DNA of 64,000 nt from Carcharhinus amblyrhynchos (taxonomy: Eukaryota). Shown one piece after another: positions 1 to 64,000 of this stretch. Every line of letters starts with the position of its first letter. Positions within the stretch are counted from its first letter, which is position 1. A program made the translations under genes and the position numbers. The notes below the pieces were generated by a model. The model saw only the letters and a list, made by a program, of their open reading frames with translations, was not told the origin of the DNA and searched no databases. The stretch lies in NCBI GenBank assembly GCA_965287045.1, contig OZ336881.1, positions 18,848,001-18,912,000 of the forward strand, written 5' to 3'.

Positions 1-3000
1 AGGATCCTGAATGCCTCTATCAAATCTCCTAATCACATCTTTGAGTAAGGGTTCCAATATTATTGCTACCACTAAAGTAAAGCTAATTTGTCTATAGTTG
101 ACTGAATTTGTTCCATCTCCTTTTCAGATAGCAGCTTTCACACATCATGAGCCGAATGGTGAGACCTGAAGGTGCATGTGGGATTTGAACACGATTTATG
201 CTAACATTCGTCAATTTTCATTTTTTCTTTTGAGACATTAAAACCAAAGCCGCTATGACTGTAACACTACATTCTGCACTCTGTTTCATTCTCTGTGTAC
301 AAAGAACAACACAGCACAGGAAACAGGCCCTTCGGCCCAACAAGCCCATACCAGCCATTTTAACACTCAATGAGTGCCTCATTCCAATCCTCCTTCTACC
401 TATGACTTTTGTCTACTGCACCGTATGCTTTGTCTGTAGAGTGTGCAAGAAATAATACTTTTCACTGTATGCTAATACATGTGGCAATAATAAATTAAAT
501 CATAATAGTAGATCATACGAAATGAGCCAAAGTAGGCCTTTTGGCCCTGCTCCACTAATCTATAATATCTCAACTGGTCAATCTGACGCTTTAATTCTAC
601 TTTCCTGCCTATTCTCATAATCCTTGACTCAACTGTAGATCAAAGATCTACTTAACTCAGCCTTGAATATATTCAATGACTCATTGTTCTCAATGAAACA
701 GAATTCCAAAGACTACACAACAATCTGAGAAAAAAAACATTCTTCCTCACCTCCATTTTACATGGGAAACTACTTATTTTTAAAACGTCATAACGGTTTA
801 CAGCGTAGAAAAAGGCCCTTCAGCCCATCAAGTCTGCACCAAAGACAAGCCATCCAACTCTCCTAATCCCATTTTCCAGCGCTTGGTCCATAGCCTTGTG
901 GTCGCAGGTGCACATCTAAATACTCTTAAACGTTATGAGGGTTTCTGCCTCCACCACTCTTTCAGGAGGTGTACCCTAGTTCTAGTTTCCCCATGAAGGG
1001 GGACTAGAGCCATCATTGTGTCAAGGCCTACTCAGTTTGAAATCTCCATCCTTATAAACTTGAAGTATAACAGAAGCATCAACCATTAACATTCATGAGT
1101 GCAGTAAGTGGAGCTGAATGCATAAAAAGATCAGCCATGATCTTATTGAATGGCGGAGCAGGTTCGAGAGGCCAGATGGCCTACTCCTGCTCCAAGCTCT
1201 TATGTTCTTTTGACTCAGTAGGCGCAATCTCACCAGAGTTGGTATTCGTTGGTTCAAGCCCCATTCTGGAAATAATTAAAATTGGCACTTGAGGCGAGTA
1301 CTGAGGTAATACTGCACTGTCAGAAATGCCATGTTAAACCAAGGACATGTCTGTGCTTTCAATTGACTTAAATAAAATCCTATGGGACTAACAAGACAAC
1401 AAGAAATGTTGTTTGCCTCCATCTCCAGTCCAATCGCTCAAAGTAATCACTTAAATAGAAGTCTGATCATTATCGCATTGCTGTTTGAGAGAGATTGCTG
1501 TGCACAACTTGATTGCCACATTTCTTACAACAGTGACTATATTTCAAAAGTACTTCATTGGTTGTAAAGTGTCTTAGGACAACCCGGGGTTGCTATCCAA
1601 GTGCAAGCCTTTCTTTACATTAACCTGCATGACATTCTGACAAGATACTGAAAGTAATCAAGCCACGTTCAGGTACACAACTTCATATCTGGTAAAATCC
1701 CAATGTTACCAAGGAACTAATGGAGCTGGCCAGTTCTTCCACAGTAGGAAAGGAACGAAGGACTAAAAGCAACACAAATGGCATGAACAAAGTAACAAGG
1801 AGAGAACAGATGATAAAACCATGAAAACAGGGCATGAGGGGGTTGAAATTGAGCTTGATGAGTGGACAAGGAACAGAGCCGCCAATAGCAGGTCAGTCAT
1901 CATACACCCTTTTCCCACAGAAGTCAATGGGAAAGAAAACCAGGCAAGATGTAAAAACGGGCATCCGTTCCAACTGCAACGCCTTCATGCCCCCTTCCAA
2001 GTTGAAGTTTACCCACCCACACAAGCCTCCCCCCACCGACAGAATTTACTCCACAGAAACAGTCCAATTGGCCAACATATCCAAAGTAAATGCTCCACAC
2101 CAGCCTCTCCCTACACAATCAGCATATCCTTTATTCTCTCCCTCACCACATGCATTTATCTTAGCATTCCCTTAAATGCATCTTTGGTATTTGTCTCAGC
2201 CATGTGGCAGCAGATTCTATATTTTAACCATTTTTTCAAAAAAAAAAGTTTCTCCTGAATTCAGATTTTTGAGATATAAAACTGAACTGAATATAGCTAT
2301 TTAGAAAATGACAAACAAATGGTAATCCCTGTATTTATATAACATAAAATGGACCTAAAGATTTACAAATACATTTTTCCAAATTAATGAGTCTGCTAGC
2401 TTATCATTTTATTGCCTGAAAGCCCAAGGACAAGGAATGTACAGCAAATGGCTCTGCAGTGACAGATGCAAATAGAAAATCTGACCCAGAACATAATCAA
2501 AGTTCACTCGAAATTATCGGAATTGAGATGATATCCAATCTGTACGGGGTACGGATAAAATGACAAAGTCTGACCTTTACTCTTGTGGGTCATGGTGTGA
2601 TATGAGCCCTTTAATTACATTAGCGTCACTGAAAGATAGAGTTTCCAAGGTTTAAAATAAAATATTCTGGGGTTTGGCTCAACTGCCTTTTGCAGGAAAT
2701 CAGTTTGAAATGTTCCAGAAGCTTTCCTCCGAATGTTAGTAAGAACAGTTTTGTCAATGATAGGATATATTTTAAAATTCAGAAAGATAGGTTGGTAAAC
2801 ACACGAAACAACATAACCTACGAGAATTGCAGTTCAGAAAGCAACCAAATAAGGTCCCGTTGATAAGTATAGAATTTAGGGTTATTAGGCTAGGGAATAA
2901 ATCAAGGGCACCTTGAAGGAAGTTCAGTAGGTAAGCTGAACAGATCAATGATCTATTCCTACCTGAAATTGTTACCTCATTAGCCTGTACATCTCTCAGA

Positions 3001-6000
3001 TTATTTAAACTGCTCCACAGCAGCTATTTCAAGGTTGTCAGCTAATCTCTCACTCATGTTATTTACGATACCACCTGAATTCCCTTGACGGAATTACTGA
3101 ACAGTAATCCCTCCTGGGTATCCATTATCTCCATGTAATACAATCCAAGCCAGCTATTATTCCATTTGTGTATGCTAAACAACACACTTGGTGCTCTGCC
3201 AAAGGTGCAATATGAGTTCAGAAGCACTGTTATACAAAACTGTTAAAATGGCATATTAATATCTCAAAGTCTAGTACAGATCTGACAGAAGAATTTTAAT
3301 GTTTAACTGTACAAGAGTTATTAATGGTTTAACATTTTATGCTATTTATTCTTAATGGTAATTCTATATACACATTCATTTAAAAATGGGAACAGGGTTT
3401 TACAATTTCTTAGAAATTTTTAAATTAAAGCATTTGGGAACTAAAGAAAGGAAAATAACAATTTAACGTGTTGACAAATCAAATCTTTTAGAACTGCATT
3501 CCAGGACATATCAACTTTCATCTGATTAAGATACTCAACTTTGCATAGACAGAAACTGAACCAAATCTAGATGGACATAGCCTGTTCTGGTTTCCATTCG
3601 ATCACTAGGATCATATTGGATTTCTACTAGGTTGGCCAAGGAGAACTAAATACAAAATGCAAACGACTTAATTAAGATAATTACCTCAAAATACAAGGTC
3701 AGACTGGGACCTTCCAACTATGACAGGGCAGAATGAATGGCAATAAAGAGAGGAAAAAGAAAGGTAAATGAAATTTAAAACATGGGAAGGCTCGTAAACT
3801 GCCTTTCTTTTTAAACACAGTGGAGCTATTTAGAGGTACACACCATTATTCCAGAAGACGATTTTTTAAAGAATTTGCAACCTTATGTGCTTTAAAAATG
3901 GGAAAAATGCTGGAATGTTTAGTAAATTTAACTGTTGACAACTTACAAAGAAACTCAGTATTAACAAAAATCAATTCTTCCAGTTCATTCAGCTGAAACC
4001 TTTCATGCTGAGGCTGGTTTCCTTTGGGTGAGAGGGGAGGAGAAGAGCTGATGTGTCGTTTCCCTCTAGAGTGGAAAATTTGTTGAGAACGAAATAAGTC
4101 ACTGTCGTCTGGAAACACCACTCAAATCTTTGAGAACAGTTAATCTGTATCAAGGACTCCTTCTTAAGCAAATGGGAACACAGCATTGGTTTTGGCTTCA
4201 GATGCCTGGTCCGCGCACACTGCTTCCAAAGTTGAAACTGGAAGTAAAGCCCATCTGAAGCCTCTATGGAGTTTGCACATTTTCCCTCTGGCTGAGTGGG
4301 TTCCTTCCCACTCAGATAGATGGGCCCTGCTATTAGAGTCAGAGGATTAGCAGGGTAAATAGGTAGGGTTGGAGAGATAGGGTCTGGGTGGAATTGTTGT
4401 TGGTGTATGCTAGATGGGCTGAATGATCTCCTTCTGCACTGTAGGTTCTCTGTTCTATGATTCTAAACTGTTAATTACCATCTAGTTTGTTGCGTTTTGG
4501 ACTATTAAACCTAAATGTTCTTAGCCTTTTACAAATTGAAGATACATACACACAGATAATAAGTGGAATACTCATGCCCTTAGTCAATTTTTAAAGGACG
4601 TATGCAGTTGGCTCAGTGGTAGCACTTCATTTCTAAGTTACGTGTCAACTCTGACTCAGAGGGTGTGCGCATACAACCAAGTCAGAAGGTCATAAGTTCC
4701 AGTTCTATAACAAAGACTTGAGCATATAATCTAGGCCTACACACCAGTGCAATAATGAAGACATTATCCTTCAGATGACATGTCATAGTGAGACCTTCAT
4801 CTTCCTTTTTCTTTTAAAGTTTATTAATTAGTCACAAGTAAGGCTTACATTAACACTGCAATGAAGTTACTGTGAAATTCCCCTAGTTGCCACTCTCCGG
4901 GTCAATGCACCTAACCAGCATGTCTTTCAGACCGTGGGAGGAAACCCACGCAGACACAGGGACAAAAATTCAAACTCAAGTACAGTCAGTGATCCAAGCC
5001 AGAAATCGAACCCGGGTCCCTGGTGCTATGAGGCAGCAATGCTAGCCACTGTGCCATCATCCTCTCAGGGGTATGGAAAAAATCCCATGGTACAATTTCA
5101 AAAAGAGCAAGGGAAGTTCACCTTGGTATTCTAGCCAATATTATCCTTCATCACGAACAACATAAATTGGCACTCTCATTTCTTCCAACAGTGTTCATAC
5201 TTAATAGGATTTAGCTGACGCAAGGGTTCAAAATAAATGGGGGAACAAGAAACACTATTAGTAGCCCACAAAAAGGTGATGACAGGGCAACAAATTCAAG
5301 AAAGGTCACTCCTGTTCCATCCATTGTGGTTCCTCTGTCCAGTTATGAAGATATGAATGAGCAAGAAGCAGGAAAATAATATCCAGTTTAATTGGAGGAG
5401 CAGTCAGTAAGTGTGGGAGGATGTGAAAAATTGCTCCTCCACTCCCAAATTCCGTCTCTGCCACGCTGCTGCCTCATCTCCTTCAATGATACGGTCCCTC
5501 TCGTTCACTCATGCTGTTCCATGCAGAGACAGAAGCTATGATTGGAGGAGCAGCAAGAGCAGGAGATAGATAATGACCCATTCAACCTGAACATTTGCCA
5601 GGGCAGTGACAACCAGTTTGAACCAAACTTTCAATATCCTCTGGGACTAGAATGAGGTCTAGACGTAAAAAAAAACAAAAAAAAGGACAGGAATAAGTGC
5701 CGAGGGCCTGCAGAGAACAGGGGCGGCAGCCCGTGGAGAGGTCAGTTATATTTTAATTTTGTGTGGTGGGGACTACAGAGGCAATGAGAAATGAGAAGAG
5801 AACCATGCAGATTCATTTGGCCTTTTACTAACTTAACAAAACTGCTCACGCCTATTTGATTTCTGTTTCATTGCATCAAACAATCTGATCTTTGTTTACT
5901 ATTGTAAATTGCGCAACCATGTGTTTCCAAATAAAGACATTACTTTGCAAAATAAGATTTTAATCTAACACTGACACATGATTAGCATACTATTTTGATC

Positions 6001-6649
6001 TGCTAAATCCTTGGCTTGAAATTGAATGAGCTATTATATACTAGCATCTCTCCTTTGGTATTTGTGCTATCTTGGGCTAAAGAAGAAAACCCTGAAAAAA
6101 TTTGACACAAATACAGAAGATAATGCTGCTACATTACTCTATCACCTAATAAAAGACAAGGTGAAAAATAAAATGAAGCCCCTGAAATTCAAAAAGTAGC
6201 CCTTTAAAAAATAAAAAAAACAAACAAATATATTTATTTTTATCTGACTAAAGTGTTTTGGAACATACAGAGGTCGCAAAACATGCTTCATAAATAAACA
6301 TTATTTCTTTATTCAGGAGATGCAAAGATCATTCTTTAAGTTGGCTACATAATCTAGTTTAATCATTCAGTTTAGCATAACTCTCTGGTTTCGTTGCCCA
6401 TATGGGTGGAAAAAGTAGAGAATTCTCCCCTCCATCCTCCCCAATATTCATCCTTCAACCACACCATCACAAACTGGTCATACATTGCATTAATGTTGTA
6501 CTTGCTTACTTCAGTCAATTCACTTGAAAGTAAAAGCATTTTGGAAAGTTTGAAAAACATGCTAAGATGAATACATTCACCTTTTGATGACATATGCATA
6601 TAAATTATTCCACCATCTCTTAAGAGCATGGTGCAAGATGACTCAGCTG

Positions 6650-7975
6650 ATTAACAATCATAACTTTGCCATAGCTTGGGAGATCATTAATAGTCACTGA
6701 GAAAGGTTGAATAATTAAAACTCAAATTGCCCTTAACTAACTTGAGGTAATAGATGAGGATAATGCAATGGATAAGTTCAATATTGTTGAAAAGGCATTC
6801 GATAACTTGTCAGCAAAGTTAAAACCCACGGAATAAAAAATGACACTACCAACATGGATGCAAAGTTTGCTGACTGACAGGGGACAATAATTGTAAGCTG
6901 TTGTTTTTCCAGACAGGAGGAAGGCTTTTGGGGTTCTCCAGACATTGTTGATAGGACTTCAATCATATTTATTAATGATCTGGACTTGATGAAACAAAAT
7001 TTAAAAGTGTGTGAATTGTTAGGAAGTCGATGGTAAACTTGAAGAGGACATGAGCAGGCTGGTGGAATGGGAGCACAAGTGGCAGATGAAATTTAATGCC
7101 GAGAAATTGGAGTGATGCATTTTGGTGTGAAGAGCAAGAAGCAACAACATAAATGGTAAAAAAGTAAAGGTAAAGTAGCCATAGACCCAGATGATCACCG
7201 GCTGTTCTCCCTTTTGAGATCGAGCTAACTGGTGATGATTGAACAGAGGATCACTATATCTCAGGTGAGGGGCAAGACTGAGAAGGCAGGTCTTCATGAA
7301 TAACCTCAGCCATTTCAGGAATTGAACCTGTGCTGTTGGTGTTGTTCTGCATCACCAACCACCTATCCAGCCAACTGAGCTTATTGGCTCTCCAAATATA
7401 AAGGGTACAATTCTAAAGAGGGCGTAGGAACACCTTGGGGAGAGATGTGCACAAATCATTGAAGGCAGTAGGGAAAGTTGAAAAAACTTAATAAAGCTAG
7501 CAAGGTTCTGAGTTATATTAATAAAGGTGTAGAATACAAAAATAAGGAAGTTATGATAAACCTGTATAAAACATTGGTCTAAACTCCACTGGAGTAATGT
7601 GTCCAGTTTAGGAAACCACACTTTAGAAAGGATGTATTGGCATCAGAGAGGGTAAAAAAGGTTCATATGAATAGTTCCCGATGATATGGATAGGTTGGGG
7701 AAGCTGTGGCTATTCTCCTGAAAGAAAATTAAGAGGCGATTTAACTGAGATATTCAGATCAATGAAGAATCTGGACAGGGCAAAGAGGAAGATATTGTTC
7801 CTGTTGGTAGAATCAAGAACCAGAGTACTCCGACTATCTGTGTTTGGTCAAAGAAGAAATGATTAAATGAGGAAAACTTCTTTTTTGCAACCGATCAGGT
7901 GGTTAGGATCTGAAATGTATTGTGGTGGAGGTAGATTCAATAAAGCTCTTCAGAAAATTAGATAATTGTTAAATT
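6650..7975 (+). mobile_element. Degraded CR1 LINE with nested minus-strand tRNA SINE (about 7160-7390)
   Basis: KAFD, RP.LEY, RGDL.E remnants; SINE head with gctcagttgg / ggttcaattcc boxes on the minus strand. Confidence 0.75.
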
Positions 7976-9269
7976 TATTTCATGGGAATTGGATGTTGTT
8001 ATCAAAGCCAGCATTTGATGCCCATCCCTAATTACCATTTCATAGGGCAGTAAGAGTCAACCCGATTGCTGTGGGTCTGGGGTCACATATAGGTAAGGAT
8101 GGTAGATTTGCTTCCTTTAAAAGGGTATTAGCAAATCAGATTTTTTTTAATAATATCAACTGCAGTTTCAAGTTCACCATTACCAAGGCTAGATTTATTA
8201 ATTACATTTAAATTCCACCAGTTACCATAGCAGGATTTGAACATATGCCCCCACAGTATTAGCCTGGGCCTCTGGAGTAACATCCAGAGACATTACCATT
8301 ATGTTATCATCTACCTCCCCATTACTTCCCCAACCTAACCTGTGGAGAAAACACATGCAGGGCAGGTTAAAAAAAAGGCAGGGGTCTGTAAGTAGGAGAG
8401 CAGCTCTTGCAGATAGCAGATAGACAATACAGGCCTCCTTTTGTGCAGTACTACAATTCTATAAACTCTTGCTTAAAAATAGTTTCTCCTTTAGGAAAGA
8501 ACCTTCACACGAAGCTATTTCTAGACGGCTGACAGGCTGACTTCAGTCTGAATTATTCAAAACAGGAATTATAAATCAGTATGGGTTACAGGCCAGAGAA
8601 TCATTCCATCAGTGGTGCTTGAGACCAATTATCAGATGTCTTGTGACAACATCCCTGAACTGTCCTGGCATGGTGGAGATTCTACCAAAGAATGTCAGAA
8701 GGCTGGAGGGGGGCATCAGTAGTGGAAAAATATTGATCCACAATAATAAAATCCTGCCGAAGAATGTGGATACTGATTGTACTTGTAGCTTTTTATTATT
8801 GATTGTATATGGAATCTAAGCTGGCAGCAAATGCAGCAGTTTCTGCTTGAGAGCTATTCTCGATTAAAACAAAGTCATCAATTTAACTGCTTTTTCAGAG
8901 TCCGCACTGCATATGCCTACAAAAAATTCACACAATCTGGCAGCAAATAGAACTTGCCCTTTGTGGAGGTGGAATAATTCACATGCTAGTTCCCCCCCCT
9001 CCTCCAAATGGGAATGAATTAGGAAGATACAAATATAAATATAATAAATGATATGCCATATATAAAATAGAAATAGAAACCATTTTTCTCCTATCCCTCT
9101 GAAAGCACTGACTTGCTGAGAAGTTTTAATATACACCAGAGATGCTCTATTACCTTGTACAAGTGGCTATAGTTCATGCATCGAACTAGACAATGAGCAA
9201 CAGCAGGATCTTCAGCCATCAGGAGCATCAGAACCTACCTGTTCACTCTACATTTTCCATCACAGGGTC

Positions 9270-10445
9270 AAAAATAAAGGAAAATTCAAAAGGTGTTTTA
9301 TAAGTATATTAAGGCCAGGAGGATGACCAAGGATGAAGTAGGGCCCATTAGGGACCAATGTGGCAATGTGAGGAGCCAGAAGATGTAGGTGAGGTTTTAA
9401 ATGAGTACATTCTGTGTTCACTGTGGAGAAGGATGATGTAGATATAGAAATCAGGGAGGGCACTGCGATTTACTTGAAAAACTTAACATCGAAAGGGAGG
9501 AGATGTTAATAGTTTTAACAGGCCTAAATTCTCCAAGCCCAAATGAGATTTATCCCAGGTTGCTGTGGGAGACAAGGGATGAGATTACAGCAGCTCTGAC
9601 AATTTTCACATCTTCTCTGGCCATGGGAGAGGTGCCAGGGGATTGGAGGACAGTTAATGTGGTACCATTATTCAACTGAAGTAGGGAAAAACTAGGAAAG
9701 TACAGGCCAGCGAATTAACTTCAGCGGTGGGAAAATGATTGGAAAAAATTCTGAGGGACAGAATAGGAAGGGAAGGATTACTCAAGGATAGTCATCATGG
9801 CTTTGTCAAAGAGAGATCATTTTTAACAAACTTTTCAAGGAGGTCATTAGATGTGTAGATGAGGGTAGTGCAGTTGATGTAGTCTACATGGACTTCAGTA
9901 AGCCTTTTGACAAGGTCCCATATGGAAGGCTGATGAAGAAGCATCCAAGGGATCCAGGGAAATTTAGAAAACTTAGTGATAGGAGGCAGAGGGTAATGCC
10001 AAAGAAGCCCATATTCAGTGGTGTTCCGCAGGGATTGGTGCTGGATCTCTTGTTGTTTGTAGTGTATATTAATGATCTGAATACAGGAAGTAAGTTCATA
10101 GATGACACAAAAATTGGTGATGTAATAGATAACGAAGAGCAAAGTCTTAGCTTACCAGAAGTTAAGGGACAGGAGTTTATAGGAGATGTAAGAACATAAG
10201 AAGGAAAATCTTTTTCACCCAGAAGTTAGTGGGAATCTGGAACTCACTGCCTGAAAGGGTGGTAGAGGTGGGAACCTTCACAACATTAACAGGTATTTCA
10301 ATGAGCATTTAAAATACCATGGCGTACAAAGCTATGGGCCAAGTGCTGGAAAATGGGATTAGAACAGATAGGTGCTTGATTTCAAGCACAAACACAAGAG
10401 GCCTAAGAGTCTCTTTCTGTGGTGTAAAACTCTATGACTCTAACT
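9270..10445 (+). mobile_element. Degraded CR1 LINE
   Basis: MDFSKPFDKVPYGRL, GVPQG, KFIDDTKIG in ORF 9888-10199; tail ctctatgactct. Confidence 0.88.
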
Positions 10446-10452
10446 CTCTCGC

Positions 10453-10748
10453 CTCCAAATAGATTTTTTTTAAATCCAGTCCAATCAAGTCCAATTCAGA
10501 GTCTCAACAAGTTGAGACATTCTCGATCCAAGCTGACAAGACAGGGCTTTCATCTCCTGTCTTGGGCTTCATCTACATGATCCAAGCTGATTGGAACAGG
10601 CATTGCACCTTCTCCGAGGCTTGATCTCATTTGCATCTTAGCCAAAAGGCCGACATGCCGCTTATAAAAATTGCTTCAAATGAAGCCAAAATGTAACTAA
10701 TGACTTCAGCCAAGTGCAGCATGTCGATATTACACTTGATCTTAGCCA
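10453..10748 (-). repeat. Composite U2-snRNA-derived repeat (copy A)
   Basis: Minus strand TGGCTAAGATCAAGTGTAATATC (10748-10726), TCGGCCTTTTGGCTAAGAT (10653-10635), then the same gatcaagcc...gcaatgcctg...tcagcttggatc units as copy B. Confidence 0.78.
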
Positions 10749-10830
10749 TACTCTCTGACCTCTGAATAGATTATTGATTAACAAGGGGTGAAAGGTTATC
10801 GAGGGGATAATGGGAGTGTGGAGTTGAGGG

Positions 10831-11135
10831 TGTTTCTTCACAAGGAACTCTTCAAAATGCAGCTCATGAAAATACAACAAAAAACTTACTCCAACTTATG
10901 AATCAAAGAAAGGGATTAATAAAGAAACATCATTACTCCAAATTTGGGGCCTCGTCCAGGCCACTCCAAGTTCTCCACAATTCTACACACAGTTCCTTAT
11001 TTATAGTGAATCAGCTGGTCAGCAGACTATTACATCACTCTAATTTGTTCCATGATTTACTGGGTCGGCTGACCCTTACATTTTATTCCCATTGGTCACA
11101 TTACATGCAAAGGTGTCACCTATTACATTCAAACA
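10831..11135 (-). mobile_element. Candidate solo LTR inserted in a CR1 3' end
   Basis: TGTTT...AAACA termini, flanks GAGGG/GCGGG, CCAAT and TATAAATA on the minus strand. Confidence 0.55.
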
Positions 11136-13189
11136 GCGGGTACAATCAGGTCAATCTTATTGAATAACAGGCTTGAGGGGCCTGCTCCTAAGTTATATAT
11201 TCATAAATTCAATTGAGGTATTCAAGAGAGAATTGGATTTCTATCTGAAAAGGAAGAATGTGCATTGTTACAGGAATAAGGCAGGAGAATAGGACTAGGA
11301 CTAGTAGGGCCCAATGACCTCCTCTTGCACTGTAAATTTTCTGTAATAATCTAGGCTTTAGAATTATAAACAATTTCTAAACTTGGGGACAATGTTAAAC
11401 TAAAAGAAAAAATTAACAGAATTGAGGACGAGAACCATTGACAAGACAACAATAAACTTGTCAAATGGGTTTGTAATTGGCAAATGAATTTCAACATAGA
11501 AAGATACATGGACCTCACATTATCCAAGAGAAATAATGTTACATATTTCTTGGGAAATAAGAAATTAAATGGGGTAGAGGAGCAAATGAATCCGGGAGCA
11601 CAAATTGCTAAAAACAAAAGCAACACATATCAATAACACCAAAAGAAAAATAAACCAAGAAAGATAGGTTATTTCTAGAAGGGCAGGATTGAAAAGTGGG
11701 GAACATAGAGCACAGAATACTCCAGTTTTTATTATTAGGTCACCATATTCTGAAGAAGATGAAAGAGGTACTGAAGAGGATGCAAACATATTTATAAGGA
11801 TTATTTCAGAACTGCAAGGATACACCCATTAAGAAAGCAAAAAATTAATCCAGTTTCTTTTACCTTAAAAAGTGAAGACTGATAGGGAACCCAAAAAACT
11901 GTCGAAGTACTTAAGGTTTTGACAGAATGGATACAGAGGACGGATTTTACCATTGTACAGAAAGTCCCAGTATCAGGCACAATGATTTCATGGGCAGGCA
12001 ACAGTATAGGAAACTAGACTTGCAAGCTATGTCCAGTTAACCGCAGGCAGGCTTGGGAACCAGCCAATAGCAGCTGGTGGGTGGGAAGTCCAGGCAGCTG
12101 AAACGGAGGCGTCAAATTTAAAGGGCAGTCAACACTGGGATCATAGGTTTCATACATTGAGAAGACTGAAACAGAGGCCAAACGAGAGAGTGTTTGAAGT
12201 AATGGTTTCACACACAGCCAGGTAACATTTAAAAGTCATATCAAAACTGCAATCAGTTGACTTGTTAACAAGTTTAACTGCCTGTCTGCTGCTGCCATGT
12301 GTGCTCATCATCCTGCGGTCCACCACTGTCGAGGATATTTCAACAGCAGCAGGGACAAGTCAAGCTTCTGCTTCAATACGTGCAGCACACTTTCTGCTTC
12401 AAAATTTCACAGCAATTATATGGAGGCGAGAGCTCAATGGTACCTCAGTGTTGGCTGGTAGTGTAATTCATTTAAGAGTAGCAGTGTTGCAATACTGGGA
12501 GTACAAGAATCAGTAAAACATTGGAGTAATGCCCTGGAGATTCTGCTGAGTGGATGCAATCATGAGGCAGAACAATGAAAGGGAAACTCCAAAATGCAAT
12601 TCATTCATTCAGCCAGGGGTTAATAGACTTTGAGAGGTGAGTGCTTAAATAACAATAGATCTCACAAACTCAGATTTTAAGTGCTCCAAATGAGAAGGGA
12701 AAAACACAGAGGGAGATGGGTTAAGCCAGCCGGAGTGACGTTGCAACTTCCAAATGACCAGCGGGTTCATCAGGGTGTAAAAAGACATGGAACAGGAGAG
12801 TGAGGAGGGCCACGCAATACGGTAACCCCTGCTACATTACCGGGCCAACCATTTACTAGCCTGTCACGCCAGGGCTGATAAAACCCTGCTGAGAAAGAAC
12901 ATTTTCACATGTGGGGGGGGAAAGAGTAAATCAGAGGCCATCAATTTAAGATAATAAATAATATCATAACAATAAATAAATAATAATAATAAAATGAAAA
13001 ATCAAATGAGTTCAGAATAAACATCTTGAATATGATGTGGCATGAATATGGAGCCTGCTACCATAGGGAGTTGTTGAGGCAAACAGTACAGCGTATAAGG
13101 GAATCTAGATAGACATACAAAAAAGGTGGAATAGAAAGTTTTGTGAATAGAGTTAATTGAGGCTCAAAACAGGCTCAAACATAACTGAT

Positions 13190-14150
13190 TAGAAACACAG
13201 AAAATAGGAGGAAGAGTAGGCTACTTGGCCCTTTGAGCTGCTCCGCCACTCAATATGATCATGGTTGATCCTCTATCTCAACACCACACATCTGTGCTCT
13301 CCCCATACCTCTTGATGCTAAGTCTAAAAAAATCTATTTCCATCTTAAATATATTAAGTGACTTGGCCTCTACAGCCTTCTGGGGTAAAGAATTCCACAG
13401 GTTCACCAGCCTCGGGAGTGAAAAAACTTCTCATTTCAGTCTCAGGATATGGGGTAGACCACCTGATGGTCTACCCATATCCTAAGACTCTGACCCCCTT
13501 GTTTTAGAACCCCCCCCCAGTTGAAACAGCATCACTAAATCCAGTCTGTTCAGCGGCGCTCAAATTTTATACATTTCAAATAGATCCCCCCTCAATCTTC
13601 TAAATTCCAGCAAATACAGGCCCAGTCAACCGTATCTCCCTTCATATAACAATCTTGCTATCCCAGGAATTGGTTTGCTGTGCATTTACTGCACTCCCTC
13701 TACAGCAAGTATATCCTTTCTTATATAAGGAGACCAAAGCTGCACACCAAGGCCGTGTACCGCTGCAGTAAAACATCTTTGTTCCTGTACACAAGAACAC
13801 TTGCAGTGATGGCCAATATTTGCCTTCCCAACTGCTTGCTGTACCTCCATGCTTGCTTTCAGTGGTTGATGTACTAGGATACCCAGTCCAAATCATTGGT
13901 GTATATTGTGAATAGCGAATATTGTGAAAAGGACTCACTTTGAAAAAGGCTTATTTACTCCTACAATGTTTCCTGACCAATTTTCAATCCACATTAATAT
14001 ATTACCCCCAATCCCATGTATTTTAAATTTTTCACACTAGCCTCTTATATGGAACTTTATCGCCCACTGGTTCATCCTCATCTATTTTACTAGTTACATC
14101 CTCCAAGAAAACTGCAAACATGATTTCCCTTTCATAAATCCACATTGGGC
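13190..14150 (-). mobile_element. Degraded CR1 LINE 3' portion
   Basis: Reverse-complement CR1 3' UTR (aaataggag...ggcccttt...ccgccactcaat) and RT remnants. Confidence 0.8.
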
Positions 14151-16990
14151 CAAATAGCCTGTTTCTCTCCTGCATATTACACCCAATTCTATGTAAATTC
14201 AATTAAATCTATTTTTTATAATTTCTTCAGCATCAAGACAAACATTGGCTAAGATTGAATATGAAGTTCACACTTGTGCAGTTGTGGATGCTGCTCTGGG
14301 GATAAGGAACACAGCTGTAGTGAGGCAAAGTTTCAATTTTCAAATGGTATGTACCTGACCTTGCAGTACTCAAATATAGCACTGGATGAAAATGTTTCAC
14401 GCTCCCCGTTCATATCATTCATCTTGACGAAAACAGAATCTTCCCTTCATCTCGAACCTATTTTCTCAACCAATAGCATTCAGCAAAAAATAAGTGATGA
14501 CACCAAGTCATAAGTTAAGTCCATTTAGTGTGTTGAACTAATATATATTTGTGCAAATGGCATTTAAAGCAACTGCTTTTAATCAGCATGCTGCTCTTGC
14601 TCCAGCTCACCAATCATGGTATCACTGCACTGTAGCTTAAGGGAACATTCCAGCTAACATCTTTCTGTAATATTAGGTAGCGACAGGGACAAATTCTATT
14701 GAACAAATCAACAGAATAACACAAATAATTTTTAAAGAATGCTTTCAACAATTTGAATGACTTTCTTGTCAACATTTAATGATAGAGAGACGTGGGCCTC
14801 TGAGAAAATACTGACAAAGCAGTAGTGGTATAATGCATGCTTCCTCTTCCCTCTCCTGCAATTAAGCAAATCACAAAAGTGATTTAGGACATAAACTAGA
14901 TTCAATACATAGGATGAAACTACTAAAAAAAAGTAACAAGCTTATAATGTAAAATAAGCATTGAATGTAATCTATCAGCACAGAATCAATCAGCTCTTTG
15001 CATAAAAATAATCCAGTGGCTTGATTATTAAATCTTCTGAAAGCTGGAGGTTACATTAATGCAGGCAAGCAAAATTATAGCATCAAGCTTGGCAAAGTAT
15101 ACTGTAGCTAGTATGCATTGAGCCCCAATTTGAGGACCCTCCAACTCTGAAGCCTCATTTTAAATAAAAATCAAATACTTTTTAGAAAATTACATTTTGG
15201 GTAGTGTAGGAGCAATTAGACACAAAACATGTGGCAAGCATAGCACAGTCAAGATGAAAAAGACAACTTTGCACCATGGTTCCCAAAGTTCCACAACACT
15301 GGAGTTTTTCCTGCATCATGTCTAGGTCTTCTGTAGATTGGTTGCAATGACTAAACAACTCCACTATTACTGTTCCATAGGACTACGAGAATGATAGGGA
15401 CAAAAGTAGGTGGATCCTGTGCATCTATCTACAAGCAATTCTTATTTTCCTAATAATTTAAGAAAGAAATTCATATAGTTAAAATGTTATTACTGACAAC
15501 TTTCATGGCCAGTTATGGCAAAACATTTCAACTGTCTGAAAACTCGTGCTTTCAGTACTAGCCCTAAATTTATTCTCTCTCAGTAACTTGGAATATGAGG
15601 AAGCTATTTTGGCCATCAAGTATGTTCTGTCATTCAGCAAGACTTCATAAATCTGTCTTTGTCCCATGTCCCTTAATACCTTTGTTAAATATCAAATTAT
15701 AGATTTTTATTAAAATTAACAATTGATCTAGCATCCAATGCCAAGTGCAGAAGAGAATTTCAAGCTTTTACACACAGTGTGCATAATTTCAATTCTAAAA
15801 TGGTCTGGTTCTAATTTTTAGACATTGCCTCCTAGTCCTTGACTCCCTAACCAACAGAAAGTTTTTTCCCCTATCTACCCTACATATTCCTCTTAATATC
15901 TTAAAATCTTTGATTAAATCACTCCTTATCTAGATTCCAAGTAGAAATCTACTTGGTGCAATCCAACATAATTTAACCATTGGGAGGAGGGGGTTCTAGT
16001 AAGTCTATACTGCACTCACTTTATCATAAGGTGTGGTGCTCACAACTGCTTACAATATGCAGAGATCTAATCAGGTCTTTGTGAAAGTTGAAGCAAAACT
16101 TCCCCTTGTATTCTAACTGAAAAGGCCAGCATTCTATTAAACTTTTTCGATAATTTTCTGTACTTGTTCAGGGCATTTTTTGGGGAAGAAATGGGGAGGA
16201 TACGTGTGAGGTGACTGGGTGGCAAGAAATAAAGGTATATCCTAATCCAGGTCATTCGCACAAATCCATAAACGTGTATTATTGGCATTAATCGAGAATT
16301 AAGCCGTTCTTCTTGACATGAGCATCACAATAGGGCCAAAAAAATGGTGATGTCAACAATTTAAATTGAATGACTATCAGACTGAAACTTTTCAGTTACT
16401 TAATTCTGCATCTACAGATAATAGTTGAATTATTAGAAATGCTTTAATTCTTTCAAAGTACACAATGTTTATTGAAAACGTTAAACTTAACCAGCGACGG
16501 TGGCACAATGTATACGGTGATCGACAATTCCATTGCGGTAAACAAGATTTGGACGCTTATCCTCTGAGCCATTTAGTCATCTTCCTCACTGATAGGTGTT
16601 TGGATTCTTGTGAGATTAACCGAGTTATCCCTTAAAAGTGCAGTGCAATCACTTACACAATTGTCAAATTATATTCTGACCGTTTTTGCCCAACCAAAGT
16701 AAGTTTTTCTCTTTTTTTCCCCTCAAAATGACCTTTTCCGTCTTTGAGGGAAGCCGATTCAACCTTCAAGCACATGTGAAACCTGCGGCCAGTCAGTATC
16801 CAAAAAGGTTATCTGCCTGTTATTGCCCTACACTTGCAACTCGAAGGAGACAAGGCTTATGCATCATAGAAATCGGTCCTTTAATGTTTCATCCGATTTG
16901 ACCAGGCAGATTTCGAACGCATTATTACAACTACAGTATGGATTTCTCTGCTATTCAGTACTAGCCCACGCAGAGAAGCGCTGGTCTTAC

Positions 16991-17169
16991 CTCCGATAAC
17001 CAGTTATCATTCCCGTCTTTGCGTCTGTGTCGAGGTCGTTATCCCTGCCCTTGCTGGGTGCTGCTTTCTGTCTGTGCTTCAATCTTGGTGAAGACTGTGC
17101 CGAGTCCTTTTGCAGGGTCGTGACGGTCGTGTCATGTTCTACTGTCAGGGAATTATTCCTCCTTCGCAT
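16991..17169 (-). CDS. ABHD12: ABHD12 (lysophosphatidylserine lipase) first coding exon; downstream exons not found in window
   Basis: MRRRNNSLTVEHD...AKTGMITGYR resembles the ABHD12 N-terminus (MRKR...LEHE...GMKR); ends at phase-2 donor AG|GTAAG (GT at 16990-16989); head-to-head with GINS1 as in other vertebrates. Confidence 0.8.
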
Positions 17170-18999
17170 TACTAGAAAAAGAAAACGCGAAGAACCACCT
17201 TTATTTAGGGGAGAAGAAGAGACGGGGGAGGGGAGGGGGGGAGTGAACTCAAATAGGAGGGCTGAAGGCGAAGCGCTGGGAATGGGAGTTAACGGGACCG
17301 GTGGAGATCAGCTGCACTAAAACAGAGCGCTCAGACTTCAGCTTCCCAGTGTTTTGGTTTTTGTAAAGGCACCCAGTTTAGTACATTGTTTGCAGCGACT
17401 CCCACTGCTTCGAATCAGCTGATCAGCTACAACCTCCAACCTCTCACCCGTTTGGAGGAAACACGCCTCCCGCATTTTAAGATTAAAAAGTGCTGAACTG
17501 GGCATCCATTTTTCAAGCAGGCAGGTTGGAAAGAGTCACTAAATAATTGAACTTGTAAGACGAACCTTTTTTTAAAAAAAAGAAATAAAACTTCTCCCGG
17601 CCGATTTCTACGAGCCGGCTTCTTGCGCGAAGATCAGAAATACAATGCAGGGGTTGCCTGGGAATAAGTTGCAAATCAGTTTTTCAATTGGGAGTGTGGT
17701 TTAAAAAAATGCGGGACAGAATTAATTACTCCAGTCTTCTTCCATTATTATGGACAGAGGACCTCGGGTTAACGTAAATGGCAAAAAAATCCAAAGGCAA
17801 GATTTTTTTTGTTGCAAAGCGAGTTGTTATAAGCTGGAATACACTGCCTGTCAGGACGGGGAAAGTAAATTCAATAGTAACTTTCAAAAGGGAATTGGTT
17901 ATCTCTATTATTGAAAAGGAGAGTATGCAGGGCTAATGAGAAAGACCATGGGGCTTTAATTGGATATATTATTTGTCAATACACGATTTCCTCGACTTCA
18001 GTTATGGGGAAAAATAATTATTATCAAATAGTAACTTGGACTATAATTATGAGGAATGTTTATGATCAGTGTGCAATTTTACAGCATTAAATACAAAAAG
18101 CAATGTACAGTAATTGCAGATTTGATAATGCAACAAACTTTGATTTAAATATAGTAGAACGTTTCACAATCTCGAGACGTTATGAAATGTTTTGCAGCCA
18201 ATTAAGTGATTTTTAAAGTGTAGTCAACTGTTGAAATGTAAAAACAAATGTATCTAATTAGTGCACAGTGAGGTCCCACTAACAGTAAATGATCAGATTA
18301 TCTCTGTGTTGATGGAGGAATAATCATCAGTCAAAAAACCAGGTGAAGGATAGAAATGAAGCCTAAACTTTACACATTTACAAGTTTTTATTTACTGAAA
18401 CACACATTACAAACATCTACCTCCTAATGTATTAACTACAGTTTCAGTCTGCTCTTATACAGAAACCTAAGTGAATCCCTAGTTCATGCCCATCACTAAG
18501 GTACAATTATATAGTCAATTATGATAAGTTAACACAAGGTACCAAGAGAATATCTATGCTCTTTTTCTCAATAGTATCAATGGATTATTTACATCCACTT
18601 GAAAAGGCAGACAAGACCTTGATTTAACATCTTGAAGGACAGATTTTCCATGGATTGAAAATAAAACTGCATCAACAGGCAATATAAGCCTGACCCTTAT
18701 TTATGCATTTACGAAGTTGTTCGCTGCCGGGTAGGCTCTGGCCTGCAATGTCACTGTCAACATCTGAATGACAGCTGACAGGGAAAAGAGCTATGCTTGG
18801 AAATTACCTTCAAATTCCTTTGTAAAGACAGGCAGAAACAAAAGAATTTACAAAATGTAGCTCAATTATATTCACAGGAGTCATAATAGTGATTGCACAT
18901 ACAATTAAAGTGAAACTTTTAACAATAGGATTGAAAGACATCTGTCAGGCAGTCTGTTTCATTCCAGCTGTCAAGCTGACCAAATTTATAATTGTAGAT

Positions 19000-19295
19000 T
19001 CTCTACAATGCAGAAGGAGGCCATTTGACTCATTGAGCCCGCACTGACAACAATCCCACCCAGGGCCTATCCCCATGACCCCATCTATTTACACTGCTAG
19101 TCCCCCTGATACCTAGGGTCAATTTAGCATGGCCAATCAACCTAACCCACACATCTTTGGAGTGCGAGAAAAAACCAGAGGAAATCCACGTTGACGTGGG
19201 GAGAATGTGCAAACTCCACACAGACAGTGACTCAAGGCCTGAATTGAACCTGGGTTCCTGGCGCTGTGAGGCAGCAATGCTAACCACCATGCCAC
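19000..19295 (-). mobile_element. HE1-type tRNA SINE
   Basis: Reverse complement of the 44132 SINE; further copies at about 4250-4465(+), 38470-38650(+), 52395-52705(+), 54595-54915(-), 58605-58880(-), 62060-62180(+). Confidence 0.88.
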
Positions 19296-19899
19296 CAGTT
19301 AATGCAGTAGTATCTAATCAGTTAAGTGCAAAGAAATAAAGTATTTGAAGTGACCTTTTGTATTCCGGACTTTAAAATACATTCTCATCAGCTTGAGGAT
19401 GCATGTGGTATCTCAAACAAAGTGAACGTCAACCTGCCGTGCAAAGATTTTAAGAGATTTTCTTATTAGAAATTTGACCTGCCATTCATTAGAGCTTGCG
19501 TAATATCATCTTGTCATGCTCCTCAAAAAATTCACACTTCAGAACCTGATTTCACTCCCTTTACTTGTTGCCTACACAGATGGAAATAGATGGGGTGCAG
19601 TCTCGGTGTATAGAAACTGAGCATGAATTTCCAAGCTGAATTAATAATCAAAAGTTTCTCTTTCTATCTCTGTGATACGTTCACCAAAATTCTCAATCTA
19701 GACTTGAACTCAAACTCTAATTTCAGGTTCTCATATGAGAAACTCATCCAATTCTGTTCAAAATGGTGGAATCTTTTGGCTTCATTTTTTTCAGTAAATA
19801 ACCAGAATTTCAGATTTTAAAAAAAATTACTGTTCCTAACAAGATCATAACACCAACACCATTAAAAACATGTTCTCTTTCTTTCAGGTATTAAGGTGC

Positions 19900-22045
19900 T
19901 AAGTCAATAGAAATGCAGTGGTAGACTTTTAAGAAAACACTGAGTAGATAATAGTCCAATGAGAAAAAAAAATGCAAGGGGAGGATCTGTCATCCATGGT
20001 TAACCAAAAAATTTAAAGATAGTATCAAATTTAAAGAAAAAACATATAATTACACAAAATGGGTGGACCGTCAGAAGAGTGAACAGGATATAAAAAAACA
20101 GCGAAGAATAACTAAATCATTAATGAGGGAAAAGTTTGAGAAAGCTATGTAGAAAAATTAAAGAACGAGTTGCTACAGATATCGAAAAAAAAGAGTTGAA
20201 GGGAGCACTGATCCTCTAGAAAGTGAGTGCAGAATTAATAATACAAAATAAGGAGATGGCAGATGAATTGAACAGGTAGATTGCTGTGGTCTTCACTAGA
20301 AACATCCCAGTAAGAGCTGTAAATTAGGAACTGGGAATGAAGAACTCAAGAAAATTACAATACCAAGGAAGTAAATACTCAGAAGATTGTTGAAACAGTA
20401 ACAAGTCCCAGGTTCTGATGGATTTTGTCCTAGAATGTTGAAAGAAGTGGCTGGTGAGATAGCTGATGCATTGGCTTTAACCTTCCAAAATTCACTAAAT
20501 ATATGGAAGATTTTATTAGACTGGAAAATAGTTACTATAACTCCTTTATTCAAAAAGAGAGGGAGACAGAGAGCAAAAAGCTGTAGGCCAGTTAGTTTAA
20601 CCTCCCACCACCTATTTAATTTAAAGCCCTCTACAGCTCCAGTTGTTCGCCAGGATACTGATCCTGGCAAGGTTCAGTGAAGGCTGTTCCAACCTTGCTG
20701 CTCCTTCTTGCTGTCATATGAAAAACATTCAAAGCTATTAAGGCATTATAACAGGGCACGTAGACAAATTCCAGGTAATCAGGCCGAACAAATGTGGTTT
20801 TGTGAAAGGGAAATCATGTTTAACCAATTTATTGGAGTTCTTTGAAAAAGTAATTGGTGCTATGGATAAAGGGGAACCAGTGAATATGCTGTACTAAGAT
20901 TTTCAGAAGGCATTTAATAAGATGCCGCATCAAAATTTGTGTAAAATAAAAGCTCATGGTGTAAGGGATAACATTGTCAAGGATAGAAGATTAGTTAGCT
21001 AACAAGAAGCAGAAGGTATAAATGAGTTATTTTCTGATTGGCAAGATGCAACAAGTGGTGTGCCACAGAGATCAATACTGGCGACTCAACTCTATAATTT
21101 ATAAAAATGGTTTGGATGAAGGGACTGAAGGTATGGATACTAAATTTGCTGAAGATACAAGGTAGGTCAGAAAGTAAGTTGTGAAGAAGACATAATAAAG
21201 CAATAATGGGCTTTATGTAGCTTAAGTGAGTGGGCAAAAACCTGGCAAATGGAATATAATGTGAGTAAATATGAAATCATCCATTTTAAGAGAATGAATG
21301 AAGGAACGTCATCTAAATGGTGAGAGATTGCAGAACTCTTAAAATGCAGTGGAATCTGGGTGTCCTAGTGCCTGAATTGCAAAAGGTCAGTATTCAAGTA
21401 ATTAAGAAAGCAAATGGAATGTTATCATTTATTGTGAAGGGAATTGAATACAAGAAAGAGTAGGGAGGTTGTGCTTTAGTTATATAGGGCATTGATGAGG
21501 GCACGTCTGGAGTAGTGTATACAGTATTGGTCTCATTTAAGGAAGAATGCAAATGCTTTAGAAGCAGGTGAGAGAAGGTTTACTAAATTAATACCTGGAA
21601 GTTGTCTTATGAGAAAAGGCTGAACAAACTAGGCTGGTATCTGCCAGTGTTTAGAAGAGTAAGAGCCAATTTGATTGAAGCTTTTAAGATCTTGAGGGGG
21701 CCTGACAGGGTAGATGTGAAAAATATGATTTCTTTTGTAGGGAATCCAGAACCGGGCATTGTTTAAAAATAAGAGGTCGATCATTTAAGACAGAGATGAG
21801 GAAATTTTTTTTCTCTTAAGGGCCATGAGTCTTTCGAACTATCTTGCTCAAAAGGCAGTGGAGCCAGAATCTTTAAATATTTTTAAAGAACAGGTAGACA
21901 GATTCTTGATGAGGAAGGGAGCAAAGGATTATTAGTAGGGAAGAATGTGAAGTTGTGGGTAAAATCAGATCAGCCATGATCTTACTGAATGGCAGAGCAG
22001 ACTCAAAGGGCTAATGGCCTACTCCTGCTCCTAATTCTTATGCAT
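19900..22045 (+). mobile_element. Degraded CR1 LINE between ABHD12 and GINS1
   Basis: LKEVAGEIADAL...ITPLFKKR...RPVSLTS remnants and CR1 3' UTR (gatcagccatgatctt...ggcctactcctgctcct). Confidence 0.88.
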
Positions 22046-22059
22046 TTCCATGAAATGGC

Positions 22060-23040
22060 TTTTGATTCACAGAGCACTATCATGAATACTGGGAATGAAG
22101 GAGCAGCAAGGTTGGAACAACCTTCACCTGAACCATGCCAGGACTAGCATCCTGGTGAATAACTGGAGCTGTAGCAAGGGCTTTAAACTAAATAGGTGGT
22201 GGGTGGTGTAGTAAATCAAAGAGAAAGGACAAGCCAGTGGTGCAAGCTCGTAATATAAGTAATGATTAGTAAAGTGTGGCAGGAAGGGATAGAGTGTAAA
22301 AACATAGGCATGCATCAATAAATAAGATCATGGTAGGAAATAGTAAAAATACAAACTGAAAGGCTTTTTTATTGAATACATGCTGCGTTAGTAACAATAT
22401 GAATGAACCCATAGTATTAACATAAATAAATAAGCACGATAGTCAATAAAGAACCACAGATGGGAACCAAGCATGGTGATCAACTCTGGGCCAAAAAAAG
22501 GGACACTTCACCAGGAGGGGGTGTTGGCAAGAGTTTGGCAGCATGGTGAGGGCAAGGTGTTGGTGATATCTCAGACATGGGAAATCAGACCTTCACCAAA
22601 GTCTGATACTGCTGCTACCAACAGGGACGCCACCACCAACACCTGCTGGAAAGCCTGGAACCCGAACCACTCACCTGCCAAAGCCGAACAACTCTCAGTG
22701 GAGTGTGCCGGTGAGAGCTCCCTCGTGGCTGTGTGGGGCAGGCAGTGGGCATGTGGTGACACAAAAGATGCAGATTCTTCAACTCAGAGACGAAATGCAA
22801 CCCAGGAAGGCTTGACCTGGGACTCAGGGTGGGAAGTGAAATTACAAGATAATCCCGGAAAATGCAGTTGGTTGCCCCAGAAATGGATATTCAATGATAT
22901 GTTGGCATTTCAGAAGCACAGAAGAAAGGAAAAGGAGATGGGATTGCTCTGTTAACAAAGGATGAGATCACTACAATAGTGATTTTGTTTTGGAGAATCA
23001 AAATGTGTAATTTGTTTGGGTGAAGATAAATAGCAAGGGA
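22060..23040 (+). mobile_element. CR1 ORF1-end / endonuclease-start fragment interrupted by an unrelated approx. 400 bp insert (about 22470-22880)
   Basis: Decayed LHLN..G...RALN* and RK.KG.G.ALL.KDEI coding remnants. Confidence 0.55.
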
Positions 23041-23200
23041 TGGGGGATTGGGGGACTGGGGGGTGGATGGGGTTGGGGAGATGGAGGGATGGGGTTGGGG
23101 GGGGAACGGTGGGGGGAGTGGGAGAGGTGGGTGGTGGGGCGGAGGGGCGAGGGGTGGATAGAGGTAGATGGGCTGGCGGGGGGCGGTAGGGAGGGGTGGT
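23040..23200 (+). repeat. G-rich low-complexity tract (many G4-G9 runs; G-quadruplex potential)
   Basis: gggg/ggggg runs separated by 1-6 nt loops, directly visible. Confidence 0.8.
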
Positions 23201-23429
23201 TGAAAGAGGTTGGGGCGCAGGCGCACTCCTCCCGCTCGGCGGTTGGGCTCGCGCTGCCGGAACGTTTTGAAAAGGAGCTCGAGAGCCGGTGGGGAAATCA
23301 GAATCAAACAGTCAATCTGACTGAGGGAAGAACACAGAGACGAATTACATATTTTGTTTAAAAAAAAAATCACGCAATCAGCTGTACCTCTTTTAGGAAC
23401 ATTGGGGAGATAACCGCTGTTTTTTGTGT

Positions 23430-23530
23430 GCTTTAAATCAGGATGGTTTCCGGGAGAAGTGACGGCGCCGCTGGCCCCTGATTGGCACTGTTCAGCCCGC
23501 CTCTGATCGGCCGGTTTTGGCGGGAAGTTT
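23430..23530 (+). promoter_or_regulatory. GINS1 core promoter with E2F site and inverted CCAAT (NF-Y) box
   Basis: TTTTGGCGGGAA at 23515-23526, CTGATTGGC at 23478-23486, local CpG enrichment about 100 nt upstream of ATG; typical of G1/S replication genes. Confidence 0.75.
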
Positions 23531-23631
23531 GTGCTGGGTTTTGCCAGGCTATCGGGTAAAGGCTATTTACTGAGGCTTTATGTGGTATAGCTTGTCTACA
23601 GACTGTGGCGGTGTTTGTTATGTCCTAAATA

Positions 23632-23706
23632 ATGTTTTGTGAAAAAGCCATAGAGTTGATCCGGGAGCTGCAGCGAGCTGGGGACGGCCAGTTGCCCGCC
23701 TTTAAT
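23632..23706 (+). CDS. GINS1: GINS1/PSF1 exon 1 ([25 protein letters not shown])
   Basis: ATG at 23632, 75 nt, donor AAT|GTGAGT; recognisable PSF1 N-terminus. Confidence 0.97.
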
Positions 23707-23956
23707 GTGAGTAGCACAGTATTTTGCAGATAGCTTCTGCTCGGAGGCACTGTCTCTCTTGTGAGTATAGCTCAACCATAACAACAACAACGAAGGTCAA
23801 TGACCACATTAGATCGCATGCTTTTGATGAATAACAGAGTGATGTAAGGGTTGCAGGAATACATCCATGGACTGCTCAAGTGGTCAGAAAGGGGGTAATT
23901 TGAAATCCATCTGGAGAAGTTTGAAGTAATGCAATTTTGAGGGAGGGTGCAAACAA

Positions 23957-24470
23957 GGCCTTTTAGCTAAGATCAAGTGTTGCATTACTTTGCTGGCAGG
24001 CGAAAATCAATGATCAGGCAGTTGACGAGACTAGCCCATTGCTCTTGGAGTGTGCTCGTTTGCCAAGGCTAGGGTCGAGTAAACCCGAAGATAACCAATA
24101 AGGTTAAACCAAGTGCTTACCAAATGCAATTTTTCAAAGCCATCTCGGCCTTTTGGCTAAGATGAAGCATTAGATCAAGCCCAGGATGGTGTGCAATGTC
24201 TGATCTTGTCAGCTTGGATTTTATTTGTCCCTTACGTGGGGACCATGAATTGGATTTCATTGAATTGGGTTGTTTGATTGGAATAAAAGCGCTCTGAAAA
24301 AATCAAGCATTGGATTAAGCCCAAGATGGGATGCAATGCCTTATCTTGTCAGCTTGGATCTTGTTTGTTTCTCTCGTGGGACCATGAATTGAATTCAATT
24401 GGAATTTGATTTTGGTTTTTGGAGCCAGCAAGGAATTAATTTGGGTTTGCATGGTCCATTCTGAGCTTTG
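23957..24470 (+). repeat. Composite U2-snRNA-derived repeat (copy B)
   Basis: GGCCTTTTAGCTAAGATCAAGTGT (23957-23980), TCTCGGCCTTTTGGCTAAGAT (24143-24163), then two approx. 140-bp units resembling diverged U2 body. Confidence 0.78.
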
Positions 24471-24589
24471 GCTCTGTAACTTTAAGAATGGATTAAAAAA
24501 AAGGTAGGATACCATGAATCGTAGAGGAATGGAGGGATTTTGGAGTGCCTATCCATTGATCCTGAAGGTAGACGTAGATATTGTTCCTT

Positions 24590-24870
24590 CGGTCCCGTGT
24601 GGGACAGAGGGCAATAAGACTGTGTCTCAGCCCCGTTTCATTGCAATCTCTTTTGCTGCACCCCAGATGGTGTCCCAATCTTGAAAGCCTTTCTTAAATG
24701 TCTTCTTTTTCCATCTGATGGTGATCATTCTACTCTGATGATGGGTAGGTTCAAGAGGCAAAATGTGTCCTGCCAGCCTCAGTTGTCTCTCTGTCATGGT
24801 GACCTGCAGGTGCTGTTGGCTAGTTCTGTCAAACTTCCTCATTGGTGATGTCTCAATGTAATGTACAGGA
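24590..24870 (-). mobile_element. RTE-clade LINE C-terminal fragment
   Basis: RQLRLAGHIL...W...W...A..IA pattern in ORF 24627-24842 typical of RTE ORF ends. Confidence 0.6.
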
Positions 24871-25859
24871 TTTTACACAGATTGTACAAATAATGAATAA
24901 TAATGGCTAAGCATGAAGCAGGGAAAGGGAGCTAGGGAATCACATATAGATTCTGCTTCATCCAGTACACAGCAATCAACAAGCTAAAATGAAGCCTACA
25001 TTATGTAAGCAAAACACAAATCAGCATATTACCAGGTTTCAGATTTGCCTTAGATATTTTCTAGTTAGACTATTGAGTGGTTCAAGGATCTTGCATTCCA
25101 TTGTGTGCCCATGCTGTTGATATTTAATTGTATATCAAAATTAAAATAAGGATCTAATATTTGGATTCCTTGTGAAAAAGAGATGGTAACCAGTTCCCAT
25201 CATATCCTTTTCCAATCCTTTTTGTAAGGGTGCTGAGAAATCATATCATTTCATGTCACTAAATTGCTTTAATCCACTTCCCTTGATTTCAGTCTCAAAA
25301 AAGAGAAAAATAATAAATCATGTACCCTCACCATTTCAGCATCTTAACTTGGTGCTTTAATATTCAGGTGCCCTGGCATACACACTTCCATTTCTTTAAA
25401 GCTTGACTGCACCCAAACATGGGGTTTTTTTTGCTGTTTGTAAATTCTGATCCCTAAAAGCAAAGGTAGTTAGTGTGTTTCAACATCTACAGAACTTTCC
25501 TTGCCACATTGGGTACACATAATTATTGACCATTTAAGATAGGATAACTAATAACTTACCATTTATCCTGTCTGATGGGCTGGGATCATCAATAGATCTC
25601 CATCGTAGCAATATGGAAAAGATTTGGCTGTGACATCTCACAAACTGGCTTTTAATGTACCACTTCCTCTGCTCTTTGTCTTTTTTTTAAATAATTTACA
25701 AATACAGTTTTTTAAACCATAAAACATAACATAGCACAAAGTTCTGTCAAGCTGCATTATGCTTTGGTACAACTCAGCTTGTCTACTGTATCCAGCTCTC
25801 ACTACCTAGATGCAAGAGTTACATTCAAGTACTGGAGATATTTCCGAGAAGAGACTCAA

Positions 25860-28037
25860 GGATCCCTGTGTATGAATCTTTGGAAGGTGGATCTGCTGAG
25901 GAGCAGTGGAGGATCTTTAAGGAGATCTTTCTTGGTGCTCAGCAGAAATTTATTCCGATGGTTAAAAAGGACAGTAGGAAGAGAGGTAATAAGCCGTGGA
26001 TAACGAAGGAGGTGAAGGAAAGTGTTAAATTAAAAGCGGAGGAATTTAGAGTAGCTAAGAGCAGTGGGCGAGAAGAGGATTGGGAAAGGTTTAAATGTCA
26101 ACAAAGATTGACAAAGAAGTTGATAAAGGAGGGTAGGAGAAGCTATGAGGCTGGGCTAGCACTTAATATAAAAAAGGATAGCAAGAGTTTTTATAAATAT
26201 ATAAAAAGGAAGAGGCTGGCTAGGGTGAACGTTGATCCTTTAGAGAATGAGAAAGGGGAGCTAGTGGTAGGGGATGGGGATATGGCTAAGGTCTTGAATA
26301 ACTTTTTTGTTTCTGTCTTCACGGAAGAGGACGTGAATAATTTGCCGGGTGTTAGCGATGGAAAGGTGGTAGGAATGGAGGGTCTTAATGACATTACTGT
26401 TACTAGAGAGGTGGTGCTCGACAGACTGGAGGGGCTGATTGTGGACAAGTCCCCAGGACCGGATGGAATGCATCCGAGGGTTCTGAAAGAAATGGCGGAG
26501 GTGATAGTGGATGCCTTGGTGGTTATTTTCCAGACGTCGCTGGATTCCGGGGAAGTGCCGGAAGATTGGAAAACGGCTAATGTTACGCCGTTGTTTAAGA
26601 AGGGTGCCAGGCAAAAGGCGGGGAATTATAGGCCGGTTAGTTTAACGTCTGTGGTAGGTAAAATGTTAGAATCCGTCATTAAGGAGGAAATTGCGAGGCA
26701 TCTTGAAGGGAATTGCTTGATAGGGCGGACGCAACACGGTTTCATTAAAGGGAAGTCGTGTCTGACAAATTTACTGGAGTTCTATGAGGATGTGTCTAGG
26801 GCAGTGGATAGAGGAGAGCCGGTGGATGTGGTCTTTCTGGATTTTCAGAAGGCGTTTGACAAGGTACCTCACAAGAGGTTATTGCAGAAGGTCAGGGGAC
26901 ATGGAGTTGGGGGTAGGGTGTTAGCGTGGATAGAGGATTGGTTGTCAAATAGGAGGCAGAGAGTGGGGGTCAATGGGTGCTATTCGGATTGGCGGTTGGT
27001 GACTAGTGGGGTGCCCCAGGGGTCGGTGCTGGGGCCTCAGCTATTTACCATTTATATAGATGATCTGGAGGAGGGAACCGAGTGCAGGGTGTCGAAATTT
27101 GCTGATGACACCAAGACTGGGGGAAAGGCAAATTGTGCGGAGGGTGTGGAGAGTCTGCAGAAGGATCTAGATAGGCTGGGCGAATGGGCCAGGAAATGGC
27201 AAATGGAATTTAATGTTGGCAAGTGTGAGGTGGTCCACTTTGGTAGGAAGAATGGTAGGAAGGACTATTACTTACGTGGCGAAAAACTGCAGCAGGCGAC
27301 GGTGCAGAGGGACCTCGGGGTCCTTGTGCATGAGTCGCAAAAACCCAGCTTGCAGGTGCAGCAGGTGGTCAGGAAGGCGAATGGGATGCTGGCCTTCATA
27401 GCGAGGGGGATTGAATATAAAAGTAGGGAGGTCTTGCTGCAGCTGTATAGGGCATTGGTGAGGCCGCAGCTGGAGTACTGTGTGCAGTTTTGGGCGCCGC
27501 ACCTGCGCAAGGATATTTTGGCCCTGGAGGGAGTGCAGAGGAGGTTTACTAGGCTGATACCGGAGTTGAGGGGGTTGAGCTATGAGGAGAGGCTGAATAA
27601 ACTAGGCTTGTACTCGTTAGAGTTTAGAAGAATGAGTGGAGATCTCATTGAGACGTATAAGATGATGAATGGGATGGATAGGATAGAGGTGGAGAGACTC
27701 TTCCCGCTCAAAAAAGACAGTAGGACTAGGGGGCACAGCCTCAAGATAAAGGGGAGGCGGTTTAGAACGGAGTTGAGGAGGAACTTCTTCACTCAAAGGG
27801 TGGTGAATCTCTGGAATTCTCTGCCCGTTGAAGTGGTGGAGGCTGCCTCGCTAAATATTTTTAAGAAGCGGGTTGATGGGTTTTTGATAAGAGAGGGGAT
27901 TAAGGGTTATGGGGAGAGGGCGGGAAAGTGGAACTGAGCCACAACAGGTCAGCCATGATCTTATTGAATGGCGGGGCAGGCTCGAAGGGCTAGATGGCCT
28001 ACTCCTGCTCCTATTTCTTATGTTCTTATGTTTCTTA
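25860..28037 (+). mobile_element. CR1-clade LINE, 5'-truncated, open ORF2 (RT and C-terminus, 689 aa)
   Basis: KSPGPDG, NYRPVSLTS, DFQKAFDKVPH, GVPQGSVLGP, FADD, RGDLIE motifs; 3' UTR ending in (TTCTTATG)n. Confidence 0.96.
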
Positions 28038-28547
28038 ATATTTTGTATCTTTGCGCACTTCTCTAAACAAACTTTACTTCCTGTTGTCATGTTCTTGCCA
28101 TAATTCTAATATTTTATAAACTGTCATTTTTCTAATATAAATGTTTATGTTCAGGTGTATGGGCAACTGTTGATATGAACTTATCTTTCTAATTACATTT
28201 TTCCATCAGTGGTGATGCTATGGCATCTGGATTTGGATTGCCCAGCTGTTGATTACATCCTGCACAGAAACTCGTACAACCAGTTCTATTTTTTTGCTTC
28301 CCAAACAGTTCTAAATGTCTGTCTTGACTCCCAAGTGTGCAATACCACATAGGATAGATTAGATGGCAAAGGTAGATGCATAAAACTAAATTGCAAAAAT
28401 AGGATAGGAATGCATGTTTGAACTAGTTAAAAGTATGTTTGGACTGAAATGAGGAAGTCATTCATACATGTCACAAGGTCAGAACAGATGGGAGGGCTAT
28501 TTGGCCTATTTTTCTATTTTCATTTGTCCATCCAGACAAAATGAACG

Positions 28548-28975
28548 TCATCTCCTCTCCTCTCCTCTCCTCCCCCCCTCCATCTCCACTTCTCTCCTCC
28601 CCCCCTCCATCTCCTCTTCTCTCCTCCCCCCTCCATCTCCTCTTCTCTCCTCCCCCCTCCATCTCCTCTTCTCTCCTCTCCTCTCCAAATCCCCCTTTCC
28701 TTTTTGAGGAGCCGCCCCCTTTACTTTGTCCTAACGTAATTTGGGTTTGTTTACTTGGTTTGTCCGAAAAATACCTCCTCTCCGTCTCCTCCCCATCCCC
28801 GTCTCCTCCCCATCCCCGTCTCCTCCCCATCCCCGTCTCCTCCCCATCCCCGTCTCCTCCCCATCCCCGTCTCCTCCCCATCCCCGTCTCCTCCCCATCC
28901 CCGTCTCCTCCCCATCCCCGTCTCCTCCCCATCCCCGTCTCCTCCCCATCCCCGTCTCCTCCCCGCTCCTCTCAC
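28548..28975. repeat. Polypyrimidine minisatellites: approx. 26-mer (28548-28685) and 17-mer CTCCTCCCCATCCCCGT, about 10-11 copies (28777-28965)
   Basis: Directly visible tandem units. Confidence 0.93.
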
Positions 28976-29312
28976 CATCCCAGGCTATATTAAAACTTGA
29001 TGTGCCTTTCAATTAGCCAAGATTAATCTTAACTCTTAACCTGGTAAACAAAAATGAGAAATCCATTTGGCTCAGTTGTATTGCAGTGTGGTCTGACTTA
29101 CTGAGTTTTAATCTATTAAAATGCTAGCTTTGAAGCTCCCTTCCTTTGAACCTTTCTCCTGTTTTAACAATCTCATTGCCCTTTCTTGTATCTCCATCTA
29201 ACCAGTGTTTTGGTTAACACTATGTAATTTCAATAATTTATCAAAATTGTTTGATTATTTTTAATCGTTCTAATTGGTTTGTTCATGGTTCCTCACTCTC
29301 CTGAAGTCAATT

Positions 29313-31086
29313 ATAAGAACATAAGAAATAGGAGCAGGAGTAGGCCATCTAGCCCTTCGAGCCCGCCCCGCCATTCAATAAGATCATGGCTGATCTGTCG
29401 CGGCTCAGTTCCACCTTCCCGCCCTCTCCCCATAACCCTTAATCCCCTCTCTTATGAAAAACCCATCAACCCGCGTCTTAAAAATATTTAGCGAGGCAGC
29501 CTCCACCACTTCAACGGGCAGAGAATTCCAGAGATTCACCACCCTTTGAGTGAAGAAGTTCCTCCTCAACTCCGTTCTAAACCGCCCCCCCTTTATCTTG
29601 AGGCTGTGCCCCCTAGTCGTACTGTCTTTTTTGAGCGGGAAGAGTCTCTCCACCTCTATCCTATCCATCCCATTCATCATCTTATACGTCTCAATGAGAT
29701 CTCCCCTCATTCTTCTAAACTCTAACGAGTACAAGCCTAGTTTATTCAGCCTCTCCTCATAGCTCAACCCCCTCAACTCCGGTATCAGCCTAGTAAACCT
29801 CCTCTGCACTCCCTCCAAGGCCAAAATATCTTTGCGCAGGTGCGGTGCCCAAAACTGCACACGGTACTCCAGCTGCGGCCTCACCAATGCCCTATACAGC
29901 TGCAGCAAGACCTCCCTACTTTTATATTCAATCCCCCTCGCTATGAAGGCCAGCATCCCATTCGCCTTCCTGACCACCTGCTGCACCTGCAAGCTGGGTA
30001 TTTGCGACTCATGCACAAGGACCCCGAGGTCCCTCTGCACCGCCGCCTGCTGCAGTTTTTCGCCCCGTAAGTAATAGTCCTTCCTACCGTTATTCCTACC
30101 AAAGTGGACCACCTCACATTTGCCAACATTAACTTCCATTTGCCATTTCCTGGCCCATTCGCCCAGCCTATCTAGATCCTTCTGCAGACTCTCCACACCC
30201 TCCGCACAATTTGCCTTTCCCCCAATCTTGGTGTCATCAGCAAATTTCGACACCCTACACTCGGTTCCCTCCTCCAGATCATCTATATAAATGGTAAAAA
30301 GCTGAGGCCCCAGCACCGACCCCTGGGGCACTCCACTAGTCACCATCCGCCAATCTGAATAGCACCCGTTGACCCCCACTCTCTGCCTCCTATTTGACAA
30401 CCAATCCTTTATCCACGCTAACACCCTACCCCCAACTCCATGTCCCTCGACCTTCTGCAATAACCTCTTGTGAGGTACTTTGTCAAACGTCTTCTGAAAA
30501 TCTAGAAAGACCACATCCACCGGCTCTCCTCTATCCACCGCCCTAGACGCATCCTCATAGAACTCCAGTAAATTTGTCAGACACGACCTCCCTTTAATGA
30601 AACCGTGCTGCGTCTGCTCTATCAAGCAATTCCCTTCAAGATGCCTCACAATTTCCTCCTTAATGACAGATTCTAACATTTTACCTACCACAGACATTAA
30701 ACTAACCGGCCTATAATTCCCCGCCTTTTGCCTGGCACCCTTAAACAACGGCGTAACATTAGCCGTTTTCCAATCTTCCGGCACTTCCCCGGAATCCAGC
30801 GACGTCTGGAAAATAACCACCAAGGCATCCACTATCACCTCCGCCATTTCTTTCAGAACCCTCGGATGCATTCCATCCGGTCCTGGGGACTTGTCCACAA
30901 TCAGCCCCTCCAGTCTGTCGAGCACCGCCTCTCTAGTAACAGTAATGTCATTAAGACCCTCCAGTCCTACCACCTTTCCATCGCTAACACCCGGCAAATT
31001 ATTCACATCCTCCTCCGTGAAGACAGAAACAAAAAAGTTATTCAATACCTTAGCCATATCCCCATCCCCTACCACTAGGTCCCCTT
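29313..31086 (-). mobile_element. CR1-clade LINE, 5'-truncated, open ORF2 (556 aa), same subfamily, inverted
   Basis: ORF 29405-31075 nearly identical to the 25868-27937 protein; same 3' tail (cataagaa on plus). Confidence 0.96.
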
Positions 31087-33148
31087 ATTATCACTATCAT
31101 TTTATATTATTCACTGTTCACAGACTTAAATTTTTTTATGATTTATTACACAAAGGCAGAAAAATAGGTTAGAAGAATTATTAAACAAGAATTGTACCAT
31201 AAGCTCTGGAATAAGGAAAGTTAAAATCCCTTAAATCTGAATGCTGTGGGATGCAAGTTTAATACACTTTAATTAATGCTGTAACTTTTGAACAAAGATT
31301 GATAGTAAATATAGTTAATTACAAAACAAGTAATGAAAATTCAGGGTGAACAATGCAATTAACAGATTTAGGGTTGTATTTTTCAGTGAAAGAATTAGGC
31401 ACATAGCCTTCTGCCCTTTGTTTCTTTGGACTGTTTCTGATCTATTATTGTTTTATTTAATAGTTTGTTACAAAATTGACTGCACCAGCGCTTCAGATTA
31501 CCTTTTTTATTTTTTTTAAGGCAAAACGCTTCATTGCTGTATACCTGAAAGAAAAAAAACTGCTGGAAACATTCAACAGTGAACATCTGTGAAGCTAACA
31601 GACAAATTAACATTTCATTCATTGACACATTTCTGAAGAGTCTTCATTTGAACTGTTGACTGTTTCTTATTAGATGTTGCTCTGATGAATGTTTTCAGCA
31701 TTTTCTTTATTTTCATCTGGTTTAAATTTTCCACTCTGTAAAACTCTGCTGGCTATGTACTAACTCACACTAAGCCCTTTTCATCATTGCCCACTATGCT
31801 CACTGATCTACATTGGCTCCTGTTCTATGAATGCCTGTTTTTTCAAAAAATTTCATTCTCAAATCCCTCATCCTTCCTTGTTCCAGGGACATTCTTCTTA
31901 AATTCTGGTTCTTGCTTTCAAATCCTTCATCTTTATTCTCCTCCAGACCTACCACCTTTCAAGATACCTGCACGAGTGTGCTAATCTAATTCTGGTGTCC
32001 TGTACTTTTCTGATTTCATTGCTTCACCATTGGAAGTTGTGCCTTTAGCTACTGAGGCCCAAAGTTCTGGAATTCCCTCTTTTAACCTCTTGACCGCTCT
32101 AATTATCCCTCTCCTCTTTAAAACCTACCTCTGACTGAGTTTTTGATTATCTGCCCTAACATCCCCTATGTGACTGTCAAATTTTGTTTGATAATGCTAC
32201 AGTGAACTGTTTTGGGAAGTTTTGCATGTTAAAGGTATAAATGCAACTTGTTGCATATTAATAGTTCAGTGAGTTTATCCACAATATAGCTGAGTCACGC
32301 AGATCTGGAGATTCCTGGTCTGTAAAGTCAAAATTGGCAATATAGGGCTTAAATTGCCCCCAGAAGTGAGCAAAATCATCCATGTTTGTCTAATGCCAGT
32401 TGGAATCTAGTGACCTCTGCTGGCAATCTGGTTTTGGATTTAAAATACAGGCAGGATTGGGTTTGGTTGTGAATGTCTTTGCAAACAGTCTCACAAATCT
32501 GATCAGCATCTGACAGTAATGGTCACTTGGGGTGAACTTTAAGAGACCAATGAATGCTCACGGAGTTCAAACCCAGTAATGACAACTTGGAAAAGATTAG
32601 AAAACACTTTTCCCACATTATGATCTTATAGTTTTTTCACTCAATAGGGGTAGTGATTCAGCAGCCTAGTCTACACCTAACTGTACATATATATTTTCAT
32701 TGTCAAAGATTGTGCGTAATACAAGTTCACTGTTGATGTGAAATAAATTGACTTGAGAGACAGCATGCAAATGTAAAGAAATAGTATTGAAATATGATGT
32801 GTTAGAGTATGCGGTGTAAAAAGCTTAATATTAGAGCTGCAGTAGTGTAGTTGTTGCATCAGTGAACTAGTAATCCAGAGAAAATGAGTTCAGTTCCAAA
32901 CATGGTAATCTGAGAATTTAAAATGATGTATTTAAGGGAAAGACAGCTGGGAACATGTGTGAGAAAGGTTTGTGAAGCAGGGAACGTGGAGCAGAAACAT
33001 TGGCATAGATCATTTTGACCAAATGGCCTGTTCTGTGCTTGATTCAATTTATCTAATGTTATTGTTAGATTATGTGACATCTGGTTAAAATATGTAAAAT
33101 GTACGATAGCAACCTCTAGTTTATGCAAATTAAATTTACTTCTTGCAG

Positions 33149-33213
33149 GAGGATGGTATCAGACAAGTTCTTGAAGAGATGAAAGCTTTATATGAACAGA
33201 ACCAAATTGATGT
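33149..33213 (+). CDS. GINS1: GINS1 exon 2 (EDGIRQVLEEMKALYEQNQIDV)
   Basis: Acceptor ttcttgcag|, donor |gtaagt, 65 nt, in frame with exon 1. Confidence 0.97.
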
Positions 33214-35996
33214 GTAAGTTTTTTTCATGACTATTTCATGTGTTGGTTTCCCTGCTGGACAGTGGATTAATTTTCCAAATATAACATTGAGGATAATCCA
33301 TGAAAACTACAGTACAACTGGTTTTCAACAGCAGCTTCATGTTCCTGATGAACTAAAAGCTGTACCTTTCCAGAAATCTACCCTAGTTAAGTTTATGTGA
33401 CGTGAAATATTACCACTTAACCTGCAGTTTCAGTAAAAATGTTGGACTGACAAATTCCATGTGTAGAAGTGCACCCCAAATTGGCAGAATGTAAACCTAG
33501 ACCAGGGATTTCTTTGCAAGTGAAAGGAATGGCAGTGTCGTGAACAATAAGAGGTTAATAATCCTTTTCAATGTCTGAAAATGTGAAATTGTTTGTCTAC
33601 CTTTTAAATTAAGTCCTCAATAATACACAGCAATGTGCTTTCTCTTTCTCCAGGGCAGCATGGGGGCACAGCAGTTAGATTCCTGGCTTAGGTCACTGTT
33701 GGTGCAGTCTGCATGTTCTCCCTGTGTCTGCATGGGTTTCCTCCGGGTGCTCCAGTTTCCCCCCACACTCCGAAAGACTTGCTGGCTGGGTGCATTAGCC
33801 ATGCTAAATTCTCCCTCAATGTACCCAAATAGGTGCCAGAATATGGCGACTAGGGGATTTTCACATGAACGTCATTGCAGTGTTTAATGTAAGCCTATTG
33901 TGACACTGATAAATAAACTTTAAAGCAATAAACTTTCCAACGCAGAGAACCTGCCCCAATCACCTCTTTTCCTGATCTTTTCAGTGTCCTTTTTTTCAAT
34001 TAACCAGACAACAGGCAATCAAAATCATAGATCCAGACAGATCCATTCAATGATTTAATGCATGTGAAATTGTTAGTCTAATAGAAATTCACACGAACCA
34101 GCCAGCAGATTGGATTCTGTGAGAACCAAAGTCGACAATATTAAAATATTCATTTTTATTTTATGTATAAATACTCTGACGTGCAAAATTATTAGCCAGA
34201 GGTGACACAGATCTTCAGTGACCAAAGGGAATCTGCTTTACAGGGTGCAGCAAATTTGTGGCTTTGACATTAGCAGTATCACATTTGTTCTCAATACCAG
34301 AAAGTACTGTGACTTGAGTTTCTTATTCATTTAAATCTCGAGCATTTATAGTAGATTTATAAGATATCACTTTACCTACAAGATATTGATATGACCTGAA
34401 AGACTGCTGTCATGATCCAATCAATATTATTTCTCTAATTGGCTAAGCTTACATGTATGATTTTGAACTAAAATTTGGCCCCTAACTGTACGTAGGCCAG
34501 GATCTTGTGTAATTATGTATTCTGAACTGGGTTTCCAATTGTGTTTCATTGTTTATGTACATGAAACAAACAATTTATTTTTCGGGTGAGATCAAAATAT
34601 TTGGGTAACAAGGTAGAACTCAGTATCAACTTTCTCAATAAGTACTGTCATAGGGGACATTAAGTAAGCATTGTGACTGTTCCAACAGACTCTAGGAGTA
34701 GTTTTTTTTTAGCTATTTGTCTACGGGAGAAGTTAATGTTTTTGTCATAAAGGACTGGATGAGGTTGCTGAATGTATCCCAAAAGCATCAGTAAAAATGC
34801 TGGACTTCCTGAAATAAAAACAGAATTTGAATTGTTCTATCAGTGATTGATGATCCTTCCTTAGTAGCACGTAACTGTAGCTTGGCAAAATTTTTATATC
34901 CAAAATTTTCTTCAAGTTTGTACTCTGTAAAGTCTCTCAAATGGTTGAACTTCATTGCCTTTTAAAGGAGTAGTTCTGAAATTAATTCAAACAGTTATAT
35001 TGCTTAGTTCAAAAGCAATGCTTAATCCAGACAACATGGAGCTCCTTTTGGCTTAGTTCCACATCAGCTGAGGAGCAATCACAGCAATAAGTGACATTGC
35101 TAATAACATATTTAATTGCAGCCAAGGATTGTACTGAAACAGGCAAGTACATATTTCACTCTAACCTTCAGCTGCCACTGTCACTGAAGGGACCTTGATA
35201 GAACAATCATACCTATGACATGGCAAGCCTATAAACCGAACAGTGTTTTAATTTGCCAGAGACTCTTGAGCACTTGAAACACATCACTGAACCTGACTTT
35301 TATGATCTCTGTAGAGACAAGTAACTTTTAAAAATAAGTTCAAATTCCCAGTTATTCATGGAAAGAATTATGCCACGAGATTGTGTTTTAAACAAAAGAT
35401 TTTACTGTACACGATCTTTTGTAAGCGTTTGTGCTCTAAACTCAAATCTCAACAGATCGCAACCTGTTCTACTTCTAGTACCATGCAAGTGTATTGCTAT
35501 ATTTACACAAACTTGAGAGTTCTTTCAAATCTCCTGGGACCAAACCAATATATGCCACAGTTCTCAGGAATTCATTTGAATCATCTCCAGGTTCCTTTAT
35601 TTTGGGAGGGGGTCTTTATTTCTTGGGTCTTTCCATTAGAATCCAGCTTGGTGAACCCTCCAACACCTCATAGTTGTGGATTTCCCAGCATGAGAATGGG
35701 CTTTACTGCAAATTGGAAACGCTCCTGATTCCTAATAGCCCCACATTTCTTGGTCCACAGCACCTGGCAGATTCTCTCTGCTTACTCCAAACTGCTCTGG
35801 ACCCAAACTACAACTGCCTAACTCTGTGAGAAATCACCCAGATAAAATCAAAAACATACCTCCATGCAATCTATCCCCATGGCACTGTGGTATAGCTGGA
35901 AAACCGGAATAAAGATTTAAACCAATTATCCCCAGTTCCGAAACCTTCCTTTTGTTCTAGGAAACCATTCGAATGTTGAGACAGCTGTAGACATTT

Positions 35997-36745
35997 GGGC
36001 TGCAATTTTCCCATCCTGCCATGCTAATTTTTTTAGCGCAGCGGGCCAGGAGATTGTCAGGTCAGCCAGTTTGTGGGGTCTGCACGAACGTTGGCACCCT
36101 GCTTGTGTCTCCGAGCACCTGATTTCTCGTGGCATCTGCTCCGTGTTGGAAATTGGCCAGGAGGCACAAAGACCATTTACATGGTTATTTAAATATAATT
36201 TAAATACCATTAGTGGGCTGGGGACTGAAGTCTCCAGACCTACTAGCATCTCGCACCCTGCCAGAGTATTTCATTTCAGCAGGGATTAGTTCCCTACTTT
36301 CAGAAGTTAGTGGCCTGACCCTGCTTGATTTGGGGGGGGGGGGGGGGGGTGGAATATTGAGGCTCCCCCAGAGGGTTGGCTGGTGGGAGGAGTGCCCACT
36401 GGGCATTGGCACCCTGGCAGTGCCAACCTGTGCCCTTTGGGGCAATCAGTGGGGCTGGCGGGTCCGCTGCTACTCTGTATAGGGATCGATGGGGGAAGCA
36501 GGGAGGCAAATGATTGTGCAGCGGGGGATGTGCGAGTCAGGTGGGGGGTGATCAGCCTGCTTCAGGCAAGGGTGGTGGGGGAATATCGGGACTGGGCCAA
36601 GGACTAGTTGGGGCCAGTGACTGGGCCTTTGGCGGGTGGGGGTGATGTGGCTGGTGCAGGATGTGGGCGTCATGGGGCTGGCTAGCAATCGGGAGGCCAG
36701 CAGTGCGGGCCACTACACATAGATGCAAGGACTGATCGGGGACTG
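35997..36745. mobile_element. GC-rich Harbinger-like MITE fragment truncated by CR1
   Basis: Starts GGGCTGCAATTTTCC; shares tgcccactggg / ggcagtgccaa motifs with the 59.5-60.8 kb element. Confidence 0.45.
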
Positions 36746-37995
36746 TCAGCATGGCTTTGTGAGTGGAAAATCATGTCTCACAAATTTGATTGAGTTTTTG
36801 AAGGGATAACCAAGAAGGTAGACGAGGGCAGTGCAGTTGATGTTGTCTCCATGGACTTCAGCAAGACCTTTGACAAGATACCTCATGGTAGGTTGTTGCA
36901 TAAGGCCAAATCTCATGAGATCCAGGGTGAGGTATCTAAATGGATACAAAATTGGCTTCTTGACAAAAGCCAGAGGATGGTTGTAGAGGGTTGTTTTTCA
37001 AATTGGAGGCCTGGGCGATCAGCAGTGTGCCTCAGGGATCAATGCTGGGTCCACTGTTATTTGTCATTTATATCAAGGATTTGGATGAGAGTATAGGAGG
37101 CATGGTTACTAAGTTTGCAGATGACACCAAGATTTGTGGTGTAGTGGACAGTGAAGAAAGTTACCTCCGATTGCATTGGGATCTTGATCAATTGGGCCAG
37201 TGGGCTGGCAAATGGAGTTTAATTTAGACAAATGCAAGGTGATGCATTTTATTAGGTTGAACCAGGGCAGGAGTTACTCAGTTAATGATAGGACGTTGAG
37301 GAGTGTTACAGAACAAAGAGATCTAGAGTACTTGTTCATAGCTCCTTGGAAGTGAAGTCACAAGCAGACAGAGTGGTGAAGAAGGCTTTTGGCATGCTTG
37401 GTTTCATTGTTCAGAACATTGAATACAGGAGTTGAAATGTCTTGTTGAAGTTGTACAAGACATTGGTAAGGCCACACTTGGAATACTGTGTGCAGTTCTG
37501 GTCACACTATTATAGAAAGGATATTATTAAACTAGAAAGAGTGCAGGAAAGATTTACTAGGATGCTAACGGAACTTGATGGTTTGGGTTCTAAGGAGAGG
37601 CTGGATAGACTGGGACTTTTTTCTCTGGAGCATAAGAGGCTGAGGGGTGATCTTATAGAGGTCTTTAAAATAATAATGAGGGGCACCGTTAGTCAATACC
37701 TTTTCCCAAAAATAGGGAAGTCTAAAACTAGAGGGCATAGGTTTAAGATGAGAGATACAAAAGTGTCCAGACGAGCAATTTTTTCACGCAGAGAATGGTT
37801 AGTGCCCGGAACAAGCTGCTAGAGGTAGTAGTAGAGGCGAGCACAATGTTGTCTTTTAAAAAATATTTAGATAGTTACATAGGTAAGATGGGTATAGAGG
37901 GATATGGGCCAAATGCAGGCAACTGGGATTAGTTTAGGGTTAGTTGGGCCGAAGGGCCTGTCTCACTGCTGTGAACCTCTATAACTCCATGACTC
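36745..37995 (+). mobile_element. Degraded CR1 LINE
   Basis: DFSKTFDKIPH, VPQGSMLGP, KFADDTK, RPHLEYCVQFW in ORFs 36851-37822. Confidence 0.92.
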
Positions 37996-39853
37996 TAAGC
38001 TTCAAAGATCTATAGGCATGTATTCCAAAGTCCCTCTTTTGCTTTGTGTGTGTATCCTACCATTTATTGTGCATTCCACCTACCTGATTAATCCATTGAT
38101 ACCTTTGTATAATCTACAGTTTCCTTCTCCATCAAGAAGTTTGCAGAAGATACAAAAATGGCTATGTAGTTGATATACCTGTGCTACAATCAAGTCCAAG
38201 TCAGTGATATAGACTACAAAAAGCAAGAGATTTAGTACTGGCCTCTACAGAACTCCATTGGAAACACCTTTTTGGTCACAAAAAGGACTATCAAGCATTA
38301 GCCTTTGCTCAACCAACACAAAAACAGAAAATGCTGGAAAATCTCAGCAGGTCTGACAGCATCTATGGGGAGAGAATAAAGCCAATGTTTCGAGTCTGGA
38401 TGACCTTCCGTCAGAATTAAGACCTAAGAGATCAGCAGAGATTTATCCTATGGACATTTAAGATTTAAAGATGTGCGAGTTAGGTTGATTGGCCATGCTA
38501 AAATTGCCCCTTATTGTCCTGAGATGTGTAGGTTAGAGGGATTAGCAGGTAAATATGGAGGGATATGGGGTAGAGCTTGGGTGGGATTGTGGTTGGTGCA
38601 GACTCAATGGGCTAAACGAACTCTTTCTGAACTGCAGGGTTTCTATGATTCTATTTATCTGGATTGACACATGAACAGGTGGGGAATAGACGGATACAGG
38701 TAGTTGGTCTAGATAGGACAGTGTGATTGGCACAGACTTGGCGGGCCAAAGGGCTTGTTCCTGTGCTGTACTATTCCCTGTTCATAGTGCCTAGGCAATG
38801 GAAGGTGCAATGACCAATGGAATGCTTGAGACCACTGTTGGAGGAGCACCAATATCTCAGATTTACGGGCTGAAAGAGATTCCATAGGGATGCACTACTG
38901 TCTCGATGTTTCTAGCAGCCATAAATACAACATAGTCATTAACAAGTACAGTAAAGAATTTAGGAGAAACTTATTCACTCTGGAATGTGAAATTTGCTGC
39001 CACAAGGTACAGTTGAGGGTAACAGCTTATATCTCATTTCAAGGGAAGTTGGATTAGTACTTGAGGGTATATTAAATAGATGGATATGCAGATGGGATTG
39101 AATAGGGATTCTATGAATGAAGTAGCGTAGGAAGAGGTTGCTCTGGAGCTGAAACCCCTCCAAAGAGCAATTGGACCGAATTATCTATTTCTGTGCTTAT
39201 ATTCTACACAATTCTGAGATATTGAATATATGAAGTAAAGGCCTGCAATCCGTAGCACCATATTATACTGAATTTTATTTTCTTTAGTTTCTTTAAATAT
39301 GTGGGTCACTATTTACTCTCTCCTATAATTAACTTCTTATTGACCCTTCTATTGTTTATCTCACAGACAACTTGGCTATATGATCAGCTACTGGAAGCAA
39401 GGTGCTTTACTAGACATCATCTCTCATAGAAGCCTGGTCTTAAAGGGGCCATCACCCCAACATAAAATATTTTTCCCAAAAAGCATATAGACCATCGCAC
39501 TGGAATAGCAGGAGATGCTCAGTGTCCGTGGTCATATTGCCTGTGAGTGGCAGCATAGACACATAGATGGGGTGGGGAGAAGTGGCTACAAGGTAATATT
39601 TTTATTGAGAAACCAGTGATAGTTGTGAAGAATTTGGATATGGCAGTTTGACACCAGGTGATGGTCCCACTTTTTGCTTGGAGGTCTGAGTTCTGTGGTA
39701 CTTAATTTCCTTTTGATGCTTCCGTTTGAAGTAAACTTCTCTAAGTATATTCTGGAATACAGAATAATGACAATGTTTAATTGGCAAATGCTGAAAGGGC
39801 ATACAAGAATAGTAATGAAAAACAAGTCAGTGAAATATTTACTTTCTTTGCAG

Positions 39854-39952
39854 GAATGAAGCTAAGTCTGATGGAAGGACAGACCTAATCCCAACAATCA
39901 AGTTTCGTCACTGCTGTTTGCTGAGGAATAAGCGCTGTATTTTAGCATATCT
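39854..39952 (+). CDS. GINS1: GINS1 exon 3 ([33 protein letters not shown])
   Basis: Acceptor ctttgcag|, donor |gtatgt, 99 nt; contains the PSF1 RNKRC motif. Confidence 0.97.
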
Positions 39953-42793
39953 GTATGTTGTAATTTTAATCATTATGGAGGGGTCCTTTCGTTTATGGTT
40001 CTAAGATTATTCTTGGCATCAGATTGTTTTCTATTCTTCAGTTCTCTGATGTAATTACCCTTAGTCATAAGAAAATCACCTTGGCACACATTGTTACTAT
40101 AGTTCCATATCTAAAAGGAGCATAAAATATCTGTCAGTGTCTAAATATTCTTATTTGACTTTATTCATGTTGTACAGAATTAATGACTAATATGTTTAAA
40201 TGTTGAATTTTACGATCTGCAGTTTGGTTAAATTAGGAACTATTAATTTGACGATATGAGCAGTTCAAATAGGAGCTGTGACAAAGGGATCGTACCCTAC
40301 CAGATTATTTTAAAGTAGCTTTTGCTCAGGTACAATTCCACGTAGATTGGACATACTCTGGTATCTCATCCAAATAATACTGTTTCACGTGTAAACTTAG
40401 ACTTCCACAAATGGCATTTTTAGAATCATCGAGTGGTTATAGCACTGAAGGAAGCTATTCTCCCCTAATCTCACTTCCCCTCCTTTTTGCCAAAGCTCTG
40501 CATTTTACTTTCTCTTTAGATAATTTTCCAATTCTCTAAAGTCTCAATTTAGATCTGTCTCTACCACACCCTCAGTGCATTCTACATCCTAAACACTTGC
40601 TATATTTCTTTCTCCTGTCATTGTTTCTTTTGCCAACCACATTAAATTGATGTTCTCTGAATGTTGTCTCAATGTTACTGCATTAAGTCATAGATAATTT
40701 TGTGACTTGAGTGGTAAATGGAACTGAACACTGCAAACATCAGCACTTCTAACCTTATAATGTAAAGGTCGTTGGTGAAGCATCAAGGACAGTGCTCCAA
40801 GAAACACCTGCAACAATGTCTTTGGGCTCAGATGTTTGACCTCCAGTAATCACAATCATCTTTGCTAAATGAGTCCACCCAATAGAAAGTTTCCCCCTGA
40901 TAGCCACTGAATTCAATTTTACTAGGGTTCTTAATGCCACACTCAGTCAAATGCTGCCTTGATGTCAAAAGTAGCTACTTACTGCTCAACTCTAGAATTC
41001 ACCTCTTTTGTTTCCATTATGGCCAAAGCTGTGTAATGGGATCTGCTGAGGTTTCTGGCAGAACACAAAATGAACATTAGTGTGAAAATTATTGATGAGT
41101 GCCTCTTGATAAAGGTGTTAGTGATTGGGAGTAAACTGATGGGGTTGTAGTTGACCAGATTAGACTTCGGTACAATTCTTTTTTGTAGCTAAGACAGACC
41201 TCTAATTTTCCATTTTCTGGTTGATACTGATGATATAATTGTGTTAGAACAGCTGTTCCAGAAATGTGACTATTTTGGAGCACAATCTTTTATCAACGAC
41301 AACCCATAGTGTTTTCTATATTCAGAGATTAAGCTATTTCTGAATGCATTTGTGATGCTGGGGAGAAGACAGAGATGGATTATTTGCTCAGCGTTTCTGG
41401 CTGAAAATAGTTACACAAATTCAGCCTCATCTTTTGTATTGATGATTGTGATGTTCCTCTTGTAGTTTAATTTTTCACCACCATTTTTGCCGTGACAGGC
41501 CTACAGAGCTTTGGATCTAATTCGTTGTTTATGGAAGCCCTCTGGTCTGTCTATAACATGCCACTTCTGCCTTTTATCATGCATTTAGCCCTGAGTTGTA
41601 GCTTCATCAGGCTGGTATCTCCTTTAGCTGTTTGATCTGGTGTTGTTCCTGACATGCTTTTTGATTATTATGTCCATGATTGAACTGGCAACATTTACGT
41701 GTTGCTGTTAGGCAAGCACAGAAACAAGTCCCTGCCAAAGCCACTGCACTTGAAAGAGGAAGATAGGATAACACAAGATCTGAAGAGCCCGTATGAATGG
41801 GTGTGTTCTAAAGAGCAGTAAGACCATGACAGCTTTCAGCCTCAGTCTGATAAGTAATATTCACACCACAAATGCCAGACAATTACCATCTCCAACAAAA
41901 GAGAATCTAACCGATTCTAATTTATGTTTAATAGCATTACTATTGCTGAATTCCCGCACCATCAAGTTACCATTGATCAGCAAGTTAACTGGACCAACCC
42001 CTTAAACACTGGCAGCAAGGGCAGGTCATAGGCTGAAAATGCTACAGTGAGTATCTCACCTCCTGACTCTCTACTTTTATTCATCATCTACAAGGCATAA
42101 GTTAGGACTGAGATTAAATTCTCTTCAGAGTATTTGAAAAATTGAAAAACAGAATCATACAGGTGGTGGAAATCTGAAGTAAAAACTGGAACTGCTGGAA
42201 ATATTAACAAGTCAGGCAGCATCTGTTTCTCTCTCTACAGTAGGTGCTTGAACTGCTGAGTGTTTCCAGCATTTCCTGTTTCATTTGAAATACTCCTCAC
42301 ACATCTGGATGAATGCAGCTCCAATAGCATTCAAGAAGCTTGTCCAAGATAAAGCAGTTCAATTGAGGAACACCACATTCACCACTCTACAACTTCAATC
42401 CCACAAGCACTGAATCATCTACAAGATGCACTGTAGCACCGCACTCACTCGACACACCTCTACCATCAGAAGAATAAGAACAGCAGGCGCATGAGAACAC
42501 CACACTTGCAAGTTTCCTTCCAAGTCCTATATCGTCTTGATTTGGGACTATATGATCCATTCCTTTACTGTCACTGGGTCGAAATCTTGTGACTCCCTCC
42601 CTAATAGTACTGAGTATAATGGCACCATATCCTGCCTCTCCTCTACCCCATAGTTTAGGACAGACAATAAATACTAGCCTTGCCAGTGACACTCACATCC
42701 CACGAACAAATATTTTTTAAAAAATAAAGGCAAAAAACCTAGAGCAAAAGGACAAAGCTAAAAAATCATATTTACTTTTTCTTTCCTCAACAG

Positions 42794-42884
42794 ATATGAT
42801 CGTTTATTGCGAATTCGATCACTGAGGTGGGAATATGGAAGTGTTCTGCCATCAGGAATTCGGTTCCATTTCGCTGCTGAGGAG
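42794..42884 (+). CDS. GINS1: GINS1 exon 4 ([30 protein letters not shown])
   Basis: Acceptor ctcaacag|, donor GAG|gtacaa, 91 nt. Confidence 0.97.
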
Positions 42885-43206
42885 GTACAATTGCTTTAAA
42901 ACAGAACGTAGAGCATCTAAACTGTGTGAATGAGGAAAAACCTGTTAGTCTGTCCAGCCCTGTCCTCCGAGGTTCTTTTAGTGTAGACTATATCCATACT
43001 CATGCTCAAGTCTCAGTCACTGATCACCCTTATGCTCTCTGACGTACATTGGCTCGTGGCCAACAACACCTTGACTTTAAAATTCTCAACTTTGTTTTCA
43101 AATCCCTCCATATCTCAGGGGAAGAGTCCTCAAGCTGAACCACCCTTAAAGCTTTCTCCATCCCTTCAATTCTGGCCTTTATTACCATTATTTTTCACTT
43201 CATGTT

Positions 43207-45160
43207 ACTAGAGAGGTAGTGCTTGGTAGACTAACAGGACTGAAGGTAGACAAGTCCCCAGGACCAGATGGAATGCATCCCAGGGTTCTGAAAGAAATGG
43301 CAGATATAATAGCAGGTGCGTTAGTAAGTATTTATCAAAATTCGCTGGACTCTGGGGAAGTGCCAGCGGATTGGAAAACAGCTACTGTTACGCTGCTGTT
43401 TAAAAAAGGTAGCAGACAAAAGGTGGGTAACTACAGGCCAGTGAACTTAACGTCCATAGTTGGAAAAATGCTAGAATCCATCATTAAAGAAGAAATAGCA
43501 GGACATCTAGAAAAGAACGGTTCGATCAAACAGATGCAGCACAGATTCGTGAAGGGAAGTTGCGTTTAACGAATTTACTGGATTTTTATGAAGATGTGAC
43601 TAGTGCGGTAGACAGAGGGGAACTGGTGGATGTGGTGTTTTTAGATTTCCAGAAGGCGTTCGATAAGATGCCTCACAAAAGGTTGCTGCAGAAGGTTAGG
43701 GTACACGGAGTTGGGGGTAAAGTGTTAGCGTGGATTGAGGATTGGCTATCTAACAGGAAGTAGAGAGTTGGAATCAATGGGTGCTTTTCTGATTGGCAGA
43801 TGGTGACTAGTGGCGTGCCGCAGGGATCGGTGCTGGGGCCTCAACTGTTTACCATATACATAGACGATCTGGAGGAGGGGGCTGAGTGTAGGGTAACAAA
43901 ATTTGCTGATGAACAAAGATGGGTGGAAAAGCGAATTGCGTGGAGGATGCGGAAAATCTGCAGAGAGATCTGGATAGGCTGAGTGAGTGGGCGAGGGCCT
44001 GGCAGATGGACTATAATGTTAGCAAATGTGAGGTTATCCACTTTGGTAGAAATAATAGTAGGAAGGAATATTATTTAAATGGTGAAAGTTGCTGCATGCT
44101 ACTGTGCAGAGGGACCTGGGGGTCCTTGTGCGGCACGGTAGCACAGTGGTTAGTACTGCTGCTTCACAGCTCCAGGGTCCTGGGTTCGATTCCTGGCTCG
44201 GGTCACTGTCTGTGTGGAGTTTGCACATTCTCCTCGTGTCTGCATGGGTTTCCTCCGGGTGCTCCGGTTTCCTCCCACAGTCCAAAGATGTGCGGGTTAG
44301 GTTGATTGGCCATGCTAAAATTGCCCCTTAGTGTCCTGGGATGTGTAGGTTCGAGGGATTAGTGGGTAAATGTGTAGGGATATGGGGATAGGGCCTGGGT
44401 GGGATTGTGGTCGGTGCAGATTTGATGGGCCGAAGGGCCTCTTTCTGCATTGTAGGGTTCTATGTTGTGCACGAATTGCAAAAACTCAGTCTGCAGGTGA
44501 TCAAGAAAGCGAATGGAATGTTGGCCTTTATCGTGAGGGAGATGGAATATGAAAGCAGGGATGTCTTGCTGCAACTGTACAAGGCACTGGTGAGGTCGCA
44601 ACTGGAGTACTGTGTGCAGTTTTTGTCTCCTTATTTGCGAAAGGATATATTGGCCTTGGAGGGAGTACAGAGAAGGTTCACCAGGCTGAAACCAGAGATG
44701 AGGGGTTAGCTTATGAGGAGAGATTGAATAGACTGGGCCTGTACTCGTTGGAGTTTAGAAGGCTGAGGGGGGATCTTATAGAGACTTACAAGATAATGAA
44801 GGGGCTAGATAGGGTAGAGGTAGAGAGATTCTTTCTGCTTAGAAAGGAAACCAGAACTAGAGGGCACAGCCTCAAAATAAGGTGGGGGGGGGGCCAGTTT
44901 AGTACAGAGTTGAGGAGGAACTTCTTCACTCAAAGGGTGGTGAATCTCTGGAATTCTCTGCCCATTGAAGTGGTGGAGGCTACCTCGTTGAATATATTTA
45001 AGTCACGGGTAGATAGATTTCTGATAGACAAGGGAATTAAGGGTTATGGGGAGCAGGCGGGAAAGTGGAACTGATCCACTTTAGATCAACCATGATCTTA
45101 TTGAATGGCGGGGCAGCCTCGAAGGGCTAGATGGCCTACTCCTGCTCTTATTTCTTATGA
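43207..45160 (+). mobile_element. CR1-clade LINE, degraded, interrupted by a SINE
   Basis: Frameshifted ORFs 43219-45074 with the same RT motifs; 3' tail at about 45160. Confidence 0.93.
44132..44464 (+). mobile_element. HE1-type tRNA-derived SINE nested in CR1
   Basis: A box (ggtagcacagtgg), B box (ggttcgattcc), CR1-like tail; TSD TTGTGC at 44126-44131 and 44465-44470. Confidence 0.9.
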
Positions 45161-45766
45161 TTAAGCTGCTGAGACTCAAAGCTGTACAATTCCTTCCTGA
45201 ACCTTTCCACCTCTCAACCTCTTGTGTCTCCATTAATACACTTTAAAACTTGGACCAAGCTTTTAATCACTTGTCCTAATATCATAGAATCCTCTACAGC
45301 ACAGAGGAAGGCATTCAGTCCATCAAGACTATGCATTCCGTGGAGCAATCCAGTCTGTCCTATTCCACCTCCACCTCCTGAAGCTACCTGAGATGCAAGC
45401 CATTCAGCCCAGGTGACTCATCCACTATGAGCCTTTGTGCCTCTCTATTTTCACTCCATCTACCATCTCCACTTTGACTGGTGACTTGTCAGATTCTTTT
45501 GGGGATCTGAGTATACATGCTGCTCTTAGCAACGATAAGCCCTTCTCAAGAATGAATTGCATGACCATCAACAAAAGCTAGTGGCAGAAAACAAAACTTT
45601 TGGATTTTTTTTGCTTTAACAAGTAAAATATTCAAATATTAGTTTGTGAGGATTCTCAAAGGAAAGGATTCACTGTGGTTTTCCTGAGATTTTCTGCTCA
45701 GCTGTGCTATTCCTACAATTATTCCGTTTTAGGAGTTCATTAGTTTTGATTCTTTTTTCACTGCAG

Positions 45767-45883
45767 ACGGAATGGTTCAACCAGTACAAAAAGTCGCTTG
45801 CCACATACATGAGGTCCATTGGTGGTGAAGAAGGGCTCGACATAACTCAAGATATGAAACCTCCAAAAAGTCTATTTATTGAA
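45767..45883 (+). CDS. GINS1: GINS1 exon 5 ([39 protein letters not shown])
   Basis: Acceptor ttcactgcag|, donor |gtaagt, 117 nt; visible within ORF 45704-45955. Confidence 0.97.
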
Positions 45884-47288
45884 GTAAGTTGTAATTTGAG
45901 TTTCGTGACCAGCACACACTGGTCAACCATGGATATTTATGAACATGTGAAATAATATGCCTGATCTCCACATTACTATTTACCCGTGGTGATCTTTGAT
46001 TCACTTAACAAGAATCTGTCTGACTCCGTCTTAAAAATATTCAATGCTCTCCACCTCCACTGCTTTCCAAGGCAGTTCCAGATTCGTACAACACTCAAGG
46101 AACAAAAAATTCTCATAATCTTTATCCAAAAAGGCTGCTAATTTTACAAGGGTGCCCCTGCATTCTGGACTCCCCCACAAAAGGAAACACTACATTTGAC
46201 CATTGTCTCCTGAAGAAGTTTGCTTGATAGATCATCTTATTTTGGATATTAGAATTGGATATCTGTTGCCTAGTCAACTGGTTAATCAAAACTTCTAATT
46301 AATCTGTGTGAATAAGTGACAGTATCATTTTTTACGGCTTTGTTACTTTGAATGTGATTCTGAAAATGAGACAACTTCTGGAAGAAAAACTCTTGGGTCC
46401 ATTGTCATTTCTATATTGTTTCAATTCAAAGCAGATGGGATTCCTGCCACATCCTTAATATTTAAGATAACCTAAATATGCACTTTAATATGATGCTTCA
46501 GATTTTACAGCTTAAGCATATTAACTTTCACTTGTTCCCGAGGTCTCCAAATGTTACATAAATGTTTGTGGATCAGTTGATAGGTGACTTAATCTAAGTC
46601 TTTGCTCCAGCTAATCTATGTTATTTATGCTCCTATCAATGCATACTGTCAGGCTCATGCCCAGTGTCTCCTTACTCTGGCATGGCCAAGATCGATAACT
46701 CACCAGACAGTTATGAACCATTTTCCTGTGTAATAGCATTTTCTCCACCTTGTATGTTTAATGGGGATAATGATTTTAGGCAGCCATCAATTGATATATT
46801 TTGTTTCTTTTTTAGATTTTCTTTTTAATAAAACTACTTCAATAACAAAAAGCAAGAAAACCTGCAGATCACTTATCACTTGTTCAACCATTACTTCTAT
46901 GCTCAAGGACCTGTAGTGGCCTAGCCCAGCATCACTCAATTCATCTTCCTCCCTATCTCTATTATCCTGTTCGGTCCTCTGGGCATCCTGACTGCTTGTG
47001 TGTCTCAGATTTTCTTCACCCACTGGTGCCAGATGTGGTACCAGCTGCCTAGGCTCAGAAATTCTGGCCATAAGCTTCTTTCCCTCTCTTCTTTAAGACA
47101 CTCGTTCCAAATTATCTCTTCAATCCAAGCTTTTGGTTGCCTGTCCTAACATATCCTTATGTAGTAAGGTTTTTATTTGTTTAGTAATTGTTCTTGTGCA
47201 GTACATAGGACCTTTTGACGATGTTAAAGGTCGTATATAAATGCAAATTATCATAATGCATTTTGTGGATTTTCCTTCCCACCTCTAG

Positions 47289-47363
47289 GTAAGGTGTTTG
47301 AAAGATTACGGTGAATATGAAATTGATGATGGTACTACAGTGCTCCTGAAAAAAAACAGTCAG
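47289..47363 (+). CDS. GINS1: GINS1 exon 6 ([25 protein letters not shown])
   Basis: Acceptor cctctag|, donor CAG|gtaaaa, 75 nt. Confidence 0.96.
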
Positions 47364-48432
47364 GTAAAACTTGACACTGCTTTTTGCAAATCTTGCTCTG
47401 AAAATTCCTTCTATCCTTCCAGCACAGATAATTTTTGAAATAAGATGATCCGTGAATGTTTAAAAAGTATTTAAAGCAACTTCTGCAAAGTATTTAAGAC
47501 ACATTTGAAGGCTACTTCCATTTTCTACCTCTCTGCTTAAAACAAATCACCTTTATCTGAGTCCCCAAAATATATCAGTGTAAGGAATGGGAAATACTTT
47601 TCTTTCTGGCACTCAGTCAGATCAGTAAAGCTCTTCCTCATCCATCTCAACATTAACATTCTCCACTGCACCACTGAGAATATTCACGTCTGGATCTATC
47701 ATTCTAGCAACCATAATTGTAAAATTTACACATTTAGTTCCGCTAACGCCACTCACAGTTAAGATCTTTTTGGACAGTCAAAACACAATATTTAACCACT
47801 AGAGGTCCTTCTGTATACGTCTATGCTCTCAATTCTCCTGATTCTTGGGGCTGAATTTTGAGGCATTGGTAACTGGTGGGCAGGCTGACAAAATGGTATG
47901 GGAAGGCAATGAGTGGCTTGCCTATTGCCTTCCTGTCACCATACCATTGCACCACCACACCATTTTACCAACAGTGGGGAAAAGTGGCAGACAGCCTGCT
48001 TATGCTGACCTAATTGAGCCACTTAAGTGGTCAGTTAAATCCACCCCTTCCTCCACCCCTCCAATCTCCAGTGGCATTTTACTAATGATTGGGATAGGTG
48101 GGGGGGCATTGTTGTGTTGACAGACCATCAGTTAAAACCTGGCAGGGCCCTTCAACCACAACAGATCATTTCACCTCATCATGCAATCTCACCCTCAGTA
48201 TTGGTGACCTAACTTCATTATTTCAGATGTTCCTATCTGCCTACAATCACCAAAGGACATGGCTTAATTAAAAGGTAGATGATTGCCTTTTATATTCACT
48301 GCACCCTAGATAAAAGTCGATACATTCTTAAGACAAAAGCCAAGAATTTAGCTTACTCTGTGTCCATCATGTCTCACACCAGAAATAAATATTTCTAAAA
48401 TCAGTAATCTTTGGCCTTTTGTTTTCTTTCAG

Positions 48433-48501
48433 CATTTTATGCCCAGGTGGAAATGTGAACAGTTAATTCGTCAAGGAATCTTGGAACACGTGCTGTCATG
48501 A
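48433..48501 (+). CDS. GINS1: GINS1 exon 7, terminal coding ([22 protein letters not shown])
   Basis: Acceptor ttctttcag|, TGA at 48499-48501; exon sum 75+65+99+91+117+75+69=591 nt = 196 aa + stop. Confidence 0.97.
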
Positions 48502-49146
48502 GAGTGTCAGTTTAAAGAAAATGATCATTGCTTTCTATGGGTTACTTTTATTGCTTGGACTTGTAGATTTTTGCTAAAGTATGATTTGGCTGTGAGCTTT
48601 GCTAACTTGACAGCAAGTTGAAAAATTCTTCAGCTGTTGGTTTAAAGTACACGGATTCTCCTCTTCCATTAAGAAACATTAACTTTCATAGAAATGTTCA
48701 CGAGGTTTTTGTTTTTGGGAGCGCTCAAGAGAACTAACCTTGTAGGTGTTAAACAAATCAGGAATAAGAAACTGATCAGCGATTTGCCATTTATTTTCTA
48801 CTTTACAGACCAGCTGGGTCTTTACCACATGATTGTAGTAACTGATAATGAAAGGAATTTTGGATGTTTACAAAAGGTGCAAAGGAAAATCATGCTGTGA
48901 CTATGGACTCAGCTGTGGTCTTCCATTGCTGTATGGACTGATCTGTGTGATCTAAAGTGAGATTATGAACCAGCTAGAATTTAACTGATCGAACCCGCAT
49001 TTGTACAGCAGGGGAGTGGAAGTGAGTAAGTGAACTTTGAATGTTTAGACAAATACATTTTAATTCAAATCAATACAATTAATCTGTGCATAACATTTTT
49101 AGATTTTATAAAAAGGTTTATCAAAATAGTATATCAAAGCCAGTTA

Positions 49147-49152
49147 AATAAA
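49147..49152 (+). terminator. Candidate GINS1 polyadenylation signal AATAAA
   Basis: First AATAAA I found downstream of the GINS1 stop, about 650 nt after it. Confidence 0.45.
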
Positions 49153-49350
49153 ACTTGGTTTCTGCACAGCAGGGTCAGCTTTACAAATTGTCTCATCTTC
49201 AAATAATTGAACATTTATACAAATCTTGTATCAAAACTACATTTTATACATTATATAACAGCAATGATTTTAGAAAAAAAATTACAGAAGATCTCATACA
49301 CAATGTAGCCCATGACAATTTAGGAAATGAAAAAAATTAACATTAAATTA

Positions 49351-49356
49351 TTTATT
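49351..49356 (-). terminator. Candidate NINL polyadenylation signal AATAAA (minus strand)
   Basis: TTTATT on the plus strand about 1.16 kb past the NINL stop; an alternative ATTAAA lies at 49059-49064. Confidence 0.4.
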
Positions 49357-50516
49357 CCCTTGAAAAACATTGAAGTTGCTCCTCAAAATTATGCATCATA
49401 TACACATTAACTTCGTCAGGTTCTGCACTGGGGACATTAGTAAAATCCTGATTGCGTAATCAGTTAAGGACGGTTGCTGTCACCATTATCAATAGTTGTG
49501 ACATAAAACCTCATATCCGTCAGGCTGCTTTCAAGATTAGGGGAAAACAGGGAATCAATGTATAGTAGATGTCCTACCCAGCAGTAGAGTTAGTTCTTAG
49601 ATCAGGGATGTACAAAGATTTGGACCAGTGGATTGTACATTCATTTAAAAACTAGTGCTTGCATGTCTTTTGAAGAGGCATGACCTTCAGGGCTACAGAC
49701 CTGGTGCAGGAAGGTGGAATTAGGCTTGGTAATTTCATGTTCATCTGCACAGACACTTGGCTTGGTAATTTCATGTTCATCTGTATAGACACTGGCCTCT
49801 CTCTCATATACAGCAAGTGAACTGCTTCTGATTGTCAGTCAAAATCATGGTTAAACAGTAGATCTGTTTCCTAATCTGTGCTTCCTCATTCAACTTCCCC
49901 ATCTTAATTTCTAATGTCTCCCTTTCCACATCAGACTTCCTTCACTTTTTGTTTTCTCAGGCTCCTGCTTGTGAAAAGTAGAGAGAAATAAAGAATCTGG
50001 GCAGATTAAAAACAGCAACATTGATGTGTACGCAAGTTGGAGTCAGAAATATCAGTGAGCTACTACTCTCTTTCTTACTTCAGTGGAAATTAAATTGGTG
50101 TTTTCCTCTCATCCCACATTTTAATACACGTCTGTACAGTTTTTCTCTTCAGTACAAATCATAACCTACAGGAGAGAAGGGATAAAAAGGTTTTGTAGGT
50201 CCTTGCCCTCTTTTTAGGTGAAAAGAAATGGGTGAGCATTGCAAGATCGAGAGAAAAAAATATCCTACAGAATATCAAGAACTTGATTGTTCAGCTGATT
50301 ACTTCCTGATCTTTCCATAAGTAATAACATTGGAATGAAACATTATATAATGTTGCCTAAAAGTAAATATTGCAAGATTCTGCAGATGCTGAAAATCTGA
50401 AATAAAAGCTGTGTGGCAGCACTCAATTGATCTGGCAGCATCTGGAGAGTGAAACAGTTAATGTTTCAGATCGATGACCTTTAAAATGATCCTGCAGCAG
50501 TAATGTTTGGACACTG

Positions 50517-50726
<210 letters not shown>

Positions 50727-51636
50727 TTAACCTCTTACAATGAAATATATCCATTTATATAGCACCTTTAACATTATAAAACATCCAAAGATGCTTCATA
50801 GGAGCTGTACAGACAGAGGTCACTATTAGGGCAAGTGTCCAAAAGCTTAGTTATTAAAGTAGTAGGTTTTAAAGAATGTCTTACAGGAGGAGAAATTTCA
50901 AGAGGCAATTCTAGACCTTGGACTCCTGGTAACATAACTGCCAAAGTAGAGCAATAAAATTCTGGGATGTGCAAAAGGCCAGAATAGGGGGAAGCTTAGA
51001 TTTAAAGGTTTTGGACTGAAAGAGGTTACCAAGCTGAATGGGTTGCGTTCAAAGGAATTTGATAACAGATGAGAATTTTTAAAAATAAGAAACTTCCAAA
51101 AAAGCAGTCAATGGAGGTCAGCAATCCTTAACGAATAGTGTACCCACCACAAATCACCCAAACAAATGTGCGAGTTTATTACAGCAGAGTCATTGCAACA
51201 GTTTTGAGAAGTGTGTGCCAATTTGGGAAACAACCAAATGATTGCAACTCACCACCTCAATAAAAAAAAGCCTCTTTGTAAATCTACACTAAAGCCAAGA
51301 AGCTTATTCACTTTATCTTAGCCTGTAAATGCTGCATTTGAAATCATTGAAAATGTACAGGTCTGAAGCACATTGTGTATGAAAGCAAATGTTTTATCTT
51401 AGTCTATTTCTGTTCACATCTCTAGAGATTCCTGCAGCACTGTGGGCGTACCTATACCACATGGACTGCAGTGGTTCAAGAAGACAACTCACCACCTTCA
51501 AGGGCAGTTAGGGTTGGGAATGAATGTTGGCCTAGCCAGTGATACCCATATCTCCTGAATGAATAAAAATAATCTATGGCGATGGTTTATGACTTGTACC
51601 AATGTTATGTTAACGCCGTACTCTGCAACTACTTAC

Positions 51637-51750
51637 CTGTACTTTCAGTTGGTTCACCTTATCTTGAAGCATCATTCGTACATTTTTTAGTTTCTGTTCA
51701 ACCTCGTCCATCCTTTCCTCCATTCGCTTGAGTAGTTTCTTGTACTCCTC
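51637..51750 (-). CDS. NINL: NINL penultimate coding exon (EEYKKLLKRMEERMDEVEQKLKNVRMMLQDKVNQLKVQ)
   Basis: Acceptor ttttag|, donor CAG|gtaagt, 114 nt; ninein-family MEERM.EVEQKLK...LQ.KVNQLK motif. Confidence 0.93.
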
Positions 51751-53348
51751 CTAAAATGGAGGATAGTTATTTATCTCAGTCAAAATGGGAACATAAACAT
51801 TTTACAATTAATCTGGAAATTAATATAGGAAATGCAGTTGAACATTGACACTTTAGAACCATACAGTATGAGGCCATTCAACTCATTGTGTCCTTGCTGG
51901 CTTTTTGAAAGGAATTCAATTAGTTTTTTTCAAATATATTCAAATTCCCTTTTGAAAATAATTGAATCTGCTTCCAATCCAACTTCAGGAATTGCATTCC
52001 AAATTTCTGCAGAAAAAAACTCATCTCCCCTCTACATCTTTTTACAATTATCTTATATCGGCCTTGGATTAACAACTTTCTTGCTATTTGAAACAGTTTC
52101 TCCCATCATCAAAAGCCTTCGGTATTTTAGAAAACTTATTAAATCTTTAATATTCTCTGATCTCTCCAAGTCATTGAAGTCCATCATCCTTCACACCATT
52201 CCAATTGAGAAAGGGCTCCTACCTACACATCAGAAAATGACAGTTCTTCATTTCATTTCCACACAGCCCAATTAAAACAGCAAAATTTTGTCTATTGGAA
52301 ATTGGTGGAATTGATTGGCAGACAGCCTTGCAACTCAGACCTTCGTGGAACAGAAAGTGCTAATTTGTATTATGTGCCTCATAGCAAAGCAATTAGGGTA
52401 GCACAGTGGTTAACACTGTTGCCTCACAGTGCCAGGGACCCGGGTTCAATTCCTTGGGCAACTATGGATTTTGCATTTCTCCCTGTGTCTGCGTGGGTTT
52501 CCTTTCAAGTCCAAAGATGTGCAGGTTAGGTAGATCGGCCATGCTAAATTGTCCCTTGGAGTCCCAAAATGTGTAGGCTAGAGGGATTGGAGGGGTAAAA
52601 TATGTAGGGCGACAAGGATAGGGACTGGGTAAGATGCTCTGCCCATTAGTTGGTCTAGACTCAGAGGGCCAAATATTCTCTTCTGCAGTGTAGGGATTCC
52701 ATGAATTTACTCCTTGGACTGTACAATCTGTATTCAACAATAAAACAAGTTACACAAACTGCATTTGTATTGCCTTTAACATTTTAAAACAAAATGTGAA
52801 ATTGAGCCATGTACAAAGATACTAGTGAAAGTTAGCTTTTAAGAAGGGCATAGAGAGCTGAAGGTATGGCTGCTAATAATCAGGAGAAAGACATTGGGGT
52901 GCATATTTGAGCAGAACTGGATAAATGCAGAGATCACAGGATTGTCGGGTTGGAAATTTATAAAGATGAGGGAGTGGTGTGGCAATGGAGGGATTTAAAC
53001 ACAAGGATGAGAATTCTAAATTTGAGGCATTGCTGACCTGGAACTCTATATAAGTCAGCAAGCATAGGGGTAATAGATGAATTTGCACCAAGTTCCACTC
53101 ACCTTTCGCTCCTGCTACGCTGTTTAGTACCTTAATTTCTTTTCATCTGCACATTAAAATCCCTCCATGGCCCTTCTCCCTATTTGTAACCTGATCCAGT
53201 ACTTCCACCATTGAGTTATGCCTTCAGACATCTAGGCTCGATAATTACTTCCAAAAATCTATACCGTTCCTCTTTAAAAACATTCCTTACAACCTGTTTG
53301 TTAACTTGGCTTGATAATCCCTCCTAATTTCTGTTTGTTTGGATTGGT

Positions 53349-54360
53349 ACAGTAAGACCTCTCACACACCAGCTTAAAAGTCCAACAGGTTTATCTGGTA
53401 GCAAACGCCACTAGCTTTCGGGGCGCTGCTCGTTCGTCAGGTGAGTGGGAGTTCTGTTCACAAACAGAGCATATAAAGACACAAATTCAGTTTACAGAAT
53501 AATGATTGGAATGCGAGTCTTTACAGCTAATCAAGTCTTAAAGATACGGACAATGTGAGTGGAGAGAGTGTTAAGCACAGGTTAAAGAGATATGTATTGT
53601 CTACAGACAGGACAGTTAGTGAGATTTTGCAAGTCCAGGCAAATTGTGGGTGTTACAGATAGTCTGACATGAACCCAGGATCCCAGTTGAGCCATCCTCA
53701 TGTGTGCAGATCTTGGCCAGCAGTCTCTGCTCAGCGACTCCGTGCTGTCATGTATTGTGAAGGCCGCCCTGGAGAACACTTACCCGAAAATCAGAGGCCA
53801 AATGCCCATGACCAGTCTTGTCTGGTTAAACAAAGCAGTCTTGCCTTGGGAACAGAAAGTTCTCTTCCTTTTGGGGAGCACTTCAAAGGCTGAATGCTGT
53901 GACCACTAATCTTTGGGTAAGCGTTCTCCAAGGCGGCCTTCACGACAGCACCGAGTCACTGAGCAGAGACTGACAGCCAAGCTCTGCACATGTGAGGATG
54001 GCCTCAACTGCAATCTTGGGTTCATGTCACACTAACTGTAACCCTACAATTTGTCTGGACTTACAAAATCTCACTAACTCCCGTCTGGAGACGATACACA
54101 TCTCTTTAAACTGTGCTCAATGTTCTCTCCACTCATTGTCTATACCTTTAAGACTTGATTAGCTGTAAAGACTCGCATTCCAATCATTATTCTGTAAATT
54201 GAGTTTATGTCTTTATATGACCTGTTTGTGAACAGAACTCCCACTCACCTGACGAAAGCAAGTGGCATTTGCTACCAAATAAACCTGTTGGACTTTAACC
54301 TAGTGTTGTGAGACTTCTTACTGTGTTTACCCCAGTCCAATGCCAGCATCTCCACATCAT
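53349..54360 (+). mobile_element. Older Penelope-like hairpin element of a related family
   Basis: Inverted arms about 53349-53800 / 53905-54325, SLP.GEHF remnant, TSD GTTTGGATTGGT at 53337-53348 and 54361-54372. Confidence 0.88.
53408..53447 (-). ncRNA. Minimal hammerhead ribozyme motif with mismatched stem II
   Basis: CAC CTGACGA A CGAGC agc GCCCC GAAA GCTA GTG on the minus strand. Confidence 0.6.
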
Positions 54361-55226
54361 GTTTGGATTGGTGTCAGATGTTGTCTGATCATCCTGTTAA
54401 GTGCTTTGTGATAACTAACCACATTAAATAAAGGCACTAGACAGCTCAGACTGCAAACAGAATGTGGTTTGGATTCTTCTCATTCCTTTGATGCTTTTCT
54501 AGAACTGTCATTCATTACCATCAATTACTGCTGTGCATTCAGCTGCCAAGGCTTGAAGCTTTGGGATTCCTTCCCTAAATCTCTCCTTTAAAAGTCACAG
54601 AATCCCTGCAGTGCAGAAAGAGGCCATTTGGCCTATTGAATTTGCATTGACTCTGACAGAACATCTTATCCAGGCCCACCCTATCTCTGTAACCCTATGC
54701 ATTTATCCTGCTAATTCCCCTAACTGACATCTCTCTGGACATTATGGGGCAATTTAGCATGACCAATCCATCTACCCTGCACATCTTTGGATACTGGGAG
54801 GAAACACGTGGAATATGAGGGGAGAACATGTAAACTCCACTCAGAGAGTCACCCAAGGCTGGAATCAAACCCGGATCCCTGGTGCTGAGAGGCACCAGTG
54901 CTAACCACTGCTACCATGTCACCTGAACAACTGAAAATTTTTGACTTGGCTGGTGATCATCTTCCCCAATACCTCCGAATGTTTCTACATTTACTACATA
55001 AATGGCACAGTGTAAATACAAGCTGTCATTGGTTAGGCTACAGCCAACAAAACTTTGGATGCAAGATATAACATTTAGCCCCCGCATCCTACATAAGCCT
55101 GAACTCATCACTGCCGAAGCATGGAAAACTGTTCAAAAGTTAGAAATGACTTTTTATTCCATTTGAGGAGCCAATCCAGAGTTTAACTTGAATCCAATAA
55201 ACTTTGTTACAGGACTTATGCTTTAC

Positions 55227-55439
55227 CTGTTGTTCACACATCAACTTGTTAGTTTCCTGACTCTGGGTATTGAGCTGTTCTTGGAGATGCTGCACTTTCT
55301 TCTGTTCCTCCATTAGTTTCAGCTGCAATTCTACCACCTCATTTTTGGGCACTGTGTTGCCAGCCTGCTCCTCTAATTGGTGCACTTGCTGCAAGTATTG
55401 AGACTGGGAGAGCATCAGTCTGGTGTTGGCCTCCAACAA
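55227..55439 (-). CDS. NINL: NINL internal exon (LLEANTRLMLSQSQYLQQV...TVPKNEVVELQLKL...MCEQQ)
   Basis: Acceptor ttttcacccccag|, donor CAG|gtaaag, 213 nt, phase 0/0. Confidence 0.88.
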
Positions 55440-56269
55440 CTGGGGGTGAAAAAGACAACAGCCCTGGTCATTGGAGCAGGAGAGAATCCAGAGGAATTGA
55501 AGTATAGGTTCCGAAATTGCCATTTGACTTATCGCAATTAAACGAGCAATGTCTTTATTGCATTTTCAATAGACCCACTCGTACTGTCTCAGCATACTGA
55601 TTCAAATCATATTTGTATGCATTGATCTGGAAAGCAATTTGTATTTATGTAACACCTTTAACATGGTAAAACATCCCGAGGCACTTATGACTGAACTACG
55701 TGAGATATTAGGACAGCTGATCAGAAGTTAGAGGTAAAGAAGCAGTGAGAACTAGGGAGTGAATGCCTGAGTTAGGGCCCGCCAGCAAAGGCAATTCAAG
55801 AGGCCAAGATGTCAGAATGGAGGAACAGATTTATTTACTTGATGGCACTGTAGGAAACATGGCAATCAATCTGCATAGAAGGTCCCACAAGAGCAATAAA
55901 ATAAATAACCAGATTTTCCTTTCAGTAATATTGTGTGGGCAATGTGTTTTCCAGCTCAGAGGAAATGACCTTGCTCTTTATTGACACAGCACCATGGAAT
56001 GTTTTATGTTTATCGGAGAGGTCAGATATCTGTCCTAATATCATTTCCGACAGCACAGGACTCCAGAATGACTGACATTTTAGATTATCCGCTTGTCTGA
56101 AGAGTAGGGCTTGAACCATATTGCTTTTACAGAGGCTATCCATTAAGTAATAGCCAACACCATAGAGCCCATGTTTTAAATTCATGAAGGAGTCTTGATA
56201 ATGTTTTACGTTAGATTCAAAAAACAAATCAAAATGTACCAGTGACACTGAAGCAACACCATATCTGAT

Positions 56270-57010
56270 TAAACAAAGAACAAAGAAAATTACAGCACAG
56301 GAACAGGCCCTTCATCTCTCCAAGCCTGCACCGACCATGCTGTCTGACTTAAAGCTCCCCACCCTTCCATGGACCATATCTCTCTATTCCCCATCCTATT
56401 CATGTATTTGTCAAGAGGCCCCTTAAAAGTCACTACTGTATCTGCTTCCATTAACTTCCCCAGCAACAAGTTCCAGGCACCCACTACCCTCTGCGTACAA
56501 AATCTGCCTCATGCATCTCCTTTAAACCTTGCCCTTCGCACTTTAAACCTGTGCCCCCGAGTAATCAACTTTTTCATCCTGGGAAAAAGCTTCTGACCAT
56601 CCACTCTGACCATGCCTCTCATAATCTTGTAGACTTCTATCAGGTCACCCCTCAACCTCCGTCCTTCCAATGAAAACAAACCAAGTTTCTCCAACTTCTC
56701 GTAGCTGATGCCCTCCATACCAGGCAATATCATGATAAATCTTTTCTGTAACCTCTCCAAAGCCTCCACATCCTTCTGGTAGTGTGGTGACCAGAATTGA
56801 ACACTATATTCCAAGTGCAGCCTAATTAAGGTTCTATAAACCTGCAATATGACTTGCCAATTTTTAAACTCAATGCTCCAGCCAGTGAAGACAAGCATGC
56901 CATTTGCCTTCTTGACTACCTTCTCCACCTGCATTGCCACTTTCTGATCTGTACACCCAGATCTCTTTGCCTATCACTACTCTTAAGGGTTCTACCATTT
57001 ACTGTATACA
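56270..57010 (-). mobile_element. CR1 LINE 3' fragment
   Basis: ORF 56509-56940 KKANGML...HLEYSVQFWSP...RGDLIEVYKIM. Confidence 0.92.
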
Positions 57011-57459
57011 AGCCCTACTTGTATTTGCTTCCATGCATCTTTCTTTCCCATAATAAACAATTTGTACTTTGGCCTAAAATCTGTGGACTTGCAACAATGT
57101 TTTGCCATTCTGTCATAAATCAAAAGCTATCTTTGGTTTGCCACATGTAAATTGCTCTGGATCTCAGATCCAAACTGCAACAAGTGGTATGGCAAACTGT
57201 AAAATCTTAATCTAATGATACATAATTTGCAATTTTTGGGGCTTCAGGAAGAAATCAGTTCGCAATGTTGCAATTCTTCAGGGCATGGGAAATGAAGGAG
57301 TACTGACTATTTTGTTACAGTAATCAATCGCTATTATCACTTCATGAAATTTTCTTCCTGGTTATAAACCTTGAAATAAGAATGTTCTTTTTGGAAGTTT
57401 AATACAAAGTATTTCCTATTACGTCCCCTGTATACAATATCAGGAGATTTGTAACCATA

Positions 57460-57765
57460 ATCAAGGCTGATAATCCCGTTTCTAAGGGAGTGCACTGTCA
57501 GAGGTGCCATCTTTCAAATGAGATGTAAAACTAAGACTCCCATCTGCCTCCTAGGTGGATATAAAAGATCACACAAGCACTGTTTTGAAGAAGAGCAAAG
57601 GAGTTCTCCTAGGTGTCCTGGCAATATTTATCCTACAAACATCGCTTTAAAAACCAATGACCTGATTATTACAACTTTGCTGTTTGCGCAATCGTGTCAA
57701 ATTAGCCCCATGTTTTCTGCATGACAAGAGTGACTATACTTCACAAGTGTTTAATGGTTTGGATC
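57460..57765 (+). mobile_element. Deu-domain SINE (AmnSINE1/SacSINE1-like)
   Basis: gcactgtcagaggtgcc.tcttt...ggtggat.taaaagatc...gaagaagagca...gtgtcctggc core; more copies at about 1290-1620(+), 4600-5160(+), 18150-18640(-), 55830-56150(-). Confidence 0.7.
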
Positions 57766-59492
57766 GTCATCCTTTGCTCCATATTGATTCTGGGCTGAAT
57801 GAGATTCCTCTTACCACCAAAAGCAACTTGGACATAGTTATAAGTAATTGTAAGTACGTAGGCTATATTAAATTTTTCTTAAACTTAGACTGCACATTAA
57901 GAAACATTACCGTCTTTACACAGACTGTTTTGTGACCTGTCCATTCAGAGTCCCTTGGTCATCTGATCGAATGTCATGCTCACATCATTGTCTAATCAAC
58001 ATAAATATTAACTCTGCATTTAATTGGCTATAAAGTACTTTGGGGTGTCTGTAGACCATGGAAGGCATGATATAAATAAAGGTTCTTTAACATAAAACCA
58101 AAAATCTAACAAAACTTGCTTCTTCCCCCTTATCCAAGATGACATTCAACATTGAAAACTGAAACCAGGCTTCGAGACAAAGTAGTAGACAAAGAATACC
58201 TCCCTCTATACAACTGGATCCTTTTCAATTCATTTCCTGACCAGTAACAGCTGATTGTACAGCACTAATTGGCAGATACTGGCCAAGGGAATGAATGGCA
58301 GCACTGCAATAGCATCAAGGGATATTCGAAGCCTCATTCTGTTTGCCAGGGTGTAATCTGAACCCTCCACGGGTGGAGCAGCATTTAACAACAACTTGCA
58401 TTTAAACAGCACCTCTAAAATGGTAAAACATCCCAGGATACTTCAGAGAAGCATAACCAGCCAACATCTGACTTGATCCAAAAAAAAGAATAATTAGGTG
58501 GGGTGATCAAAAGCTTGGTTAAAGAGTTAGTTTAAGGAGTGTCATAAAGGGAGAGAAAGAGGTTTAGAGAGGGAATTAGCATTGCAGTTGCACCTGAGCC
58601 AGTTATCATAGAATCATAGAAATAGAATTATAGAAACCCTACAGTGCAGAAGGATGCCATTTGGCCCATTGAGTCCGCACTGACAATCCCACCCAGGCCC
58701 TACCCCCATATCCCTACATATTTACCTGCTAATTCCTCTAACCTACACATCTCACGACTCGAAGGGGCAATGTTTTGCAGGCCAGTCAATCTAACCCGCA
58801 CATCTTTGGACTGTGGGAGGAAACCGGAGCACACGGAGGAAATCCATGCAGACACGAGGAGAATGTGCAAATGTCACACAGCTTATAGAGTCAGGGTTAG
58901 AAAAGATCATAGAGGAACACTGATGTGAGAATGAAAGTTTTAGAAGTGAGGCAGTAGCAGACCAGGATCCAATGTGAATCAGCAGACTCACAGATGTCAG
59001 GTGAATGGGACTTGGTCAGAGTAACAATTGAGTTGAGCTTAAGTTTATGGAAAGTGGAACCCAGAGGATCATCTACACCTGGAAGAATGTTTTCACCAAT
59101 CGCTCTCAATCCAACTAAGAAAGTGCAACTCAATAAAGCGACAACATGGTTTTTAAGTTAAATACGGGTCTCATGTAACTGCAATGTCCTTTCCCTGTTT
59201 AAAGCAAACATTGAAGATCTTGAGTTCTTATCCTCATATCACTTCTGAAAAAAGTTCCTTTAATAAATTGGCTAGTTGGCTTGGCAAATCCAAATAAACT
59301 GTGCAACAGAGGCCAAACTCCAAATCTTAGTTAACTGAGATAGAGATCCTGCAGACTAAAATAGAGCTCATCAAATAAGACACTGAATGTAGTCACAGAA
59401 AGTGGGCAGGAATCCAGAAACAAAATAACTTGTTTGATGTGAACTATTATCAGATCAGTCATGATCTCAGTGAATGGTGATTCAGATTCTGA

Positions 59493-60770
59493 GGCGCCGA
59501 TTTTACCATCGCATTGTACCTGTTCTCAGGCGCAATGCGGTGGTAAAGTGGGGGTAGAACGCTTAGCGCAATTGGCGCCAGTTTTCACGAACTGCGCTAT
59601 TTTATGAGTGCCGAATTTCCAGTGCGGTCGGCCTCTCGCCGGAAATGGGCGAGACGCAGGTTGATGCATTCAAACTCATTGTAATGTTGTTCAGCATCTG
59701 CTTAGTGAGCCCGGCACTCAATGTCTGGGCTTGGCCCCCTTCATGACCTTGCCAGGAAAGGTTCGTGCTGGCGAGGAATTCCCATGAATGGGAAGCAGTC
59801 AACTTGGCCTCGCCGATGGAACCAAAGGCCACTGAAGCCCCCCTGGGAGGCTGTGAGCAAGGGTTTGGTGCCCCTTGGGCAGTACCAGACTGACAGTGCG
59901 ACCCTAACACCTGGGGCAATGCCCACTGGGCAGTGCCAAGGAGTGGGGCTAATGGGGTACCATTCAGCAGCTATCGGTGGGGGGGGAGGGAGAGGGGCTA
60001 ATGGAAGTCTGCTGCCACTCTGCAGCTAATCGGTGGGGGGGCAGGAGGAGGGAGAGGGGCTAATGGAAGTCTGCTGCCACTCTGCAGCTATCGGTGGGGG
60101 GGGGGGGGGGGAGGTGGGAGGAGGCTAATTGGGGTCTGCTGNNNNNNNNNNNNNNNNNNNNNNNNNNNNNNNNNNNNNNNNNNNNNNNNNNNNNNNNNNN
60201 NNNNNNNNNNNNNNNNNNNNNNNNNNNNNNNNNNNNNNNNNNNNNNNNNNNNNNNNNNNNNNNNNNNNNNNNNNNNNNNNNNNNNNNNNNNNNNNNNNNN
60301 NNNNNNNNNNNNNNNNNNNNNTGCTGCCACTCTGCAGTGATCGGTGGGAGGGGTTCCATTGCCACTGCTGCGATTGGGGGTCGGGGGGGAGAAACAGCGG
60401 GGCCACGATCAGCAGGGGCTGCATCCTGGGCCATGGGCCCCCACAATTGCAGGCGGGAGTGGGGGAGCTGCTTCAGGCTGCCTGCACTGGCAGGGCCCTG
60501 ATAGCGCTCCCTTTTCTGTTAGACTCCTGCTAACGCTAATGCGCATGTGCAGCAACAGAGACCTGCACATGTGCATTACCTCCCTCTGCAGGGATTCGGG
60601 TGCATTAAGTCCCACTCACAGACTTCTACAGCGAGCAACAGGCTTGCTGACATTTTTTGCAGGCAGCATGTGTATGGAGGGGGTCTGAAAACATGCCCAA
60701 AAGACGGATCTAAAACTTTCCCAGTTTCAAGTTCACCCAACATTTAGGAAAAAAAAGGTAAAATCTCCCC
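59493..60770. mobile_element. Non-autonomous PIF/Harbinger-like DNA transposon (spans assembly gap)
   Basis: TIR-like GGCGCCGATTTTACC ... GGTAAAATCTCCCC, 3-bp TGA duplication, splits a CR1 3' UTR; GC-rich interior with tandem subrepeats. Confidence 0.65.
60142..60321. other. Assembly gap (180 N)
   Basis: Run of N flanked by G-rich tandem units ctgctgccactctgcag. Confidence 0.99.
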
Positions 60771-61185
60771 TGATGGCCTCCTTCTGCTCCTATGTCTTAC
60801 GGTCTTATTGTATCGATGCTACCATTCAAAAAAAAACAAAATGGAAAGTAAATTTGTTATTCAACTAATACATCCTTGTTGTGCAAGGTGAACTGGTAGG
60901 ATTCTTTGGTTATAATCTAAGCATTGATGTTTTCCCATTTTTGTCATTTCTGAAATACAAGATGTTAAATACCTTCCTTATTTCTAAAAAAACAGAAAAG
61001 CTCAAAGTAAAATATATACCGTAACTTGCATTCAATCACACGCATACACATTGTATCAACAACATCCTGTATTTATATGCAGTCTTTAATACAGAAAACT
61101 GTCCCACAGGAATGTTATCAGACAGAAATAGGATACCAGTTAACGGGGTGGGTTTTGAGGAGGATTTTAAAGGAGGGGCGTGTAC

Positions 61186-61299
61186 CTGTTCCTGAGATTC
61201 CATCAGACCAGATTCCCATTTTGCTTGTTTGTCTTGTAAAGTCTGACATCCCTTTCGCATAGATTCCAATTCCGTCTCCAGGATATGCATTTGGCTGAT
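61186..61299 (-). CDS. NINL: NINL internal exon (ISQMHILETELESMRKGCQTLQDKQAKWESGLMESQEQ)
   Basis: Acceptor ctgtaccag|, donor CAG|gtacac, 114 nt, phase 0/0; resembles the NINL ELE...QSLQ...EESQDQ segment. Confidence 0.82.
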
Positions 61300-62254
61300 C
61301 TGGTACAGTCACATCAACAACATTTCAATAATAGGTGCATAATAGTGCACTAACATATTGGACATATATTAGTTTTACCATTAATATAAGATTTTGTCCT
61401 TCCAAACTTGAGATTTTGTCGGGCTATTTTATAATCACAATATACCATTATAAATTGACGAGGCATCAAACGAAATGACAGGCAAACTTTGGTCATAAAG
61501 ATAAGAAATCAGCATATATGCAGATCTCATAGAGGCTAGCAATGCTGTAGACTAATTCCAGTCCAACCTGTAAAACATCCCACAACACTGCTCAACTTAA
61601 TCCCATTACCTAATCATTTGGTTCATGAAAGTAAATTAAGACATGAGCTGAAAAACAAATAGATTTGTGTAGTAGCAATTGGCAACTATCCATTAACTTC
61701 CCACTGTTCCACTTAGAAAGGCACGCTTGTGTTTGCTGTAAATTCTAAGTTCAATTTATATTAAAAACAACTGGTACTACGCTTTGAGGAACAAAGCATT
61801 GTACCAGCCAGACTTGGAAGTAAGGGAAGTTATTATGTTGTCCCAACTAATCATTGCTCAGTTTAAAAATAATTGTCAACCCCTCCAGCTGTGTAGTTGA
61901 CTGCAAAATTTCACTGTGAAGTCAGAAAGGGGTTCTAACCTACACTGAAATTTAACTCAGTTTATGCACAAGGTAGTTTAGCATGAAAACTTTTCTATAG
62001 CATCTTTATTGAGCAGTTTTACACCTCCCACAACCACTGACATTTATTCTTGCATAAATGGGGAGGCAATGGTGGCACAGTGGTTAGCACTGCAGCCTCA
62101 CAGCGCTAGGGACCCAGGTTCAATTCCAGCCTGGGGTAACCGTCTGTGTGGAGTTTGCACATTCTCCCCTTATCTGCGTGATCTTGGTGTTGCAATCTCA
62201 GATGCACAAATCACACACCTTTAAAAGGTATTGTTCTGAATCCAGACTCATTTC

Positions 62255-62510
62255 GGGCGACACGGTAGCACAGTGGCTAGCATTGCTGCTTCACAGCACC
62301 AGGGACCCGGGTTCGATTCCCAGATTGGGTCACTGTCGGTGTGGAGTTTGCATGTTCTCACCATGTCTGTGTGCTCCGGTTTCCTCCCACATTCTGAAAG
62401 ACATGCTTGTTAGGTGCATTGACCTGAACCAGCGCCAGACTGTGGTGACTTGGGGAATTTCACAGTAACGTCATTGCAGTGAAGCCTTACTTGTGACTAA
62501 TAAACAAACA
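62255..62510 (+). mobile_element. tRNA SINE, second subfamily (same head, different tail ...ttcacagtaac.tcattgcagtg...cttgtgactaataa)
   Basis: A/B boxes; sibling copies at about 33655-33920(+) and 4815-5056(-). Confidence 0.85.
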
Positions 62511-62646
62511 TTACATAAATCTACTTAAAAGTTGTTACTGCAATGATATTATTATGATGTGGGTATGCCGGCGTTGGACTGGCGTAAACACAGTAAAAAG
62601 TCTGACAACACCAGGTTTTAGTCCAACCTATTTATTTGATAATATA

Positions 62647-62686
62647 CTCGCAAGCTTTCGAGGGGTTACCCTCTTCGTCAGGTGAA
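62647..62686 (-). ncRNA. Minimal hammerhead ribozyme motif, sense to NINL pre-mRNA
   Basis: Exact reverse complement of the 63416-63455 motif. Confidence 0.75.
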
Positions 62687-63415
62687 TGGAGAGTTCTGGC
62701 CTCAGACAGAGCATATAAAGCACAGACAGTTTAGAGATTACTGATTAAAATGCGAATCCTTACACCTAACCTGCTGTTCAAGACCTGAAGTGGCTGATAA
62801 TGTGAGTGGTAGGAGCACTGATCACAGTTTAAAGAGATGTGTATTGTCTCCAGACAGTACAGTAAGTGAGGTTTTGCAAACCCAGGCAAGTCACGGGGGT
62901 TACAGATAGTGCGACATGAACCCAAGATCCCTGTTGAGACCGTCCTCATGTGTGCGGAACTTGGCTATCAGTCTCTGCTCAGCGACTCTGCGCTGTCGTG
63001 TGTTGTGAAGGCCGCCTTGGAGAATGCTTACCCGAAGGTCAGAGGCTGAATGCCCGTGACCACTGAAGTGTTCGCCAACAGGAAGGGAACAGTCTTGCCT
63101 GGTGACTGTCGAGCGATGTTCATTCATCCGTTGTCGTAGCGTCTGCATGGTCTCCCCAATGTACCATGCTTCGGGACATCCTTTCTTGCAACGTATCAGG
63201 TAGATACGTGACTTGCCTGGGTTTGCAAAACCTCACTTACTGTACTGTCTGGAGACAATACACATCTCTTTAAACTGTGATCAGTGCTCCTACCACTCAC
63301 ATTATCAGCCACTTCAGGTCTTGAACAGCAGGTTAGGTGTAAGGATTCGCATTTTAATCAGTAATCTCTAAACTGTCTGTGCTTTATATGCTCTGTCTGA
63401 GGCCAGAACTCTCCA

Positions 63416-63455
63416 TTCACCTGACGAAGAGGGTAACCCCTCGAAAGCTTGCGAG
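63416..63455 (+). ncRNA. Minimal type I hammerhead ribozyme motif (pLTR copy)
   Basis: CAC CTGACGA A GAGGG taac CCCTC GAAA GCTT GCG: intact core boxes and 5-bp stem II. Confidence 0.75.
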
Positions 63456-63592
63456 TATATTATCAAATAAATAGGTTGGACTAAAACCTGGTGTTGTCAG
63501 ACTTTTTACTATGATATTATTATCCAGAAAGTAAGGTTAACGTCACTGCTCAGTACTATAGCTGTACTCCAATTAACAAGCAAATACAATAC

Positions 63593-63739
63593 CTTGTCCT
63601 TTGCTTCTTGCAATGACTTTGTAATGGATCCCATCTCCTGTGCCAGTGCTAGGTTCTCCTGTTGCTTTCCTTGGAGTTCAAGCTTCAGATAGTCTCGTTC
63701 AGAATGTGCTCGTTCCAAATTCAATTCTAGGTTCGTCAT
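63593..63739 (-). CDS. NINL: NINL (ninein-like) internal coiled-coil exon (MTNLELNLERAHSERDYLKLELQGKQQENLALAQEMGSITKSLQEAKDK)
   Basis: Branch-like TACTGAC plus ttcag| acceptor, donor AAG|gtattg, 147 nt, phase 0/0, coiled-coil composition, in frame with downstream exons. Confidence 0.8.
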
Positions 63740-64000
63740 CTGAATTTGGGTCAGTATGTATGATTAGAAAACTTGTGCATTTGCTATTCCTCCATCGCCC
63801 CCACTCCCACGTAAATAGTTAAAAATCTTGTTTTACTACAACCAACAATGCACAGGAGCTCAGTTTTGTTGAAATGCTCAAGATAAAATCTCTTTAAGTT
63901 TGCTTACCATCTAGACAAAGATGTGATAAAAAAAGTTTTTGGATTAAGTCACTACTTCTCCCCTCTGCTTGACAACACACACTGTGGTTAAATTTGTAAA

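What the first reader, a model, noticed from the sequence alone, without database searches (positions are those of the whole stretch)
23957..24470. Composite, multimeric U2-snRNA-derived interspersed element (possible shark SINEU-like family)
Seen: a U2 5' head (U2 nt about 11-34), an unrelated approx. 160-nt spacer ending gcaattttt..aag, a second U2 head, then two tandem units tracking the U2 body (tctgatcttgtcagctt vs UCUGUUCUUAUCAGUUU; gtccc...gggac vs GUCCUC...GAGGAC; tttttggagc vs the Sm-site region; ttgcatggtccattc vs UUGCUCCGUCCACUC). The same architecture recurs at 10453-10748, so it was amplified as a unit rather than being a one-off U2 pseudogene. Known: U1/U2-derived SINEU is described from crocodilians, and Keno (Tx1) and Utopia retroelements target U2 near nt 37-40. 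Inference: a non-autonomous U2-derived retroelement in sharks, which I cannot recall being described. The branch-site-pairing GUAGUA is altered (GTTGCA / GCAATG) while the U6-pairing 5' head is well preserved.
Basis: partly seen in the sequence, partly recalled or inferred. Interest (0 to 1): 0.8.

Follow-up and report, generated by a model that had tools for sequence, protein, structure and literature searches.

The report
Jumping element built from spliceosomal RNAs
This is a copy of a family of short jumping DNA elements pieced together from the U1, U2 and U4 splicing RNAs, spread in thousands of copies through what appears to be a shark or ray genome and recently active, of a kind so far described only in crocodilians.

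Summary
Real, and larger than described. The element (23957-24502, intron 1 of GINS1) belongs to an interspersed retroposon family made of spliceosomal snRNA pieces. The 'unrelated spacer' is U1 (93% to the genome's own U1) plus a U4 5' stem-loop fragment (28/31 nt). There are at least three subfamilies: A (U1+U4+U2), B (U2 monomer) and C (U2 1-40 + decayed A). The window element is a sporadic U2 head + A + B in tandem, not an amplified unit; the copy at 10453-10748 is subfamily C, minus strand. C is very young: 30 best copies are 97.8-100% to consensus, poly(A)-tailed, with target-site duplications in 13 of 30, and 351 exact junction matches. The genome holds an intact Keno-like Tx1 retrotransposon that inserts in U2 genes at nt 37/38, once in U4, and also disperses with similar duplications: the likely mobiliser. 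Two C copies carry U2-gene upstream DNA, suggesting a source inside a U2 gene, but no promoter-bearing master was found. Host is probably an elasmobranch. Nine literature searches found SINEU only in crocodilians and none with U4; Repbase/Dfam could not be checked.

The parts
23632..23706 (+). Host context: GINS1 (PSF1) exon 1; the element lies 250 bp into intron 1, sense orientation
   Evidence: phmmer to PDB PSF1 chains, E 1.4e-10, 24 of 25 residues identical; GT donor at 23707
23957..23985 (+). Extra U2 head (U2 nt 11 to 34 firm, possibly to ~39), a sporadic 5' addition
   Evidence: z 10.3; in 2 of 37 A copies
23986..24055 (+). Subfamily A: U1-derived segment (U1 5' end, internal 11-nt deletion, stem-loop II region; 15 nt lost in this copy)
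   Evidence: consensus z 31.5; 78 of 84 letters
24056..24076 (+). Subfamily A: second, shorter U1 piece (U1 34-60)
   Evidence: consensus z 6.7, 0 of 2000 shuffles; position
24083..24134 (+). Subfamily A: U4-derived segment (U4 17-47, 5' stem-loop), then a short stretch like the U4 Sm-site region (24126-24134, weak)
   Evidence: consensus 28 of 31 letters, z 6.9-8.7; Sm-like part z 2.7, 47 of 2000; not seen by cmscan
24143..24289 (+). Subfamily A: U2 head (7-31) and diverged U2 body, ending in a polyadenylation signal at 24282-24287
24299..24502 (+). 5'-truncated subfamily B copy (U2 monomer, U2 ~24-160) with A-tail, sitting at the A-rich end of the A copy
   Evidence: groups with 12 B copies at 100/99 support
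10466..10748 (-). Older copy of subfamily C (U2 head + decayed U4-region spacer + U2 head + duplicated U2 body + A-tail)
   Evidence: 88.8% to C consensus; groups with C at 100/100
10444..10772 (-). Outer limits of a decayed ~23-bp target-site duplication (10750-10772 and 10444-10465) around the C copy
   Evidence: 18 of 22 letters; score reached by 0 of 2000 random window pieces; picked by eye, not called by the stricter script

Best explanation
A family of non-autonomous retroposons (SINEU-like). An old U2 retrocopy, reworked by small insertions and given a polyadenylation signal, became a template; pieces of U4, U1 and U2 were added at its 5' end in steps. The RNA is polyadenylated and copied into new sites by target-primed reverse transcription, most likely by the resident Keno-like Tx1 element, which recognises a poly(A) tail rather than a LINE-derived tail. 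Having no promoter of its own, the source copy is most likely transcribed by Pol II from an snRNA gene it sits in: for subfamily C a U2 gene entered at the Keno site, which supplies both the new head (nt 1-40) and the promoter. SHOWN: snRNA origin, one family, dispersal, poly(A), duplications, youth of C, an intact Keno-like element. INFERRED: Keno-like partner (about 0.7), U2-promoter source (about 0.5). The window copy is a decayed A+B tandem, probably inert.
For: Dispersal: 41, 40, 40 and 47 matches from 40 scored candidates each, of 4772, 1615, 1148 and 2713 unvalidated candidates; 351 exact matches of a 26-nt C junction, reversed control 0; 2 copies in 200 kb of arbitrary regions. One family: A, B and C share 21 changed and 12 inserted columns against U2. 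TPRT: duplications of 9-20 bp in 13 of 30 C and 8-25 bp in 10 of 22 dispersed Keno-like copies, 0 of 150 mismatched pairs each; both start with A and follow C/T in 12 of 13 and 10 of 10, as at the U2 site. Partner: intact 1190-aa APE-RT-zf ORF2 and CCHC ORF1, in U2 genes, dispersed copies up to 99% alike; one dispersed copy begins at U2 nt 1 with a 25-bp duplication (L173), so U2-initiated transcripts do retrotranspose here. Young C directly behind its poly(A) in L160, L172, L250. C's head ends at U2 nt 40, the 5' junction of the Keno-like fragment in the U2 array (L180). L235 and L236 carry 37 and ~20 nt of U2 upstream DNA (z 5.3 and 5.4), which mature U2 RNA lacks.
Against: No master found: of 12 places with the full U2 promoter, 10 are intact U2 genes and 2 hold Keno-like fragments, none the SINE; the exact pattern SINE tail + rest of U2 gave 0; L235's U2 upstream match stops at -37 (z -0.3 beyond). 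No tail shared with the Keno-like element (z 0.9, -0.7, -0.3). Only 150 of 1155 zf-RVT candidates were scored, so other L1/Tx1 partners are not excluded. The C/T bias is partly built in (an A at -1 is absorbed into the tail). Duplications are rare in old copies (A 2 of 45, B 1 of 15). Keno 5' junctions in U2 vary (26, 40, 51-57), so the match at 40 is one of several. Transcription and empty sites untested. Identities come from best hits and from consensuses built on the same copies.
Confidence: 0.72

Rival explanations
1. Same family, but heads were added at the RNA level by template switching onto abundant snRNAs during reverse transcription, and source copies are read from unrelated host promoters (the model proposed for crocodilian SINEU).
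For: Proposed in PMC4494074. Sporadic extra U2 or U1 heads with varied junctions occur here (window, L006, L101, L188, L236); 3'-truncated U1 and U4 retrocopies exist; no promoter-bearing master.
Against: U2 upstream DNA on two C copies on different contigs; a fixed junction in 351 copies; a Keno-like insertion inside a U4 gene shows that DNA-level entry into snRNA genes happens. The two routes are not exclusive.
Confidence: 0.4
2. The family is mobilised by another L1/Tx1-clade element and the likeness to the Keno-like element is incidental.
For: No shared tail; most zf-RVT candidates unexamined; A-rich tails may attract any such element.
Against: All 46 zf-RVT loci examined match the one Keno-like family, which is intact and as young as C; similar duplication starts.
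Confidence: 0.25
3. A heap of independent snRNA pseudogenes or chimeras, not a replicating family.
For: Ordinary U1, U2 and U4 pseudogenes exist in the genome.
Against: Shared derived columns, 30 of 30 U1-U4 heads running into the same U2 body, 7 of 30 C copies identical to consensus.
Confidence: 0.02
4. A functional variant snRNA or a splicing-regulatory RNA of the GINS1 intron.
For: It keeps recognisable U1, U4 stem-loop and U2 head motifs; the U4 piece folds like the native hairpin; it lies near an active-looking promoter.
Against: Below Rfam cut-offs; the window copy is 82-86% to consensus with the U1 5' end and branch-pairing motif mutated; no U2 promoter at this place (not among the matches).
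Confidence: 0.04

Closest known systems
SINEU-1, -2, -3 of crocodilians (Kojima 2015, PMC4494074)
   Same: U1/U2-derived parts, under 500 bp, poly(A) tail, repeated 5' additions, partial duplications, tandem insertions, internal oligo-T, no identified LINE tail, Tx1-type partner related to Keno. A resembles SINEU-2 (U1 then U2), B resembles SINEU-3 (reworked U2 monomer).
   Different: Non-crocodilian, probably elasmobranch host; a U4 segment; probably more copies (about 10,000 in total in that paper against a rough 3.5e3-1e5 here); partner still inserts in U2 genes and is intact; no single target transposon evident in the flanks seen; copies with U2-gene upstream DNA. Descent from crocodilian SINEU could not be tested.
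Keno (Tx1 clade, U2-targeting)
   Same: For the partner: APE endonuclease, U2 resuming at nt 38 (38/39 ambiguous with the tail), duplication U2 38-56.
   Different: Also widely dispersed outside U2, and once inside a U4 gene. The SINE itself holds no Keno sequence.
Utopia (U2-targeting, restriction-like endonuclease; PMC4640811)
   Same: Same U2 site.
   Different: The element here has an APE domain, so it is not Utopia.
U6/L1 and other snRNA chimeric retrocopies (bioRxiv 2025.02.02.635956)
   Same: snRNA joined 5' of another template.
   Different: Those are one-off chimeras; here junctions are fixed and amplified.

Membership tests
SINEU | 5' region from U1 or U2 snRNA | tested here: met
   U1 78 of 84, U2 heads 24 of 25, 26 of 27, 40 of 40 letters
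SINEU | Short (<500 bp) with 3' poly(A) | tested here: met
   341, 220, 315 nt; tails
SINEU | Shared structure among copies, not independent chimeras | tested here: met
SINEU | Recurrent 5' addition and partial duplication | tested here: met
   subfamilies A, B, C; 55-nt duplication in 19 of 29 A copies
SINEU | Mobilised by a Tx1-clade element | tested here: inconclusive
   circumstantial; no shared tail
SINEU | Pol II, not Pol III, transcription | not testable with these tools
   T4-T6 runs inside argue against Pol III; no RNA data obtained
SINEU-1/2/3 (the crocodilian families) | Sequence descent and Mariner-N4_AMi target | not testable with these tools
   no Repbase or Dfam sequences available
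SINEU-1/2/3 (the crocodilian families) | Restricted to crocodilians | tested here: not met
   window CR1 is 62-68% identical to named shark and ray proteins, 43-55% to bird and turtle ones; no crocodilian among the 120 listed
Keno (partner) | APE endonuclease, two ORFs | tested here: met
Keno (partner) | Insertion at the U2 37/38 site | tested here: met
   L139, L157, L159, L168-L171, L180, L234
Keno (partner) | Phylogenetic placement with named Keno elements | not tested
   nearest named proteins are unclassified amphibian and fish RTs, at most 55%
Utopia (partner) | Restriction-like endonuclease | tested here: not met
   APE found instead
Classical SINE | 3' tail taken from the partner LINE | tested here: not met
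   against the Keno-like element only
U2 snRNA gene (RF00004) | Score over 46 bits with upstream promoter | tested here: not met
   19.8 and 28.5 bits

The most novel reading that the evidence does not exclude
The Keno-like machinery is drawn to Pol II snRNA genes at a fixed distance from their start (U2 nt 37/38; U4 nt 38/39 in L249) and repeatedly drops this SINE into them, so that each new subfamily gains a new snRNA head and that gene's promoter: a still-active, promoter-hopping SINE assembled from U4, U1 and U2 genes in turn.
Probability: 0.25. Interest if true: 0.82.

Novelty: new variant of a known kind. Interest (0 to 1): 0.63.

Why it matters
SINEU has been described from crocodilians only, and how a promoterless snRNA-headed SINE is transcribed is stated as open in PMC4494074 and as undemonstrated in PMC5786205. 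A second, probably independent case with near-identical young copies and an intact candidate partner makes that question testable. It adds U4 as a source of SINE parts, offers insertion markers for elasmobranch phylogeny and populations, and warns that thousands of U1/U2/U4 'pseudogene' annotations in such genomes may be this family. The chance that it already sits unpublished in Repbase or Dfam is perhaps 0.3 (my estimate).

Tried and rejected
Whole-window Rfam scan: no U2; cmscan of a good A copy found neither U1 nor U4 at E<=10, so those rest on alignment to the genome's own genes. 'Amplified as a unit' rejected. LINE-derived tail from the Keno-like element rejected. U1 or U4 in B: none (z<0); U1 or U4 directly in C's spacer: none (z 0.0, 0.6), though that spacer is homologous to A's U4 region (z 17.9). 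Master in a U2 gene: not found; the 407-bp U2-variant arrays were only sampled. No duplication found around the window's A+B element. Subfamily order: the 110-column tree resolves B and C but not the root. One search used the U2 part of A by mistake; its copies were still used. Laying reads gave no result, so empty sites and expression remain open. Seven of 24 run rows with shares under 0.5 were not used. Earlier scan findings: none. The second density figure (5 in 430 kb, 1.1e4-7.9e4) includes flanks of known copies and is biased upward.

Full report
Observation. The U2 likeness is real when tested against the genome's own U2 gene (L031): heads and bodies score z 5.5-10.3 against 1000 shuffles. 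Rfam sees little: nothing in the whole window, a head-only U2 hit and a weak U1 hit (E 0.12) in a narrow scan. That U1 hit, and a U4 motif I recognised from memory, were then tested with the genome's own genes. In the consensus of 13 copies U1 2-96 aligns at z 31.5, a second U1 piece (34-60) at z 6.7 and U4 17-47 at z 6.9-8.7, each 0 of 2000 shuffles; a U4 Sm-site-like stretch is weak (47 of 2000). cmscan of one good copy did not recover U1 or U4. The element lies in intron 1 of GINS1. The host is probably an elasmobranch: the window's CR1 protein is 62-68% identical to named shark and ray proteins and 43-55% to bird and turtle ones; the genome has 2.92 Gb.

Family. Four DNA searches each returned their full 40 scored candidates as matches across many contigs. 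Three subfamilies emerge: A (341 nt; U1, U1 piece, U4, U2 head and body), with a 55-nt internal duplication in 19 of 29 copies; B (220 nt, reworked U2 5-160); and C (315 nt; U2 1-40, a spacer homologous to A's U4 region, a second head, duplicated body). All share 21 changed and 12 inserted columns against U2. U2 bodies are about 70% identical to U2 while heads are 90-100%, which fits later 5' additions (inference). A tree places the window's last unit in B and its second copy in C but does not fix the order of subfamilies. The window element is not an amplified unit: head + A in 2 of 37, A + B in 3 of 51, junctions differing. Copy number: 351 exact C junctions; 2 copies in 20 arbitrary 10-kb regions of C1-C7, i.e. 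3.5e3-1.1e5 genome-wide.

Age and mechanism. The 30 best C copies are 97.8-100% identical to their consensus (7 identical), start at U2 nt 1-9, end in a polyadenylation signal and poly(A), and 13 have 9-20-bp duplications against 0 of 150 mismatched pairs; best A and B copies are about 75-92% and 86-95%, with duplications in 2 of 45 and 1 of 15. These are best hits, not a census. Poly(A) plus such duplications are the marks of L1/Tx1-type target-primed reverse transcription (established knowledge). A zf-RVT search (150 of 1155 candidates scored) revealed an intact element with CCHC ORF1 and APE-RT ORF2, inserted in U2 genes with U2 resuming at nt 38, the site given for Keno and Utopia in PMC4640811. 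It is also dispersed, with duplications in 10 of 22 copies; L173 starts at U2 nt 1. It shares no tail with the SINE. Young C copies sit right behind its poly(A) in three loci and behind other C tails, which also explains the window's A+B tandem (inference).

Transcription. C's head ends at U2 nt 40, as does one Keno-like 5' junction (L180), and two older C copies carry 37 and ~20 nt of U2 upstream DNA. This points to a source inside a U2 gene. Against it, none of 12 full-promoter places holds the SINE, the tail-plus-U2 pattern found nothing, and L235's upstream match stops at -37, short of where PMC4494074 places the proximal element (about -60). One Keno-like fragment lies inside a U4 gene, U4 1-55 before and 39-141 after; it is a single case but shows a route by which U4 sequence could be gained.

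Known and new. I read the main text of PMC4494074 (parts 1-4 of 5; references part and supplements not seen; the supplements hold alignments that bear on descent): SINEU only in crocodilians, U1/U2 only, transcription an open question. Passages only: PMC4640811, PMC5786205, PMC5499810 (no snRNA SINE in its elephant shark study), PMC5381603, PMC7245038, PMC3706591, bioRxiv 2025.02.02.635956. Nine searches (listings of at most 30 papers each) showed no shark SINEU and no U4-bearing SINE; subscription journals, Repbase and Dfam were not searchable. It works like SINEU and meets its structural criteria; membership by descent is untested, and independent origin is more likely (inference from host and structure). 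Verdict: new variant of a known kind, interest 0.63.

Noticed in passing
L249:3141-3747 (G000:C3 U4 cluster): Keno-like 3' fragment with poly(A) inside a U4 gene, U4 39-55 duplicated; the cut is one base off the distance used in U2. Another U4 piece begins at nt 40 (L249:1469) beside CR1-like sequence.
   Followed up: partly
G000:C98 and C334 (L041-L045, L168-L171): 407-bp tandem array of a variant U2 (about 88% to the main U2) carrying many intact Keno-like copies.
   Followed up: partly
L067, L068, L249; L235, L238, L239, L245: C-type copies are frequent near snRNA genes: three within the U4 cluster and at least four on the U2-array contig C45.
   Followed up: no
L146, L158, L177: C copies head-to-head within about 115-320 bp of the 5'-truncated end of Keno-like copies; unexplained.
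   Followed up: partly
L005, L014, L022: B copies whose A-tail is followed by a T-run and a short inverted copy of their own 3' end; seen by eye.
   Followed up: no
L235: The U2-flank-bearing C copy is bracketed by a diverged duplication of about 90 bp or more of a local repeat.
   Followed up: partly
window 26253-28029 and 29313-31086: Two CR1 copies, 97% identical, in inverted orientation with long open frames (735 and 559 codons) around a simple-repeat spacer.
   Followed up: no
window 62589-62895 and 63207-63513: 307-bp inverted repeat, 99.7% identical.
   Followed up: no
window 24282 and 24492: The element puts two sense polyadenylation-like signals into GINS1 intron 1; any effect untested.
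   Followed up: no
L053, L056, L058, L072, L076, L077: 3'-truncated U1 (to nt 132-134) and U4 (to nt 67-80) retrocopies.
   Followed up: no
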